A program made the translations under genes and the position numbers. From assembly GCA_963768055.1 (NCBI GenBank), contig CAVYGN010000001.1, positions 64,001 through 128,000 on the forward strand: a stretch of 64,000 bases of DNA, given 5' to 3'. The DNA is from an uncultured Spirochaetota bacterium (GTDB lineage Bacteria; Spirochaetota; Brevinematia; Brevinematales; JAOACQ01). Positions 1-64,000 of the stretch are shown here, piece after piece. Under the pieces are notes generated by a model. That model ran no database searches. It saw only the letters and a list, made by a program, of their open reading frames with translations, and was not told the origin of the DNA. Every line of letters begins with the position of its first letter. Within the stretch, counting starts at the first letter, position 1.

Positions 1-75
1 GGAAACTTGTTATTTTGTGGAAGATGAAAGGGTAAAAAAGATACTAGAAGCGCTGGGATAATTTTATTTTGAATA

Positions 76-603
76 TTACCTTCCGGTGAGGGCCTTCATC
101 AGGTTATCGACTTCCTCCTGGTTGATGAAGGATTTTCTGTCGAATGCGAGTTGAAGATGCGACTCGCGAAGCTTGAGAAGAAGGCTGTAGGTTATTACCA
201 TCAGTATCTTGACCCCTGCGATGGGGTAGAGTTTGAAAAAAGACAAAAGCCCGTTCCTCTCGATTTCGATAAGCTCAGTGCGTTCAAGGGCGTAAACATC
301 GGCAGTCCGCTTCATGTTTATGAAAAGCGCCGCCTCTCCGAAAATATCGCCTTCGCCGATCGAGCTCAAAAAAACGTCCTTTTTTTCATCCTCATGTATC
401 ATTACATTTACAGATCCGTTTGCAATTACGTAAAGATTAGGGTTGACCTCATTTTCACCGATGATCTTCTCGCCCTTTGCAAACTGCACAAATTTACAGA
501 ATCCGTAAAGGTTGTCGAGGTCGTCGTCGCTGAGATACTGAAAGGTTTTTGTGCTTTTCAGGACTTTGAAAGCGGCATCTTTTGCCATAGTAATCTGTTC
601 CAT
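76..603 (-). CDS. cyclic nucleotide-binding (Crp/Fnr-type cNMP) domain protein
   Basis: cNMP-domain motifs LYVIANGSV, GDIFGEAAL and RTADVYA; no C-terminal HTH evident. Confidence 0.85.
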   Translation of the reverse strand: MEQITMAKDAAFKVLKSTKTFQYLSDDDLDNLYGFCKFVQFAKGEKIIGENEVNPNLYVIANGSVNVMIHEDEKKDVFLSSIGEGDIFGEAALFINMKRTADVYALERTELIEIERNGLLSFFKLYPIAGVKILMVITYSLLLKLRESHLQLAFDRKSFINQEEVDNLMKALTGR

Positions 604-770
604 TATCGATATCCTCCATTATAGGTGATATTAAAGTATAAACAAATATAATAAAAAAATTCCGGTTGGAAAATCTATATGTGAAAAACCCGCATGAATC
701 TTTTTTCCCGCCGCCGGCGATTGTCACTAAGCTCTATTGAAAAATATGACCGCTGGCAGCCTGTTCTGAT

Positions 771-1154
771 TTATTTTCTAAAAGCTCCCTGTATTATCAA
801 TACCCCTGAAACAGAAAAAATATAGGGACATAGTTTAAACGGCAGGAAATCGATATTATATCCGGTGAATAATGATAATATCGCCATCGAGAATAGCATA
901 ATTGAAGACGATATATAGATCAATTTTGAGGTTTTATTATTCTCTTTATTGATAACTGCCGTTATAAAAACGAGCAAGCCGATAAAGATTAAAGTAAATC
1001 CTTCATTGATCCATTCCATTAAAATTATGTTTTTATTATTAGCCGACAGAGTACCGTAAACTCCGTTCGCAACGGCGCTCGCCGGGATTAAGTGAGAAGC
1101 GCCCCACAGGAAAGCTGATAAACCGCCGATCATAACAAAAATTTTTCTATACAT
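771..1154 (-). CDS. hypothetical membrane protein (about 4 TM)
   Basis: AAGGAGG RBS before ATG at 1154; hydrophobic segments. Confidence 0.7.
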   Translation of the reverse strand: MYRKIFVMIGGLSAFLWGASHLIPASAVANGVYGTLSANNKNIILMEWINEGFTLIFIGLLVFITAVINKENNKTSKLIYISSSIMLFSMAILSLFTGYNIDFLPFKLCPYIFSVSGVLIIQGAFRK

Positions 1155-1318
1155 ATTTTCCTCCTTACTTTGCACCGATAATTATATTTGTTAAGCCGCT
1201 GTTTAATTCAAAACTTCATCCTTAAAAACCGGCATAAAAGCCGGCCCTACTTTGTACATTCCCCATGGTTCGGCCGGTCCGAAGAGGCCCATATCCAATT
1301 TGCCGTTGCCGTATACTT

Positions 1319-1618
1319 CTATTTTTTTGATGAACTTTTCATTACAGGACCAAGATAATCCTTGACAAAAAATCCGAGTTCTTCCGATTTCATCAGGGAA
1401 AAACAAAGAACTTTCCCATTCATGGTCCAGCTGATCAAAGCCAATTTATCGCCGGCTTTAATATCCGCCTTATCTCTCACTTCTTTAGGCAGGACCATCT
1501 GTCCCCTCTCGTCAACGGTGATGAGAGATTCGACCCGGCACTTGCTGTCATTGCAGCATGAAGGCTCATTAATACAATCGGATCCGCATACTTTTGATTC
1601 TTCACTTTTTTTATCCAT
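1319..1618 (-). CDS. hgcC: AbrB/MazE-type DNA-binding protein, HgcAB-associated HgcC-like
   Basis: Cys-rich N-terminus followed by VESLITVDERGQMVLPKEVRDKADIKAGDKLALISW (AbrB fold); hgcAB present in the same window. Confidence 0.7.
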   Translation of the reverse strand: MDKKSEESKVCGSDCINEPSCCNDSKCRVESLITVDERGQMVLPKEVRDKADIKAGDKLALISWTMNGKVLCFSLMKSEELGFFVKDYLGPVMKSSSKK

Positions 1619-1631
1619 TTAATTTCTCCTA

Positions 1632-1671
1632 ATTCTGATATATCAGAATAATCTATAAAATCAGAATAATC
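1632..1671. promoter_or_regulatory. operator-like palindrome and direct repeat upstream of the hgcC-like gene
   Basis: perfect 18-bp palindrome ATTCTGATATATCAGAAT (1632-1649); ATCAGAATAATC repeated at 1642 and 1660. Confidence 0.5.
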
Positions 1672-1784
1672 ATAATGGATTTATAATTCTAACATAAATA
1701 ATCTTATTTTTCAAACGATACTAATTATTTGCAGGTTATAGGCCTGCGGATTATAATGAAGGATAATCCGTGGTAGAGTAAATT

Positions 1785-3419
1785 ATGAAGAGGCGAGTTA
1801 TGAAAAATTTCTGGGCCTTATTTTTTGTATTGGGGTCTGCTTTCAGCTTTCTGGGCGCTGAAGAAAAGACAAACCTGGATTCCGTGATCACTTCCGTGAT
1901 TGTATTTTCCGACAGGGCGCAGGTTACACGCAGCGCTGAGCTTACTCTTGCCCAGGGGGATTACGTCCTGGTTTTCGACATGCCTGATTCCATGGATTTA
2001 AAGAGCGTCCGGGCGAGCGGAAGCGGGAACGGCCGGATCAAGGACGTCAGTCTTATTACAAAATTCGTAACCGAAATATCCGATGACCGGATAAAGGCCC
2101 TATATGCCGAGAAAGAGAAAATGGAATCGGAGTTGAAAGATGACGACTTAAAAACAGCGAGAATAAATAATGAAGTCGATTTCCTGCAGAAAATGAAGGG
2201 AAAAGTAACCGGTGAAAACAATACACAGCTGGCTGTTGAAAAATGGACGGCTTTGATAGCGTTTTACCGGACCCGCCTGGATAGCCTGGATAGGGAAAAA
2301 CAAGCAGCCGAGCAGGAACAGAAGTCGATCAGGGGTAAACTCGACAAGATCAACTCTAAAATACAGGATTCGAACGCTATGCTGGGCAAGTCTAAAAAAC
2401 AGGTCGAAATATTGTTTTACTGTGGGGGCGGAGGTAAAAATACGATAAGGTTGTCTTATATCGTTTATAACGCCGGCTGGCTGCCGGTTTACGATCTCAG
2501 GGTCGATAAGGACGAAAAAAAGGTCTCCCTGTCCTATTTCGGCATGATCAGGCAGAACACCGGTGAAAACTGGGATAACACCGCAATCAGCCTCTCGACG
2601 GCAAAGCCCTATGCCGGCGGCAATCAGCCCGAGCTTTCAGCCTGGTACATAGATGAAGCGAGGCGATACCCGGAAATTTCATCCCTTGAAGAAAAATCGG
2701 AGGCCCCAAAAAAATCGGGCATGAAAGATGAAATTACCCGGGACTATAAAGAACAGGCTCCTATTATAAACGAAGGAGCACAGGTCGATACGGGCGCAAC
2801 CTCAGTCGATTTCCAGATCGGCGGCAGATCTACTATAGACAGCGACAATGTCCCGCACAAACTCGGGATCCTGGAAACAGCTTTCGATGCTGCTTTCCAT
2901 TATTCCGCAGTCCCGAAACTTTCCCCTTACGCATATTTGAAAGCCGGAACAACGAACATTACGGAATATCCCTTTTTACCCGGCGAAGCCGGCATTTATT
3001 CGGACAACTCTTTCGTATCGACTTCCCGCCTTGAACTGGTCGCTCCCGGCGAGGAATTCCGGATGTTCCTGGGAATTGACGAGGCTATCCGGATTCGGCA
3101 TAACCTGGTCAAACGCGAGAAGATGAAGTCCGGTTTTCTTGCGAATAATGTCAAATACCGGTATGAGTACTTGACTTTTATAAAAAACAACCGCAGGGAT
3201 AGCGTAGAATTGACATTATACGACCAGATCCCGATCGCCCTTAATGCGGAAATCAAAGTGGAATTGCTGGAGCCGGAATTAAAAAATACGACAAATGTCA
3301 AGTTGAATGAAAATAAGACATTGGAGTGGAATTTTAGTATCAGACCCGGCCAGGAATTGAGCGTTCCCCTCATTTTTACCGTGGAACACCCGGAAAATAT
3401 GGCAGTCAATGGATTGTAA
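1785..3419 (+). CDS. DUF4140/DUF4139 protein (mucoidy inhibitor MuiA-like)
   Basis: signal peptide, ITSVIVFSDRAQVTR N-domain, coiled coil, QNTGENWDN-LSTAKP motif. Confidence 0.85.
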   Translation: MKRRVMKNFWALFFVLGSAFSFLGAEEKTNLDSVITSVIVFSDRAQVTRSAELTLAQGDYVLVFDMPDSMDLKSVRASGSGNGRIKDVSLITKFVTEISDDRIKALYAEKEKMESELKDDDLKTARINNEVDFLQKMKGKVTGENNTQLAVEKWTALIAFYRTRLDSLDREKQAAEQEQKSIRGKLDKINSKIQDSNAMLGKSKKQVEILFYCGGGGKNTIRLSYIVYNAGWLPVYDLRVDKDEKKVSLSYFGMIRQNTGENWDNTAISLSTAKPYAGGNQPELSAWYIDEARRYPEISSLEEKSEAPKKSGMKDEITRDYKEQAPIINEGAQVDTGATSVDFQIGGRSTIDSDNVPHKLGILETAFDAAFHYSAVPKLSPYAYLKAGTTNITEYPFLPGEAGIYSDNSFVSTSRLELVAPGEEFRMFLGIDEAIRIRHNLVKREKMKSGFLANNVKYRYEYLTFIKNNRRDSVELTLYDQIPIALNAEIKVELLEPELKNTTNVKLNENKTLEWNFSIRPGQELSVPLIFTVEHPENMAVNGL

Positions 3420-3435
3420 TTTCCGGCAGGTTGTA

Positions 3436-4695
3436 TTATGCATTACCGGGAGATGCGTTCCTTTGCTTTTTATTGGGATCGGCAAAAAAAAGCATTGAAA
3501 GCATCAATAAAACCCCGATGCCGATCGTTATAAAACATATTCTGATCCCGAAAGCCTGGCTTAGCCCCCCCGCTATCAGGTTTCCGATAGGCGTTGTCCC
3601 GGCATTAACAAGCAGATAGACGCTGATTACCATGCTTCTGTATTCATCGCTCGATTTTATTTGAAGAGTTGAATTAGCTGAAGTAAAAAATGAAGATGTT
3701 ATAAACCCGGTAAGAGCCAGTAAAAAAGATGATAACACCAGATTGGCGTTCAAGCCGATAATAATAAAAATTACTGAAACAGCGAAACCCGCGCCGGTCA
3801 GTACAAAATTTTTAGGCCCATGTTTGCTTCTGGAGGCTATAAAAAGAGCTCCGGAAAGAGAGCCCGCCCCCATGCAGGACCATAAAAAGCCCAATCCCTG
3901 TTCTTTCTGGTGAAGGCCGGCTTTAGCCAGGACAGGCATAAGGACATTAAAATTCATAATAAATGTGCCTATGATAAAAACTGAAATGACAGTCTTCAGG
4001 AGAATTTTATTTGAAAAAATATATTTTAACCCGTTGTAAATATTACTCAGAATATTAGAGCTGCCTGCCTCTTTCCTGTAACTGAAAATCGGCACTATAA
4101 AAAACATCCCGGCAATTAAAGGCAGAAAACTAAGGGCGTTTATCAGGAAACACCATCCTATCCCTAAACCGGCCATCAATAACCCTGCTATGGCAGGGCC
4201 GACGATACGCGCCCCGTTATGGACAGCGGAATTAAGGCCGATTACGTTCATTAAATCGCCTTTTCCGATCATTTCAATGATAAACGACTGCCGGGCGGGA
4301 AAATCTATAGCGCTGATAGAACCAAGCGCCAATGACAAAATAACCAGGTGCCAGTACTGGATCAGGCGGGAAAAAACAAGGAAAGCTAAAATAAAGGCGA
4401 TCACAGCCTGGGCGCTCTGGGTAAAAATTATTATTTTCTTTTTTTCATACCTGTCTATCGCAGCGCCTGCAAAAAGGGAAAAGAACATAACGGGCAAATA
4501 CTGCATTGCCCCGACAACTCCCAGCAGGAAAGCGGAGCCTGTGATGGAATAAGCAAGCCAGGGAAGGCTTATTGTCTGCATCCAGCTTCCTATCTGGGAA
4601 ATTACCTGCCCTGAAAAGAATATCCTGTAATTTATGTGGCTTAAGGAATGAAATGATTTTTTTAATTTTCCAATTAATAGATATATATTAAACAT
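3436..4695 (-). CDS. MFS transporter
   Basis: about 12 TM; NYRIFFSGQVISQIGSWMQ, GAAIDRYEKK and PARQSF motifs. Confidence 0.9.
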   Translation of the reverse strand: MFNIYLLIGKLKKSFHSLSHINYRIFFSGQVISQIGSWMQTISLPWLAYSITGSAFLLGVVGAMQYLPVMFFSLFAGAAIDRYEKKKIIIFTQSAQAVIAFILAFLVFSRLIQYWHLVILSLALGSISAIDFPARQSFIIEMIGKGDLMNVIGLNSAVHNGARIVGPAIAGLLMAGLGIGWCFLINALSFLPLIAGMFFIVPIFSYRKEAGSSNILSNIYNGLKYIFSNKILLKTVISVFIIGTFIMNFNVLMPVLAKAGLHQKEQGLGFLWSCMGAGSLSGALFIASRSKHGPKNFVLTGAGFAVSVIFIIIGLNANLVLSSFLLALTGFITSSFFTSANSTLQIKSSDEYRSMVISVYLLVNAGTTPIGNLIAGGLSQAFGIRICFITIGIGVLLMLSMLFFADPNKKQRNASPGNA

Positions 4696-4930
4696 ATAAT
4701 AACCGGCGAAGCAGCCGTCAAAGCGTTACCGCTGCTACCGCTTTTTTAGCGAGTCCGCCGATAGCATCAATCCCTTCTATTGATATTACAATTACGCAGT
4801 ACGTAAATGTTATTATAATAATATATTTGATATAATAGCTTGTCAAGGTACATGTTTATATCAAAGGGTGATTCTGCAAGTATTGATATGTGAGGCGGCA
4901 GGATTTTTATCCCGAAAAAGAAAATTAGTA

Positions 4931-4983
4931 TTGACAATGTAATTATTTTAAGCTATAGTTTACATATGACCGGGCGGTCATAT
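4931..4983 (+). promoter_or_regulatory. sigma70 promoter followed by TetR-like palindromic operator
   Basis: TTGACA-17-TATAGT (4931-4959); palindrome ATATGACCG-GG-CGGTCATAT (4964-4983). Confidence 0.55.
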
Positions 4984-5105
4984 TATTTAAAAAATTTTAA
5001 TGAAAGTTGACGAGAATACTATTTTTAGTTTAACATAACAGCATCAAGTCATGAAAATCAGGCTTTGATGCCGGCCCGGTCGAGTATAAGCGGAAGGGGA
5101 TAGTT

Positions 5106-5222
5106 ATGTCTCAAATACTTTTTAATCCGGCATTAAATTGTTTTAGAAACATTCCTGTTTTCTCGGGATGCAAGTTCTGGATCAAAGGGATTCCCTTCTC
5201 CGAGCCTCCCAGTCCCAAATAA
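5106..5222 (+). CDS. putative leader peptide (38 aa, ends PFSEPPSPK) upstream of Mg2+ transport locus
   Basis: GAAGGGGA RBS; ORF MSQILFNPALNCFRNIPVFSGCKFWIKGIPFSEPPSPK*; ends 56 nt before the transporter start. Confidence 0.55.
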   Translation: MSQILFNPALNCFRNIPVFSGCKFWIKGIPFSEPPSPK

Positions 5223-5278
5223 CCAAAATTCCATACCGGTTCTAATCGCAATTAAGACGGTTATACAGGAGGCTGATC

Positions 5279-6553
5279 ATGCGCTTTTGGGACAAATTAT
5301 ATTTCAATCTGAAAAGATATTTCAAATCGATTCAATTATTTCTGATCATAAGCGGTCCGGGTATCATTGTTATGATGGCCGATAACGATGCGGGCGGTAT
5401 TACGACTTATGCCGCCACTGGAGCGAAATACGGTTATCATCTGATCTGGTTTATGATCCTGCTTTTTCCCGTGGCTTATTACGTACAGGAAATGACCGTA
5501 AGGTTAGGCGCGGTAACGAAGCATGGCCATGCCGAAGCGATATTCAGCGCGTTCGGCCCCTTCTGGGGCTGGTTTTCTCTGATCAACCTGGGTATTGTCG
5601 ACTGGCTCACCCTTGTAACGGAATTCATTGGCATGACCGCGGCTATGAGCATTTTCCACGTTGCGCCCCTTATAACGATTGCCATCGTGATCGTTATCAT
5701 GGGTATTATGATCATTCAGGGGCGCTACTGGACCTGGGAAAAGATCGCTATCGCCTTTTCGATATTGAACGTCATATACATTCCAGCCTGTATTATGGTC
5801 AAACCGAGCGTTTCGGATATAATCAGGATAGGCCTTATACCCCATTTCCCCGGCGGATTTAATGTCGATATCTTCTTTTTTATCATGGCTAATATCGGCA
5901 CTACTATAGCTCCCTGGATGATTTTCTTCCAGCAGAGCGCGGTTGTAGACAAGGGGATGCAGGAAAAGGACATCCCCTGGGGCAAATTCGACACCTTAAA
6001 CGGCGCGGCATGGACGGTCATAGTCGCAATAGTTATTATTATCGCTGCAGGTACGGTTCTTCTCGGCCAGCCTATCGATAACGCCGCCCAGGCGGCCCTT
6101 GTGCTGATGAAGACCAATCAATGGGTCGGGACAATGATTGCAATCGGACTTTTCGATGCGGGTTTATTGGGCGCAATATGCATTTCGCTTGCGACCTCAT
6201 GGGCTTTCGGGGAAGTATTCGGCTGGGCGCATTCGCTCAATAAAAAGGTTAAAGAAGCGCCCTGGTTTTACGGCGCTTATTTTATTCTTCTCTCATCGGC
6301 AGCCGCTGTGGTTCTTATCCCAAACGCTCCCCTTGTGCTGATAACTCTTTTTGTCCAGGTCGTTGCCGTGACCCTTCTCCCCGCGGCGCTGGTATTCCTG
6401 ATCCTGCTGTTAAACGATAAAAAACTTATGGGAAAACACGCCAATACGCCCCTCGAGAATATTATTAATATCACTATTGTATCAATCATCATTGTAATAT
6501 CTACGCTTTACGGGATAAGCGCGATTTTCCCCGAATTTTTTGCGGTTAAATAA
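5279..6553 (+). CDS. Nramp-related divalent cation (probably Mg2+) transporter
   Basis: GPGIIVMMADNDAGGITTY and GTTIAPWMIFFQQS motifs (variant of the Nramp DPGN motif); adjacent to an MgtE-N/CBS gene. Confidence 0.85.
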   Translation: MRFWDKLYFNLKRYFKSIQLFLIISGPGIIVMMADNDAGGITTYAATGAKYGYHLIWFMILLFPVAYYVQEMTVRLGAVTKHGHAEAIFSAFGPFWGWFSLINLGIVDWLTLVTEFIGMTAAMSIFHVAPLITIAIVIVIMGIMIIQGRYWTWEKIAIAFSILNVIYIPACIMVKPSVSDIIRIGLIPHFPGGFNVDIFFFIMANIGTTIAPWMIFFQQSAVVDKGMQEKDIPWGKFDTLNGAAWTVIVAIVIIIAAGTVLLGQPIDNAAQAALVLMKTNQWVGTMIAIGLFDAGLLGAICISLATSWAFGEVFGWAHSLNKKVKEAPWFYGAYFILLSSAAAVVLIPNAPLVLITLFVQVVAVTLLPAALVFLILLLNDKKLMGKHANTPLENIINITIVSIIIVISTLYGISAIFPEFFAVK

Positions 6554-6565
6554 GGAGGGTTTATA

Positions 6566-6742
6566 ATGCTGCGAATGATTAACGGGTTTTTAAAAAGCAT
6601 ATCGGAAATAAATAAGAAGTATAAAACCCCTACCATAAAGATAACGCCGATGGTCAGGTTTTCTCTCTTTATTCTCCGCATGTATCTGTTAATACTTGTC
6701 GGATTATTGGTATTCCGATTCATTACTCTATTGCATAAATAG
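6566..6742 (+). CDS. small membrane protein (58 aa), not in the ORF track
   Basis: AAGGAGG RBS; MLRMINGFLKSISEINKKYKTPTIKITPMVRFSLFILRMYLLILVGLLVFRFITLLHK*; fills the gap between two operon genes. Confidence 0.75.
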   Translation: MLRMINGFLKSISEINKKYKTPTIKITPMVRFSLFILRMYLLILVGLLVFRFITLLHK

Positions 6743-6752
6743 GAGGTTTTTC

Positions 6753-8033
6753 ATGAACGATATAAATAAAAAAGATATGCGGCCTGAGCCTAAGAGGCCG
6801 GAGCCGGAAAAGAGCTTTTTACTGAGCGAGATAAAAGACATACCCGTTTATAACGGCGTAAAGCGGATAGGCAGGCTTTCGGATATGATCGTCCAGGAAT
6901 ACGCTACGATTCCGCATATCACTCATTTTATTATAAAAAGGCCCTTCGGCTATCCGAAGCTGCTCATTCCAATGGCTAAAATGCTGTCTATCGGCCTTAA
7001 AAGCCTTCGTTTTGAGCTGCCCTCCCTGGATGAATATGAAAAAGAGCCAGAACCCGGCGACATGCTCCTTCGGGACTATATTCTCGATAAAAAAGTGATC
7101 GATATGGACGAACATGAAGTATCGGTAGTCTACGATGTGAAGATCATCCAGGTGAATAAAAAGCTCTATGCAAGCGATGTCGACTTCAGCCACTACGGAT
7201 TTTACAGGCGTCTGCATATGAAATGGCTTGCCGGGATATTGAATATCAAAGAGGACCTGTTATCCTGGAAATTCGTTCAGCCGCTGCCTGGGAACCTCAG
7301 CAGTTTCAAAGGCGATATCAAGCTGACGGCTTTGAAAGAAAAGCTTGCCGATATTTCTCCGGTCGATATGGCTGACATTATCGAGGAATTGGACCGGGAA
7401 CAGCGCGCCGCAGTCTTCCAGGAAATGCCCACGGAACAGGCTTCGGACACCCTTGAAGAGCTCGAACCCAGCGTCCAGCGCGAGGTGGTTTCTTCACTTA
7501 AAAAAGAAACTGTCGCCCAGCTTATAAATGATATGACCCCCGCGCAGGCTGCCGATGTCCTGGCGGTTATTTCACTTTCGGAAAAAGAATCGATTATGCA
7601 GCTTGTTGAAAAAGATATGGCATTGAAGATACAGGCCATTCTTGACAGGCAGGAAGAAAACATCCTTAATTTCACTACCGCCAGTTTCCTTAAATTCGGC
7701 CCGCATGAAATTGCAAGAGATGTCCGTAAATTATACCAGAAAAAGGCCCGCGACATGGATGTGATCATGTATCTTTATGTGGTCGACCCTGAAGATAAGC
7801 TCCTGGGAGTACTGGACATCAAAGAACTATTAATTGCGGAAGATGGAGCGCTTCTTTCGGAAATAATGACTGAAGGAATAATAAATTTGAACCCTGACAG
7901 CACGCTGCATGACGCATCCGATCTGTTCGACCGCTATAGTTTCAGGGCCCTGCCCGTATTGGACGCCGATGGGAAAATTCAAGGCGTCGTTCCCTACAGG
8001 GATGTAATGGAATTGAAACACCGGTTTTTATAG
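6753..8033 (+). CDS. soluble MgtE N-terminal/CBS-pair protein
   Basis: AGGAGG RBS; PVDMADIIEEL MgtE-N helical motif; two CBS domains (YLYVVD, ALPVLD); no TM domain. Confidence 0.85.
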   Translation: MNDINKKDMRPEPKRPEPEKSFLLSEIKDIPVYNGVKRIGRLSDMIVQEYATIPHITHFIIKRPFGYPKLLIPMAKMLSIGLKSLRFELPSLDEYEKEPEPGDMLLRDYILDKKVIDMDEHEVSVVYDVKIIQVNKKLYASDVDFSHYGFYRRLHMKWLAGILNIKEDLLSWKFVQPLPGNLSSFKGDIKLTALKEKLADISPVDMADIIEELDREQRAAVFQEMPTEQASDTLEELEPSVQREVVSSLKKETVAQLINDMTPAQAADVLAVISLSEKESIMQLVEKDMALKIQAILDRQEENILNFTTASFLKFGPHEIARDVRKLYQKKARDMDVIMYLYVVDPEDKLLGVLDIKELLIAEDGALLSEIMTEGIINLNPDSTLHDASDLFDRYSFRALPVLDADGKIQGVVPYRDVMELKHRFL

Positions 8034-8384
8034 AGTTTCTTTGAGAAGTATCCTTGTATTATATAAAGAACAGGCATAATGAGAAATAACAATCGGAGCA
8101 TTTTGAATGATCGATGAAATTATTTCTTTGTAGAGAAATCACTGACTGAAATTGCAACTTATGTCGTTGACTTTCATAATATAGCGCTGCATTCAAATTT
8201 AAAGATAATGAATCCGGAGAAATATAAAGAAAACAGGATTTGAATAAAATTAAGAATTTATCTTATAATAAAGCGGTAGCTTTTTAACCTGATATTAATA
8301 AAAACTTTGTTTCCCGCTTGCCATCTATGGTGAGACGAGCTTCGGGACTCTGGAATAAAATTTATTTAATATAGGGGATAATAG

Positions 8385-9245
8385 GTGTCGGTTAAATCAA
8401 GGGCGATATTCCTCGCGGTTTTATCGGATATTTTATTGATAGTCATAAAAACCGGGGCCGGTATTTTCAGCGGTTCTGTCAGTTTATTATCGGAAGCCGT
8501 ACATTCGGGAATGGACATGGTTTCATCGATAATTAATTTCCTTTCAGTAAGAGTGTCGGATAAACCACCGGATGAGAGCCATCCATACGGTCATCATAAG
8601 TTCGAGGATATGTCGGGACTTCTCGAATCGATCCTCCTTTTGTTCGCTTCCGGGTCAATTATTTATGAGGCGATAATCAGGCTTAAAAATTTGAAAGAAA
8701 TCAGTATGCCGTCCCTTGGCCTGGCTGTTATGGTTTTTTCTTCCCTTCTGAATCTTGCGCTCTCTTTTCACTTTTCCAATGTAGCTAAAAAAGAAAGCTC
8801 AATCGCCCTTGAAGCCGAGGCTTTAGACAAAAGGGCCGACATAATTTCCACAGCGGGTGTAGGGGTCGGCTTTATTCTCATATGGCTCTTCAAGCTCTAT
8901 TATGTCGACCCAATTCTTGCAATAATAATTGCCCTGTACATATTGAGGGGAGCGGTTTCGCTTTTTATCAAGGTGGTTAATCCCCTGACCGACTCAAGCC
9001 TTTCAAAAAAAGATATTATAATTATCAAGGAAGTATTAAATAACAACTCCGATTATATATTTGATTATCATGACCTGAGGACAAGGGGGGACGGCATCAC
9101 CAGGTATATTGATATGCACATCACGCTTCCGGATAATATGACGATCCATCGCGGCCATGACATCGCCAATAAAATTGAAAAGGAAATCGAAAGCAGGCTT
9201 AAAAACACCCAGGTCCTTATCCATATGGAGCCGAAAGAGGGTTAA
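8385..9245 (+). CDS. cation diffusion facilitator (FieF-like)
   Basis: SEAVHSGMD, PPDESHPYGHHK and IHMEP motifs. Confidence 0.9.
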   Translation: MSVKSRAIFLAVLSDILLIVIKTGAGIFSGSVSLLSEAVHSGMDMVSSIINFLSVRVSDKPPDESHPYGHHKFEDMSGLLESILLLFASGSIIYEAIIRLKNLKEISMPSLGLAVMVFSSLLNLALSFHFSNVAKKESSIALEAEALDKRADIISTAGVGVGFILIWLFKLYYVDPILAIIIALYILRGAVSLFIKVVNPLTDSSLSKKDIIIIKEVLNNNSDYIFDYHDLRTRGDGITRYIDMHITLPDNMTIHRGHDIANKIEKEIESRLKNTQVLIHMEPKEG

Positions 9246-9294
9246 TCATCAACCCCTCCCGGTTGACATCATGGAGGAAAATACCGAGGCCATT

Positions 9295-9711
9295 ATGCTG
9301 CAGGAATTTATCCATCGTAAAACGCTTGCCCATGAGGGAGTTTACGATATTACCTCCGAAGTGAAGTCTATCGTCGCCAGGAGCGGTATAAGAACCGGCC
9401 TTGTCAATATATATGTACAGGGCGCTACAGCCGCTATAATGATCCAGGAGAACTGGGATGAAAGCGTTCAGACCGATGTGATCAACCTCCTCCGAAAGCT
9501 TATTCCGGCGGGTGTCTGGCTTCATGACAGCCAGGATAATAATGGGGATTCTCATCTCAAATCCGGGCTTATCGGGCCTGGAAAGACAGTTCCGGTTATA
9601 AACGGAGAACCCGGCCTTTCCACCTGGCAGAACATCTTTCTCTGCGAGTTCGACGGGCCAAGGGAAAGCAGGGATATAATTGTCACAGTTGTTGGAGAGC
9701 CCTCCCCATGA
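9295..9711 (+). CDS. yjbQ: YjbQ family (secondary thiamine-phosphate synthase) protein
   Basis: NGDSHLKS and TWQNIFLCEFDGPR motifs; start position is uncertain. Confidence 0.85.
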   Translation: MLQEFIHRKTLAHEGVYDITSEVKSIVARSGIRTGLVNIYVQGATAAIMIQENWDESVQTDVINLLRKLIPAGVWLHDSQDNNGDSHLKSGLIGPGKTVPVINGEPGLSTWQNIFLCEFDGPRESRDIIVTVVGEPSP

Positions 9712-9814
9712 TATCCATGTTTCGTTAAACTCCGGTAAGAATTGTGGCATATCCCTTGACATCTAGCCCATATTTAATGTAACATTATTGATTCATTAAT
9801 AAGGAGGGTTTAAT

Positions 9815-10090
9815 ATGAACAAAGGTGAACTCGTTGAATTCCTGGTTGATAAGGCCAAATTGAGCAAGGCGGAAGCCGGAAGAATTTTTGACTATGTGAT
9901 CGAAGGAATTCAGCATGGTCTTAAGAAAACAAAAGAGGTCGCTTTAGTAGGTTTTGGGACTTTCAAAGTCGTTGACAAGCCGGCAAGGGAAGGAAGAAAC
10001 CCTAAAACAGGTGAGAAAATTAAGATCGCGGCAAAAAGAGCGGTTTCCTTCAAAGCAGGTAAGGGTTTAAAGGAATCCGTGGCAAAGTAA
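9815..10090 (+). CDS. hup: HU family DNA-binding protein
   Basis: MNKGELV, GFGTF and GRNPKTGEKIKI motifs. Confidence 0.95.
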   Translation: MNKGELVEFLVDKAKLSKAEAGRIFDYVIEGIQHGLKKTKEVALVGFGTFKVVDKPAREGRNPKTGEKIKIAAKRAVSFKAGKGLKESVAK

Positions 10091-10313
10091 GGGTCTGATC
10101 TGCCGGCTCGCTGCTCCCGGGCGTATAAAATAAAAAACTAGCTTGCAGCTATTTGTCAAGGTATCGATTTATTTCGGCATTGCCGATGAAAATTGTCCTT
10201 GGCCGGATTCGGCCTGGATTTTTTTATCGAAGCAATGCGAGATATCGGTGTGTGGTATATGATAATCCATATACGATGGCTATGGATAAATCGAAGGGAT
10301 AAACGGAGGATTT

Positions 10314-11195
10314 ATGAAAAATAATCTTATTATATTCTTCATTTCTGACGCTTTGATATTTTTGTTAGCAGCCTGTTCGGGTAATGGAAAGACGGCTTCA
10401 AGCAGTTCAAGCGCCAGCTCTGTTGCCAGCTCCAGTTCAATTTTATCGTCCTCTTCAAGCTCCGTATCTTCAAGCCTAGCTACTTCCTATTCCCATTCCA
10501 GTTCAACTATTCCTACTTATACCGTTACCTACAATCCTAACAAAGCAAAGGGGGGAAAAGTTCCAACCGACCCGAATAATTATACGAATGGGGAAGCTGC
10601 TACAGTATTAAGTAATTCCGGCAGTCTGGTTAATACCGGATCGATCTTTGCAGGATGGAACACAAAGGCTGACGGAACAGGAACCAGTTATGCCGCAGGA
10701 ACCACTTTCATTGTCAATGCTGCAAACATAACGTTTTATTCTATATGGCTTCCCCACAACCTTTCTTTTTCCAGTTCAGGGAAGAGCATCGTTATAGAAG
10801 GCCATTCTTCAGCTCCAATCGGAGATCTTGTTATTCCCGACGGCGTCACAATCGTAGGGTGGAATGCCTTTATTAACTGTTCAAGCCTGACAGGAGTAAC
10901 AATCCCCTCCACCCTGGCCGGCATCGGCGACAGCGCTTTTGACGGCTGTACAAACCTTGTAAGCGTAATCATTCCTTCAAACGTAACCAGTATCGGCAAT
11001 TATGCATTTTATAGCTGCACCGGCCTTACAAATGTTACCGTTAAGGGAAGAACCCCTCCAGGCCTTGAACCTGGATCTAAGGCATTTAATTTATGCCATG
11101 CAGGTCTGCAGATACATGTCCCGGCCGGTACCCTGATTTCTTATCAATCGGCAACCGGCTGGAGTGATTATGCATCTATAATTGTTTCTCCTTAA
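10314..11195 (+). CDS. surface lipoprotein with Ser-rich linker, InlB B-repeat-like domain and BspA-type LRRs
   Basis: LLAAC lipobox; poly-Ser; FAGWNTKADGTGTSY; IG..AF..C..L repeats. Confidence 0.85.
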   Translation: MKNNLIIFFISDALIFLLAACSGNGKTASSSSSASSVASSSSILSSSSSSVSSSLATSYSHSSSTIPTYTVTYNPNKAKGGKVPTDPNNYTNGEAATVLSNSGSLVNTGSIFAGWNTKADGTGTSYAAGTTFIVNAANITFYSIWLPHNLSFSSSGKSIVIEGHSSAPIGDLVIPDGVTIVGWNAFINCSSLTGVTIPSTLAGIGDSAFDGCTNLVSVIIPSNVTSIGNYAFYSCTGLTNVTVKGRTPPGLEPGSKAFNLCHAGLQIHVPAGTLISYQSATGWSDYASIIVSP

Positions 11196-11306
11196 TTATT
11201 TGCCGGCAGGTATTTTTAATAAAATTGATTTGACCAATTTCTTTAAAAACATTAAATTAAAATAAAAATATATTAATTATTAGAAGCGTTATAAGGAAAG
11301 GAGCTT

Positions 11307-12854
11307 ATGGGAGCAATAGAAACCAGGACTGCAAAAATTTATCTTGATGAAAATGGGGTTCTCAGAATTGTATTTACGGCCGCACTCGACTCCGGGGAAG
11401 ACGAGAGGGAAAATATCGAGGCTATTGACAAAATCACGGAAAAACAAAAATACCCTCTTCTAATAGATTTTTCGGGAGTAACTGAAATCCCCCCCCTGTC
11501 CAGAAAGTTTTTTGAATCTAAAGATGCTTTCAATCCCATTTCAGCTATGGCGGTGCTTTTGGGGCCGGCTGTAAGCAAAATGACGGAGGACTTTTTCACC
11601 GGTTTAATGAATCAGCCCGGCCTGGCTATGAAACTTTTTAATGATGAAGACAAAGCGCTTTTGTGGCTGAATAGCTTTATATCGGCCAGGTTTGAAGCCG
11701 AGCAGTATGCCGTAGACCGAAAAATATCAATATTAGAATTTAAGGATACGAAAACTTCCTTTATTATCTCCTGCGATGACGGGATAATCCGGATTTCATC
11801 TTTTTGGGACACTCATACGCTGGAAGACGCTAAAGAGGTGATTTCCGCTTTCAAGCTGATAGCGAAGGATAAAAAGCACCCGGTACTGGTAGATTCTTCA
11901 AGAGCAAAGGATATGTCGCCTGAAAGCATGAAATTTTACGGTTCTGACGAGGCTATGATATCCGTATCAGCCATTGCAATCATCATAAAATCCGGAATTT
12001 CAAGAGTGATGGCGAATTTTTTTATGGATATCAGCAAAAGAAAATTCCCTCCCAGAAGGCTGTTTAACGATGAAAATAAGGCCGTTGAATGGCTGAAAAC
12101 CTTCATGGTTTCGAATTCGGCAGGGGAAACCGAACAGATTAATGTACTGGTTTATGAGCCCGTCAGCCAGATGCAGAAGCCAATCATATACACGCTGATA
12201 AAGAACGGCATCAAATGCCTGTGCCTGCAGGACAAAAAATTTATTATTAATAAATTAAACTCAAAAAAATTTAATGCTTTTATCTGCAACTGTCCCCCCG
12301 GGGCGACGGAAATTATAGGAATTATTAAAGAAATAAGGCAGGACTCCGGTTTGAATTCCGTTAAAATCGTCCTCTGGACCGATGCTTCCTACAAAAGTTT
12401 TTTTGAGGAAATGATCAGGATCGGCATCAACGGGATCATTTTAAAGCCGTTTGTCGAGGAAGTATTTGAACAGAGCATTCTTAAAATATTGTACGGAAAG
12501 GGAGGAGTTCCCGATCGCAGGCGGATTATCCGGGTTGAACCGGATGCCGGAGACAGAACCATTGTCGCAATCCGGTCAACCACCACTCATAAGACAGTTG
12601 TCGGCAAAGTAAAATCCTTATCCATGGAGGGAATGGCGATCGAGCTGACCGGCGAACTTACAGATGAAGATCTTAGAGAAAAAGAAGTGATAACCAATAA
12701 TAACATCAAAATCACTCTAAATGAGAATGATATCAGCACGAACGGCGTCATATTCAAGAGAAAACAAAATATGGCGGTGATTAAATTCTATGAAATGCAG
12801 GATTATTACAAAAACATGCTCAGTTCTTATATTTACGGCAGGCTCGGACTTTAA
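11307..12854 (+). CDS. signalling protein: two SpoIIAA/STAS-like repeats, atypical receiver and PilZ-like domain
   Basis: duplicated domain ending LFNDE.KA..WL; receiver-like region with ILKPF; RRIIR and SLSMEG PilZ-like motifs. Confidence 0.65.
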   Translation: MGAIETRTAKIYLDENGVLRIVFTAALDSGEDERENIEAIDKITEKQKYPLLIDFSGVTEIPPLSRKFFESKDAFNPISAMAVLLGPAVSKMTEDFFTGLMNQPGLAMKLFNDEDKALLWLNSFISARFEAEQYAVDRKISILEFKDTKTSFIISCDDGIIRISSFWDTHTLEDAKEVISAFKLIAKDKKHPVLVDSSRAKDMSPESMKFYGSDEAMISVSAIAIIIKSGISRVMANFFMDISKRKFPPRRLFNDENKAVEWLKTFMVSNSAGETEQINVLVYEPVSQMQKPIIYTLIKNGIKCLCLQDKKFIINKLNSKKFNAFICNCPPGATEIIGIIKEIRQDSGLNSVKIVLWTDASYKSFFEEMIRIGINGIILKPFVEEVFEQSILKILYGKGGVPDRRRIIRVEPDAGDRTIVAIRSTTTHKTVVGKVKSLSMEGMAIELTGELTDEDLREKEVITNNNIKITLNENDISTNGVIFKRKQNMAVIKFYEMQDYYKNMLSSYIYGRLGL

Positions 12855-12891
12855 AACCGGCATCTATACCCGGTAAAAATACCTCTATTAT

Positions 12892-13644
12892 TCAATCGTT
12901 GGTCGGATTAAAAATATCCAGTTCGTTTTGCGCTTTTACCGCCTCGTGAACGTTTAGATTTAATTTTTTGTTCAGCGATACCGATTTGTCCCAATAATCG
13001 ACTGCCCCCGCGATATTTGTTTTTGATTTCTGCAGTTCTCCGAGAAAATAATAAGCGGCTATCATATATCCTTCCAGGCTGGAATTTTCAGAATATGCTT
13101 TTTGGACGAAATCGTAATCGGCTGCGGCAATATCCCGTTTTTTAAAAAAATCCGGCAGATTGATAAAAAGATTGGCCCTCTGGTATCTTACAAACCATTC
13201 TATAGGCTTGCCCCCGGCAATCCTGACCGCATTATCGAAAATGGAAATTGCATTGTTTACCTCGAAGAATTTTTCCAGCCCGTCTTTGGAATCCCGGCTT
13301 ACCAGAGAATGTCCCAGGCCAAGGTAAACCATTGCGAAAGGATTTTCCTTTTCTTTATTTAAGAATTTTTCCACATGCGATACAATATTCCTTGAATTGG
13401 TAATGTCCGGGTTTTCCCCTGAAGACGATAAGGCCGTGTATAAAATTCCAATGGCCAGGTCCGCATAATAATCCTTGGGATCGCCGATCAGTCTTTGTTC
13501 GTATTCGGTAATTTTTGCCCGGATCTTTTCCCGGGAATAATTAAAATAATTGTTTAAACCGAAGCATTCGTCAAAATCCGTTGAAAACATGGATGATGCG
13601 GCTATAAAAGCTAAAATCCCCGATACTGCTATTCTCTTAATCAT
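12892..13644 (-). CDS. secreted TPR-like protein
   Basis: signal peptide; helical repeats such as AYYFLGEL...AVDYWDKSV. Confidence 0.6.
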   Translation of the reverse strand: MIKRIAVSGILAFIAASSMFSTDFDECFGLNNYFNYSREKIRAKITEYEQRLIGDPKDYYADLAIGILYTALSSSGENPDITNSRNIVSHVEKFLNKEKENPFAMVYLGLGHSLVSRDSKDGLEKFFEVNNAISIFDNAVRIAGGKPIEWFVRYQRANLFINLPDFFKKRDIAAADYDFVQKAYSENSSLEGYMIAAYYFLGELQKSKTNIAGAVDYWDKSVSLNKKLNLNVHEAVKAQNELDIFNPTND

Positions 13645-13802
13645 AATATTGCTCCTGCCTGTAACATCATGACGCGCCGGCTATTTGAAGCGCCTTTAAT
13701 GCAGACAATTATAGCATGAATATCAGCCGGTTAAAAGTGATTTTTGACAAGATGGTCAAAAGGCATTATGAAGTGATTTATTCTTTGCATGACAGGATGA
13801 AT

Positions 13803-14120
13803 TCAGCAGCATCCGCCGGATTCCGGCTCTTTACAGGACTGCGGCCCCCCGCACCCGCATTCGGGAGATTTATTCCCGAAAATGCCGCTGATTACCGCGG
13901 CGGCACATCCGACACCGGAATTGACTTCGATTGCACCGGCCGGGCAATTTATCCGGCAGGCCCCGCATTCCATGCATGCGTCTCTTATAACTATCAATGC
14001 TTTTTTATCAAGCAGCTTGAAAACATTATGCGGGCAAACTTCTATACAATTGCCGCATCCGGTGCATTTATCGATGTCCAATGCCAGGCTCCCGCCGTTT
14101 TTAATATATTTCCAGATCAC
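13803..14120 (-). CDS. hgcB: mercury methylation ferredoxin HgcB
   Basis: two CxxCxxCxxxC motifs (CTGCGNCIEVCP, CMECGACRINCP), GVGCA, C-terminal CC; directly after hgcA. Confidence 0.95.
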   Translation of the reverse strand: MIWKYIKNGGSLALDIDKCTGCGNCIEVCPHNVFKLLDKKALIVIRDACMECGACRINCPAGAIEVNSGVGCAAAVISGIFGNKSPECGCGGPQSCKEPESGGCC

Positions 14121-14122
14121 TG

Positions 14123-15151
14123 TTACCCTCCGATATTCAGAATTTTTAAAATATTTAATACGATCCCTCCCGCAAAGGCCGCGGCCATAACGGGCAGCGA
14201 TCTTTTAACCTCGAGAGTCGCGCCGGTTTGATTTGTAAATGTCGTCGATCCCGTAAAATTCATGGCTATAAACGATATTACGGGAATCGTTATAAGGGCC
14301 AGTAATAGCGACCCGTAAATTGAAAGCCTGCATATCCATGCCGCCGGTAAGCAATATATAATACCGAGAACGCCGCCCTTTAAAGAAAAGGCCCTGAAAG
14401 GCAGGTATGGGAGCAGCAGGGGAAATACAAAAACTCCTGAAAGAACGGAAAAAATGTAAGCGGTAAGAAGCGGCGTAAGTCTTTGTATATAAGTTTTGTC
14501 TAAAGGCAGGCTGAAAACAGAGCCGAGAATAATGAGAACAGAAACAAGCCACATGCTTTGAACCAGTTCCACCGGAGCCACTATAAGCCTGTCCTTCCAG
14601 TTGAAGCTTACCTCGCTCATGCGGGCGTCTTTTTTCATCCCTTTTGCCATGAATCGTTTTATATCGCCTGCACGGACAGGGCCGTATGTAATTTCAAATT
14701 TTGTCATCATGCGGGCCTTATAAGAAGACACTCCTACAGCGCCAAGCTGCGGCAGGATGATTTTCCTGTGCCTTACGATCCTTTCGAGCCCCGATTCTAA
14801 TATTCTTTTTACAAGCTCCATTGTTCCGAAAGTACCCTTTCCGGCTGCGCACCAGACGTTGATGCCCCTGGTATCGAGAACGATCAGCCAGGCGTCCAAG
14901 CCTTCAAGGTTTTTTCTAACAATGTCGAAAGAAAGTTTATAGTTGGCCGTGACAAATACAGGTGAGTCCTGATCCGGTTTCCCGATCCCGTAAAGCCCCG
15001 GAGAAACCCTGTAATTTCCTCTCCCGATATCGAGCCTGACCATAAGGCCGCCAATCCAGTCTGTAAAGGTGAGCTTAGTCGATATTAAAGGAATTTGCCG
15101 GTTGGAAATGCCGGCATAACCACTTATATAAGGTTCCCTTTTATCCATCAT
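14123..15151 (-). CDS. hgcA: mercury methylation corrinoid protein HgcA
   Basis: cap-helix motif GINVWCAAGKGTFG, TANYKLSFD, C-terminal TM helices with NFTGSTTFT. Confidence 0.97.
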   Translation of the reverse strand: MMDKREPYISGYAGISNRQIPLISTKLTFTDWIGGLMVRLDIGRGNYRVSPGLYGIGKPDQDSPVFVTANYKLSFDIVRKNLEGLDAWLIVLDTRGINVWCAAGKGTFGTMELVKRILESGLERIVRHRKIILPQLGAVGVSSYKARMMTKFEITYGPVRAGDIKRFMAKGMKKDARMSEVSFNWKDRLIVAPVELVQSMWLVSVLIILGSVFSLPLDKTYIQRLTPLLTAYIFSVLSGVFVFPLLLPYLPFRAFSLKGGVLGIIYCLPAAWICRLSIYGSLLLALITIPVISFIAMNFTGSTTFTNQTGATLEVKRSLPVMAAAFAGGIVLNILKILNIGG

Positions 15152-15596
15152 GGACCTCGCTTGTTGTTTTTTTTCTCAGGGCGTCGGCGAAAAGTTTGAA
15201 GGATTCAACCACGCCGGCATGTTTATAATCGGGTATGTATTTAAAAATATCCAGGTATATTTTGTTCCATAACGAATTTATCTCACAGGTAATTCTATAG
15301 CCGGTTTCCGTCAGTTTAAGGTTAGTATATCTCCTGTCTTTAGGATTTTCAGACCTTTCAATAAAACCCGATTTGAACAATTCGTCGGCTGTCCTGCTCA
15401 AAGTGCTTTTATCAAGGTCGAGGGCTAGGGAAAGCTGTTTTATTGTAAGTTCTCCCTGCGATTCTATCTCCATTAGCATGTGACATTGAGGCACGGTGAT
15501 CCCGCAGCAGCAATCGCCGTTTGCAAACTGCCTTTCTATCGCCCTTTCTATTACCCTGATCGATTTTCTGAAAATTCCTAACTTTAATTCGTCCAT
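15141..15596 (-). CDS. MarR family regulator with CCC motif
   Basis: DCCCGITVPQCH; wHTH LDKSTLSR...DRR; overlaps the hgcA start. Confidence 0.9.
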   Translation of the reverse strand: MDELKLGIFRKSIRVIERAIERQFANGDCCCGITVPQCHMLMEIESQGELTIKQLSLALDLDKSTLSRTADELFKSGFIERSENPKDRRYTNLKLTETGYRITCEINSLWNKIYLDIFKYIPDYKHAGVVESFKLFADALRKKTTSEVHDG

Positions 15597-15615
15597 ATTT
15601 TATCCGGTTTATTGA

Positions 15616-15659
15616 GTGTGTATAACAACTATTGTAACACACAACTACGATAATGTCAA
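15616..15659 (-). promoter_or_regulatory. sigma70 promoter of marR-hgcA-hgcB with overlapping tandem operator-like repeats
   Basis: minus strand TTGACA-17-TACAAT (15659-15631); two TAGTTGT...ACA units overlap the spacer and the -10. Confidence 0.7.
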
Positions 15660-16999
15660 TAGCCGTTGTTATCAATAACCGATTTAAGCCACAAGCCGCT
15701 TTTCTTGACTGTCCTCTTTTGCGTTTTAAAATCCACATGAACAAGCCCGAATCTCTGTGAATACCCGGCGTTCCATTCAAAGTTATCCATGAAGGACCAT
15801 ACAAAATAACCGGCCAGGTTTACTCCGGCTTGTATCGCCCGGTGGGCCTGGAATATATGTTCCCGGATATAATTAATCCTGTTATCGTCATTAACTTTCC
15901 CCTGCGGGTTTAAAACATCCTTAAAGGCCGCTCCGTTCTCGGTTATCATCATTTTTATGCCATTGTATTCCCTGTGAAGATAAAGCAATAGATCGTAAAG
16001 GCCTGCGGGATATATTTCCAATCCCGAGCCGGTCGTTTCCTTTCCTGTTTTTGTAAAGGAAGTTTGAAGATAGGGTTTACCGGGATCATGCCTTGCCGAA
16101 TTGCTTGTATAATAATTTACACCTAAAAAATCAATCGGGGTATTTATTATATCCATGTCGTCTTTTTTTATTTCAGGAAAATCTGCTGTCTCAGAAAACC
16201 AATTGACCAGCTCGGGCGGATATTGCCCTTTCATTACAGGGTCGAGGAACCAGCCGTTATAAAAATCGTTGTAACGCCTCGCTGCGGCAATGTCCCTCTC
16301 ATCCATTGACGCGGGGTAGACCGGATTCAGGTTAAGCTTTATCCCGATTTCGCCCTTCATTCCCATTTCACGGAAAGCGCGGACGGCCCTGCCATGCGAG
16401 AGCAGGATATTATGAGAAACGGATAGCGCTATTGAAAGATCCTTGATCCCAGGCGGATGCCCGCCGTACAAGTTGCCCGCAAAGGCGCTCACCCAGGGCT
16501 CGTTGAATGTCGCCCAGATTGGGACCATATCTCCAAGTTCCCTGAATACATAGCGGGAGTATTCTTCGAAATAATTAATAGTTTCCCCGGCGGCCCAGCC
16601 TCCGATATCCTGGAGTTTCTGGGGCAGGTCCCAGTGATACAGGGTAGCCGCAGGTTTAATTCCGTTTTCAAGAAGCAGACCGGCAAGTCTCCTGTAAAAA
16701 TCGATTCCCTTTTTATTAGGTTTTCCTTTGCCTTCCGGAAATATCCTCGGCCAGGAAACGGAAAAAAAGTAAGATTTGAATCCGAGGTCTTTAAGAAGTT
16801 TTACATCCTTCTCATAAAGATGATAATGGTCGCAGGCGACATCGCCGTTATCGTTGTTGAATATCTTTCCAGGCCGCAGGTGAGTGAAGCGGTCCCAGAT
16901 CGATTCCCCCTTCCCGTCTTCCAGGTAAGCGCCCTCGATCTGATATGAGGCGCTCGACGCGCCCCAGATGAAGCCATGCGGAAAAACTAACCCCGGCAT
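15656..16999 (-). CDS. GH1 beta-glucosidase
   Basis: FIWGASSASYQIEG, TFNEP, ITENG and WSFMDNFEW motifs. Confidence 0.95.
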   Translation of the reverse strand: MPGLVFPHGFIWGASSASYQIEGAYLEDGKGESIWDRFTHLRPGKIFNNDNGDVACDHYHLYEKDVKLLKDLGFKSYFFSVSWPRIFPEGKGKPNKKGIDFYRRLAGLLLENGIKPAATLYHWDLPQKLQDIGGWAAGETINYFEEYSRYVFRELGDMVPIWATFNEPWVSAFAGNLYGGHPPGIKDLSIALSVSHNILLSHGRAVRAFREMGMKGEIGIKLNLNPVYPASMDERDIAAARRYNDFYNGWFLDPVMKGQYPPELVNWFSETADFPEIKKDDMDIINTPIDFLGVNYYTSNSARHDPGKPYLQTSFTKTGKETTGSGLEIYPAGLYDLLLYLHREYNGIKMMITENGAAFKDVLNPQGKVNDDNRINYIREHIFQAHRAIQAGVNLAGYFVWSFMDNFEWNAGYSQRFGLVHVDFKTQKRTVKKSGLWLKSVIDNNGY

Positions 17000-17121
17000 T
17001 TTTCACCCGGGCAGCCGCACGGTGCGGGCGGCCTGCAATCCGTGTTTTCCGGGCCGCAGCATTCGCAATCGATGCCTTTTTGCTTTGAAACGCCTTCCAT
17101 TTCCTTTTTGAACTCAAACAT
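16987..17121 (-). CDS. small cysteine-rich peptide (44 aa, 7 Cys), not in the ORF track
   Basis: AGGAGG RBS; MFEFKKEMEGVSKQKGIDCECCGPENTDCRPPAPCGCPGEKCRG*; overlaps the GH1 start. Confidence 0.7.
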   Translation of the reverse strand: MFEFKKEMEGVSKQKGIDCECCGPENTDCRPPAPCGCPGEKCRG

Positions 17122-17151
17122 AATTGAGCCTCCTGAATTATTTTTCATAAT

Positions 17152-17183
17152 ATATGACGTAAGTTTCCCTGAAAGGACGCAAA
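17152..17183 (-). promoter_or_regulatory. ECF (SigZ-like) promoter, copy 3
   Basis: TTTGCGTCCTTTCAGGGAAACTTACGTCATAT; near-identical to the other two copies; CGTC -10 is typical of ECF promoters. Confidence 0.7.
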
Positions 17184-17226
17184 ATCCATGATAATTTGCA
17201 GTGCCATTGTAAAAAAACCTTGCATT

Positions 17227-18585
17227 TTATTCTCCTCTTACAATATTTAGCAAGCAGGACGGCCGGACAGTATAGGACCTGATAAGATCGGCGAGTTCCT
17301 CCCATCCGGTGCAGTTTTCCAGTAAAAAAGACCTTGGATAATCTTTGATCTCCTCCCAGGGAATAGACTGCAATACAGGTTTGAAAAACTGGCGGATTTG
17401 AAGCTCATCAAGAAAAGAAAAAATCCTGAATTTCAACTGTTCTTTTACTTTGTAATCAATTGCTGAAGAAAACCTGTCCTCCAGCATTTTGAATATTTCC
17501 ACTGCTATAGCGGAATTACCGAGGCCCCGTCTTTGATCCCTGATTTTATCGGCCATTGACGCCCATTTTGTGCCGTTCTTCGGATAAACCAATCCCATTG
17601 CCCCGATATCTTTATAAGCCCAATAAGTCCATGAAATGCGGTATTTTTCAAAAAGATCGAGACAGTCTTTTACTAATTTCAGACCTTCCATCAGCCTGCC
17701 TTTGGGAAAAAACCCTCCGGTCTCTCCAACCCACAGAGGCATGCCTGTTTTTTCTCTAAGGCCGATGAAATACGATAGTTTTTGTTCCAGTTCCGCTTTT
17801 CTTTTTTCAGGTTCTGCGGATAATAAAACATGCATACCGGGGTAAAAATGGAACGAAATAGCCTGCTGGCGCCCGCCTAAATTTTTAAATAAATTAAAGT
17901 CCTTGGCCCAGTCGTCTCCTTCAAGGAATATTATGTGATTATTATCGATTTCTCGTATCTTACGGATCACCCTGTCATAAAAGACGTTGAAGGTATCGAT
18001 ATCAGGAACGAATGCGGGTTCATTGAGTATATCGAAACCGGCAATGATCGGATCATCCTTATACCTCTCCGCTATATATCCCCAGAGGTTGACGATTCTC
18101 TCTCTCGATGAGGCGTCTTCCCAGAACGTGCTGACCCCTGTATCACCCCCGCCATGCGAATCGGGGTTTTGGCCGCCGGGTGAAGAATGCATATCAAGGA
18201 TAGCGAAAATATCATATTTACGGCAAAGCTCAAGCACCCGGTCTATATGTTTAAATCCTTCAGGTTTATACTCCCCCGGCGCCTGATCATCTTCAAAACG
18301 CCTGTAATCGAGAGCCAGCCTTAAGGCGTTTATGCCCAGACTTTTTAATAATATAAAATCTTCTTCGGTAATGAAGAATCGCAGGTAATCATCAAAAAAT
18401 TGGGCGGAATTTTCGCTGCCGTAAACCCCGGCAAAAGTCTGTCGGATTCTCTTATTGGAGCCCGGTATTCCGATCATGAAATTTTCGATATTCATCCATG
18501 ATCCTAACACAAACCCCCTTAAAATTATAGATGTGTTATGAAGGGTAAATTCCCCGTTTTTAGCTTGGATAAAACTTGTGTCCAT
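17227..18585 (-). CDS. GH5 family glycoside hydrolase
   Basis: ILDMH, DILNEP and WVGETG catalytic motifs; start reassigned to MDTSF, downstream of the promoter repeat. Confidence 0.9.
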   Translation of the reverse strand: MDTSFIQAKNGEFTLHNTSIILRGFVLGSWMNIENFMIGIPGSNKRIRQTFAGVYGSENSAQFFDDYLRFFITEEDFILLKSLGINALRLALDYRRFEDDQAPGEYKPEGFKHIDRVLELCRKYDIFAILDMHSSPGGQNPDSHGGGDTGVSTFWEDASSRERIVNLWGYIAERYKDDPIIAGFDILNEPAFVPDIDTFNVFYDRVIRKIREIDNNHIIFLEGDDWAKDFNLFKNLGGRQQAISFHFYPGMHVLLSAEPEKRKAELEQKLSYFIGLREKTGMPLWVGETGGFFPKGRLMEGLKLVKDCLDLFEKYRISWTYWAYKDIGAMGLVYPKNGTKWASMADKIRDQRRGLGNSAIAVEIFKMLEDRFSSAIDYKVKEQLKFRIFSFLDELQIRQFFKPVLQSIPWEEIKDYPRSFLLENCTGWEELADLIRSYTVRPSCLLNIVRGE

Positions 18586-18617
18586 GCTTTTTATTCCGTT
18601 AAAATATTTTCCACAAG

Positions 18618-18649
18618 ATATGACGTAAGTTTCCCTGAAAGGATGTAAA
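18618..18649 (-). promoter_or_regulatory. ECF (SigZ-like) promoter, copy 2
   Basis: TTTACATCCTTTCAGGGAAACTTACGTCATAT. Confidence 0.7.
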
Positions 18650-18664
18650 ATCCGGGATGTGTTT

Positions 18665-19219
18665 TTAAGAAATGTTACAGCAGCAGCATGTGACGGGCCG
18701 GATGTCGATGATTGTACCAAAGCGGTCGAATTCGAAATGGCAGCAATTCATGAGGCTGTCCCTGACTAATTTGCGGCCCCTCTGGACGCGCGACTTGGCA
18801 CATGATGATGAAATACCAAGTTTTTCCGCTACTTCAACGATTGATAAACCCTGAAATTCGAATAAGAGAAGAGCCTGCGCGTACTTTTCCGGCAGGGTTT
18901 CGATCATATTTCTCAGGCCCGAAGCGATTTCATCCTCCGGGCTTTCCTCTTCTCTTTCATAGCCGATTTCGATATCATCTATATCCTTGATCCCTGTCCT
19001 GCGTTTCCTGTAATAGTCTATTATCGTATTCCGCGCTATCCGGTAGATCCATCCTACCAGCTTCGACTGTTCCTCGAGTTTATCGATATTAAGGTGGATC
19101 TTTAAAAAAACATCCTGAAGGATATCGTCGATATCGGAGCGGTTGGATATCCTATGGTATATAAAAGCCCTTATCCTTTCTCCGAAATCTTCCCAGATTT
19201 GATTGAAATCATGCGGCAT
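18665..19219 (-). CDS. sigZ: ECF RNA polymerase sigma factor, SigZ-like
   Basis: DDILQDVFLKI, WIYRIARNTIIDYYRK, KSRVQRGR and the CCHFEFDRFG...CCCC tail typical of SigZ. Confidence 0.85.
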   Translation of the reverse strand: MPHDFNQIWEDFGERIRAFIYHRISNRSDIDDILQDVFLKIHLNIDKLEEQSKLVGWIYRIARNTIIDYYRKRRTGIKDIDDIEIGYEREEESPEDEIASGLRNMIETLPEKYAQALLLFEFQGLSIVEVAEKLGISSSCAKSRVQRGRKLVRDSLMNCCHFEFDRFGTIIDIRPVTCCCCNIS

Positions 19220-19267
19220 AATTACCCAAAACCTCCGTCATCTTCAAAAAAAATATTTTTTTACAAG

Positions 19268-19299
19268 ATATGACGTGAATATTTTTGAAAGGATGCAAA
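19268..19299 (-). promoter_or_regulatory. ECF (SigZ-like) autoregulatory promoter, copy 1
   Basis: TTTGCATCCTTTCAAAAATATTCACGTCATAT upstream of sigZ. Confidence 0.7.
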
Positions 19300-19451
19300 G
19301 TCCGGGATTTTTTTTGCATTACATTATAAGTTCCAATAAATTATACTCTTCTTAAAGGAAAAAATTCAACATCTTTCTTTATTTTTTAAGCCGGCCTCTT
19401 TAACCTTATGTTAAAATATTCTTTCAGCTGTGAGAATTTGTTTAGTTTCTT

Positions 19452-21800
19452 ATGAGGTTCCGGATGAAAAGATTTTTTGCGGTTTCAGCAATTATCTTCA
19501 CCTTCAATGTAATGTCTTTTCCTGCAAACCTTACTGTAAAAGTAACCGACGGGAAGATCGCTCTCGAAGATGCGACTGTGGTCATCATGGAACTCAAAAC
19601 GAATATTCTGACTTCCGACATGGGCATAATTTTTGTCAAAAATATACCGGACGGGAAATACACAATGATCGCAGTCCTGCCGGGATATGAAAAATACAGC
19701 AATGTCATAGAGATGAACGGAGAAGACAGGGAGATCGATGTGAGGCTCAGGCCGGTTACTTTTTCCCTCGGCGAAATAAATGTCGAAGCGAAAAAGAACG
19801 AGGGAAAGGTCCAGACTACAACCACTATAAAAAAAGACGAACTCGAGGCAAATACACAGACCTTCATGAACGATGCGGTAAAGACCCTCCAGCTTATGCC
19901 CGGCGTCTCGTCCGGAGGGGGGACTTTCGACAGCAGGATGTACATACAGGGCGGCGACCAGGACGAATGGATCGCTTACATGGACGGTATATGGATCATG
20001 AACCCGACTGTATTCGGAGGGTTCCTGTCGATGTTCAACCCTTATGTGATAGAAAACATAGACCTTTACACGGCAGGGTATCCCGTCGAGTACGGACAGG
20101 GTCTTTCAGGCATAATTGTCGTCGATACGAAGAATGGAAATAAGGACAGGCTGAAGGGATTTATCGATATTTCCCTTATTTCGGCGGAGATGCTCCTTGA
20201 AGGGCCTTTAAGTTCAAACTTCACGGTGATGTTCGATATGAGAAGGACCTATTACGATCTTTATCTGTCGGAAATATTTTCCAGTTCACTGCTTTCAGGG
20301 GTCCAGCTTCCATATCTTTGGGACGGGATAATAAAATTCGACTGGGACATTTCCCCTCATGACAACCTTACCCTGGACCTTTACGGCAACATAGAGGGAT
20401 TGAAATGGGATTTCAGCGGTTTTAGAGGGTCGTCCGGCTCGAATGAGGAATTTTATTACCAGCAGATAAACCTTATCGGCAGCATGAAATATACCCACAG
20501 GGATGATTCGGGCGACGCATTCGATCTTGTCGCAGGCGCAACACCTCAATTCAACCAGGACCAGTTAAGCGGAAGCCCTAATACCTTTTTTGACGACACT
20601 GAAAATGATTATTTATACCAGGTAAAGTCGGATTATTTTTTAAATTCCATTAAAGGGCACAAAATTCAGCTGGGCGGGCAATTTGTATATGATGTCCCGA
20701 CCGGCAGCGATGTGATCAGCAATTATTCGCTAAACGCGCAGGGCCAATGGGCGAACACTTCGGAACTGGATCTTAACTACAATTCGACCCGGATCGCTTA
20801 TTACAGCGGTTATCTCATGGATAACTGGGAGATCTTCCCCTCGATAATCATAGAGGGAGGGGGAAGGGAGGAGTATTATACGCTAAATGGCGAAAGCGCC
20901 TTCAACCCCCAGGCAGGGATAAAGTGGGAGAGCACCGATGCGCTCGATTTCTACCTGAGGGGAGGTTTATATCATCTTTTTCCTACGGATATTTCCTATA
21001 TAGACAGCAATATGGGGAATCCTGACTTGCAGAGCGAGAAAGTCTGGCATGTCATCGGGGGGACCGAATATTCAAGCGGTGATTACGTCCTGCGCCTGGA
21101 GGGTTTTTACAAGTACTATTACGACCTGTGGGAAAGCGATTCAATACTCCGCTACAATAACGACGGGATAAGGAATATATACGGCGGGGATGTCTACATC
21201 CAGAAAAAGGCAAGGAAGGGCGAATGGCTTTCGGGATGGATCGCTTACACATATGTTTACGGTGCAGAGGACGTAATCGACAGGTCGCCTGATAATCCCG
21301 CGAATCCTTATCAGACTCCCTTAAACGACTGGTATGTCCCCGATTATCTCCGGGAGGATACTATATCGGCCATTATTGAAATGACGTATTATAAAAATCC
21401 GGACGTGCCTTCTTTTCTAGACTTTCTTAACGAATGGAAGCTTTCCCTTGAGCTTTCGGCGCTTAGCGGCAAGCCATACACGCCGGCGACTAATTTCATA
21501 CAGAGCACCGATCCAAACGGCAATACGGTTTATTACATAAACTACGGCTCATACGACAGCCAGTATACTCCATGGTATATAAGGCTTGACGTAAAGATTA
21601 CAATACCTGTAGGACTGCATTTTCTCAGCGGACTTCTTGGGCCCAATGTGAACGGCTATTTCTATGTTGAAGTATTAAATGTTCTAAACCTTTCGAATGT
21701 GATAGGCTACTATTACAGCGTCCAGAACGGCCAGCTTACCCAGACCCCGGAAAAAGACCTTCCGTTCGTGCCTTTCGCCGGATTCCGCATAGAGTTTTAG
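19452..21800 (+). CDS. TonB-dependent receptor with N-terminal carboxypeptidase-regulatory-like domain
   Basis: signal peptide, plug motif LQLMPGV, GNPDLQSE, C-terminal Phe (GFRIEF). Confidence 0.85.
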   Translation: MRFRMKRFFAVSAIIFTFNVMSFPANLTVKVTDGKIALEDATVVIMELKTNILTSDMGIIFVKNIPDGKYTMIAVLPGYEKYSNVIEMNGEDREIDVRLRPVTFSLGEINVEAKKNEGKVQTTTTIKKDELEANTQTFMNDAVKTLQLMPGVSSGGGTFDSRMYIQGGDQDEWIAYMDGIWIMNPTVFGGFLSMFNPYVIENIDLYTAGYPVEYGQGLSGIIVVDTKNGNKDRLKGFIDISLISAEMLLEGPLSSNFTVMFDMRRTYYDLYLSEIFSSSLLSGVQLPYLWDGIIKFDWDISPHDNLTLDLYGNIEGLKWDFSGFRGSSGSNEEFYYQQINLIGSMKYTHRDDSGDAFDLVAGATPQFNQDQLSGSPNTFFDDTENDYLYQVKSDYFLNSIKGHKIQLGGQFVYDVPTGSDVISNYSLNAQGQWANTSELDLNYNSTRIAYYSGYLMDNWEIFPSIIIEGGGREEYYTLNGESAFNPQAGIKWESTDALDFYLRGGLYHLFPTDISYIDSNMGNPDLQSEKVWHVIGGTEYSSGDYVLRLEGFYKYYYDLWESDSILRYNNDGIRNIYGGDVYIQKKARKGEWLSGWIAYTYVYGAEDVIDRSPDNPANPYQTPLNDWYVPDYLREDTISAIIEMTYYKNPDVPSFLDFLNEWKLSLELSALSGKPYTPATNFIQSTDPNGNTVYYINYGSYDSQYTPWYIRLDVKITIPVGLHFLSGLLGPNVNGYFYVEVLNVLNLSNVIGYYYSVQNGQLTQTPEKDLPFVPFAGFRIEF

Positions 21801-21808
21801 GAACTAAA

Positions 21809-22381
21809 CTACCTGTGCCATCCCCCGCGCCAGCCGCCATGCCAGCCGCCGTGCCAGCCCCACCCATGATAGAAACCCCGGTGCGGGCCGAAATAACCCC
21901 AGTGCGGACCTATGTAAAAAACCGGGCCGGGCACATATGGTCCCTCAATAATAATCCATGGTCCGGTATAAAAGGGCGACCTGTACCAGGCCCCGTCTTC
22001 GTACCTCCACCAGTATCCGCCGTAGTAATAGACAAGTTCGCCGTTATAATCATAATACCCTTCCGAACCCGGGACAGGTATTAATTGCGGCTGCTGGACC
22101 TGTGAATTTTGATTGTTCTGTACATTGGTGGAAGGTTGTGTCGGCTGGGGGGCTTTAAGATCAACCTGTGACCCCTTTGCCGCGTCGAACACGGATTTGA
22201 TGTCGGCTATTTTAATCGATCTCGCTTTTCCGTTTTCGCCGTCAAGGTACAACTCTTCGGCAGTTTTTCCCAGCATATTGCCCTTGACAACGCTTCCATC
22301 GTTCAAAATTATGTTTACTTCGAAAGAATATAGGAGAGTCATGGGCAGTAGAAGTATCGCCGTCATCAATATTTTTTTCAT
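21809..22381 (-). CDS. secreted protein with Trp/Gly/His-rich C-terminus (paralog of 55236-55952)
   Basis: signal peptide; NDGSVVKG N-domain; YYGGYWWR; GWHGGW repeats. Confidence 0.7.
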   Translation of the reverse strand: MKKILMTAILLLPMTLLYSFEVNIILNDGSVVKGNMLGKTAEELYLDGENGKARSIKIADIKSVFDAAKGSQVDLKAPQPTQPSTNVQNNQNSQVQQPQLIPVPGSEGYYDYNGELVYYYGGYWWRYEDGAWYRSPFYTGPWIIIEGPYVPGPVFYIGPHWGYFGPHRGFYHGWGWHGGWHGGWRGGWHR

Positions 22382-22517
22382 AACCGCCTCCATGAAGCTT
22401 CATGTATAATATAATAAGGGTTTTTCCCAAAAGAAAGATTCAGTATTTAGATCTGTCTTTTTCAGCGATTGCGTTGTGAATCTATGCTGTATGGCGCCCG
22501 GCTTACGGTACTTACAG

Positions 22518-22928
22518 TTACTGCTGCCGTAGCGTTCCCGAACCGGCTATCGAAGACATTATGATTCCCGCTATAGTATACTGGATCAAGCCTTCAATAA
22601 ACCATATGACTGCAATTTTAAAAGGTATAGGGTATAAGGCGTATTGTTTGAATGATGAATATCCGGCCATAAGTATGCCGATCAGGAAGCCGTAAAAAAT
22701 TCCCTCTGTAATACCCTTGCCTTTGTAAATACGGGCAAATATGAATACAAAAAGCAGGGTCGAAACCAGATATAAAACCGGTTCGAGCCAGAATATCATC
22801 TGAGGCCGCCATACATTGCTTAAAGAATTATTTATCTTGACAAGAAGTAGGGAATCAAATAAAAAATCGATAATTGCAAAGCAGAAAAATACAGCGGCAA
22901 TTGTAATAAAGTATTTTTTGACGGTCAT
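22518..22928 (-). CDS. hypothetical membrane protein (about 4 TM)
   Basis: AGGAGG RBS; hydrophobic helices. Confidence 0.65.
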   Translation of the reverse strand: MTVKKYFITIAAVFFCFAIIDFLFDSLLLVKINNSLSNVWRPQMIFWLEPVLYLVSTLLFVFIFARIYKGKGITEGIFYGFLIGILMAGYSSFKQYALYPIPFKIAVIWFIEGLIQYTIAGIIMSSIAGSGTLRQQ

Positions 22929-22940
22929 TGTCAACCTCCT

Positions 22941-23951
22941 TTATGATAACACGGATAATTTATTTCTTCTGGTTGAAGAAGTCAAGTGCAGGATAAGCTC
23001 CCCGATGTCCCCGACAAATTCCAGCCCGGCGTTTCTTCCGGTGCCCGAGAATACCATTTGATTATTCTCATAAAAACAGACCATGATATTCGATTTCAGG
23101 GATTCGTTAACTTTTGCCGTCATCTCGCCAAGCTTAGGAGCCGGCAGGTCGATTCCCTCGGTTCTGTCGGCGTATATTTCCATAGAACGTCTTTTATCTT
23201 TTACTGTTATTTGTATCGTCTCTGACGATAAGATGATTTTATCTATCCGGGCTCCGGTATATGTCGCAAACCGGTAAATGCGGTTTTTATAATAAAAACC
23301 GAAGATGAATCCTGTAAAATAACTTCCGAGCCATGGGATTTTAGCGATTGAACCGAACAAAGAGATTCCGTCTTCGTCAAAGTGATTGGTCTGCATCCAG
23401 ATCCATGATGACGGCATCGATCGGCCCCAGTCCTTTTCCATGTAGCCCTTACCGCCTGTAAAATCGGTAGTTATGCCGTTAACATCAAAATAACCGTATA
23501 TATCATGATCAAAGCTCATGGTGGCATGATAGCATTCCATCATGGGCACGAAAGCGTACCAGCCCATTGTTCCCGGAGAGAAAGGGGATACCGGCCAGGG
23601 AAAGATGTTTTTAAAATTCAGGTCGGCTTTTATTTTGTCCCTTCCGTCGTCCATATCCAGGAGCATTTGTTCCAGGGAAAAATAATTACCGCCGATTTTA
23701 AGCTCGAACTTTTTTGTATTTGCCCGGAACTCGCCGATCGGATATTGATAATAATAGAGTTTCCGATTTCTGGCGTCCGCAAGCATAACAAAAGAATGCG
23801 ATTTTGACGTATTCATCGATATTGAAATTCCGGGAATGACTGCATAAGCTGTTTTCTCATCCCTGCTGATCGACTTAAAATACCAGCCCTCAAAATAGTT
23901 CTTCTTCTTCACTTTGCCCTGAAAAACCTCAGGCTTCCAAAGATTCGACAT
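22941..23951 (-). CDS. tocopherol cyclase family protein
   Basis: YFEGWYFK and GYMEKDWGRSMPSSWIWMQ motifs. Confidence 0.85.
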   Translation of the reverse strand: MSNLWKPEVFQGKVKKKNYFEGWYFKSISRDEKTAYAVIPGISISMNTSKSHSFVMLADARNRKLYYYQYPIGEFRANTKKFELKIGGNYFSLEQMLLDMDDGRDKIKADLNFKNIFPWPVSPFSPGTMGWYAFVPMMECYHATMSFDHDIYGYFDVNGITTDFTGGKGYMEKDWGRSMPSSWIWMQTNHFDEDGISLFGSIAKIPWLGSYFTGFIFGFYYKNRIYRFATYTGARIDKIILSSETIQITVKDKRRSMEIYADRTEGIDLPAPKLGEMTAKVNESLKSNIMVCFYENNQMVFSGTGRNAGLEFVGDIGELILHLTSSTRRNKLSVLS

Positions 23952-23990
23952 GCATCCCCCGAATAATAAATATAGAATATAATGATCATA

Positions 23991-24036
23991 TTGACAAATT
24001 AGAAAATTAATTTTATTATTTAATAAGCCTATTAAA
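23991..24036 (+). promoter_or_regulatory. promoter with TetR-like operator for the ABC operon
   Basis: TTGACA at 23991; palindrome TTTAATA-AGCC-TATTAAA (24019-24036); operon ends in a tetR gene. Confidence 0.5.
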
Positions 24037-24066
24037 TATCATTATTAAATAGCGGGGAAAATTTAT

Positions 24067-24756
24067 ATGGGTATTGCCGCATCTTTCAGCAAAGTTAGGA
24101 AATCATATTCCTCAGGCGAAGCGAGAACCGCTGTTCTTAAAGACCTTGATTTCAAGATCGAAAACGAGGAAATGGCGGCTTTTGCAGGGCCTTCCGGATC
24201 GGGTAAAACCACTATCCTTAACCTTCTCGGCTGCATAGACAACCCCGATTCCGGAAAAATAGAAATAGACGGCCTCGATATCACATCGATGGGACAGGGA
24301 AAACTCGCGGAATTAAGAAATAGCAAAATAGGGTTTATCTTCCAGAGCTTTAACCTTATACCGGTCCTGACGGCATTTGAAAACGCGGAGTTTCCCCTGC
24401 TTCTAGGAGGAATGAAAGACAGGGATCAAAGAAGGGAAAAGGTGATGGAAATATTTAAACTCGTCGGAATTGAAAAATTAGCCTCCCGGCTTCCGGGGCA
24501 GCTTTCGGGGGGCCAGCAGCAAAGGGTCGCTATAGCAAGGGCCCTTGTTAAAAAACCCCTCCTGATCCTGGCCGACGAGCCGACAGCAAACCTGGATTCA
24601 AAGAGCGCATCCGAAACCCTGGAACTGATGAGGATGATGAATAATGAACTTAAAACGACTTTTGTATTTTCGACCCATGATATTAAAATAATGGAATTCG
24701 CCAAAAGGCTGATCCGGCTGGTTGACGGAAATATAGTTTCGGATGAAAAAAAATGA
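24067..24756 (+). CDS. ABC transporter ATP-binding protein (LolD/MacB-like)
   Basis: GPSGSGKT, LSGGQQQR and ADEPTANLD motifs. Confidence 0.95.
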   Translation: MGIAASFSKVRKSYSSGEARTAVLKDLDFKIENEEMAAFAGPSGSGKTTILNLLGCIDNPDSGKIEIDGLDITSMGQGKLAELRNSKIGFIFQSFNLIPVLTAFENAEFPLLLGGMKDRDQRREKVMEIFKLVGIEKLASRLPGQLSGGQQQRVAIARALVKKPLLILADEPTANLDSKSASETLELMRMMNNELKTTFVFSTHDIKIMEFAKRLIRLVDGNIVSDEKK

Positions 24757-26009
24757 TCGGGCCGGCTGATTTATTGAAACTTGCCGCAAGGAATGTCCGC
24801 CGAAACCGCGCCAGGACCGTTCTTACTGTGGCCGCCAGCGCTGTCGGCATAATGGTTTTCCTGTTATCGAGCGCCATGCTGGGCGGGATCGATGAAACCT
24901 CGATCAGGAACCTCGTTAACTCGGATACGGCCCATATTAAAATTTACAATACGGCTTATTATCCCGACAGGAAAAATATGTACCTTGAGAACCTTATTCA
25001 GGGCTATGATAAAATTACAGTAAAAATCAAATCGCTTGACAGCGTAATTTCCGTAACTCCCCGCCTTAAATTCACCGGGGCCGTATCCATGCCTGAAGAA
25101 GACGCCCCCTGTACAATTATCGGTGTCGATCCGGAAACCGATGGTAAAGTCTTTAATATCCTGAAAAGCGTTATAACGCCGGGCAAAGGCGCTGATTTTT
25201 ATAATAATCCGCACTCCTGCCTCCTGGGGGTAAAGTTCGCCGATTATATAGGGGTAAAACAGGGTGACGAGATTTTACTTTCGGGAAGAACCATGCATGG
25301 CACTTATAACGCCGACAGTTATACCGTATCCGGGTTTGTTTCGTGCGACAATCCTGCAATCGACGCATTCTCCGTTATACTCCCCCTTAAATCGGCATTA
25401 GAATTCGCCGATACGGGTGAAAGAGTGAGCGAAATAGATATCTCCTTAGGATCCAAAGATTCTCCCCTGATTGGCAAAGTCATGGATTCTCTGCGGGAGC
25501 AAAATAATCTGCCGCCAGGGCTCAATGCTTATTCCTGGAAAGACGAGCTTTCGGATATGCTGACGGTATTCGGGATCAGGCGTTTCGCACAGAAATTGAT
25601 CATATCCCTGCTGTCCATAATAGCAATTGCCGGCATTGCCAACACCATGCTGATGGCCGTTTTCGAGAGGACAAAAGAAATCGGGACAATGGAGGCAATG
25701 GGAATGAAAAAGAGCGAGATCATGCAGCTATTCCTTTTCGAGGGGATAATCATAGGTATCGCGGGCTCCCTTGCCGCTATAGTAATCACCTCGATTCCCC
25801 TTACCATTCTCACCAATATCGGGATCGAGGTCAAGGGTTCGGAACTCCTGGCTAATGTCCCGATATCGAGCAGGATCTACGGTTACCTGGAATGGTCGTA
25901 TTACCCTGTCGCATTGATCATCGCTTTCATCACCTCTGTGATCGCTTCGGTTTATCCGGCCCTTAAAGCAGCCGGCCTCAATATTGCGATGGTCCTCAGG
26001 AGTAAATGA
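24753..26009 (+). CDS. ABC permease, FtsX/LolC-E-like
   Basis: RNVRRNRART and ERTKEIG motifs. Confidence 0.9.
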   Translation: MIGPADLLKLAARNVRRNRARTVLTVAASAVGIMVFLLSSAMLGGIDETSIRNLVNSDTAHIKIYNTAYYPDRKNMYLENLIQGYDKITVKIKSLDSVISVTPRLKFTGAVSMPEEDAPCTIIGVDPETDGKVFNILKSVITPGKGADFYNNPHSCLLGVKFADYIGVKQGDEILLSGRTMHGTYNADSYTVSGFVSCDNPAIDAFSVILPLKSALEFADTGERVSEIDISLGSKDSPLIGKVMDSLREQNNLPPGLNAYSWKDELSDMLTVFGIRRFAQKLIISLLSIIAIAGIANTMLMAVFERTKEIGTMEAMGMKKSEIMQLFLFEGIIIGIAGSLAAIVITSIPLTILTNIGIEVKGSELLANVPISSRIYGYLEWSYYPVALIIAFITSVIASVYPALKAAGLNIAMVLRSK

Positions 26010-27244
26010 TGCATTATTTAATTTCTTTTTCCATGAAAAACATTTTAAGGAACAAGAGGCGGACGCTTCTTACTCTGATTGGAATTATACTTGCAATATC
26101 GGCCCTGATAATAGGCTATTCGGTCCTTACCGGAGTTTTAAATCAGGTCCTTGAAGCGTCGGTTAAATCGTCGGGAGATATCTGCATCCAGACCAGGGCC
26201 TTCACGAAATCGGAAAGGCTTCTTCCAACCGATAAGGGCCTGTCAGATCTAACCGGACTCATCGATGCGATTAAGAAATATCCGCAGATAAAATATGCCA
26301 TTCCGAATGTTAAATTTGCCGGTTTATTCGTTACAAACGATGAAAACTTTGCTTCAATGGGAAATTCCATTGTTCCTTCAACCGAAAAGGATTTCTTAAG
26401 GCTTCAGGACAATCTGGTCGCAGGGACATATTTTTCAGGAGGCACTAACGAAGCGGTCATCGGCATAGAGATTGCCAGGAAGCTCGGGTTGAAAGCCGGC
26501 GACACCGCCCTTTTTGTCACTAAGAACAGCTTCGATTCGCTGGCCGCCAGGAGGTTCAAGATAGTCGGAATAGCCGATTTCAGCATGTATGAATTGAACA
26601 GGACTTTTTACGCCGACCTTGATACGGTTTATTCCCTCCTTAAAATAACGGGAAGCCCGCAGAAACTGATGATAATACTCCGGAACAGTTCGGATATGGA
26701 TACCTTCAAGGGGACACTTTTAAAAGACCCTTATATCAGGGAGCATAAGCTCGATGTGTTCAGGGCCGATGAAATAGGAATTTTCTCGACAGTATTCCCG
26801 CTCATGACCTGGATAGCGAGGTTTGTAATGCTTCTTTTCCTCCTGACGGCGGGGATGACTATAGTCAATACCATGATGATGACTGTCCTTGAAAGGACCG
26901 CTGAAATCGGGGTCCTTCAGTCGATGGGCATGAAACGCGGCGCCGCGATAATAATGATCATCACCGAAAGCTCTTTGATCGGGCTTATCGGAAGCACCTG
27001 TGGAGCCGCAATAGCCGGCCCGGCGGCTTTTTATCTTGCCAGGAACGGGATAATACTCGGAGAAAACATAGCAAAGGGAATGCCGATAGCGATTAAAAAC
27101 GTGATCTACCCGTATATCAGCATCGGATCGATCGCCGGTATTATGGCGATAGGAGTTATTATGGCGGCTGGGGCAGGCGCCATCCCGGCTCTTTTAAAAA
27201 TTTTAAGGCTGAATCCCGCCCAGGCCATAAGGTCCAAGGGATGA
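26006..27244 (+). CDS. ABC permease, FtsX/LolC-E-like
   Basis: KNILRNKRRT and ERTAEIG motifs. Confidence 0.9.
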   Translation: MMHYLISFSMKNILRNKRRTLLTLIGIILAISALIIGYSVLTGVLNQVLEASVKSSGDICIQTRAFTKSERLLPTDKGLSDLTGLIDAIKKYPQIKYAIPNVKFAGLFVTNDENFASMGNSIVPSTEKDFLRLQDNLVAGTYFSGGTNEAVIGIEIARKLGLKAGDTALFVTKNSFDSLAARRFKIVGIADFSMYELNRTFYADLDTVYSLLKITGSPQKLMIILRNSSDMDTFKGTLLKDPYIREHKLDVFRADEIGIFSTVFPLMTWIARFVMLLFLLTAGMTIVNTMMMTVLERTAEIGVLQSMGMKRGAAIIMIITESSLIGLIGSTCGAAIAGPAAFYLARNGIILGENIAKGMPIAIKNVIYPYISIGSIAGIMAIGVIMAAGAGAIPALLKILRLNPAQAIRSKG

Positions 27245-27852
27245 AAGAAAGTAAAGCCGAACAGGTTATTCTTGAAGCCGCGGAAAAATTATTCCTGGAA
27301 AAAGGGTTCTCGATGACATCCACTACCCTGATCGCTAAAGCCGCCGGCTGCAATCAGGCCCTTATTCATTATTACTTCCGCACTAAAGAACATTTGTTCG
27401 AAGCGGTGTTTGAAAAAAAAATGAAAATGTTCGTATCGACGTTTTTCCAGGCGGGGAAAGAAAATTCAACTTTAGAAGATAAATTGAAACAAAAAATCGA
27501 AACCCATTTCGATATGCTTAAAGCCAACCCCCAGCTGCCCTTTTTAATATTTAATGAATTGATAACAAACCCCAAAAGGCTTGATAAATTCAAGAATAAA
27601 ATAAAAACAATTGCTCGGCCGATTCTTCTTCAAATTCAGTCTGATTTGCAGACGGAGATAGAAAAAGGAAATATCCGTCCAATTACCGCTGTAGATTTAT
27701 TGATCACGATTTTTTCACTCAATGTAATTCTGTTCCTTGGTAGCCCGATCCTGAAAACTATTGCGAACCTATCGGACGATGAATATCAAAATTTTATCGA
27801 ACACAGAAAACGGGAAAATGTAACTGCAATTCTAAAAAGCCTGCGCCCCTGA
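27241..27852 (+). CDS. TetR/AcrR family regulator
   Basis: ILEAAEKLFLEKGF...IAKAAGCNQALIHYYFRTKE HTH. Confidence 0.95.
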   Translation: MKESKAEQVILEAAEKLFLEKGFSMTSTTLIAKAAGCNQALIHYYFRTKEHLFEAVFEKKMKMFVSTFFQAGKENSTLEDKLKQKIETHFDMLKANPQLPFLIFNELITNPKRLDKFKNKIKTIARPILLQIQSDLQTEIEKGNIRPITAVDLLITIFSLNVILFLGSPILKTIANLSDDEYQNFIEHRKRENVTAILKSLRP

Positions 27853-27923
27853 CCTTGAGACCCTGCAATTCCCGCCATTGTTTGATTTTTGATATTCAGT
27901 TAAAATCACTTATTTTAAAAAAT

Positions 27924-27940
27924 TCAGTGAATATTCCTGA
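27924..27940. promoter_or_regulatory. TCAG-N9-CTGA box (LuxR-type candidate)
   Basis: TCAGTGAATATTCCTGA abutting TTGCAA-16-TACCAT; 22 of 24 nt match the box at 55056-55079 (reverse complement). Confidence 0.55.
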
Positions 27941-28009
27941 TTGCAAATACCCGGATTATTTGTACCATTAATTGCGGAATGATTTTAATTAAAATAATCA
28001 GAGGATATT

Positions 28010-28189
28010 TTGATAAAAATAATTATATTTATTTTTTCACTTTGCTGTTTGACTTTCGCTTTCTATTTCAGGGATTTAATTGTGGCCGGTTTAATTTTTT
28101 TTATGATAGGGCTATCCGGAATGCTGTATCTGATAAAAAATTATTTGAATAAGAATAAGATAGACCCTCCTGCAAAAAATAAATCATGA
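28010..28189 (+). CDS. small 2-TM membrane protein (59 aa), not in the ORF track
   Basis: GAGGA RBS, TTG start; MIKIIIFIFSLCCLTFAFYFRDLIVAGLIFFMIGLSGMLYLIKNYLNKNKIDPPAKNKS*. Confidence 0.5.
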   Translation: MIKIIIFIFSLCCLTFAFYFRDLIVAGLIFFMIGLSGMLYLIKNYLNKNKIDPPAKNKS

Positions 28190-28332
28190 AAAGGAATAAT
28201 TGGCCCCTCAAAAAAAATATAAAACAACTTGACTTTTCATTTTATTTCTTACTATATTCAATTAATAATAATTTAAGAGGCTGCAAGTCTGAAAATATTT
28301 CTTTTAAAAAAATCTCTGCCTTCCTCCTATAA

Positions 28333-28375
28333 AGAGAGCTGTGTCCATTGATTGGGGACAGCTCTTTATTTTTTT
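28333..28375 (+). terminator. intrinsic terminator-like hairpin in the leader of the desaturase gene
   Basis: AGAGAGCTGT...ACAGCTCTTT stem followed by a T-tract. Confidence 0.55.
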
Positions 28376-28398
28376 GAACGCATGGAAAGGAGATTTCG

Positions 28399-29181
28399 AT
28401 GGGTTTTAAATCTATTGCTCTGGTTATCATTTACCCGGTTGTTTTTATATTGGAGCATGTTTATCCGAATTATTTTCCCAGGCCCCGCCATATCCGGCAC
28501 AGCGCTTACAATCTGTCGGTCGGCCTCTTGAACGGCCTCATCGGATTATTTATTATTTCGGTTGTCAATCTGCGCCTGTCGGATATTATAAGCCTGAACA
28601 ATTTCGGCCTCCTGAATTTACGGGTTTTGCCTTATTTTCTCAGGATAATTCTCGCATTTCTACTGTTCGATCTCTGGATGTATATCTGGCACCTGGCCGA
28701 TCACCGGGTGCCTTTGTTATGGCTTTTCCATAGATCCCACCATAACGACCCGGAGATGGACGGCTCGACAGCGCTGCGCTTCCATCCTGTTGAAATCATA
28801 ATATCGGGTGTTTTAAGGCTTCCTGTCTTTATTCTGCTAGGCATGAATATTACAGCCCTGTCCATATATGAAACCGTTTTTTTGGGCTGCATTCTTTTTC
28901 ACCACAGTAATATTTACCTTCCGGCTCCTGTCGACAGGTTCATACGAATTTTTATCGTAACACCCGATATGCATAGGATGCATCATTCTGTTAAGAAAAT
29001 AAACCTTAATTCTAATTTCTCATCGATTTTATCTTTCTGGGACAGAATTTTCGGCACTTTTAAAAAATGGGGAGATACCAGGCTCGTGAAAATAGGCCTT
29101 ACAGATTACCGTGAAGAAAAATGGCAGAGGCCCCTTGGTATTCTTGCCCTTCCCTTCAAGGGCCTCGATGAAACGGGATAA
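28399..29181 (+). CDS. sterol desaturase/fatty acid hydroxylase family protein
   Basis: His boxes HLADH, HRSHH, FHHSN and HRMHH. Confidence 0.9.
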   Translation: MGFKSIALVIIYPVVFILEHVYPNYFPRPRHIRHSAYNLSVGLLNGLIGLFIISVVNLRLSDIISLNNFGLLNLRVLPYFLRIILAFLLFDLWMYIWHLADHRVPLLWLFHRSHHNDPEMDGSTALRFHPVEIIISGVLRLPVFILLGMNITALSIYETVFLGCILFHHSNIYLPAPVDRFIRIFIVTPDMHRMHHSVKKINLNSNFSSILSFWDRIFGTFKKWGDTRLVKIGLTDYREEKWQRPLGILALPFKGLDETG

Positions 29182-29277
29182 AAGAAATTAAATCACATTA
29201 TCGGCGAAAAAAAACACGACAAAAAATATATTTTTCAAAACCCTTGATTTTTGGTTTTAAATATCGTATAATATATC

Positions 29278-29297
29278 TGTATTAGAACAGTAGTACA
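29278..29297. promoter_or_regulatory. YtrA/GntR-type operator
   Basis: TGTATTA-N6-TAGTACA just before an operon containing a YtrA-like regulator. Confidence 0.65.
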
Positions 29298-29302
29298 CTA
29301 AT

Positions 29303-30169
29303 ATGGAGGAAATGATGGTTTCCATTCACAAACTTTCCTTTTCTTATGGGAAAGGAAAAAATTTGTTTTCAGGTTTGAACCTGGAATTAACACCCGGGAA
29401 TATTTATGGGCTTCTCGGCAAAAACGGGGTAGGGAAGACAACCCTGCTTAAAATCATATCGGGGCTTCTTTTTTCACAATCCGGCGAATGCATGGTCTCG
29501 GGAATAAATTCAAAATACCGCAATCCGGAAGTTTTAAAAGATATTTATTTTATTCCGGAGGAATTTTATTCCCCGCCGGTAACTATAGGCCAGTATGAAT
29601 TTCTCCAGGCCCCGTTTTACCCCAAATTCGATCATGAAAATTTTTCCAGATTGATCGGTGAATTCAGCCTTTTCCGCAAGAATAAACTGACGGAGCTTTC
29701 TTTTGGGCAGAAAAAAAAATTCCAGCTGGCATTCGGTACGGCCACTAACAGCCGGCTTTTTATCCTGGACGAACCGACAAACGGGCTGGATATCCCCTCA
29801 AAAAGCCAGTTCAGGAAACTCCTCGCCTCATCTTTATCCGAAGAAAGGATCTTTATTATCTCTACGCACCAGGTCAGGGATATGGAGAATATCATAGATC
29901 CCATAATCATCCTTGATGACGGGAAAATAATCTTTAACGAGTCGATGGAAAATATTTCAAGACATCTTAATGTTTCCATCAGGCAGGATCTTGGAAATGA
30001 TAATAAAATCCTGTATTATGAAAGGGTTCCCGGCGGATACAGCGTATTGTCGGCCGATGGAAATTCCGGAGGTTCCAGGATCGACATTGAGGTCCTTTTT
30101 AATGCAGTAATATCGGAGAGGGAAAAGATGAAAGCCATTTTTAATTCGGAGGAAAAAAATGAATATTGA
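29303..30169 (+). CDS. ABC transporter ATP-binding protein (YtrB-like)
   Basis: GKNGVGKTT, LSFGQKKK and LDEPTNGLD motifs. Confidence 0.9.
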   Translation: MEEMMVSIHKLSFSYGKGKNLFSGLNLELTPGNIYGLLGKNGVGKTTLLKIISGLLFSQSGECMVSGINSKYRNPEVLKDIYFIPEEFYSPPVTIGQYEFLQAPFYPKFDHENFSRLIGEFSLFRKNKLTELSFGQKKKFQLAFGTATNSRLFILDEPTNGLDIPSKSQFRKLLASSLSEERIFIISTHQVRDMENIIDPIIILDDGKIIFNESMENISRHLNVSIRQDLGNDNKILYYERVPGGYSVLSADGNSGGSRIDIEVLFNAVISEREKMKAIFNSEEKNEY

Positions 30170-30893
30170 ATCCATAATAAATATCAATAGGGTCGTTTTC
30201 CTTATAAGGAACGAAATATTTTCTAATTACACGAAAATATTTACTGTATTCGGAGCGATAGCAGCAGTTTTATTTGTGAACATGCTTTTCTCCAGGAATA
30301 TAGGCGCCGGCTTGTTCGAGGCAATACTTTTTATAGGGGGGGTAATATATACCAGCGGCATATTCAAAGAATTGCACAATCCTCAGAAGGGAATCAGCTA
30401 TCTTATGCAGCCTGCATCGATACCGGAAAAATTTCTGGCCAAACTCCTGCTCTCAACCATCGGGTATTCACTAGCGGTAATAGTTTTTTTATTTCTATTT
30501 TCCGTTGTGATTTCAGGTTTAAGTTCGGTCATTTTTGGAAAAGGAAGTCCTTTATTTAATCCTTTTACATTGAATGTGATCTGGATGATACTGAATTATT
30601 TCATAATCCAGTCGGTCTTTCTGCTGGGTTCGGTTTATTTTAAAAGGTCGGCTTTATTCAAAACAATTCTGGCATTGTTCGTTTTCGTAATTTTGTTAGG
30701 GCTTATGAGTTTTATTTCGATCAGAATCGTTTATGGAAACGATTTAAGCTTGAATTTACAGGAATTATCAGGCAGCTTCAAAAATTATTTCATAAGCTAC
30801 ATACCGGGAATTGCGAAAACTTTATACCTTTTCGCAGCGGCTCCCCTTTTCTGGATAGTCGGTTATTTTCGATTAAAAGAAACAGAGGTTTAA
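30159..30893 (+). CDS. ABC-2-type permease
   Basis: about 6 TM; YLMQPASIPEKFLAK; operon context. Confidence 0.75.
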   Translation: MNIESIININRVVFLIRNEIFSNYTKIFTVFGAIAAVLFVNMLFSRNIGAGLFEAILFIGGVIYTSGIFKELHNPQKGISYLMQPASIPEKFLAKLLLSTIGYSLAVIVFLFLFSVVISGLSSVIFGKGSPLFNPFTLNVIWMILNYFIIQSVFLLGSVYFKRSALFKTILALFVFVILLGLMSFISIRIVYGNDLSLNLQELSGSFKNYFISYIPGIAKTLYLFAAAPLFWIVGYFRLKETEV

Positions 30894-30894
30894 T

Positions 30895-31275
30895 ATGGAA
30901 TTCCGGAACCGGGAGTCTATTTACCTCCAGATAGGGGATTTTATCTGTGAAAATATTTTACTTGAAAAATGGAAGGCGGGGGAGAAGATACCCTCGGTCC
31001 GCGATATGGCTGTGAGTATCGAGGTGAATCCCAACACGGTAATGCGAACATACTCTTATCTTCAGGAAAAGGGCATTATAAACAATCAGCGCGGGATCGG
31101 ATATTTTATAACTGACGAATCCTATGAAAATACACTGAAATTGAAAAAGAAGGAATTTATCGATACGGAACTCGGAAGGCTTTTTAAGGATATGGAACTT
31201 CTCGGATTATCGATCGAGGACCTGATTACTTTATATCAAAATTATAAAAGCTTGAATAAGGAGAAAAATATATGA
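30895..31275 (+). CDS. GntR family (YtrA subfamily) regulator
   Basis: IYLQI, PSVRDMA, VNPNTVMRTY and RGIGYFI motifs. Confidence 0.95.
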   Translation: MEFRNRESIYLQIGDFICENILLEKWKAGEKIPSVRDMAVSIEVNPNTVMRTYSYLQEKGIINNQRGIGYFITDESYENTLKLKKKEFIDTELGRLFKDMELLGLSIEDLITLYQNYKSLNKEKNI

Positions 31276-31988
31276 AGACTTCAGACAAAATATTGATTTA
31301 TGCAGGTTTTTTTGTATTGATATTGATAACCGCATTAATTGTTTTTTCGAGGATTACTCTTCACCGTCAAAACCCTGCGGTCGATCAAAAAGAGCATTCC
31401 GCCGGCGGTGAAATAATCACAAAAGAATTTCAGCTGGACGGGTTTTCCGGAATTTCCGTTTCAGGGGGCTGGGAGGTTGAAATAACTTCCGGCGGTTCAA
31501 ATCAATACCAGGTGCGGATAGATCTTCCGGAGTCCGATTCCGATAACCTCGATGTTTATAAGGATGGCGGATTGCTGATCGTTAAATACAAAAATTTTTC
31601 ATTTTATACCCCTGGGGAACATAAAATCAAGGTTACTATGCCGAAAATCGCCCGGATTGATTCGAGCGGGGATGCGAAAATTTTCTTCACGGGTTTTCAG
31701 TCCGGAAATCTGGATATATCAAGTTCAGGAAGCTGCAGACTTCTAGACGGTACCAATACTATCGGACGCTTATCGATCGATAGTTCCGGTTCTTCGCAAA
31801 TAAACCTTAACGGCAGTCCGGTTACAAACGCCTATGTTCATACATCCGGATCCAGTACGGTAGAACTTAATATGGCCGGAGGCGATCTTACCGTAAACAC
31901 CAGCGGATCAGCATCTGTAATTTATTCCGGCGCGGCGGGTAAATTAAATGTAAGCCAATCGGGATCGGGTTCGGTTACTAAGAGATAA
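31272..31988 (+). CDS. GIN/DUF2807 beta-helix protein
   Basis: N-terminal TM; FSGISVSGG; repeated SGS beta-helix units. Confidence 0.8.
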   Translation: MKTSDKILIYAGFFVLILITALIVFSRITLHRQNPAVDQKEHSAGGEIITKEFQLDGFSGISVSGGWEVEITSGGSNQYQVRIDLPESDSDNLDVYKDGGLLIVKYKNFSFYTPGEHKIKVTMPKIARIDSSGDAKIFFTGFQSGNLDISSSGSCRLLDGTNTIGRLSIDSSGSSQINLNGSPVTNAYVHTSGSSTVELNMAGGDLTVNTSGSASVIYSGAAGKLNVSQSGSGSVTKR

Positions 31989-32194
31989 TCACGAATTAAT
32001 TAATTGTTTCATTTAGCCGGCTAAGCCGGCTGTATTGTCCTCTTCATCAGTAAATCCTCCAGATGCAGGTACATAATATGGCCTGCATTTTATTATTGAG
32101 GGAGATCCGGCGAATTCAATAGTCATGCAACTTTTTCTCATAATGAATTAATAAGCTATAATATAATAACTTGAAATTTAGAGAGGCATATCTA

Positions 32195-32581
32195 ATGGAT
32201 AAAGATAAAGAACCTCCCATTTTTGACACAAACCCGCTTGTCCTCCGGGATGAGATGATTATGAAGCCTGTGCTGGCTTCAGGTCCCGGAGGCCAGCATA
32301 TAAATAAGACATCGTCGGCAATCCAGGTCTATCATCAGAAATCCGGAATTCGTTTCCGGGTGCAGGATTCCCGCGACCAGTTCCAGAACAGAAAGATAGC
32401 GGTAGAAAGGCTGGCAATGAAACTCGAAAAACTAAATGAAAAGAACAGATTAAAACTGGCTGAAAATAAAAGGAAAAATAAAGTATGGAAGAAACCTAGA
32501 AAAATCAAAGAAATGATACTAAAAGACAAAAGGAAAATATCGGAAAAGAAGGAATCGCGAAAGGGACCCTTAGCCGATTAA
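32195..32581 (+). CDS. peptidyl-tRNA hydrolase domain (GGQ) ribosome-rescue factor, ArfB-like
   Basis: SGPGGQHINKTSSA, SRDQFQNR and a basic C-terminal tail. Confidence 0.8.
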   Translation: MDKDKEPPIFDTNPLVLRDEMIMKPVLASGPGGQHINKTSSAIQVYHQKSGIRFRVQDSRDQFQNRKIAVERLAMKLEKLNEKNRLKLAENKRKNKVWKKPRKIKEMILKDKRKISEKKESRKGPLAD

Positions 32582-32796
32582 AGGTTGTATTTAACCTTGA
32601 TCTCCTGTTCGGCTTTTAACCAATCCGATATTTCATTGCCTGGCATTCCATTATTTTTCCTTTCCAGATAAAGTTCATAAGATCGTTTTTTAATTTCATT
32701 CAAAAAATCTTTGAGTTCCGGCTTTACTTTCGGGCTCCTCTTTTTTGCAGTTTTTTTTGCCGGTTTTTTTGTCGAGGTCTCTTTTTTTGAAGCCAT
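32578..32796 (-). CDS. DUF2934-like small protein
   Basis: IKKRSYELYLER...DWLKAEQEI; Lys-rich N-terminus; GGAGG RBS. Confidence 0.75.
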   Translation of the reverse strand: MASKKETSTKKPAKKTAKKRSPKVKPELKDFLNEIKKRSYELYLERKNNGMPGNEISDWLKAEQEIKVKYNL

Positions 32797-32992
32797 AATA
32801 ATTCCCCTCCTAAACACTAAAAGAATTATAATAATCGCCCTGCAATAAAGCAAAATAATTAAAGGGTCGGCAAGCTTATAAAAAATTCCCTACGGCTCTT
32901 TGCAGCGGGTCATAATTCCTGTTATAATTTTTAAGGATTTCATATAAGTCCGGTTATTTTAGGAAGATATCACGATGCCCTTTGACAAAATT

Positions 32993-34078
32993 ATGAAAAT
33001 AATTGTGAAACCTTATACACTGGGATTGCTATTACTGATAACCGGATGCGAATTGAATCCGGAAGGCAGCAATCAACATGTCAGTCCAAGGAATTCCAGC
33101 TCTTCGTCATCGTCGTCATCGCAGTCCCATTCGTCAGTCAGCAACCCGACAAATTTGGTTTTAAATCATTTCGGGACACAAATTATAGGCAATCACTTCC
33201 AGGTGATCGTTTCAAGCTGGCTTAGTAACGGTTCAACATATTTTGCCACAAACTCATTATTAGACAAGGAAGATATCAGCATCCTTTTCGCTTGCGAACA
33301 AACCCCTGTTATCTTTAATGGAAAATATTATGAAGTAGTCTCCGTGCATCCGGCTGTCGGAGGCCAGGAGAATAATATTAATACTTATATTGTCGTAATG
33401 AATGTTGATGGAGTAAATAATATAGTCGCCAGGACAGGCACCTTTACAAGCATGTGCTGCGCTATTGTAAATGGCGGCACTCTTTATATATACGGTACTT
33501 TATTGAGCAGAAACGGCATAACCAGAGATTGCCAGATTCCCTGGGTATTTTATACTCAGGACCTCATTAACTTTCAATCTAACCAGGTATTTTCAACAGA
33601 CCCGACGAATACGATCTTTAATACCAGTGTTTGTTTTGATGGTACCAGATATGTTATGGCGCTGGAAGCGGGTTATTTTAATCCGGTATTCGCGCAATCT
33701 GCCGACGGGAAGAATTTTACTCTGATGAACCTTAAATATCAGAACGGAAGTTATAATGCATGTCCGACTATACGCTATTCAAACGGTTATTATTATATGA
33801 TTTATCTTATTTATACGAATGGCCTGTATAATGAAATGATCACAAGGACTGCCGACTTTGTCAATTGGCAGGATTCAGTCAAGAATCCGGTTTTAGTTCC
33901 CGATTCTTTTGACATGAAGGATCCGTCGTGCATTGATACTTCGGATATAGATATGGTCGAATATGGGGGGCAGCTTCATGTTTATTATTGCATCGGCAAT
34001 CAGTCCAGCTGGTTCAATATAAGGCGCGCCTATTATAATGGGACTATGGCCAATTTTTTCAACTGGTTTTATATGTGA
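32993..34078 (+). CDS. lipoprotein with Ser linker and five-bladed beta-propeller glycosidase-like domain
   Basis: LITGC lipobox; poly-Ser; ACPTIRYSNGYYYMIY, KNPVL and SDID motifs. Confidence 0.65.
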   Translation: MKIIVKPYTLGLLLLITGCELNPEGSNQHVSPRNSSSSSSSSSQSHSSVSNPTNLVLNHFGTQIIGNHFQVIVSSWLSNGSTYFATNSLLDKEDISILFACEQTPVIFNGKYYEVVSVHPAVGGQENNINTYIVVMNVDGVNNIVARTGTFTSMCCAIVNGGTLYIYGTLLSRNGITRDCQIPWVFYTQDLINFQSNQVFSTDPTNTIFNTSVCFDGTRYVMALEAGYFNPVFAQSADGKNFTLMNLKYQNGSYNACPTIRYSNGYYYMIYLIYTNGLYNEMITRTADFVNWQDSVKNPVLVPDSFDMKDPSCIDTSDIDMVEYGGQLHVYYCIGNQSSWFNIRRAYYNGTMANFFNWFYM

Positions 34079-34191
34079 TGATATGCCCCGGGATGGCAAA
34101 CCAGGCTTTGAATCAAAAATTTTTATTAAAAATATATGCAATAACTTGACACTACGAAATAACGGGATTATCCTTATTTAGGAGTTGAAAA

Positions 34192-34455
34192 ATGAAACTT
34201 TATGTAGGAAATCTATCGTTCAACATGACCGATTCGAGTTTGAGTGATATTTTTAAGGAATTCGGCGCTGTGAATGAAGTTACCATCGTTATTGACCGCG
34301 AATCAGGTAGATCGAAAGGTTTCGGGTTCATTGAAATGCCAAATCAGGCTGAAGCTGAAGAAGCTATCAAGCAGCTTGACGGCAAGGAAGTTGACGGCAG
34401 AAAAATTAAAGTGAATGTCGCCAAACCGAAAGAAGATCGTTCTCGCCGCTATTAG
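34192..34455 (+). CDS. RRM RNA-binding protein
   Basis: KLYVGNL (RNP2) and KGFGFIEM (RNP1). Confidence 0.95.
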   Translation: MKLYVGNLSFNMTDSSLSDIFKEFGAVNEVTIVIDRESGRSKGFGFIEMPNQAEAEEAIKQLDGKEVDGRKIKVNVAKPKEDRSRRY

Positions 34456-34651
34456 TCAATTTTCCGCATTGCTTCAGAGGATTGTCTGGAACCGCTGTCA
34501 AAGAAGTCATAGAGGTGTTTATTTTATATCGCCTCAAGAGGCGTTTGTGCCGTACAATGAGGATGTGAGAGAGGCTGAGAAATTAGGGCTGTTAAAATAT
34601 CCTCTTTATCCGAACGGGCGGATAGTCTTACCGCGACAGCGGGCTTTTTGA

Positions 34652-34840
34652 TCAGTCCTGATAGAGCGCGGCAGGATCCAAATCCTTTGATGAAGAAGCG
34701 GGAATGCCTGTTTCAATAATATCGACGCCTGATTTTTCAATCTGAATCGCAACGGCAATTTTGTCTTCAATTGAAAAGCCGATACCCGGCCCCTTTTCTC
34801 CTACCTGAAGAGTCGTATCGAGTATGAATAGCTTTTTCAT
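34652..34840 (-). pseudogene. N-terminal fragment of a 2-isopropylmalate synthase-like (DRE-TIM) gene
   Basis: ILDTTLQVGEKGPG (degenerate DTTLRDGEQ) and GVDIIETGIPASS; stops after 62 aa. Confidence 0.7.
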
Positions 34841-35146
34841 GTTATACCTCCTTTAAGCAAATACCTTTTTCCTGCCATTGATTATCAATAGCAATTTTAT
34901 TTTATCCTGCCATGGACATGCAATTTGCCTCAAAGTAAGGAATAAAAGGTTTTTCCTTATTTCCCGGAAATTGATACCAATCTAAAAAGTGATTAATATT
35001 TAATCATTTTTATATAATAAGATTATATTATAATCTGGTTAAATTATTTTAGCATAATAATTACTCATTATTTTGAAATTGCAGTAGCTCATTTAACTTA
35101 TTTGATAATAAGGAATTATAATATCACCTGATTAAAATATAGAATG

Positions 35147-35163
35147 TTGGTATAAATATTGCT
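35147..35163 (+). promoter_or_regulatory. sigma54 -24/-12 promoter
   Basis: TTGGTATAAATATTGCT = GG-N10-GC, about 40 nt before the permease start, in a long AT-rich intergenic region. Confidence 0.65.
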
Positions 35164-35202
35164 TCATTTATTTAAAGAGATTTTTAGATAAAGGAGGATT
35201 CT

Positions 35203-37104
35203 ATGTCTGAAAGAATAATAACCGGTCCGAAGATTGTTCCGACTCTGGGTTTTATGGGCGCTGCAATTAACGCAATGGCGCTGATCGCTCCCGGGGCGTT
35301 TCTCTGGATCACATACCAGATGCAGGCCGCGGCCACGGCTACAAGCGGGGCGTCTGCGGCGCTGGATATGTGGCCGGGTATATTAGTCGCTCTTGTGCTG
35401 GCTTTTTTGACGGCCCTGTCCTACGCGGAACTCGCAAGGATATATCCGGAAGCCGGTTTTGCAAGCTGCGCTTACTTCGCGGAGAAGGCTTGCCTTGATG
35501 CTGCAAAGGAAAAACGTGCGGCCCCCGCTTCTTTCGCACGTCTCTCCAAACTTGTGACCGGCTGGGCCGCCCACCTGTTCTACTGGGTTTACCCCGGCGT
35601 TATGGTGGCCATGATGTCGATACTCATAGGCTATATATATAATGCTGTAACGGGCCAGACCCTCTCGAACACGGTCCTGGTCATCATCGGTATAGTTTTT
35701 GCCTTCGTCATGGGTTATATCGCTTACAGGGGCGTCAATGGCTCCACGAAGACCAATATTGTGGTAAATATAATCCAGTGGGTGGCTATTGTTGTATTTA
35801 GCGGCCTTGCGATATGGTACAGGATATCCAACCCCGAACATGTTCAAAACTGGTCTTTTACCGGCACGTACGATATCCTCAAATTCCACAATATCCAGGC
35901 CGTACTGGTTCAGTCCACGATCGCCATCCTTATACTCGTCGGCTTCGAAAGCGCGACCGCGCTGGGCGCCGAGACAAAAGAGCCGGGGAAAAATATCCCC
36001 AAGGCTATAATCCTGGCGTTATTTGTCCAGGGTGTTATAGCGTACCTCTTCGAATACTTCGCGGCAAACCTTATGGCCAGTGAAAAGCTTACAGGTACGA
36101 TTACTGTTGCGGCGACTGCCTCAGCTAAAGCTTACACGAAGACTGTGACCGGCATGGACTGGCTTGCCGCATCTTCCGCGCCGATCGGCGATATGACGAG
36201 GCTTCTCGGCGACAAACTCCTGGGCGGTATAGGCTTCGGGCTTATGATAATCATGGCTGTAACCGTCGCGATAGCGGTAATAGGCACGACCCTTAGCTGT
36301 ATGAATACTGCCGTCCGGGTGACGAACGGCATGGCAGCGGACAGGGAACTTCCGGAATTCCTGGGGTTCCTCCACACCGAGCATAAGTCTCCGCATACCG
36401 CCATCTGGGTGCTTGTCGCAGTTTCCTGTGTAATAGCGGCTATCGGCATACCGAATATTGTCGGTTTGACGGGCATTACCCTTGCATCCAACTTCGGCAC
36501 GTTCGTCCTGTACGGTTTCGTATGCATATGGACTATAATCGCTTTTAAAGGCCGAAAGGATTTTAACCTGCTCAGGCATGGCGTTATTCCTGCAGGAGGG
36601 CTGATCCTGAACATCCTGATGCTTGCAGGGATAATCTACCTGAACTTTACCGGAACGGCGGATAATGTTACCGAAGCGAGTATATGTTTTTACATAGCGG
36701 GCGGCTTTGCTCTTGTAAGCTTCCTGTATGTGGTGATTACGACCGTCAACAAGAATTATAGCATGAAAATGATATCGGCGATGATACGTCCTGAAAAGCT
36801 GGGAATACTTGTCGCTGTGTTAAAGGAAGAATCCCTTGTCCAGGGCATGACTGTTACAAAAGTCAAGGGTTTCGGCCGGACATACGGCAAGGTCGATCCG
36901 GATGAACCGGTCGACGAGAAGATAAGCTTTATCCCCAAAACCAGGATCGATATAGTCGTAAACGACTGGGATGTTCCCCATGTCCTGGCTATAATGAAGG
37001 AAGTTTTAAGGACCGGTAAAGCCGGTGACGGCAAGATCTTTGTTACCGACACAAAGGAAACCTTGAGGGTTTCCACCGGTGAAACAGGGGTCCTTGCCGT
37101 ATAG
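35203..37104 (+). CDS. APC family amino acid/amine permease fused to a C-terminal P-II domain
   Basis: LVGFES and ETKEPGKNIPKA permease motifs; MKMISAMIRPEK...KGFGR...TGKAGDGKIFV...RVSTGETG. Confidence 0.9.
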   Translation: MSERIITGPKIVPTLGFMGAAINAMALIAPGAFLWITYQMQAAATATSGASAALDMWPGILVALVLAFLTALSYAELARIYPEAGFASCAYFAEKACLDAAKEKRAAPASFARLSKLVTGWAAHLFYWVYPGVMVAMMSILIGYIYNAVTGQTLSNTVLVIIGIVFAFVMGYIAYRGVNGSTKTNIVVNIIQWVAIVVFSGLAIWYRISNPEHVQNWSFTGTYDILKFHNIQAVLVQSTIAILILVGFESATALGAETKEPGKNIPKAIILALFVQGVIAYLFEYFAANLMASEKLTGTITVAATASAKAYTKTVTGMDWLAASSAPIGDMTRLLGDKLLGGIGFGLMIIMAVTVAIAVIGTTLSCMNTAVRVTNGMAADRELPEFLGFLHTEHKSPHTAIWVLVAVSCVIAAIGIPNIVGLTGITLASNFGTFVLYGFVCIWTIIAFKGRKDFNLLRHGVIPAGGLILNILMLAGIIYLNFTGTADNVTEASICFYIAGGFALVSFLYVVITTVNKNYSMKMISAMIRPEKLGILVAVLKEESLVQGMTVTKVKGFGRTYGKVDPDEPVDEKISFIPKTRIDIVVNDWDVPHVLAIMKEVLRTGKAGDGKIFVTDTKETLRVSTGETGVLAV

Positions 37105-37129
37105 GATTTATCCTGAAAGGAGGCATTAA

Positions 37130-37407
37130 ATGAAAAGAATAGAAGCAATAGTAAGGCAGAAAAAGCGGGTGCTGTGGTAACGGCCCTTGGCCGGATCGGG
37201 CACCCGGGTATAATGATAAGCGAGATAGAAGGACATGGAAAACAGCATGGCCTGGAGGATAATGTCCGCGGAAAAAAATATACAATCGACCTGATAACCA
37301 AGACGCGTATCGAGATAATCGCTAAAGATCCCGATGTAAAAAAACTTGTCAATGCGATAAGAGAAGCGTTTTTACTTAATCATCGCAACCGTTCTTATAT
37401 TATTTAA
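37130..37407 (+). pseudogene. P-II (GlnB/GlnK) gene, frameshifted and 3'-truncated
   Basis: AAGGAGG RBS; MKRIEAIVRQ then frame change near 37160 to AGAVVTALGRIGHPG...EGHGKQ...RGKKY...KTRIEII; lacks GDGKIFV. Confidence 0.75.
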
Positions 37408-38637
37408 AAGCGTATCTGCATTCTTAAGCCATATGCCGACTTCCCTGTCATCATATGAAATTGCCCTTTCGGCCCATTGCCTGCAGTACGAACATACCAG
37501 GGATTTGTCATTTATAACCCTGTCGCTGCCCATTCCATCACAAACCTTTTTATCGCATTCATAGTTTGTTACAAATTTTTTTAAAAATCCGTCCAATTTT
37601 TTATTATCGATATAAAGGCTGGAAGGAAACTTAAAGAAATCAAAAAACCTGGCCAGTTCCTCCAGATTTGTTTTCCCTGCCGTGTCTTGCCCGGCCTTTT
37701 TAATCTCTTTAATATCTTTAATAGACGGCCAGAACATCAGGTCTAACAGGTTTCCTTTGTATTCTCTCGATATATAAGCCTGTGCAACCCTTGATAAAAA
37801 TTCGGTAGTTTTAGTTCTATCGACGAGCTTCATAGAAAAATTGTAATTACCCGTTTTATTGCAAAGCTCTTCATAGAGGTATATGTCCTCGGGCCTGATA
37901 AATTCGGCGGCTATATTATGTACGGGATATTTGAATTTTTCCGTGCAGCAATTCATTACATTGTAATCTATAATTAAATTTTCCGATGGGTCGCCTTTTC
38001 TGCTTGAATGCGACTGGCTTGTCGAGTGGGAAATACGATTAGGGCAATAGTGCAGGCATGAACTATTTGCAAAGATCCGGAGCGCAACATTTGAATTCCT
38101 GGTATAGCTCAGCATATCCTCAAGCAATTCAAAGTTTCTATTATTATAGTTTTGCAATGTGATTTCATCCGCGCCCATCTCTTCCCAATACTTTATGTGC
38201 TGCAGTTCGCAAATACAGGCGTGCGCCCCGATTGTAACCTTTAAATCCGGAAAAAGTTTTTTAACTATAGTCAATAGATATGAAGAATTAAGGGTTATCC
38301 GGTCCGTACCCATCTCTACAAGGGATTCAACCAGCCGGATCATTTCATTAAGGATGGTTTTATCAAATTCTTTATTTGCCAGACACATGGGATTTAAAAG
38401 GTAGTTAAACTGCAGTCCGTTATCATGGCAAAGTTTTATATAGCTTCCAAGCGACTCCCTGGAAAGCTCCGGTAGGAGCATAGAGTATCTTCCGCCTCCC
38501 ACAGCATCGCTTTTTTGCTTCCCATAGACAGATTTTATCGATTTTTCGATATCAATTTTTACTATCTCTTTAATTAATTGAGGATCGAAGTTCGTTGCCA
38601 GAGAATAATTCATTTTGAATTTTTCCGGACTTTGCAT
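37372..38637 (-). CDS. U32 peptidase family protein (Cys-rich)
   Basis: FNYLLNPMC, ANSSCLHYCP, FIRPED and KLVDR motifs. Confidence 0.8.
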   Translation of the reverse strand: MQSPEKFKMNYSLATNFDPQLIKEIVKIDIEKSIKSVYGKQKSDAVGGGRYSMLLPELSRESLGSYIKLCHDNGLQFNYLLNPMCLANKEFDKTILNEMIRLVESLVEMGTDRITLNSSYLLTIVKKLFPDLKVTIGAHACICELQHIKYWEEMGADEITLQNYNNRNFELLEDMLSYTRNSNVALRIFANSSCLHYCPNRISHSTSQSHSSRKGDPSENLIIDYNVMNCCTEKFKYPVHNIAAEFIRPEDIYLYEELCNKTGNYNFSMKLVDRTKTTEFLSRVAQAYISREYKGNLLDLMFWPSIKDIKEIKKAGQDTAGKTNLEELARFFDFFKFPSSLYIDNKKLDGFLKKFVTNYECDKKVCDGMGSDRVINDKSLVCSYCRQWAERAISYDDREVGIWLKNADTLLNNIRTVAMIK

Positions 38638-38730
38638 TTCTTTATCTCCAAATTTGCCGCATACGGACGGCGATTGCAGGAGATAGTATAAAATGAGGCA
38701 AAATAATAGTCAAAACCCTAAATGACCGGG

Positions 38731-40071
38731 TCATCGCGGCGGGATGTAGTCCCTGTATTCTTCAATCCAGCCGTTTTGAAGCATTACCCTGACTTTTGTT
38801 CTTCCTGTTATATTTTCAGGTAAAGGGCTTGTCCATGATTTGCCCGGAGGCAATGAAAAATTAGTCGAATAAGAGCTGTCTGATCCGTCAATAAGGACTT
38901 TTCCGTTCGTTATTCCGTATTCCGTAGGATTATCCAGCTGCAAAGTCATATCGGGATGAACTATTTCGATATTTACCGGATCGATGATCCTAATTAAAAC
39001 AATGCCGGGCCTTATATCGTTCGTACTGTTAAATTCGGATTGATAAAAAAGATATACATTGGTTTTGACTGTGAAAGCAGGGATTTTTACCGGGATGACG
39101 ACTGTTTCCTGATCCGCTGAAAATTTGATGTTTCCCGAGATTTTGGGATTTTTCTCCAGGTTAAAATGAATCATTCCGCCCTTTGACATATCTGTTTTAT
39201 CCCGGCGTAAATCCAGCAAAAGCGTTTCACCGGGGTAAATATGAACTTCGTTATTTTCAGGCTTGAATGCCGGATTTGTGCAATTGAACATGCATTTATA
39301 TAAAAACATGGTAATGTGTGTTACTGCGCTGTAAAAAAATTCGTCATTTTCCCCGAGGCCTCCTCCTTCCATGACTCCATGGCCCATGCCCTTCAAGGTA
39401 AGCAGTTCATTAAAGATACCCTTATCGGTTAGTAATCTTGAAAAATTGGCGCTGGTTTCATAAGGAACAAACTGATCTTTATCGCCATGGATCAGAATAG
39501 TCGGAGTATCGGTAAGCTTAAACGCCGGAAACGAAAATGACCCGTAAATACTTATTATCGCGAAAAGCCCGCTTTTATCCGGATAGTTGTGAGCGATTTC
39601 ACCGCCGGCTGAAGCTCCTCCAAGGGCGATGAAATTTGAATTTATTCCATACCTTACGCTGTTTTCTCTTACCCAGGCTACGGCTTTTTCCGTATCGGCT
39701 ATAGCGTTAGCATAAGCCTTCGCCCAATTCAATTCAGGATGATCCGCAAGGGTATAATTTATCGAAATAACGACATAACCCCGCCTTGCAAGAGCTTCGG
39801 CCAGGGTCTCTAGCTGTGTTTTATCGCCGGTGGAAAACCCTCCGCCATGCACAAGTATAATTGCAGGACGGCTTAATGCCTTATCTTTTGACGGCCTGTA
39901 AATATCCAAAGTAAGATTAGTATTCTGCGGGGAGTAAACCAGGTCATTTTCCGCATCGATTTTATCAAAAATCGGAATTAAGTAACGCAGGGTTTCATTG
40001 CCCTTATTCTGTGAAAATCCAACTGATGAAAATAGAACGGCAATTGTTAATATAAAAATGATTTTCCTCAT
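38731..40071 (-). CDS. secreted alpha/beta hydrolase (esterase)
   Basis: HGGGF, GASAGG, HGDKD and GH triad motifs. Confidence 0.9.
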   Translation of the reverse strand: MRKIIFILTIAVLFSSVGFSQNKGNETLRYLIPIFDKIDAENDLVYSPQNTNLTLDIYRPSKDKALSRPAIILVHGGGFSTGDKTQLETLAEALARRGYVVISINYTLADHPELNWAKAYANAIADTEKAVAWVRENSVRYGINSNFIALGGASAGGEIAHNYPDKSGLFAIISIYGSFSFPAFKLTDTPTILIHGDKDQFVPYETSANFSRLLTDKGIFNELLTLKGMGHGVMEGGGLGENDEFFYSAVTHITMFLYKCMFNCTNPAFKPENNEVHIYPGETLLLDLRRDKTDMSKGGMIHFNLEKNPKISGNIKFSADQETVVIPVKIPAFTVKTNVYLFYQSEFNSTNDIRPGIVLIRIIDPVNIEIVHPDMTLQLDNPTEYGITNGKVLIDGSDSSYSTNFSLPPGKSWTSPLPENITGRTKVRVMLQNGWIEEYRDYIPPR

Positions 40072-40155
40072 TTGTTGCTCCTCTTTTTATTCAATTAACG
40101 GTTTAAGGCTTATATTCCGGAAATAAAGTGAAGGCTTGTCAGCCCCGCATTCGAA

Positions 40156-40249
40156 TTATAACCAGCCGAAATCGTCGGTTTCGATCCTTTCATGCCGCCG
40201 CATGATACTAAAGTCATGCCAAAGGCGAAGCACACGTCGGCTGTTAAAG
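40156..40249 (-). repeat. attC-like imperfect hairpin
   Basis: TAAC...GTTA-bounded 94-bp stem with bulges, just downstream of an AT-rich gene pair. Confidence 0.4.
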
Positions 40250-40320
40250 ACTTGTGGACAATATTCATCAGTTTCTCCTGTTAAATATGTGGTAGATAAT
40301 TTCTTTGAAGTGTTTACTTT

Positions 40321-42642
40321 TCAAATTTCTATATAATTAACATTTCTATATTTTTTATTGTTATTGAAAATTTCTTTAATTTCACCTTTCGATGAAAAAT
40401 ATAATATTTGCCACCCCTTATCTATAATTTTTTGAAGCATATTAATTTGTTTTTCCAATCTAATAGGATCAGATTTAATAAATGGATCATCCAGAATAAA
40501 GAAACCTTTACTTCCTTTCAAAAGCTTTTCTCCAAGTGCAAGCCGGATGGAAAAATATAATTGGTCCCACGCTCCTCCTGATAATTTTTCAGCTTCTAAA
40601 ACTTCTCCATTCTGTCGTCTGACTTTTATTTTATCATTTTCCTGGCTAAAAATAACTTCTTCATAGAAGTTACCTGTTATTTCAGCAAAAAACTTTGAGG
40701 CCGGGCTATTTTTTCCAAAAAGCACAGAAACCTTTTCTTTTTCTTCAGCTTCTATCTCTTCAAATATTTTAATACCTTCCAGTGCGTTTTCCCTGTTATT
40801 TTCAGTTTTATTTATAAATTCCTGCAATCTATTTAAAAGTTCTTCCAGTTCAATAGTTGTTGTACAATAAATACTTTCACTTTCTGCATGTAAAACTTCA
40901 TTTGCCTTTTTTCCAATTTCATTCATTTCATTTTGAATATCTTTTAATTTTTGATTTAATATATTCAAATTATTTTCAAATTCATTTTTTTGATTGTTTA
41001 ATTTTAAAAATGATGTTTCATTAAAATTTATAGATTCTGCTTTATCTTCATATTCTTTTAATTTTTCTATTTCCTCAGTCCAGAAATTAATATTTTCTTT
41101 TAAAATTTTGCTCTTTGAATCAAATAAACTATTTAAGATACTTTCTTGTTCTTTTATTGACCTCTCATATTGACTTTTTAAAATAAGTTTCTTTGTATAT
41201 TCTTCCAATGATTCTTCTTCAGATTTACTTTTTATCAAATTGATTTTTTCAAGGATATTTTTTATTTTATTTTTTATCCCTGGAATTTTTACTTCTTTCA
41301 ATTCTTTTATTTTATCTTTTTTGATTTCCAGTTTTCTCTTAAATTCTTGCAATTCATTTGATTTTTTATCATAGTTTTCATTAAACCTTTGCATTAATGA
41401 AAGTATTTCTTCTATATTATCAGAAGCCAGTTCAAATTTTGATAAATATAATCTTATTGCATTAAATGAGCTTGAAAACAAGGCTTTTTTCTTTATAAAT
41501 TGATACTGTAATATAAAAAAAATACTAAAAACAATGATAGAAAATGAAGCGAGGAGATAAAAAAAATAGTATAAAAATGATGGTTTAAGAATAGCTCCAA
41601 ACAAGGATATACAGAAAACAATTGCTGACATAATTAAAAATGGAGTAAAAAATTTACTTTTAATTTCTTGCTGAACTATTTCCCCTTTCTCCTTTTCAAG
41701 GTTTTTTAATTGGGGTTTTACTTCATTTTCCAGATCTTTTTTCCTTTCTTCGTAAATTTTAAAATCACTCACCAATCCAAGGGATTTTTCACTTATAATT
41801 TCATATTCTTTTTCTTCTTTTATTTGTTCTACAAGTAGATTTTCTTTTTCCTCTTCCAAAGTTTTAATATCCTTTTCATTATCCCTCCAAAATTCCCGGT
41901 CTTTCTCATTAATTTCCTCTAGGTTTTCAATTTCTTTTAAAGCTTTTTCCATTTTATTCAAAGCATCTTTTCCTTTTTCATATTTATCTCTTTTCCTTGC
42001 GGCATCAAAATTTTTAATATTTTCTTTAAGGATATCGATTTCTTCACTTTGTTTGGCAAAATTTTCTTCAATCGCATCAAACTGTTTTTCTTTAATTTCT
42101 TTTTTTAATTTTTCAATTTTATCAATAAGATTGACGGCCTGTTCAAACCTTGTTTTTAATTTATCATCTTTATCAGAATCAGTAAGATTATTGTCCTTAG
42201 CAGTAATTTTTCCAAAATTTCTCAAGTTTTTAATTATCTTTGAAATTTCATTAGTTTTTAATCCTGTAAGTCGATCTGTAATATTAATATAAAATTTATT
42301 CTCACACGAAATAGAAAGATTGCTATTTCTTATCACAAAAATATTGTTGTATTCTGCTGAAGTTAATTCAGTAATTTCAGTTAAATAACCTTTTTCAGGA
42401 ATTTTAATTTCTTTACTATTTTCATCTTCAATAATAACATACCCTTCCGGTTCTTCATCTACACGATTAATTTCATTAAATTCTTTATAAGGTTTTAATA
42501 TCATTTTCACAAGCGCATCTATTGATAGAGTTTTTCCCTCCTCATTTTTCCCCCAAAAGAGGTTGAAATTTTTCAACCTAAATATTCCTCTATTAATTAA
42601 CGGACCGTAGTGGGTAATAGAGAATTCTTTAATTTTCATCAA
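40321..42642 (-). CDS. Rad50/SMC-like AAA ATPase (YhaN-like) with central TM pair
   Basis: GKNEEGKT Walker A, long coiled coil, LSGG signature, ILDDPF Walker B. Confidence 0.85.
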   Translation of the reverse strand: MMKIKEFSITHYGPLINRGIFRLKNFNLFWGKNEEGKTLSIDALVKMILKPYKEFNEINRVDEEPEGYVIIEDENSKEIKIPEKGYLTEITELTSAEYNNIFVIRNSNLSISCENKFYINITDRLTGLKTNEISKIIKNLRNFGKITAKDNNLTDSDKDDKLKTRFEQAVNLIDKIEKLKKEIKEKQFDAIEENFAKQSEEIDILKENIKNFDAARKRDKYEKGKDALNKMEKALKEIENLEEINEKDREFWRDNEKDIKTLEEEKENLLVEQIKEEKEYEIISEKSLGLVSDFKIYEERKKDLENEVKPQLKNLEKEKGEIVQQEIKSKFFTPFLIMSAIVFCISLFGAILKPSFLYYFFYLLASFSIIVFSIFFILQYQFIKKKALFSSSFNAIRLYLSKFELASDNIEEILSLMQRFNENYDKKSNELQEFKRKLEIKKDKIKELKEVKIPGIKNKIKNILEKINLIKSKSEEESLEEYTKKLILKSQYERSIKEQESILNSLFDSKSKILKENINFWTEEIEKLKEYEDKAESINFNETSFLKLNNQKNEFENNLNILNQKLKDIQNEMNEIGKKANEVLHAESESIYCTTTIELEELLNRLQEFINKTENNRENALEGIKIFEEIEAEEKEKVSVLFGKNSPASKFFAEITGNFYEEVIFSQENDKIKVRRQNGEVLEAEKLSGGAWDQLYFSIRLALGEKLLKGSKGFFILDDPFIKSDPIRLEKQINMLQKIIDKGWQILYFSSKGEIKEIFNNNKKYRNVNYIEI

Positions 42643-43712
42643 GATATCTCCATCATTGACTTGATTGTCATATCTTGCAGTTCTTTTTTCTTTTTTGCAT
42701 CAAAAGCGCTTTCATTTAATTTATTTATAAAAATTTTAAATAAATCATCTTCTAAAATTCTATTTATATCTTTAAATTCAAATTTTGTGTCTTTTTCATC
42801 ATCAATTAAATTCTTATCCTTGATTACATCTTTTATTTTTTTTACAAGATCCTGTTCATTAATTTTCATCTTTAAACCATTAAAATAACCACCAATTGAC
42901 AGTATAAGAGAGGCTTCTGGATTAATATCCTTTAGATATTCACTTACAACTTCTATAGGGTTTTTATCATTAAAAGGATCAAATCTAATAGTGACTTCTT
43001 CAAAATATGAAGTATCCAAAAGATATTCCTTTGGCTTTTTTCCTATTTCGAAGAGATTGACTTTCCTTTTCCCTGTTTCTCTTTTTGTTATTGAAACTGG
43101 TGATCCGGGATAAACAAAATATCCTCCATTTTCTAATTGCCACATATCAAATTTAGAATGGAAATGGCCTCCAAGAACGTATTCAATATTTAAATCTTTA
43201 AAATATGATAGTTTGACAGGCATATATTTTTCATCGCCTTCTTCTCCAAAATCTTTTCTGGAATAAAAAGAATCAAGTAATTCTCCATGATAAAGCAATA
43301 TATTTTTTTTATTGTTTGTCAAACTATTTTTTAGAGAATGTAGTTTTTGGATAATTTTGTCGGAAGTCAGCTTTTCAAATGGAAAACCCCAAATATTGAT
43401 ATCCTTGTATTCATATGGTTTATTTAGATCATTTAATACTATTATATCTTCCCCAAAATACATACCGCTTTTATAAGAATCACTATCATGATTCCCCGGA
43501 ATAACAACTATTTTATAGCCGTTATTTGAGAAAATTTGCCTTATTTTTGTTTTAAGGGTTTCTGCATTTATGTCTTTATCAAAAAGATCTCCACTAATAA
43601 TAAGTATTTCAATTTTTTCCTTTTTTCCGACTTCGATAAGTTTTTCAAGAGCCTTCCATCTTTCGTCTTCAAATTCCCTTAAATGAATATCAGCAGTATG
43701 AAGAATTTTCAT
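42639..43712 (-). CDS. Mre11/SbcD-like metallophosphoesterase nuclease (YhaO-like)
   Basis: HTADIH, GDLFD, GNHD, GHFH and YPGSP motifs. Confidence 0.9.
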   Translation of the reverse strand: MKILHTADIHLREFEDERWKALEKLIEVGKKEKIEILIISGDLFDKDINAETLKTKIRQIFSNNGYKIVVIPGNHDSDSYKSGMYFGEDIIVLNDLNKPYEYKDINIWGFPFEKLTSDKIIQKLHSLKNSLTNNKKNILLYHGELLDSFYSRKDFGEEGDEKYMPVKLSYFKDLNIEYVLGGHFHSKFDMWQLENGGYFVYPGSPVSITKRETGKRKVNLFEIGKKPKEYLLDTSYFEEVTIRFDPFNDKNPIEVVSEYLKDINPEASLILSIGGYFNGLKMKINEQDLVKKIKDVIKDKNLIDDEKDTKFEFKDINRILEDDLFKIFINKLNESAFDAKKKKELQDMTIKSMMEIS

Positions 43713-43772
43713 TATTTGCCTCGATTATTTCTTTCATTTGTCCTCGAAATGATATCTATGATCCCTTACAGC

Positions 43773-44432
43773 TTAATCTGTGGAATCTGTGGTTTCGTTC
43801 TTCCGGTGGAAAACTCTGCCGAATACATATACCGCGCTGAAAGCCAGTAGAAGCCCGGCGGCCGCATCAGCGACATAATGCTGTTTGATGAATAGGGTCG
43901 ATAATACGATCAAGGCGGTCCATAATGCGGCAGGTATTCCGATCCTCTTTTCAAGTTTCCACCAGTGGATAGCCATTACGGTCGATATTGAAGTATGCAG
44001 GCTCGGGAAATCATTATACGGATTGTCGGTGGAATAAACACCCTTGATCAGCCCTGATAGAAAATCGTTTCCTTCAATAGACGGCCTGTCGACATAGGAC
44101 TGAAAAAAATAATAAAATAAATAACTGATTATGAATATTGTTATCATCGATAACGCTGCTGAATGAAAATATTCAGTCCTGAAAAGCAGGAATAAAATAA
44201 GCGAGAAATAAACGTAGAGGTCTAAAGAGATATAAGGTATGACGAATATTTTGACTACCGGTATAATTTTGTCAAAAGGAGTCAGCAGGAATATTCGGGC
44301 CGGGCCATGATTGAGCGGTCCGTACACAAGGGAAACCAGGTAAACGGCCGCAGCCAGGATAACTGCCAGGAAAGTATTAAGCCAGCCGGTATATAAAACA
44401 CCATTTTTTAACCGTGATAATAACCAATTCAA
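43773..44432 (-). CDS. PAP2 family phosphatase
   Basis: FPSLH and STLFIKQHYVAD motifs. Confidence 0.9.
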   Translation of the reverse strand: MNWLLSRLKNGVLYTGWLNTFLAVILAAAVYLVSLVYGPLNHGPARIFLLTPFDKIIPVVKIFVIPYISLDLYVYFSLILFLLFRTEYFHSAALSMITIFIISYLFYYFFQSYVDRPSIEGNDFLSGLIKGVYSTDNPYNDFPSLHTSISTVMAIHWWKLEKRIGIPAALWTALIVLSTLFIKQHYVADAAAGLLLAFSAVYVFGRVFHRKNETTDSTD

Positions 44433-44537
44433 AAGAACCCCCCTTCGGTGCTTCCTATCCGTAGAAGCGCCTTAAAAAGAATATAGAGGGCAAGGATAAA
44501 TGTCAAAATCTAATAACGGCTGATCTTAAAATCACAG

Positions 44538-44579
44538 ATGTCATTTCGAGGTTAACAGCTGGGATGCTCGAAATGACAT
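44538..44579. repeat. REP-like inverted repeat ATGTCATTTCGAG-N16-CTCGAAATGACAT
   Basis: perfect 13-bp inverted repeat; half-copies at 43743, 48440 and 58921. Confidence 0.6.
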
Positions 44580-44650
44580 TGTTTTGGAAAAATTAGCGTA
44601 ATCGTTTTATAATTATGAAAGAGGATCTTGAAACCGATTGGAGTGATATA

Positions 44651-45469
44651 ATGGAATTTACCGAAGATCAGCTTGAACGTTACAGCAGGAATATCCTTTT
44701 AGAGGATATCGGCACTGCCGGCCAGGAAAAGATCTTGAGAAGCAGTGTACTGGTTATCGGCGCGGGTGGGCTGGGGTCACCTGTCGCGCTTTACCTTGCC
44801 GCGGCAGGAGTAGGAACGATCGGGATAGCTGATTTCGACAGGGTGGAGCTGTCCAATCTCCAGAGACAGATCATCCATTTTACTGCGGACATCGGCAAGC
44901 CCAAGGTCCAGTCCGCCCGGGAAAAAATGACTGCGATCAATCCGGATATCAAGGTAAATGCCATAGAAGAATTTCTAAGCGGCGTTAATATTGTTTCGAT
45001 TATTCGGGGATACGACTTTGTGATAGACTGCACGGATAATTTTGCCACCAAGTTCTTGATCAATGACGCCTGCGTCATTGAGAAAAAACCATTTTCTCAT
45101 GGCGGCGTCCTGCGCTTCGAGGGTCAGACGATGACCGTCAAGCCCGGAGAAACGGCCTGCTACCGGTGCATTTTTACTGCGCCGCCTCTCGCCGGCACTG
45201 TTCCTTCATGCCGTCAGGCGGGTGTGCTTGGCGCTGTCGCAGGCATTCTCGGTACGATCCAGGCTTCCGAGGCTTTGAAATTTATTACCGGGGCCGGCGA
45301 AATGCTTTACAACCGGCTCCTTATTTTCGATGCGAAGAAAATGAATTTCAGGAAAGCGGTGTTCAATAAAAATCCGGAATGCCCGGTCTGCGGGGAGAAT
45401 CCGTCGATTACCGAAATTAAAGAAAACTCTCAGTCGGCGATCGACCTGGTTTTCGAATTGAAGAAATAA
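44651..45469 (+). CDS. HesA/MoeB/ThiF family adenylyltransferase
   Basis: ERYSR, GAGGLG, SNLQRQ, and CYRC/CPVC Zn motifs. Confidence 0.95.
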   Translation: MEFTEDQLERYSRNILLEDIGTAGQEKILRSSVLVIGAGGLGSPVALYLAAAGVGTIGIADFDRVELSNLQRQIIHFTADIGKPKVQSAREKMTAINPDIKVNAIEEFLSGVNIVSIIRGYDFVIDCTDNFATKFLINDACVIEKKPFSHGGVLRFEGQTMTVKPGETACYRCIFTAPPLAGTVPSCRQAGVLGAVAGILGTIQASEALKFITGAGEMLYNRLLIFDAKKMNFRKAVFNKNPECPVCGENPSITEIKENSQSAIDLVFELKK

Positions 45470-45844
45470 TTAAACCACAGATTTACACAGATTGATACGG
45501 ATTAATTATTGTAAGGAATGAGAATTTCTCTGTGAAATCCATATAAAATTAGAGAATAAATTGTGATTTACCCCAAAGAGTCATAAGGTATTATTTTACA
45601 TGTAGAAACTGAGGCACGAGAGTATATAAGATGATGTTCATCAATTAAATTATACTATTAAATAAATCAAACCTTAATAAAAATGGTTTAAAGAAATGTT
45701 AAAAAAATAAAATTTATATTAAAATAAAACTCATTTATTCAGTGTGTCGAGGACCGGGTAGATTCCCCAGTGGCAGGGGCATGAGATTCCCCACCTTTTC
45801 CTGAAAAATACCGTTCTTGATTTTAGAGAGAAATCATAAAACTT

Positions 45845-46591
45845 TCAAATAGTTTTCCCTTCCTTCCGGAAAGATTTTCCATCTTTGGATTTTACCAGGA
45901 TTTTAATTGAGCCTGAAACAAGGCGGTCAAGCATAGCCCCTCCAATCACAGGATCAGGGAAGATTGCCAGCCAGTCCTCCGGAGGCCGGTTGCTTGTCAG
46001 AATAATGGACCTGTTTCCAAGCCTTTCATCGACAATCCGGTATAGGTATTCCGTTTCTTCATTGTCGAGTTTTTTAAATCCGAAATCGTCTATTATCAGG
46101 AGGTCTGTTTTAATACACTTTCTGAATAGAGTATTCTTAAACATAAGCTTTTCGCTTTTCAAGTCTTCAAGAAGAACCGCGGCTTTCTTGAAAAGAACTG
46201 TGTTTCCTCTTCTGCAGGCCTCATGGCCGACTGATTTTGCAATGCATGTTTTACCTATGCCGGGAGGCCCGGCGATGACAACAAACTGTCTCATATCCAT
46301 GAAACGGCAGGACGCGATTTCACGAATAAGCCTTGAAGGGATAGCGCTCTCATTGAAATTAAAATCAAACCCCTCGAAAGTGTTTTCCTGGCCGAACTTC
46401 GCTTCTCTCAGCCTCTTTTTGAGCATGTTATTATCCCTCTGGCATAATTCATCCTGAACTAACAAAGAGAAAAATTCTCCATAGTCCAGGTTTGATTCTT
46501 GAGCCTCCCTGATCCGCATAGGAAGGTTGAATAGCATCCCAGGAAGCTTTAACCTCCTTAAGTTTGCCTCAAGCTGATTCTGATGTTCCAT
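45845..46591 (-). CDS. istB: IS21 helper ATPase IstB
   Basis: GPPGIGKT, LLIIDDFG, ILTSNR and LDRL motifs. Confidence 0.95.
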   Translation of the reverse strand: MEHQNQLEANLRRLKLPGMLFNLPMRIREAQESNLDYGEFFSLLVQDELCQRDNNMLKKRLREAKFGQENTFEGFDFNFNESAIPSRLIREIASCRFMDMRQFVVIAGPPGIGKTCIAKSVGHEACRRGNTVLFKKAAVLLEDLKSEKLMFKNTLFRKCIKTDLLIIDDFGFKKLDNEETEYLYRIVDERLGNRSIILTSNRPPEDWLAIFPDPVIGGAMLDRLVSGSIKILVKSKDGKSFRKEGKTI

Positions 46592-46609
46592 ATTTCCTCC
46601 TCATTATCT

Positions 46610-48151
46610 CTATTGAAAGTAATAGCTGCCGTCCCTGGTCATTTCAGACCCTTCTTCTGAAATTTCAAACAGGGTGTCCTGTTTATCCTTTCCTTCATTT
46701 TCCATCCAGCTTTTGAATAGTTTGGGATCGGTTATTTTTGCCGATATTGCTCTTTCACAGACTTTATTAAAGTATTCTTCTTTCGAGAATGTTTCCATTA
46801 CACTTAAGAACCCCAGGGCCCTCCGGCAATTCAGATTAGCATGAACAGCAAGGATTTGAAAGATCAACTGGTATGCGGCTTCTCCGTATTTCCTCGACTG
46901 GTCTAATAAATACTTGGGGTATCCCCCGGATAGCATCTCCCTTGTATTCTCCGGAAAATCAGTCTTTTCATATGCTGCATGTCCTCTTGGTACGACAAAT
47001 TCCCGGATAAGTTTGTACTGGAAGAAGATCTTCACTAAATTGCCGGTTCTCCTGACAAAGACTTCCTCTCCACGATACCTGGGAGGCAGGGAATACCTCT
47101 TTTTCTCGAACTGGACAAATTGGTCCGGGTGTACCTTGGCCTTTTTCCATACGGGAGTCTTAAACCTTTCTTCAGGAAGCTTCTTAAGCAGGGGCTTCTC
47201 TATCGTTTCAAATACCTCTATTGGTTTCAAACCTGTTGTTCCATGGTTCCTCATCCCGTATTCATACCTGCACCATTCCAGAGCTTTGATGTTTAATTCC
47301 TTTAACGAGGCTCCGGGATTAAGGGCTTTAAGTTTTCTGAAAAGCTCTCTGGCAACAGGGACCATTCTCTCTATCTTGGCTTTATCCTTTGGTTTCCTTA
47401 CCCTGCAAGGATCAAGAAAAGTATTGTAATACTCCGCATAATCAGCATATGCCTGATTATATTTAGGATCGTAAAGGTCCGGTGATATGATGCCGGTTTT
47501 CAGATTGTCCAGGGATATTCTTACAGGCACACCGCCGTAAAACTCCAGCATATCCACATTGCTTTCAACGAATGATTCCTGGTTTTGTGAATAGACATAT
47601 TGAACAAATGGCAGCCTTGAACTCGACATTATTCCGATAAAAGACTGCACGATCTTGTTGTGCCCCAGGTATTCCATTGTGCCGGCCCTGCCGTAGTCAA
47701 GCTGGATCTCCTGACCAGGGTTAGTTTCAATCCGGATGGTTTCCTTTAATTCTTTAGCTGTAAGGCCGCTCTTTATCGAGAATCTCTTGAAACTTGTATA
47801 GCTTATGTCCAGATTATGCCTTATACAGACAACTTCAAAGGCTGTCTTGGGTTTCATTCCGTTTTTCGGGTCATTTATGAGCCCGTACAGCTCATCTTTA
47901 TATCGTTCAAGTATGCTTGCCTTATTTTCATTTTTTGGAGGCCCTACAAAGGGGCGTTTCAGATGGAATTCTTCCCGGCTTATTGTTTCTCCCGCCTTTT
48001 CAAAGCCGTAATCGATAATTTTTTGAATCGCTAGTCGGACTGTTTTCCTATCCCTGTTTTCCTGTTCGGAAATTTCACTTATGCTTTGATCGGCTTTCCA
48101 TCGTCTGTAAATGTCATAGTAATCCTGTTCGTTCATAAATCTGTACCCCAT
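46610..48151 (-). CDS. istA: IS21 transposase IstA
   Basis: ETNPGQEIQLDYG, DNLKT and KDKAKIER (DDE) motifs. Confidence 0.95.
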   Translation of the reverse strand: MGYRFMNEQDYYDIYRRWKADQSISEISEQENRDRKTVRLAIQKIIDYGFEKAGETISREEFHLKRPFVGPPKNENKASILERYKDELYGLINDPKNGMKPKTAFEVVCIRHNLDISYTSFKRFSIKSGLTAKELKETIRIETNPGQEIQLDYGRAGTMEYLGHNKIVQSFIGIMSSSRLPFVQYVYSQNQESFVESNVDMLEFYGGVPVRISLDNLKTGIISPDLYDPKYNQAYADYAEYYNTFLDPCRVRKPKDKAKIERMVPVARELFRKLKALNPGASLKELNIKALEWCRYEYGMRNHGTTGLKPIEVFETIEKPLLKKLPEERFKTPVWKKAKVHPDQFVQFEKKRYSLPPRYRGEEVFVRRTGNLVKIFFQYKLIREFVVPRGHAAYEKTDFPENTREMLSGGYPKYLLDQSRKYGEAAYQLIFQILAVHANLNCRRALGFLSVMETFSKEEYFNKVCERAISAKITDPKLFKSWMENEGKDKQDTLFEISEEGSEMTRDGSYYFQ

Positions 48152-48582
48152 CCATTCCCCTCCGGTTTTTTCCGGAGAGTATGTTTGATTTTTTAGATTC
48201 TGAACAGGAAAAGGTGGGTGGGGAATCTCATGGCCCTGGATGCTAAAAAGTGGGGAATGTGGTGGCCCTGACCCTGGGGAATCTCATGGCCCTATTTTGC
48301 CTTTTTACTGGGGAATCTGGGTGGCCCCGGACAAGTGTCTACAATTCATAATTATGTTATGATTACACAGATATTTCCTTATATACCAATACATTACAAT
48401 TTTTAAACCCCGAAAAAAGATTTCTGGTTATAGCGTTATCTGAAATGACATCTGTGCAATCGGTGCAATCTGTGGTTCCAATCACAGGTAATCCTATAGG
48501 AAAATGGTTGTTAATTTACAAAACCTGGAAATCATTATATAATTTTCGTTATGAAAAATCTGAAATGGACAGGTTGTCGAAT

Positions 48583-49440
48583 ATGAACATATTTATAATT
48601 ATTCTCCTCGCTGTAGTCCAGGGAATGGCGGAGCTTCTGCCTATATCGAGTTCAGCGCATGTCATTCTTGTTGAAAAATTCCTGGGCTTAAACCCCTCTT
48701 CCCCCGAAATGACTTTTTTACTTGTTATGCTCCATACCGGGACTATGTTTGCCGTTCTTATATATTTCTGGCCCCGCTGGAAAAGATTATTGTCAAAAGA
48801 AAATCCCAACCGATGGAATTTTGTCAGGATGGTGATTTACAGTACGGCAGCTACGGGAATAGTTGGACTGGGGCTATTATATTTAATTGAAAAATATGGA
48901 TCCCCCGGAAAATCGGTAGAAGACATATTCGGCAACACTTTAATAATAGGGACCGCTCTCGGAGCTGCGGGAATATTAATTATCGTTTCAGGGCTTTTTA
49001 ATAGGAATATAGAAAAAGATAAAATCGATTTCGATTCAAAAAATTATGAGTTAAAAAATTCCTTTCTTGTAGGGATTGTCCAGGGTCTGGCTCTTCCCTT
49101 CCGCGGATTTTCAAGATCGGGTTCGACTATATCAACCTCCATTCTGCTTGGACTGCCTAAAGGCTTCTCCGAAGATTATAGTTTTATCCTCGCACTTATT
49201 ATAACCCCGCCGGTCATTATCCGTGAATTTTTACGTCTCAGGCATTTTGCCGGGGCGAATATAAGCCTTCCTTATTTACCGGGAATATTGGGAATGATAT
49301 TCAGCTTTTTTGCCGGCCTATTAGCAATTAAATGGCTTTCATCATGGCTTGAAAAAGGCCGCTGGTCTATATTCGGCTGCTACTGCCTCGTTCTCTCCGC
49401 ATTTATCCTGACTATGACGGGTTTGAATATTCTCAGGTAA
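48583..49440 (+). CDS. uppP: undecaprenyl-diphosphate phosphatase
   Basis: VQGMAELLPISSSAH and GFSRSGSTI motifs; start reassigned to MNIFII. Confidence 0.9.
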   Translation: MNIFIIILLAVVQGMAELLPISSSAHVILVEKFLGLNPSSPEMTFLLVMLHTGTMFAVLIYFWPRWKRLLSKENPNRWNFVRMVIYSTAATGIVGLGLLYLIEKYGSPGKSVEDIFGNTLIIGTALGAAGILIIVSGLFNRNIEKDKIDFDSKNYELKNSFLVGIVQGLALPFRGFSRSGSTISTSILLGLPKGFSEDYSFILALIITPPVIIREFLRLRHFAGANISLPYLPGILGMIFSFFAGLLAIKWLSSWLEKGRWSIFGCYCLVLSAFILTMTGLNILR

Positions 49441-51136
49441 TATCCGCCGGATCCCCCTGATAAATATCGCTATTCGCCTGGTTGACCGCGGTGAATTCGT
49501 AGGTCTTGTAACCGCCGGACAGATTAAAAACACTATCGAAGCCGCTCTGGGTCAGGATACGTGCGGCAGTATAAGCCCTTAAACCAACTCCGCAGAATAC
49601 TATGATCTTCTTATCCTTAGGCAATTCGGGAAGGCGCCCCCGGATTTCATCAACCGGAATATTTACCGCGTCTTCGATGGTCCCTTTCCTGTATTCCTCT
49701 TCCGTCCTGACATCCACCAGGATTGTTTTAGAGGGATCCCGACTCATTATATCGTACCATTGAACAATTTTTACTTTTCCTTTAAGGATATTATCCGCTG
49801 TAAAACCGGCTATATTGACGGGATCTTTTGCGGACGAATAAGGAGGAGCGTAGCTTTGTTCCATCATCTCAAGATCGTAAACGGTTTTACCGTTCAAGAG
49901 AAAAGCGGCGATGACGTCGATCCTTTTATCTACCCCTCTGTACCCGACGATCTGGGCGCCCAGGATTTTTCCATCATCGGGAGAAAAAAGTATTTTGATA
50001 GACATGGGGGCCGCATTCGGGTAATAGAGAGCATGGGAAGAGCTGTGTGTTATCGATGCCATATACGGAATGTTTTCCCTTCTGAGAAGTTTTTCGGAAG
50101 CGCCAGCCGATGCAACTGCAAGGTCGAACACCTTCACAATAGCCGTTCCTATAGAGCCGATATATTTCGAATTATTTCCGTAAACGATATTGTCGGCGGC
50201 AATCCTTCCCTGCTTATTGGCAGGCCCGGCAAGGGGCATCAAAACCTTTTTGCCGATTACCGGGTTGGTAACTTCTATCGCATCCCCCACCGCATATATA
50301 TCGAGATCGCTTGTCTGAAGATATTCGTTTACCTCAATTCCCCCGAGTTCTCCGGTTTTAAGCCCCGATTCCCGGGCCAGTTTGATTTCCGGTTTAACTC
50401 CGATAGATATTATTGCCATGTCCGCGAAGAGTTCCTTTCCGCCGCCCAGGACAACGGATAATCTGTTTTCCCCGGGGTTTTTAAATGCTTTAACGCCCTC
50501 CTTAAGGAACAATTCCACTTTCTTCGTTTTTAAATGATGATGGATCATTGAAGCCATTTCGAAATCCAGAATGTTCATGACCTGATCGGACATTTCGACT
50601 ATTGTTACTAAAACCCCTCTTTTCTCAAGTGTTTCAGCCATTTCAAGACCGATAAAGCCGGCCCCTACGATAACCGCCCTTTCCGGTTTTTTAGTATCGA
50701 TAAAATCTTTTATGGAATCGGTATCCTGAATGCTCCTGAGCGTAAAAATACCTTCGCCGTCTATTCCCGGGATAGGGGGAATTACAGGTTCGGCCCCCGG
50801 TGAAACAACTAATTTATCATATTTTTCACTATAAACTTCCCCTGAACCGGTTTTTTTTACTTCGATTGTCTTTACGGCCCTGTTTATTTTAATAATATCG
50901 GATTTCAGGCGTACATCCACATTGAACCTTGCCTTGAAACCTTCCGGGGTCTGAACGAAAAGATCGTCCCTGTCGGGGATCACTCCGCTTATATAATACG
51001 GCAACCCGCAATTTGCATATGAAATATAATCCCCCCTCTCGAAAAGGACGATATCCGCTTTTTCATCGTTTCTTCTGAGCCTTGCGGCGGCCGTCGCTCC
51101 CCCGGCTACTCCGCCTACTATTAAATACCTGGACAT
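49433..51136 (-). CDS. CoA-disulfide/persulfide reductase with C-terminal rhodanese domain
   Basis: GGVAGG, SYANCGLPY, GAGFIGLE, YAPPYSS and FCGVGLR motifs. Confidence 0.9.
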   Translation of the reverse strand: MSRYLIVGGVAGGATAAARLRRNDEKADIVLFERGDYISYANCGLPYYISGVIPDRDDLFVQTPEGFKARFNVDVRLKSDIIKINRAVKTIEVKKTGSGEVYSEKYDKLVVSPGAEPVIPPIPGIDGEGIFTLRSIQDTDSIKDFIDTKKPERAVIVGAGFIGLEMAETLEKRGVLVTIVEMSDQVMNILDFEMASMIHHHLKTKKVELFLKEGVKAFKNPGENRLSVVLGGGKELFADMAIISIGVKPEIKLARESGLKTGELGGIEVNEYLQTSDLDIYAVGDAIEVTNPVIGKKVLMPLAGPANKQGRIAADNIVYGNNSKYIGSIGTAIVKVFDLAVASAGASEKLLRRENIPYMASITHSSSHALYYPNAAPMSIKILFSPDDGKILGAQIVGYRGVDKRIDVIAAFLLNGKTVYDLEMMEQSYAPPYSSAKDPVNIAGFTADNILKGKVKIVQWYDIMSRDPSKTILVDVRTEEEYRKGTIEDAVNIPVDEIRGRLPELPKDKKIIVFCGVGLRAYTAARILTQSGFDSVFNLSGGYKTYEFTAVNQANSDIYQGDPADIT

Positions 51137-51241
51137 AAGAAATTCCTCCTGAAAACATTAAATACAGTACTTAGAATTGAATATAATTATTAAATGAAGA
51201 AATTGCAAAGTCATTTTATAACCTTGAAAAATATAAAAAAT

Positions 51242-51294
51242 TCCCTCGCCAGTTTAATTGTAATAATAGTCAAGCCGGATAGACTGGCGAGGGA
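51242..51294 (-). terminator. inverted repeat/terminator after OmpA-MotB gene
   Basis: TCCCTCGCCAGT...ACTGGCGAGGGA followed by a T-run on the minus strand. Confidence 0.5.
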
Positions 51295-51317
51295 CAATTT
51301 ATAGGGAGGAAAGATTT

Positions 51318-52241
51318 TTATCTGAACCTGGCCCTCTCATCCAGGGGGATAAGTAAAATCACTATCCTTCTGTTTTGGGCCTTCCCTTCCTCGGTATCGT
51401 TCGAAGCAACCGGATTATACTCGCCGTACCCGGTCGCTTTTAACAGGGTGGGATCGATACCCTGGCTTTGCAGATAACGAACGATCGTTGTCGCCCTTGC
51501 AGTGGAAAGTTCCCAGTTTGATGGAAATTTCCACCGATAGCCAGGAGCTATCGGAACATTATCAGTATAACCCTCAATGCGGATCTGTTTATTTGTAATA
51601 CTTTTTAATACCTTTGCCACTTTATCAAGGGTTCTCTTACCGCTGTTTTTAATGTCGGCGCTGCCCGAATCGAAGAAAATTTTATCCTGGAAATCTACGC
51701 TTAACATGTCGCCCATTTGCTTGATTTTTAAATCTCCGCTAGCAATTTCTATCTGCATAGCTGCTTCGAGTTTATTATGGGTTTCAGTAATGTTGGATAT
51801 TTCCTGGTTTTTTTCCTGAAGAAGCTTTGCCTGCTCTGCCGATAGGGATTTGATCGTCTTTTGCAGATCATTTATTTGTCCATCCCTATTGCTTATCTCA
51901 TTTTGCAAATATGATTTCTTTAGATTGTTGTCTTTAATGGACTCATTCAAACTGTCAATTTGCTTTCCCAGTGCGCTTTTCGTCGAGTCTACAAGATTCT
52001 TTAAAGCGATATTATCATTTGAGTATATTGCAGCCTGCTTCTGAAGACTATCCCTCTGATCCTGAAGGGAAGCTATATCGTTTTTCCGTTGATTCAGATC
52101 GTTCGCCAGATTCTGGTTTTCTGCCGTCAGATTATCGTTATCCGCCTTTAACTTGGCAAACTCTTCAGGTTTTATAGATGAACAACTGCCCAGAATTATA
52201 AGTAAAGATGAAAGTGATGCGAGCCATAAAAATTGTTTCAT
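51318..52241 (-). CDS. OmpA/MotB-domain lipoprotein with coiled coil
   Basis: LGSC lipobox; FFDSGSA, EGYTDNVPI, NWELSTARA and NRRI motifs. Confidence 0.9.
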   Translation of the reverse strand: MKQFLWLASLSSLLIILGSCSSIKPEEFAKLKADNDNLTAENQNLANDLNQRKNDIASLQDQRDSLQKQAAIYSNDNIALKNLVDSTKSALGKQIDSLNESIKDNNLKKSYLQNEISNRDGQINDLQKTIKSLSAEQAKLLQEKNQEISNITETHNKLEAAMQIEIASGDLKIKQMGDMLSVDFQDKIFFDSGSADIKNSGKRTLDKVAKVLKSITNKQIRIEGYTDNVPIAPGYRWKFPSNWELSTARATTIVRYLQSQGIDPTLLKATGYGEYNPVASNDTEEGKAQNRRIVILLIPLDERARFR

Positions 52242-52294
52242 ATAAACCTCCTTTGGATTTATCTTTATTTTACTAACGATTGTAACAGGAGTAA

Positions 52295-52377
52295 TCAGGA
52301 ATATTTACTGATTTATGAATATCATGCTCAGGAAATTAAACTGATTTTTAATAAAAAGCGTAGGGGATTATTACTGA
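52295..52377. promoter_or_regulatory. tandem TCAG-N9-CTGA boxes at 33-bp spacing
   Basis: TCAGGAATATTTACTGA (52295), TCAGGAAATTAAACTGA (52328), degenerate third copy (52361). Confidence 0.6.
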
Positions 52378-52635
52378 TTGGCATTATTTACCGAATGAAT
52401 CGACCATCTTTATTAATTCATTTTTATTCTTTGAACCTGTTTTCTGATAAATATGATAAACATGTGTTTCGACGGTTTTATTCGAGATGAAAAGCTTGTC
52501 TGAAATTTCCTTATAACTGTATCTTTGTACCAGAAGTTCAAGTATATCGCATTCCCTTTTCGATATTTTATGTTTTTCAGCAAATTCTTTAATGGGGGTA
52601 ACAACATCATAGCTGTAACCAGGGGCAAAGTAGCT

Positions 52636-52795
52636 CTATATTGGGAATTTCTTAATAACTTCATTATATTTCTCTTGAGCCTCGACTATAGAAAGTTTTG
52701 AATATATCTCGAGCGTCTTTCGGCTCTCATGTCCGCTATAAGGTTGTATCAAAGCATCATCAATACCTTGCTTTTTGAGCCATGTGAAAAGGAAA
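52636..52795 (-). pseudogene. 3' fragment of a tyrosine recombinase (TnpI-like resolvase)
   Basis: [35 protein letters not shown] with the GH...Y catalytic region; stop codon abuts the IR. Confidence 0.8.
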
Positions 52796-52876
52796 GCCCG
52801 TGGATTGAAACTGGAAAGACACATATTCTATCGCCGCCCCCATCGTCGGGCCCCACGCGGGCCCGTGGATTGAAAC
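52796..52876 (+). CRISPR. type I-C-like CRISPR mini-array (half repeat, 33-nt spacer, full repeat)
   Basis: GCCCGTGGATTGAAAC (52796-52811); spacer TGGAAAGACACATATTCTATCGCCGCCCCCATC; 32-nt hairpin repeat GTCGGGCCCCACGCGGGCCCGTGGATTGAAAC (52845-52876). Confidence 0.85.
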
Positions 52877-54261
52877 CATTAAGGTAATCCGAATGTTTAA
52901 TTCACGGAACATAAAAAAATCATCCGGTAGATTAATTGAAAGCTACTTTGCCCCTGGTTACAGCTATGATGTTGTTACCCCTAATGGGCAGTCCGGGCTC
53001 TTCCTTTATTTTTCCGGGCACTGTGATATATAGATAATAAGTATTAACGATAGTAAACAATAATATTCCATAACCGAGGGTATCCTGCTGGCCGATAAAT
53101 AAGACTGTCAGGCTGATCGTATAAATTTTATTCTGGATAATATAAATCAGATATGAAAATAGCAGGATTGAAGAGCTCAATAAAAACACAATGGATTTCA
53201 ATCGGTCTTTTTTAATAAAATAAGCTGAAATAAATATATTGAATGCCAGGCCGGCCAATAATAAAATGTAATAAATCGATAGAATGTAATTAAGCGATAC
53301 CCAGTTAACCGGTAAGGTTAATGATATGATTATTAGTATAAAAACAGCGGAAATGATCCTGAAGATAGCCCTGCTTTGACTTTTAAAAAAAAGATATATG
53401 AACAGGGCGTTTATAAGGAACAGTTTTGCATAAAGTAAAATTATTTGTATTTTAATAAGCAAATCGGCTGAAATATCCGAAAGAAAATTAAGAGTTTCTC
53501 CCCTGCCGACTAAATTCAGGGCCTGGATAAATGCAAATAAACTCAGTATCAAAAAAGCGTAATTTTTCCTGTTCCCGAGCAGTAAGAGTAAATTAAAGAT
53601 AAAAATCAGCAATAGCGCCCCGTCTATAATGCCTTCCCTGAATAATATCAGCCATCTATGTTCCCGGATGTCTTTTTCCAGTCCAATTAAAATAGTTTCC
53701 CTGATAATTTTGATATTCGAGTAATCAAAGATTTTTAAATATAATTTCAGCGGATTGAGATGATCCGGGACAGGCAGGATATTGCTTTTGTCGCGGTAAT
53801 TTACTTTCCACCTTGCGATGTAATTATAACCGTTTGAAAGTCCTATGTTATCGTTGATCCAGAAATAATAGGGGGAGAGGAGCGGAGGTATTAATAATGC
53901 TATGCTGTCCGCTTGATTCGAAGAAGACCCTTTTTCCGGGAGGATAATTTTTATATAAAACTCAGCGGAATCGTTTTCTTTATCATAATATGACGGATTA
54001 AGATCTTGATCAGGCCCGTCGGATATTTTAACTATCCCGTCTTTATTGAAGTCCCAGTGAGACAGGTCGAGCGTCCCTTTTTCAATAAAGGGCATTGTAT
54101 CAGCACTGGCGTTCCCGCAGAAAATCATAAGAACTAAAATAAAAGATAACTTAAATAATCCCATTTGAACCCGTCTGATTTTATCCCATAAGTAATCGAT
54201 CTATTTTAAAGAGTATGAATGGATTAATCAAATGTGTTCAGATATTGTAATATATAAAAGA

Positions 54262-54289
54262 ATCCCGGAAGTTCAAAAACTTCCGGGAT
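54262..54289 (-). terminator. terminator hairpin
   Basis: ATCCCGGAAGTT-CAAA-AACTTCCGGGAT perfect stem after the OmpA/MotB gene. Confidence 0.7.
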
Positions 54290-54305
54290 GATTAGAGATA
54301 TATAA

Positions 54306-54974
54306 TTATTTAAATTTCGCCCTGGTATCCAGAGGGACCAATTGGACTTCTATTCTTCTATTCTGGGCCTTTCCTTCAGGTGTTGCATTCGAGGCGACCG
54401 GGTTGAATTTTCCGTATCCGGCCGACTTGATCATATCCGGTTTAATCCCCTTTTCAACAAGATACCTCACTACTGCATCAGCCCTCGCGGTTGAAAGCTC
54501 CCAGTTGGATGGAAATTTCCACTGGTATGCCGTGGCTATAGGTACATCGTCGGTGTACCCTTCAACCCGTATAAGCCTATCATTGATAGGTACAAGAGTT
54601 TTAACGATATCGTCAAGGGCTTTTTTCCCCTCCGGCTTAATGACATCGCTTCCTTCATCGAAGAAAATATCGCTTAAAAATGTGACTTTTACACTGTTTT
54701 GCAGAGCGGTGATCGTCGATTCCTTTGCCGCTAGCTGGTCCTGAAGGTCTTTTATAAGATTGCTGTAACTTGAAGCATCGGATCCCTTCGGCTGGTTTGA
54801 AAGCTGCGATGACAGGCTCGCTATCTTTTCGTTCAACGCGTCGATCTGCTTGTCCTTTGCGCTTAACTGGTCCTTAAGACCGGCTGTCTCGTCGGGTTTA
54901 GTGCTTTGCTGTGCGCAGCTGAACAAAAAGAATAATCCTGCAGATAACGCAAATATCTGGATTTTACTTTTCAT
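54306..54974 (-). CDS. OmpA/MotB-domain lipoprotein (paralog of 51318-52241)
   Basis: LFSC lipobox; EGYTDDVPI, WKFPSNWELSTARA and GKAQNRRI shared with the paralog. Confidence 0.9.
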   Translation of the reverse strand: MKSKIQIFALSAGLFFLFSCAQQSTKPDETAGLKDQLSAKDKQIDALNEKIASLSSQLSNQPKGSDASSYSNLIKDLQDQLAAKESTITALQNSVKVTFLSDIFFDEGSDVIKPEGKKALDDIVKTLVPINDRLIRVEGYTDDVPIATAYQWKFPSNWELSTARADAVVRYLVEKGIKPDMIKSAGYGKFNPVASNATPEGKAQNRRIEVQLVPLDTRAKFK

Positions 54975-55059
54975 AAAATACCTCCTTTTATGAATAATAA
55001 AACAAATTTTATAATGATCATTTCTGTATAAATATTAAAATTTAAACAGTTATGCGCAA

Positions 55060-55109
55060 TCAGGAAAATTTACTGAATTTCATTTAAACCGCTCAGTAAT
55101 TTTTACTGA
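55060..55109. promoter_or_regulatory. tandem TCAG-N9-CTGA boxes at 33-bp spacing
   Basis: TCAGGAAAATTTACTGA (55060) and TCAGTAATTTTTACTGA (55093) in a divergent intergenic region. Confidence 0.6.
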
Positions 55110-55235
55110 TTTTTGCTTACCGGGGTTTAAGCCGGAAATTTATCTGAATTTTTGCTTGAAAATTTGCGATTTTATGAATATAATTCTATAAAAGAAACGT
55201 TATATAAATGAAAATATAAAAAAAACGGAGGAAAT

Positions 55236-55952
55236 ATGAAAAGAGTTATATCGCTTCTATTTATATTCCTGTTAACGGCCGTGTGCCTTTATGCGCGGAA
55301 TGTGAATTTACTGATGAACGACGGATCGGTAATAAAAGGCGAATTGATCGGTAAAACAGCGGATAGCGTTTATGTAAAGGATACCAATGACCAGACGATC
55401 ACGGTTCAAAAAGCCGATATAAAATCGGCATTCGACCAGGATACGGGAGATGAAATTGACCTTACTGCGGTCAATACCGAGACGGCCCCCCAGGATAACA
55501 GTTCAGCGAACGACGTTGTTACAAATGCGATAGAGCCTGAGCCGCAACTTGTTGTAATACCCGGGACATATGTTTATTATTACCCCTACGGAGGCGCCGA
55601 CTGCTTCTACTACGGGGGATATTGGTGGAGGCCCTGGCATGGCTTTTGGTACCGTTCCACTGTATATAACGGCGGCTGGGCTGTCATAAGCCCGAGATAC
55701 GTACCGACTTATGTGTCCCATCTTCCCGGAAACTGGAGGGGAAGGATCGCCGCCGCTCCCAGGATCGGATGGGGTGAAGCCAGGAGCAACTGGAGAGAAT
55801 GGCAGAGGACGGGTTATTGGGCTAATCATGGCTGGAAAAGGGAAGGGGTAGTAAGGCCGGGCAACGGCAATGGCGAAGTCAGAAGACAGCCTGCAGAAAA
55901 TAGAGAAAAACCCAGGGAGGGCAAAGGGGAAAAGAAGGAAGAAAGAAACTAA
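55236..55952 (+). CDS. secreted Trp/Gly/Arg-rich protein (paralog of 21809-22381)
   Basis: signal peptide; NDGSVIKG; PQLVVIPG; FYYGGYWWR. Confidence 0.7.
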   Translation: MKRVISLLFIFLLTAVCLYARNVNLLMNDGSVIKGELIGKTADSVYVKDTNDQTITVQKADIKSAFDQDTGDEIDLTAVNTETAPQDNSSANDVVTNAIEPEPQLVVIPGTYVYYYPYGGADCFYYGGYWWRPWHGFWYRSTVYNGGWAVISPRYVPTYVSHLPGNWRGRIAAAPRIGWGEARSNWREWQRTGYWANHGWKREGVVRPGNGNGEVRRQPAENREKPREGKGEKKEERN

Positions 55953-55958
55953 AAGCCT

Positions 55959-57116
55959 TTATACCGGTTCAGAGGGGCGGAACGTCCTGGAAGGGCGGAA
56001 CGTCCTGAGAGGGCGTCCTGATTTTATATGTGCAGCTAAACGGGTTAGTTCCGGAAGGCTGTGCTTGAAAAAACCTTTATAGGCCGGGCAAAGGTAGTTA
56101 AGCCCTCCGATACGGTCTTTAGGGCAGCCCCCATTGCAGTAAGAAAGTATTTCACAGTTTCTGCAAACAAGGGGTAGTTTATCCCGTTTATCTTTTCCGA
56201 ACCTGATCAAGTCAGGATCTGTGGCCAGATCTTTAAGGGTCCGGTTATAAATATTTCCAATAAGATGGTCGTTATCGACATAGTGGTCGCAAGCATAGAA
56301 GTTTCCATTATGTTCAAGGACCGCCGCACTTCCGCAAGTTTCCCTGTGAATGCACAAAGCATGGGGTATCCCGTAAACCGGCCTAAGCGCCTCGTCGAAA
56401 GTTTGTATAACTATTTTACCGACATCCTCGCTTATCCACCTGTCAAAAACAGAACAAAGAAATGTTTCCAACAAACGGGGACTGACAGTAAGGCCGCTAA
56501 CACCGCCCCCTTCCAAAACCCTCACCAGTGGAAGGAACTGGATATATGAGGCCCCTATATTCCGGAAGAAATCATATACCCTGTAAGGCTCGTTTGCATT
56601 ATCCGAATTGAGAACGCAGAGAACATTGCAGAAGACATTGTGTTTTTTAAGTAATTGAAAGGCATTGACAACTATTGAGTGAGTCGGCCTCCCTGTGGAG
56701 GTTTTTCTGTATTTATCATGAAGGTCCTCAGGGCCGTCAATTGATAAGCCTACTGAAAAACCTTCACCGGATAAAAATCCGGCCCAGTCTTCATCGATCA
56801 AAAGCCCGTTAGTCTGCAAGCCGTTTGTGATAATTCTTCCCCCGGGCTTATTTTTCCCCTGGATACGAGTTATCATTTTGAAATAATCCAGCCCTAATAG
56901 TGTGGGTTCTCCGCCATGCCACTCGAAATGGGTTGAAGGCCCTGGAGAAGCCTCGATACGCTCTGAAATATACCTTTCCAGAAGCTCTTCCGTCATCCGG
57001 CGAGGTATTTCCGGGAAAAGAGATATTTTATCTAAATAATAACAATAAGCGCATCTCATATTGCAGGCAGGGCCGCAGGGTTTGGCCATGACGAGGTATT
57101 CGTATTGACTTTCCAT
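55959..57116 (-). CDS. anaerobic sulfatase maturase family radical SAM/SPASM protein
   Basis: MAKPCGPACNMRCAYCYY, WHGGEP, YACDHYV and CNGGCPKDR motifs; 18-bp tandem duplication at the 3' end. Confidence 0.9.
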   Translation of the reverse strand: MESQYEYLVMAKPCGPACNMRCAYCYYLDKISLFPEIPRRMTEELLERYISERIEASPGPSTHFEWHGGEPTLLGLDYFKMITRIQGKNKPGGRIITNGLQTNGLLIDEDWAGFLSGEGFSVGLSIDGPEDLHDKYRKTSTGRPTHSIVVNAFQLLKKHNVFCNVLCVLNSDNANEPYRVYDFFRNIGASYIQFLPLVRVLEGGGVSGLTVSPRLLETFLCSVFDRWISEDVGKIVIQTFDEALRPVYGIPHALCIHRETCGSAAVLEHNGNFYACDHYVDNDHLIGNIYNRTLKDLATDPDLIRFGKDKRDKLPLVCRNCEILSYCNGGCPKDRIGGLNYLCPAYKGFFKHSLPELTRLAAHIKSGRPLRTFRPSRTFRPSEPV

Positions 57117-57117
57117 T

Positions 57118-58185
57118 TTATAAAAGTGATTTGACCCATTCCCTTTTTTCAAGCAGCGCACATCCCGATATGCCTTTTAATTCCGGATGGTTGTCCCGGA
57201 TTTTGCGGAGAAAAGCTGAATTTAGCGCCTCTTTAAGGGAAAGATTTTTTAGATTGGAGTCCGAATAGGGTGAGAAGGGACAGGGTTCCAGGGATCCGTC
57301 AGCGCTGATATGCAGGAAACCCCTTCCGGCTGAAAGGCAGCCCTCGTATTGGCCTTCTTCACCTGGAAATTCGATAAAGATCCCGGGTATGGCCTTTCGC
57401 AGATCTTCGATACTTTTAAGAAAGATCCCTTTTTCATCGCTTGTAAGGGGGGGAATAGTCTGATTGTTCCCGTTCTGCTGGTATTCAACGAATATAAAAA
57501 CCCTTGCGCCGCTTTTATAAAGTCTTCTGATAAATTCAATGTCTGTAAGAAGTTTGAAATTATTCCGGGTCGCGGTCATCGAATGCCCGTAAAGTATTCC
57601 GGACTTTTTTAATAATAAAGATAATTTTTCTATTTTATTATAAACCCCGCTGCCCCTGCATTCATCAGTCTCATTTTCACCGCCTTCAAGGCTTATGACA
57701 GGTACGATATTTTTCTGTTTTTTCCAGTTCTTAATATTGCCTTCAGTTATTAAAAGTCCGTTTGTAAATAATGGAAAAAGGATGTGCGGGAAACCGGTAG
57801 TAAGCGACAGGATATCCGGCCGAGTCATAGGTTCTCCTCCGCTGATAAAAATGATCCTTGAACCTATATCCATGGCTTCTTTTAGAATATTCAGGAACAT
57901 GCCTTTTTCCATCCCGGCTCCCGCCGTATTTTCGCGGGGTTTGTTATAACAGCCCGTGCATTTGAGGTTGCAGCGATTGGTGATGCTTGTAATCAGGATC
58001 GGGGGGACTTCAAGCGACAGGGTTTTCCAATAATTTCTCCTTTTGATCGCAATAATCTGGCTGAAAAGCATTCCGATCATAAAAGGAAGATAAGAGGGAA
58101 AAATGAATGAAAGAGATGTCAGCTTCCTGAAAAAAAACAATATGTTCCTGTCCAGGATATTTTTAAAATTTTTGTTTTCGTTCAT
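57118..58185 (-). CDS. radical SAM protein with SPASM/twitch region
   Basis: CNLKCTGC, SGGEP, GCLSAGRG and EPCPF motifs. Confidence 0.9.
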   Translation of the reverse strand: MNENKNFKNILDRNILFFFRKLTSLSFIFPSYLPFMIGMLFSQIIAIKRRNYWKTLSLEVPPILITSITNRCNLKCTGCYNKPRENTAGAGMEKGMFLNILKEAMDIGSRIIFISGGEPMTRPDILSLTTGFPHILFPLFTNGLLITEGNIKNWKKQKNIVPVISLEGGENETDECRGSGVYNKIEKLSLLLKKSGILYGHSMTATRNNFKLLTDIEFIRRLYKSGARVFIFVEYQQNGNNQTIPPLTSDEKGIFLKSIEDLRKAIPGIFIEFPGEEGQYEGCLSAGRGFLHISADGSLEPCPFSPYSDSNLKNLSLKEALNSAFLRKIRDNHPELKGISGCALLEKREWVKSLL

Positions 58186-58285
58186 AAAAAGAAACGTCTC
58201 CGCGCTGAAATAGGTTTATTGACAATTAATAAATTGTCCAATTATATTAACCTCAAATTGTCTCTTTTTCAATCCGGCAAGAAAC

Positions 58286-58849
58286 TTATTGTTTTATTAT
58301 GCTTATCTTATTTATAACTACAGGTGTCAGAGGCATGTTATTGGCAGGGTCTGTCGGCACTTTGCCTATTGCCTGTACGACTGATAAGCCTTCGATAACC
58401 TTTCCGAAGACCGCATGCTTGCCGTCAAGCCATGGACATGGTACGAGGGTGATGAAGAACTGAGATCCTCCGGTATTGGGGCCGGCATTTGCCATTGACA
58501 GGATTCCAGGACCGCTATGCTTCAAATCTTTATTGAATTCATCATTGATGGTGTAACCCGGGCCGCCTGTTCCGTTTCCATTCGGGTCCCCTCCCTGGAT
58601 CATAAACTGGTCGATCACCCTATGGAAAATGAGACCGTTATAAAAACCTTTATTAACAAGGCTTATAAAATTTTTAGCCGTCAATGGGACTTTATCCTCG
58701 AAAAGTTCGATTTTAAAAGTTCCCATCGATGTTTCGAAAACTGCAATAGGGTTCATTTTTTTTCCTTTTTTAACGGAATCTTCCGCCGAATAAGATATTA
58801 CTGTAAATAAGCCGATTATGCAGATAAAGAGGGATATGCTTTTGATCAT
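58286..58849 (-). CDS. cyclophilin-type peptidyl-prolyl isomerase
   Basis: [14 protein letters not shown] and [17 protein letters not shown] motifs. Confidence 0.95.
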
Positions 58850-59278
58850 GAAATCGCTCCTGAAATGTGTGATATTCAGAAAGAGTATTATAAAATAAAG
58901 TTTTGATTTAATCAAAGTTCCTCGAAATGACATTACTGCCATCGAAAAGCGGCGACCGACGAGTTTGTAGTCGATAGTCAACAGTCGACACTCCCTTTAT
59001 TACCGAAATAAGACAATATGCGGTTCTATTTGAAGTTATTTTTTTCCGCGCCTTATGAAGATGGCATAGAGCCACCGGGCGAAAAACGGATAAAGGAAGC
59101 GCTTACCAGAGATTGTTTATTTTAATTAATTTATTCTTATATAATAAAAAATATCTTTAATAAAAAAGCATTCCATCAGCGCTTACATCCGTTTTGAACC
59201 CTTGTGGCTCAAGCCGTCGAATCCAGCGCGGAAAAAAGTACTTCAAAAATAAAACTGCATATTGATCTGGTCGGCCCC

Positions 59279-59908
59279 TCAATTATGATAGCTGAAATCA
59301 AGCTCCGCTGTACCCAGGACTTTGCCGTTGATAGCCGCCAGGAGTTCATCGAGGCTGAACCCGTCTTTAAGACCGGTTGAGGCCGAAAGGGCGTAAACTT
59401 TAAGTCTGTATATGTGAATAATCGGTTTCTTCGCGTCTTTCGGAAAATCCGACGGGGGCTGGGGTCCTGTATAACCGATGGAACCGGATCCGTTCTTCCC
59501 CTGAATAAAATCATGCCCTGTAGCTGAAGCGTTATCTTTAAGACCTTTCATCGAAGGATCGATATCTGCCGCGGCCCAGTGAAGGAAAGAGTCTCCCTTC
59601 ATGCCGTAACTTGCCATGACCTTCTTCGCGTCAGGGTCATCCAGGATAAGGGCGAGATATTTTGTCCCTGAAGGCAGGTTCTTCCATGTGAATGGAAAAG
59701 ACCTCTTGTTTGAGGGACCCTTGTCCCTGGCTGCGTACAAGGCGCTGATGCTTCCCGACGATTTTAAGCCCGAATCAAAACCGGTCCGGGGCGAACCCTT
59801 CACTGCCGGCGACCATAATTTAAATTGGCCGGATGCGGCTGAAATAGCAATTGCCGAAAATAGAGCTATTACTGTAAGAAACAAGAGACCTGACGAGTTT
59901 TTTCCCAT
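59279..59908 (-). CDS. YbhB/YbcL (PEBP/Raf kinase inhibitor-like) protein
   Basis: DDPDA, FLHW, GYTGPQPP and HIY motifs. Confidence 0.9.
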   Translation of the reverse strand: MGKNSSGLLFLTVIALFSAIAISAASGQFKLWSPAVKGSPRTGFDSGLKSSGSISALYAARDKGPSNKRSFPFTWKNLPSGTKYLALILDDPDAKKVMASYGMKGDSFLHWAAADIDPSMKGLKDNASATGHDFIQGKNGSGSIGYTGPQPPSDFPKDAKKPIIHIYRLKVYALSASTGLKDGFSLDELLAAINGKVLGTAELDFSYHN

Positions 59909-60084
59909 ATAAACCTCCTGAATTTTTATTATAAGGGCAGTTCTAATATCTCAAGAATATTACCATTTAAATCAACAAGTTTCAGAATAACTCTATATGC
60001 ATGTCCTATGGGTGCCTCCTATCCGAAGGTTTTTAGAAGCGCCATTTAATAATAATCGAGGGAGGCCGGGAACGTCAAATACTG

Positions 60085-61359
60085 CTAGCGGGCAAGGCGG
60101 TAATAGTTATCGGGATTATATATGTAATAGCAATCGACAGGTTCAAGCCTTGGAAGGAGTTTAAAACGTTTGCCTTCGGGATCGGTCTGCTCATTTATAT
60201 CGTATGAATGAGGCCTGGCTGAAATTGCTGTAATGGAATCCGGGTTCCTTATATAGGATTCTTCATTAATTGTATCTACAACCTGGTCTACCCATTTGAG
60301 CTTTTTTGCGTTGTCGGCGAATTCCATCCAGTCACCTGTACTGCGGTGTTTATACATTTCCCTGATGAAATCATCAAGGCTTAAACCCATTTTTAATGCA
60401 ACCGGGGCGGCAAGCCTCTTCCACCATTCTTCAATATCTTTAACCGATTCCTTTTGTTCCGTCAAATTTCCCATACTGACGCTCAATATCTGGTGATGCA
60501 GTATAATAGCGTTCTGATAGGCGAAGGATTTTTTTGCCTGCGTAGTAATATTGGCTGCCATGCTTGCAGCGAAAGATTTAACAACGACATATACCGGCGC
60601 CGGGCTTCCGTTCATTGCCTTGAGGATTTTGTAACCGGCCATGACCGATCCGCCCGGAGAACTGTCGATCACTACAAAAATGGGATAAACGCTGTTCTGA
60701 TTATTGAAATAATTTATTCGTTCGACCACAAAGTCGGCGCTTTCCATAGTGATTACATCATTAAGGGCAATACGCCGGTCGCTTATAGTCAGTATGCCGT
60801 TTTTGAAGGGTTCCATGGTATATTGCATATCATGTTTAACCCTGTTGTTCAACTGGTCCTGTTTATCCCGAACCTCAATTTCGTTATTTAATAATGCGAC
60901 CTTATTATCGAGCTCCATTTTCTGGAGATCGAGTTCCGTCATCCTGAACTGATATTCGGTTTTCTTCCTGCTGAGTTCGCTCATCTTTGCCGCGTTCTCC
61001 GCTTCTACCAGGTCATTTGTAGCCCTTAGTTTTTCAACATGGAATCTTAAATCCGCAAGCTCATCATCCTCTTTCTCCTTCCTTTCGGCTTCTTTCAAGG
61101 CGGCGCGTTTTGTATATAGTTCGAGTTTCCTGGAAATTTCTTCGAGCTCCGACTGTAACGATGCAAGGCTTTTCTGGAGCATTTGCTCGGCTATACTGTT
61201 TTCAAGAACCAGCTTGTCATGCTCTTTACGGAGTTCTGATAACGGGTCGGAGGTTACGGCATTGGTATCCTGTGCAGCTGCTCCGAAAGCGCCCGACATA
61301 GCAAGTGTAAAAAACAATATTAAAGCTGGTATGATAATTATGCCGGTAGGTTTTCTCAT
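60085..61359 (-). CDS. exported coiled-coil protein with ClpP-like protease domain
   Basis: signal peptide; coiled coil; IDSSPGGSVMAG, AASMAA and LHHQ motifs. Confidence 0.75.
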   Translation of the reverse strand: MRKPTGIIIIPALILFFTLAMSGAFGAAAQDTNAVTSDPLSELRKEHDKLVLENSIAEQMLQKSLASLQSELEEISRKLELYTKRAALKEAERKEKEDDELADLRFHVEKLRATNDLVEAENAAKMSELSRKKTEYQFRMTELDLQKMELDNKVALLNNEIEVRDKQDQLNNRVKHDMQYTMEPFKNGILTISDRRIALNDVITMESADFVVERINYFNNQNSVYPIFVVIDSSPGGSVMAGYKILKAMNGSPAPVYVVVKSFAASMAANITTQAKKSFAYQNAIILHHQILSVSMGNLTEQKESVKDIEEWWKRLAAPVALKMGLSLDDFIREMYKHRSTGDWMEFADNAKKLKWVDQVVDTINEESYIRNPDSITAISARPHSYDINEQTDPEGKRFKLLPRLEPVDCYYIYNPDNYYRLAR

Positions 61360-61697
61360 AAGATACTCCTCAAAGGGTTCTAGGGTGTTTTACACAGAGA
61401 AACATAGACACGGAGAGTTTAAAAGAAAGACAAATTAATCAAATATTCTAACCATCCATGTATTTAGATTCATGAAATGGGCTAAACAACAAACCAAAAC
61501 TTAATAAGGAAAAGTTGAAAATGATTTAAAAGTTTGTAAAGGTCTTATTAAGATTGGTATTTTAAAAAAAACTCCGTGACTCTGCGCCTCCGTGTAAATT
61601 CACACTCCTAAGATATAATTATAATATGATTTTACAGATATCTCCAAAATTATTTGTGTAATCTGTTCATTCTGAGGCTCTGATCCGTTCAGGGCTG

Positions 61698-63884
61698 TCA
61701 TTGCACAAGGTTTAGACCTTCTTTTTTTGCAAGAACAAATTTTTCGACTAAATTATGAAGTATATTGGCATAGTTCTGATTATCTTCAATTATCGATTTT
61801 ATCTGGTCAAGGGACCCGATAAGCTGGGTCAAATTATCAATGTGGGTTTTGACATTGTCCTTGCTCTTTAAAGAGAAATCACGGAGATCTCTAAGGGCGG
61901 CGCTGAATTCTTCCGTGGCGTTCTTCTGTTCTTCCATAGAAATTTGAACCTCCTCCGTGATCCTGACAAGTTCCTGCGTCGCTTTTAGTATTTCCTGAGA
62001 GCCGTTGTTCTGCTCCGCTATGGCAAGCATCAGCTCTTCGATGACCCTGGAATTCTGCCGTGAATAATCCATGATCATGTCGAGGCCTCCTCCCGCTTTT
62101 TCAGCAAGATCGACCGAATCTTCGATTTTATGGATAATATTCCTTACAACGTTGCCGATTTCCTTGGTGTTCCTGTTTGTGTCGTCTGAAAGTTTTCTGA
62201 TCTCACCGGCTACTATCGAGAATCCCTTTCCATGCTCTCCCGCGTGTGTCGCCTCTATTGCGGCGTTCATAGCGAGAAGATTTGTCTGGCTGGCGATATT
62301 CGTGATTAAATCGACCAATTTCAGGATTTGCTGCGAAAATTGGGATACTTCCTTTATCGAAGACAATGTCGACTTTACCAGCATCCCGCCGTCATTGGCA
62401 ACTTTATTAAGGCTGCTGGAAATTTCATTACTTTGTTTCGACATCTTCATTGTGTTCTCTATATTTCTCGCCATCTCTTCAATAGAACCCGACTGTTCTT
62501 CTACCGATGAGGATTGCCGCGTCATATTTTTTGCGATCCCGCTGATATTCCTCGAGATCTCCTCAAGGGTGCTTGAGAGTTCTTCAACTTCTGTTGTCGA
62601 GTTCTCGGTTTGGCCTCCGATCTGCTGGATATTGGCTTTTATTTCATCGATATTGGCGCCGCTGTTAACCAGGGCAAGGAAAGCCCTATCGGAAACGTCC
62701 TTGATCCTGACAGATACTTTTTCAACATTCGATATTTCTTCATTCAGATTTCCCATGAATTTATTGAATTCATTGGACAGCATGCCCACTTCGTCGCCTG
62801 TAGAAAGTTCAATTCGTTTTGTGAGGTCGCCTGAAGCTCCCTTGGTGAAAATATCCATAAAAGTGCCTATTTCCCCTCCGATCGATTTCAGGATATAATA
62901 TGTAACAAAGGCAATTAATATGACAACCGCCGACAGTATGACCGCCATCCTGATTATCAGAGAAATAAGCCTGTTGTATAAATGGGTTATATCCGTATAG
63001 GCGAATATTCCCCCGACTTTTCTATTGCCGGCGTCATATAAGGGGAAAACTGCAAGATTGTAATGTTTCGATCCGGCTGTCAGGTTATTCAAAAAAACAC
63101 CTGCATCGGGCAGCTTTTCAAAGTCGACGTTAAGATCGAGAGTGATGTTGGTCGCTGTGTTATCGACGATAAGAAGGTCTTTCAAATCGTCCCAGTTGTC
63201 GCGTAAACCCTGGGTCTGCCTGACCGAGTGCCATCCGCTCCGGCTGAGATATTTTTTTAAAATGACAAGCCCGAACTCATTGTCCGTCCCTTGTTTAAGC
63301 GTCTGAAAAAAGGAGTCTATTTCCTCCCCCAGTTCCATATATCCTATAAGTTTCCCTTTATCATAATAGGGGTGGACGACACGGAGCGCGAATGCAGTTT
63401 GCCCGAGTTCAAGACCTGTACCGTACGATTTTGTTTTAACTGAATCAAGGTAGGTATGCCTGTTTATTGTATCGCCGTAATTGGTCGGGTCATGCACCCT
63501 CAAAAAGCATTTAGAATCAGGCTCGGGGAGAATAAAGTACCAGTGCGTGATGCTGTAATTTGTTTTAAGATTTTGAAAAATCGGAGAAGCGATCCTGTAC
63601 AGTTTTTCCCTGTCCCTTTCCAGGAAGGCTTTTTTTATCGGCCCATTTTCCAGAAGGACGTCAAGTGTTGAAGAAAGCTTTACGGTATCGCTTTCTTTCG
63701 TGTATTTGAAATTTTCAATATCGGTTTTTACAGCATAAGAAAGGAAGAAGTTAATGTCGCTGTTGAATATTACCAGGCCGAAGATGAAGCATGAAAGGAC
63801 AGCCATTACAAAAAGGGCTGAAACGAGAATAAGGATCTTGGTTTTTATGGACAGGGAAGGCTTGATTGATTTTTTATCAGCCAT
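61698..63884 (-). CDS. methyl-accepting chemotaxis protein (Cache-like sensor, HAMP)
   Basis: two TM; GDLTKRI...DEVG HAMP; IASQTNLLAMNAAIEA...GKGFSIVAGEIRKL. Confidence 0.95.
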   Translation of the reverse strand: MADKKSIKPSLSIKTKILILVSALFVMAVLSCFIFGLVIFNSDINFFLSYAVKTDIENFKYTKESDTVKLSSTLDVLLENGPIKKAFLERDREKLYRIASPIFQNLKTNYSITHWYFILPEPDSKCFLRVHDPTNYGDTINRHTYLDSVKTKSYGTGLELGQTAFALRVVHPYYDKGKLIGYMELGEEIDSFFQTLKQGTDNEFGLVILKKYLSRSGWHSVRQTQGLRDNWDDLKDLLIVDNTATNITLDLNVDFEKLPDAGVFLNNLTAGSKHYNLAVFPLYDAGNRKVGGIFAYTDITHLYNRLISLIIRMAVILSAVVILIAFVTYYILKSIGGEIGTFMDIFTKGASGDLTKRIELSTGDEVGMLSNEFNKFMGNLNEEISNVEKVSVRIKDVSDRAFLALVNSGANIDEIKANIQQIGGQTENSTTEVEELSSTLEEISRNISGIAKNMTRQSSSVEEQSGSIEEMARNIENTMKMSKQSNEISSSLNKVANDGGMLVKSTLSSIKEVSQFSQQILKLVDLITNIASQTNLLAMNAAIEATHAGEHGKGFSIVAGEIRKLSDDTNRNTKEIGNVVRNIIHKIEDSVDLAEKAGGGLDMIMDYSRQNSRVIEELMLAIAEQNNGSQEILKATQELVRITEEVQISMEEQKNATEEFSAALRDLRDFSLKSKDNVKTHIDNLTQLIGSLDQIKSIIEDNQNYANILHNLVEKFVLAKKEGLNLVQ

Positions 63885-64000
63885 TGGAATCCTCCGAATA
63901 ATAATCCGCAATTTAGAGTGATTTTTTCATTGCTACAATATAATAAGGATCAAAAAATAGTCAAGTAATGGGAATCAAAAGGAATCCTAATACGTGATGA

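Follow-up and report, generated by a model that had tools for sequence, protein, structure and literature searches.

A 387-bp inverted-repeat element in a Spirochaetota genome as a probable deletion remnant of a CRISPR-carrying Tn3-family transposon

How did the end of a type I-C CRISPR array come to lie beside the tail of a tyrosine recombinase gene, between the inverted repeats of a 387-bp element that interrupts a regulator gene? The window analysed is a 64,000-nucleotide stretch from an uncultured Spirochaetota bacterium, and the first-pass annotation had proposed that it holds a miniature transposon derived by internal deletion from a larger, array-carrying Tn3 element. We conclude that the element is probably an internal-deletion remnant of a CRISPR-carrying Tn3-family transposon and that its CRISPR piece is probably inert. 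It is regarded as a deletion derivative because its recombinase tail belongs to a tnpI lineage with cognate inverted repeats and because 137 bp of the element are identical to an array end. The features of the locus are as follows, with positions counted in the window.

52402..52594, minus strand: LuxR/GerE helix-turn-helix portion (C-terminal, Pfam PF00196) of the interrupted gene, severed from its start
52590..52594, no strand: left target-site duplication TAATG; the paralogue alignment picks up again past the element and one TAATG copy
52595..52635, plus strand: IR_R of the parent (tnpI end), 41 bp, outer GGGG; up to 33/41 positions agree with the repeats found in relatives just after the stop codon of tnpI
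52636..52795, minus strand: 3' remnant of tnpI (stop codon, last 52 codons and 1 nt); relatives are 79-96% identical at the amino-acid level
52796..52811, plus strand: type I-C CRISPR repeat reduced to its 3' half (16 nt), with the ...TGGATTGAAAC end kept and the hairpin lost
52812..52844, plus strand: spacer, 33 nt, absent from the resident arrays
52845..52876, plus strand: full type I-C repeat, 32 nt, with the same sequence as the two repeats nearest the trailer (GGGCCC variant) in array B on contig C2
52877..52940, plus strand: array trailer, 64 nt, identical to the array B trailer
52941..52981, minus strand: IR_L of the parent (cargo end), 41 bp, with the same sequence as the lone inverted repeat at C2:1591411-1591451
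52982..52986, no strand: right target-site duplication TAATG, a copy of the left one
52987..54164, minus strand: first 392 codons of the interrupted gene, encoding its 7TMR-DISM membrane sensor part (Pfam PF07695)

The two 41-bp inverted repeats are perfect, with GGGG at the outer end, and their match stretches to 48 nt at 94% identity (52595-52642 and 52934-52981). A perfect pair of this length cannot have arisen by chance. What the first-pass annotation had claimed is all in place: besides the repeats and the TAATG duplication, these are the recombinase tail (52 codons), the half repeat, the spacer (33 nt), the full repeat (32 nt) and the trailer (64 nt). The tnpI stop codon (52636-52638) adjoins the inverted repeat, and the 52 codons occupy 52639-52794 on the minus strand (FLFTWLKK...KKFPI). 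The junction between tnpI and the CRISPR piece falls at 52795/52796; base 52795 is still compatible with the His codon that precedes FLFTW in relatives, and the homology of the tail begins directly after the conserved HKLRH of these relatives. The remnant cannot be active, because it no longer has the first catalytic Arg or the HxxR box. Since this tail is the only coding content, the element has no transposase of its own and is non-autonomous. On the other side of the junction, the half repeat exactly matches the final 16 nt of its full counterpart (repeat family D3), which is palindromic, ends in ATTGAAAC and is linked to I-C cas genes. The 41-mer inverted repeat occurs only three times in the 3.69-Mb genome, even when ten substitutions are allowed.

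The element splits a 7TMR-DISM/LuxR gene precisely. Residues 1-393 of a paralogue (C2:2540-3703) align to 54170-52992 and residues 396-459 to 52593-52402, and the two gene halves show the difference in reading frame that is predicted for a 392-bp insertion. Because the target duplication lies inside the broken gene, the remnant is hard evidence that Tn3-type transposition carried array sequence between inverted repeats. The sole likely effect of the element is the knock-out of this regulator gene.

To place the recombinase tail, we compared it with species-representative genomes, where 380 relatives were confirmed among 603 candidate stretches. The best 76 loci are 77-96% identical to it, and in 45 of them an inverted repeat ending in ...ACCCC or ACCCG follows within about 10 nt of the tnpI stop codon. 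The smallest relative, of 3869 bp, consists of an inverted repeat, a tnpA of 983 aa, a tnpI of 237 aa and a second inverted repeat. Its tnpA reaches 796 bits on NF033527, above the cut-off of 500, and also matches PF01526, and the full-length tnpI of 237 aa belongs to the Phage_integrase family. Identical 5-bp duplications flank 12 of the 16 complete relatives for which both flanks are present. The proposed Tn3-family derivation is thus borne out by cognate repeats that follow tnpI and flank an NF033527 transposase, with 5-bp duplications. The order of the genes in this lineage is tnpA-tnpI, and the tnpI stop codon abuts IR_R. The first-pass annotation had likened the recombinase to the tyrosine resolvases of Tn4430 and Tn5401; it was right that this is the element's own type of resolvase, whereas the order tnpA-tnpI is not the tnpI-tnpA order of those transposons. 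As described in a Tn3 survey (PMC7157771), Tn4430, Tn5401 and TnBth4 likewise combine a Tn3 DDE transposase and a small tyrosine recombinase with GGGG repeats and 5-bp duplications; however, their tnpI lies upstream of and colinear with tnpA, and irs precedes tnpI, unlike the present lineage, in which tnpA comes first and the stop codon of tnpI abuts the terminal repeat. The survey includes only three TnpI elements among 190, compared with at least 380 loci of the tnpA-tnpI lineage in species-representative genomes.

The other end of the element points to a resident array. The right 137 bp (terminal repeat, trailer and inverted repeat) are identical to C2:1591411-1591547, at the end of array B, which has 13 repeats and adjoins cas2, cas1 and cas4 on contig C2. 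The comparison of the repeat with host arrays, suggested at first reading, therefore gave an exact match of the full 32 nt to both trailer-proximal repeats. At the C2 copy, the array and the three cas genes are located inward of the inverted repeat, whose outer GGGG end points away from the array; array B therefore lies inside a transposon, and a transposon merely inserted beside the array is ruled out by the same orientation. With the 137-bp identity and an inverted repeat outside the array, the claim of internal deletion from an array-carrying Tn3 parent holds. The spacer beside the terminal repeat of the element differs from the terminal spacer of array B; the C2 copy as it now stands was thus not the direct donor, unless array B later lost a trailer-end spacer. 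Variation at this end of array B does exist, as a contig from the public run X1 is without spacer B12. Whether the parent carried a whole I-C locus, as had been suggested, receives a divided answer: the array is accompanied by cas4-cas1-cas2, but these are all that survives at the C2 copy, the effector set is missing, and the approximately 340 bp upstream of cas4 hold no clear cas7 remnant (best E = 0.6).

A picture of the intact version of a CRISPR-carrying Tn3 transposon is provided nearby on C2 by element A (C2:1562894-1575168), a 12.3-kb Tn3-family element with a complete type I-C system. Its operon reads cas3-cas5-cas8c(Csd1)-cas7-cas4-cas1-cas2, and cas3 has both HD and helicase domains. 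The repeats of element A and of the mini element are identical at 26/32 nt and share the last 12 nt, including the crRNA 5' handle. Around both CRISPR loci, Pfam finds only Tn3-type transposases and tyrosine or serine recombinases.

Searches for further CRISPR-bearing members were negative in the sets covered. Nine Cas proteins of the genome (tblastn, E <= 1e-5) gave no match in the best 76 of more than 380 tnpI-relative loci, and the same nine gave none by tblastn in the 80 best metagenome loci (764 kb) of more than 566 relatives of the element A transposase; an exact-repeat scan of the best 80 of these more than 566 loci found no array. Among the 156 related loci examined, the best of larger sets, these searches thus revealed no other CRISPR-bearing member. 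When 18 complete relatives were compared over the 300 nt next to IR_L, nothing similar to the 64-nt trailer appeared.

The combination of CRISPR-Cas and a transposon recalls the CASTs (Tn7-like and Mu-like), which, according to a 2024 review (PMC11656645), also hold CRISPR-Cas sequence inside a transposon with the array near one end. In CASTs, however, TnsB/TnsC/TniQ-type machinery works with interference-defective effectors that guide transposition (same source), whereas here the transposase is of the Tn3 family, and element A has kept the HD domain of cas3 as well as cas1-cas2-cas4. These features indicate that CRISPR-Cas is ordinary cargo and not a targeting device. In the literature searched, CRISPR-Cas was nowhere described as cargo of a Tn3-family (copy-in, replicative) transposon; the word 'CRISPR' has 0 occurrences in the accessible text of the Tn3 survey (PMC7157771), as has 'Tn3' in that of the review (PMC11656645). 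If general, such carriage would be a simple way for CRISPR-Cas to hop between replicons and a source of orphan arrays and stray repeats. The remnant, though most likely an inert relic, is a useful marker of CRISPR sequence moved by Tn3-type transposition.

Taken together with the layout of the relatives, the parts suggest the following history. The parent would have been a Tn3-family transposon with the layout IR_L-(cargo)-tnpA-tnpI-IR_R, and the cargo between IR_L and tnpA would have been a type I-C locus in the order IR_L-trailer-array-leader-cas2-cas1-cas4..., with tnpA on the other strand. Insertion into the 7TMR-DISM/LuxR gene by a Tn3-type transposase would have created the TAATG duplication, and all else would have been taken out by one deletion that began halfway through the last CRISPR repeat but one and ended at tnpI codon -52. 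The orientation of the parts is consistent with one simple deletion, and cargo in the relatives does lie between IR_L and tnpA. Regarding the route, Tn3-family replicative transposition produces cointegrates, and their resolution needs the element's own resolvase and a res site. The mini element has no resolvase and no recognizable res site; therefore, we somewhat favour the insertion of a full-length, resolvase-proficient parent followed by deletion in place over mobilization of the mini element in trans.

In the latter case, the deletion would have come first, in a donor copy, and the 387-bp unit would then have moved as a TIME (a miniature element derived from a Tn3 transposon) by a TnpA acting in trans that has since been lost or was left unassembled. 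We consider this the less probable route. In its favour, the inverted repeats and duplication of the element are perfect, and the terminal spacer is unlike that of the resident array, as expected with another donor copy. TIMEs (262 bp, and larger derivatives) transpose with 5-bp duplications, are mobilized in trans and are usually single-copy, and their experimental frequencies resemble those of autonomous elements (PMC4133298), so movement of the mini element is quite possible. According to the same paper, TIMEs further resemble the element in being non-autonomous, in their Tn3-family inverted repeats of about 38-40 bp, in having no transposase and in their Tn3-family parents. The classical TIMEs, as described there, form a conserved Pseudomonas family of about 262 bp that has been mobilized experimentally; the present element is instead a one-off deletion product from another Tn3 lineage, with remnants of both parent ends (the tnpI tail and the array end).

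Against movement as a mini element stands the lack of copies and of a partner. The element is single-copy in the assembly (94.75% complete). Searched as a whole against 60 relatives, it matches CRISPR repeats only, in 6 of the 60, and the first 24 nt of its inverted repeat have no exact match in genome_contigs or in metagenome_contigs. A full-length parent with these inverted repeats was found neither in the 60 relatives nor in either contig set, so the search for other copies and for a parent, advised at first reading, came back empty. The genome contains four Tn3 transposase genes, and the inverted repeats that go with them differ from those of the mini element; the closest, those of element A, agree at approximately 19/39 aligned positions by hand count. 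A cognate transposase with matching repeats is thus missing from the assembly, of which the completeness of 94.75% means that absence is not proof. Without a resolvase or a recognizable res site, cointegrates of the mini element would probably need host recombination. The recent movement as a miniature element that the first-pass annotation had read from the perfect repeats and duplication accordingly finds no backing in copy number or transposase, and deletion in place fits equally well.

A different question is whether the CRISPR piece, however it arrived, could still work as a guide for the resident I-C Cascade of element A against a competitor or as a Racr-like repeat decoy. We judge this highly unlikely, and the piece is now most likely a passive relic. 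The full repeat is that of array B and has 26/32 nt and the last 12 nt in common with system A, and a complete cas3-cas5-cas8c-cas7 set exists in the genome. However, the element holds only one full repeat and a 16-nt partial repeat, with no leader; its promoter-like sites number 5 compared with 4.7 +/- 2.5 in shuffles, which is not above chance, and the neighbouring genes lie on the opposite strand. In type I-C biology, cutting by Cas5d requires the repeat hairpin, and the upstream repeat has none. In the predicted RNA fold of 52780-52945 (-41.5 kcal/mol, z = -1.2), which is no better than shuffles, the 5' arm of the full repeat pairs with the half repeat. Rfam returned nothing relevant, the one match (E = 0.33) being to an unrelated lncRNA model. 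The spacer gave self matches only in the own genome, a best match of 21 nt (E = 1) in 50,697 phage records and one of 26 nt at 92% (E = 0.07) in 72,556 plasmid records, the last in an MFS transporter gene and taken as chance; IMG/VR holds no exact 24-mer match. No protospacer was found in these sets, and, like the leader, promoter and hairpin results, this lends the idea of guide delivery or a decoy no support. The piece is, moreover, exactly what one deletion at the trailer end of an array would leave.

Such roles are known for mini-arrays and solitary repeats on mobile elements (PMC11656645). Virus-borne mini-CRISPR arrays and solitary-repeat RNA anti-CRISPRs resemble the element in that they place one or two host-array-identical repeats on a mobile element (PMC6858448 and PMC10651486, as described in PMC11656645), but they are expressed, and their spacers match competing viruses (PMC11656645); in the present element the promoter signal is at chance, no target was found, only part of the upstream repeat is left and a single deletion accounts for the piece. 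A broader reading would make replicative tnpA-tnpI Tn3 transposons, two of them in this genome, vehicles of nuclease-proficient type I-C systems. They would shed miniature repeat-spacer-repeat units to new sites as portable guides or decoys, which the Cascade encoded by the sister transposon would load or by which it would be titrated. As a whole this is very improbable; its more modest part by itself, that Tn3 elements truly moved CRISPR-Cas as cargo, is rather likely.

Finally, an assembly chimera or chance similarity, with the C2 array end joined in silico to an unrelated transposon end, is hardly credible: although no contig of four public runs covers 52697-52844 or bridges the right junction and the assembly, which has 2 contigs and is 94.75% complete, may be of metagenome type, a misjoin makes neither a 5-bp direct duplication nor an exact, frame-consistent gene split, the inner spacer occurs nowhere else in the genome, and an independent contig crosses the left junction without a difference. 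The contigs of the four runs also leave 52986-53193 uncovered. Support for the junctions, which the first-pass annotation had made a point of, is therefore present on the left and missing on the right. On the left it comes from a separately assembled contig of 290 nt from run X1, which may be the source sample; it spans 52407-52696 with 0 differences. A 443-nt contig from run X2 is 98% like the left flank, and its alignment ends at 52596 with 7 further letters; far short of the 31 required to count, these letters are compatible with an empty site in a related strain.

The first-pass annotation had described, at 52590-52986, a Tn3-family miniature element carrying a CRISPR fragment, and every feature that it listed is present as described. 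The 387-bp mini element (52595-52981) and its target duplications are arranged as follows.

52590-52594 and 52982-52986: target duplication TAATG, flanking both inverted repeats
52595-52635: inverted repeat at the tnpI end, 41 bp, starts GGGGTAAC
52636-52794, minus strand: tyrosine recombinase tail, stop codon and last 52 codons
52795/52796: junction of recombinase tail and CRISPR repeat
52796-52811: 3' 16 nt of a CRISPR repeat
52812-52844: spacer, 33 nt
52845-52876: complete CRISPR repeat, 32 nt, ends GGATTGAAAC
52877-52940: trailer, 64 nt
52941-52981: second inverted repeat

The inverted match of the two arms reaches 48 nt at 94%. With up to ten substitutions allowed, the 3.69-Mb genome has just three copies of the inverted repeat: the two arms and one on C2, the other contig of this genome.

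The mini element is a real insertion that split a sensor-regulator gene. An ORF on the minus strand (52932-54164) reads from the flank into the mini element, and a paralogue on C2 has a 463-aa open frame that is 69% identical. Residues 1-393 of the paralogue align to 54170-52992 and residues 396-459 to 52593-52402, and the reading frames of the two gene halves are offset as expected for a 392-bp insertion (387 + 5). The gene combines an N-terminal 7TMR-DISM membrane module with a C-terminal LuxR/GerE helix-turn-helix, and intact relatives (458-515 aa) occur in all four of the other searched genomes of the genus. The left junction is bridged with zero differences by a 290-nt contig independently assembled from the public run X1, which may be the source sample of the genome; no contig bridging the right junction was found among the public-run contigs. 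Genes for coiled-coil OmpA-domain proteins (PF00691) lie on both sides of the interrupted regulator (51318-52241 and 54306-54974, minus strand). A minus-strand ORF of 513 aa (46610-48151), located some 4.4 kb from the mini element and carrying the C-terminal domain of Mu transposases (PF22483), probably encodes the transposase of a different insertion sequence.

The right end of the mini element corresponds to the end of a resident type I-C locus on C2 (locus B, with array B); this locus and further transposon features of that contig are listed here.

C2:1591411-1594822: locus B, resident remnant of the parent, with inverted repeat, 64-nt trailer, 13-repeat I-C array, cas2, cas1 and cas4
C2:1562894-1575168: element A, a 12.3-kb unit with perfect 43-bp inverted repeats (1562894-1562936 and 1575126-1575168)
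C2:1555410-1560244 and 1594822-1602203: two classical Tn3-family elements with serine resolvase and adjoining toxin-antitoxin-like genes
C2:1161478-1161515 and 1678521-1678558: solitary inverted repeats of the element-A type

The third inverted-repeat copy (C2:1591411-1591451) opens locus B, whose components follow inward in the order listed, with a leader between array and cas2. Mini element and locus B are identical at 137 of 137 positions over the stretch that begins with the terminal repeat and finishes at the outer edge of the inverted repeat. Comparison with the host arrays, which the annotation had proposed, gave a full repeat identical to that of array B, within which the GGGCCC variant that the mini element also carries is confined to the two repeats nearest the trailer. 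The GGGG end of the C2 inverted repeat points away from the array; thus, array B lies inside the element, and a transposon inserted beside it is ruled out. Upstream of cas4, locus B is cut by a classical Tn3 element (serine resolvase, 988-aa TnpA, HigBA genes, inverted repeats GGGGTCGGCTCACG...TAAG) with unequal flanking 5-mers, and the remaining parent sequence is absent, so that locus B is now an orphan adaptation module with its array. Spacers 8 and 9 of array B are duplicates.

The left end of the mini element represents the tnpI end of a Tn3-family lineage that is widespread. No paralogue of the 52-residue recombinase tail was found in the genome itself; relatives are encoded in 380 of 603 candidate stretches from species-representative genomes. 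The best 76 of these loci show 77-96% amino-acid identity and belong to Clostridium, Paenibacillus, Brevibacillus, Desulfosporosinus, Legionella, Rickettsiales and others, and their nearest DNA match to the tail is just 80% identical. The last 52 TnpI residues are conserved over distant phyla at DNA identities of at most 80% among these 76. Gene order in this set is tnpA then tnpI, with the tnpI stop codon abutting the right inverted repeat (IR_R). Within about 10 nt of the stop codon, 45 of the 76 loci have a sequence ending ...ACCCC or ...ACCCG, which read from outside is an inverted repeat, GGGGTA...AGCTG...ACC...GCAAA, matching that of the mini element at up to 33 of 41 positions. The opposite inverted repeat lies within the examined DNA for 18 of these 45, giving elements of 3869 bp to 9.8 kb, and identical 5-bp duplications flank 12 of the 16 complete relatives with both flanks available. 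The smallest (L045, 3869 bp, a whole contig) consists of inverted repeat, tnpA (983 aa), tnpI (237 aa, a Phage_integrase-family recombinase) and inverted repeat; its tnpA reaches 796 bits against the NCBIfam model NF033527 'Tn3 family transposase', above the cut-off of 500 bits, and also matches PF01526. Larger members carry cargo between the left inverted repeat (IR_L) and tnpA. The lineage, with at least 380 loci and tnpA first, differs from the three TnpI elements listed in a Tn3 survey (PMC7157771), all of which are tnpI-first. A conserved HKLRH box precedes the tail in the relatives, and homology of the mini element begins directly after it, which indicates that the remnant lacks most of the catalytic residues.

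One end from tnpI and the other from a type I-C array support the proposal of a CRISPR-carrying Tn3-family transposon from which the mini element arose by internal deletion. With tnpI oriented rightwards, it reads IR_L-trailer-repeat-spacer-half repeat / tnpI tail-IR_R, the product that a single deletion would leave in a parent of the layout IR_L-trailer-array-leader-cas2-cas1-cas4-...-tnpA-tnpI-IR_R. We somewhat favour a route in which the full-length element transposed into the regulator gene and was then deleted in place. Replicative transposition of Tn3 elements requires cointegrate resolution, for which a full-length parent would be self-sufficient and the mini element would not. Moreover, the mini element is present in a single copy, and its inverted repeats are found at none of the four Tn3 transposase genes of the genome. 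For these reasons, a less probable though serious alternative to deletion in place is that a donor copy underwent the deletion first and the resulting 387-bp unit was then mobilized in trans, a process demonstrated for TIMEs (Tn3-derived miniature elements; PMC4133298). The single copy and the lack of a transposase with matching repeats also leave unproven the earlier description of a miniature transposon that moved; the mini element is best classified as a deletion remnant resembling a TIME. Under either route, direct descent from the present C2 copy meets a problem, as the spacer of the mini element differs from B12, the terminal spacer of array B. Loss of one trailer-end spacer from the C2 array would reconcile the mismatch, and the trailer end does vary in nature: in the sediment-metagenome contig of X1, spacer B11 immediately adjoins the terminal repeat, whereas those of X3 and X4 carry B12.

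The search for a parent with cas genes, suggested in the first-pass annotation, gave, within the genome itself, a remnant with cas2, cas1 and cas4 (locus B). In the best 76 genome loci and best 80 metagenome loci of related transposons, no cas genes were found; the 80 metagenome loci, the sole set scanned for arrays, yielded no CRISPR arrays. In the main texts of the literature searched, we found no description of a Tn3-family transposon with CRISPR-Cas cargo or of a Tn3-derived miniature element with CRISPR repeats. The word CRISPR is absent from the accessible text of the Tn3 survey (PMC7157771), as is 'Tn3' from that of a 2024 review on CRISPR in mobile elements (PMC11656645). The mini element is of value because it provides evidence for carriage and movement of type I-C CRISPR sequence by a Tn3-family transposon.

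The genome has four Tn3-family transposase matches, all in a transposon nest at C2:1555-1602 kb. Element A contains, in order, a 5-repeat I-C array, cas2, cas1, cas4, cas7, cas8c (Csd1), cas5, cas3, a 245-aa tyrosine recombinase and TnpA; its cas3 has HD and helicase domains, and the I-C system is complete. TnpA (1004 aa, NF033527 903 bits) ends 7 nt before the inverted repeat and is 65% identical to that of the tnpA-tnpI lineage. The inverted repeats of element A and the mini element match in register at about 19 of 39 positions by hand count, with the inner AAAGTAG in common. A third, diverged inverted repeat (30/38 positions) lies between cas3 and the recombinase gene; thus, it seems that an outer end was added, on the far side of the array, to a 3.9-kb core transposon, as in a composite. 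No matching 5-bp duplication was found at the ends of element A, and its right flank is another, truncated tnpA. Element A is an intact-looking CRISPR-carrying element, and its movement as a 12.3-kb unit is putative. The five bases outside its ends are mutually reverse complementary (TTGTA/TACAA). The toxin-antitoxin-like genes of the classical elements are Gp49-like in one and HigB/HTH in the other, and the element at 1594822-1602203 has an inverted-repeat copy of the 1555410-1560244 type near its left end. Neither solitary repeat has a partner repeat or transposase within 12-15 kb; that at 1678521-1678558 is a hybrid, mini-element-like in its inner 18 nt and element-A-like in its outer part.

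Regarding their sources, the Cas proteins are, by sequence identity, similar to Cas proteins from the host's own family. Locus B Cas1 shares 79% and 75% identity with Cas1 from two same-family genomes, one of which has a locus that matches element A at 75% (Cas3), 81% (Cas5), 63% (Cas8c) and 87% (Cas7) identity. For Cas8c, the closest database entries are 57-63% identical; few of them are named, and these few include metagenome-assembled genomes under the label Spirochaetes/Spirochaetota. Within the DNA examined, neither a Tn3 transposase nor a recombinase was found next to the cas loci of same-family relatives, and in G006, a family genome examined at its array end, the array is not followed by a transposon inverted repeat. 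Few genomes of the host phylum have the transposase lineage: besides this genome, matches occur in only two of 400 sampled genomes (36-37% identity). Since the Cas proteins are family-like, no adjacent Tn3 genes were found in the relatives and the transposase is rare, the transposons seem to be of foreign origin and the CRISPR loci of local origin, suggesting that transposons captured the loci within the host lineage.

Finally, the mini-array is very unlikely to act as a functional guide or decoy, as had been proposed. Loading is conceivable, since the full repeat is the array-B repeat and its last 12 nt (the crRNA handle) recur at the 3' end of the repeat of system A, the complete I-C system of element A. 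However, the mini element lacks a leader, promoter-like sites are at shuffle level (5 versus 4.7 +/- 2.5), the neighbouring genes are all on the opposite strand, and no target of the spacer was found. The upstream half repeat has no hairpin and, in the predicted fold, which is not unusual, competes with the full-repeat hairpin; the proposal is left unproven. The spacer and B12 share TAT(C/T)GCCGCCC in their 3' halves, in nearly the same register, with unrelated 5' halves; this may be chance, with odds of roughly one in a few hundred, or may stem from protospacers that are related.
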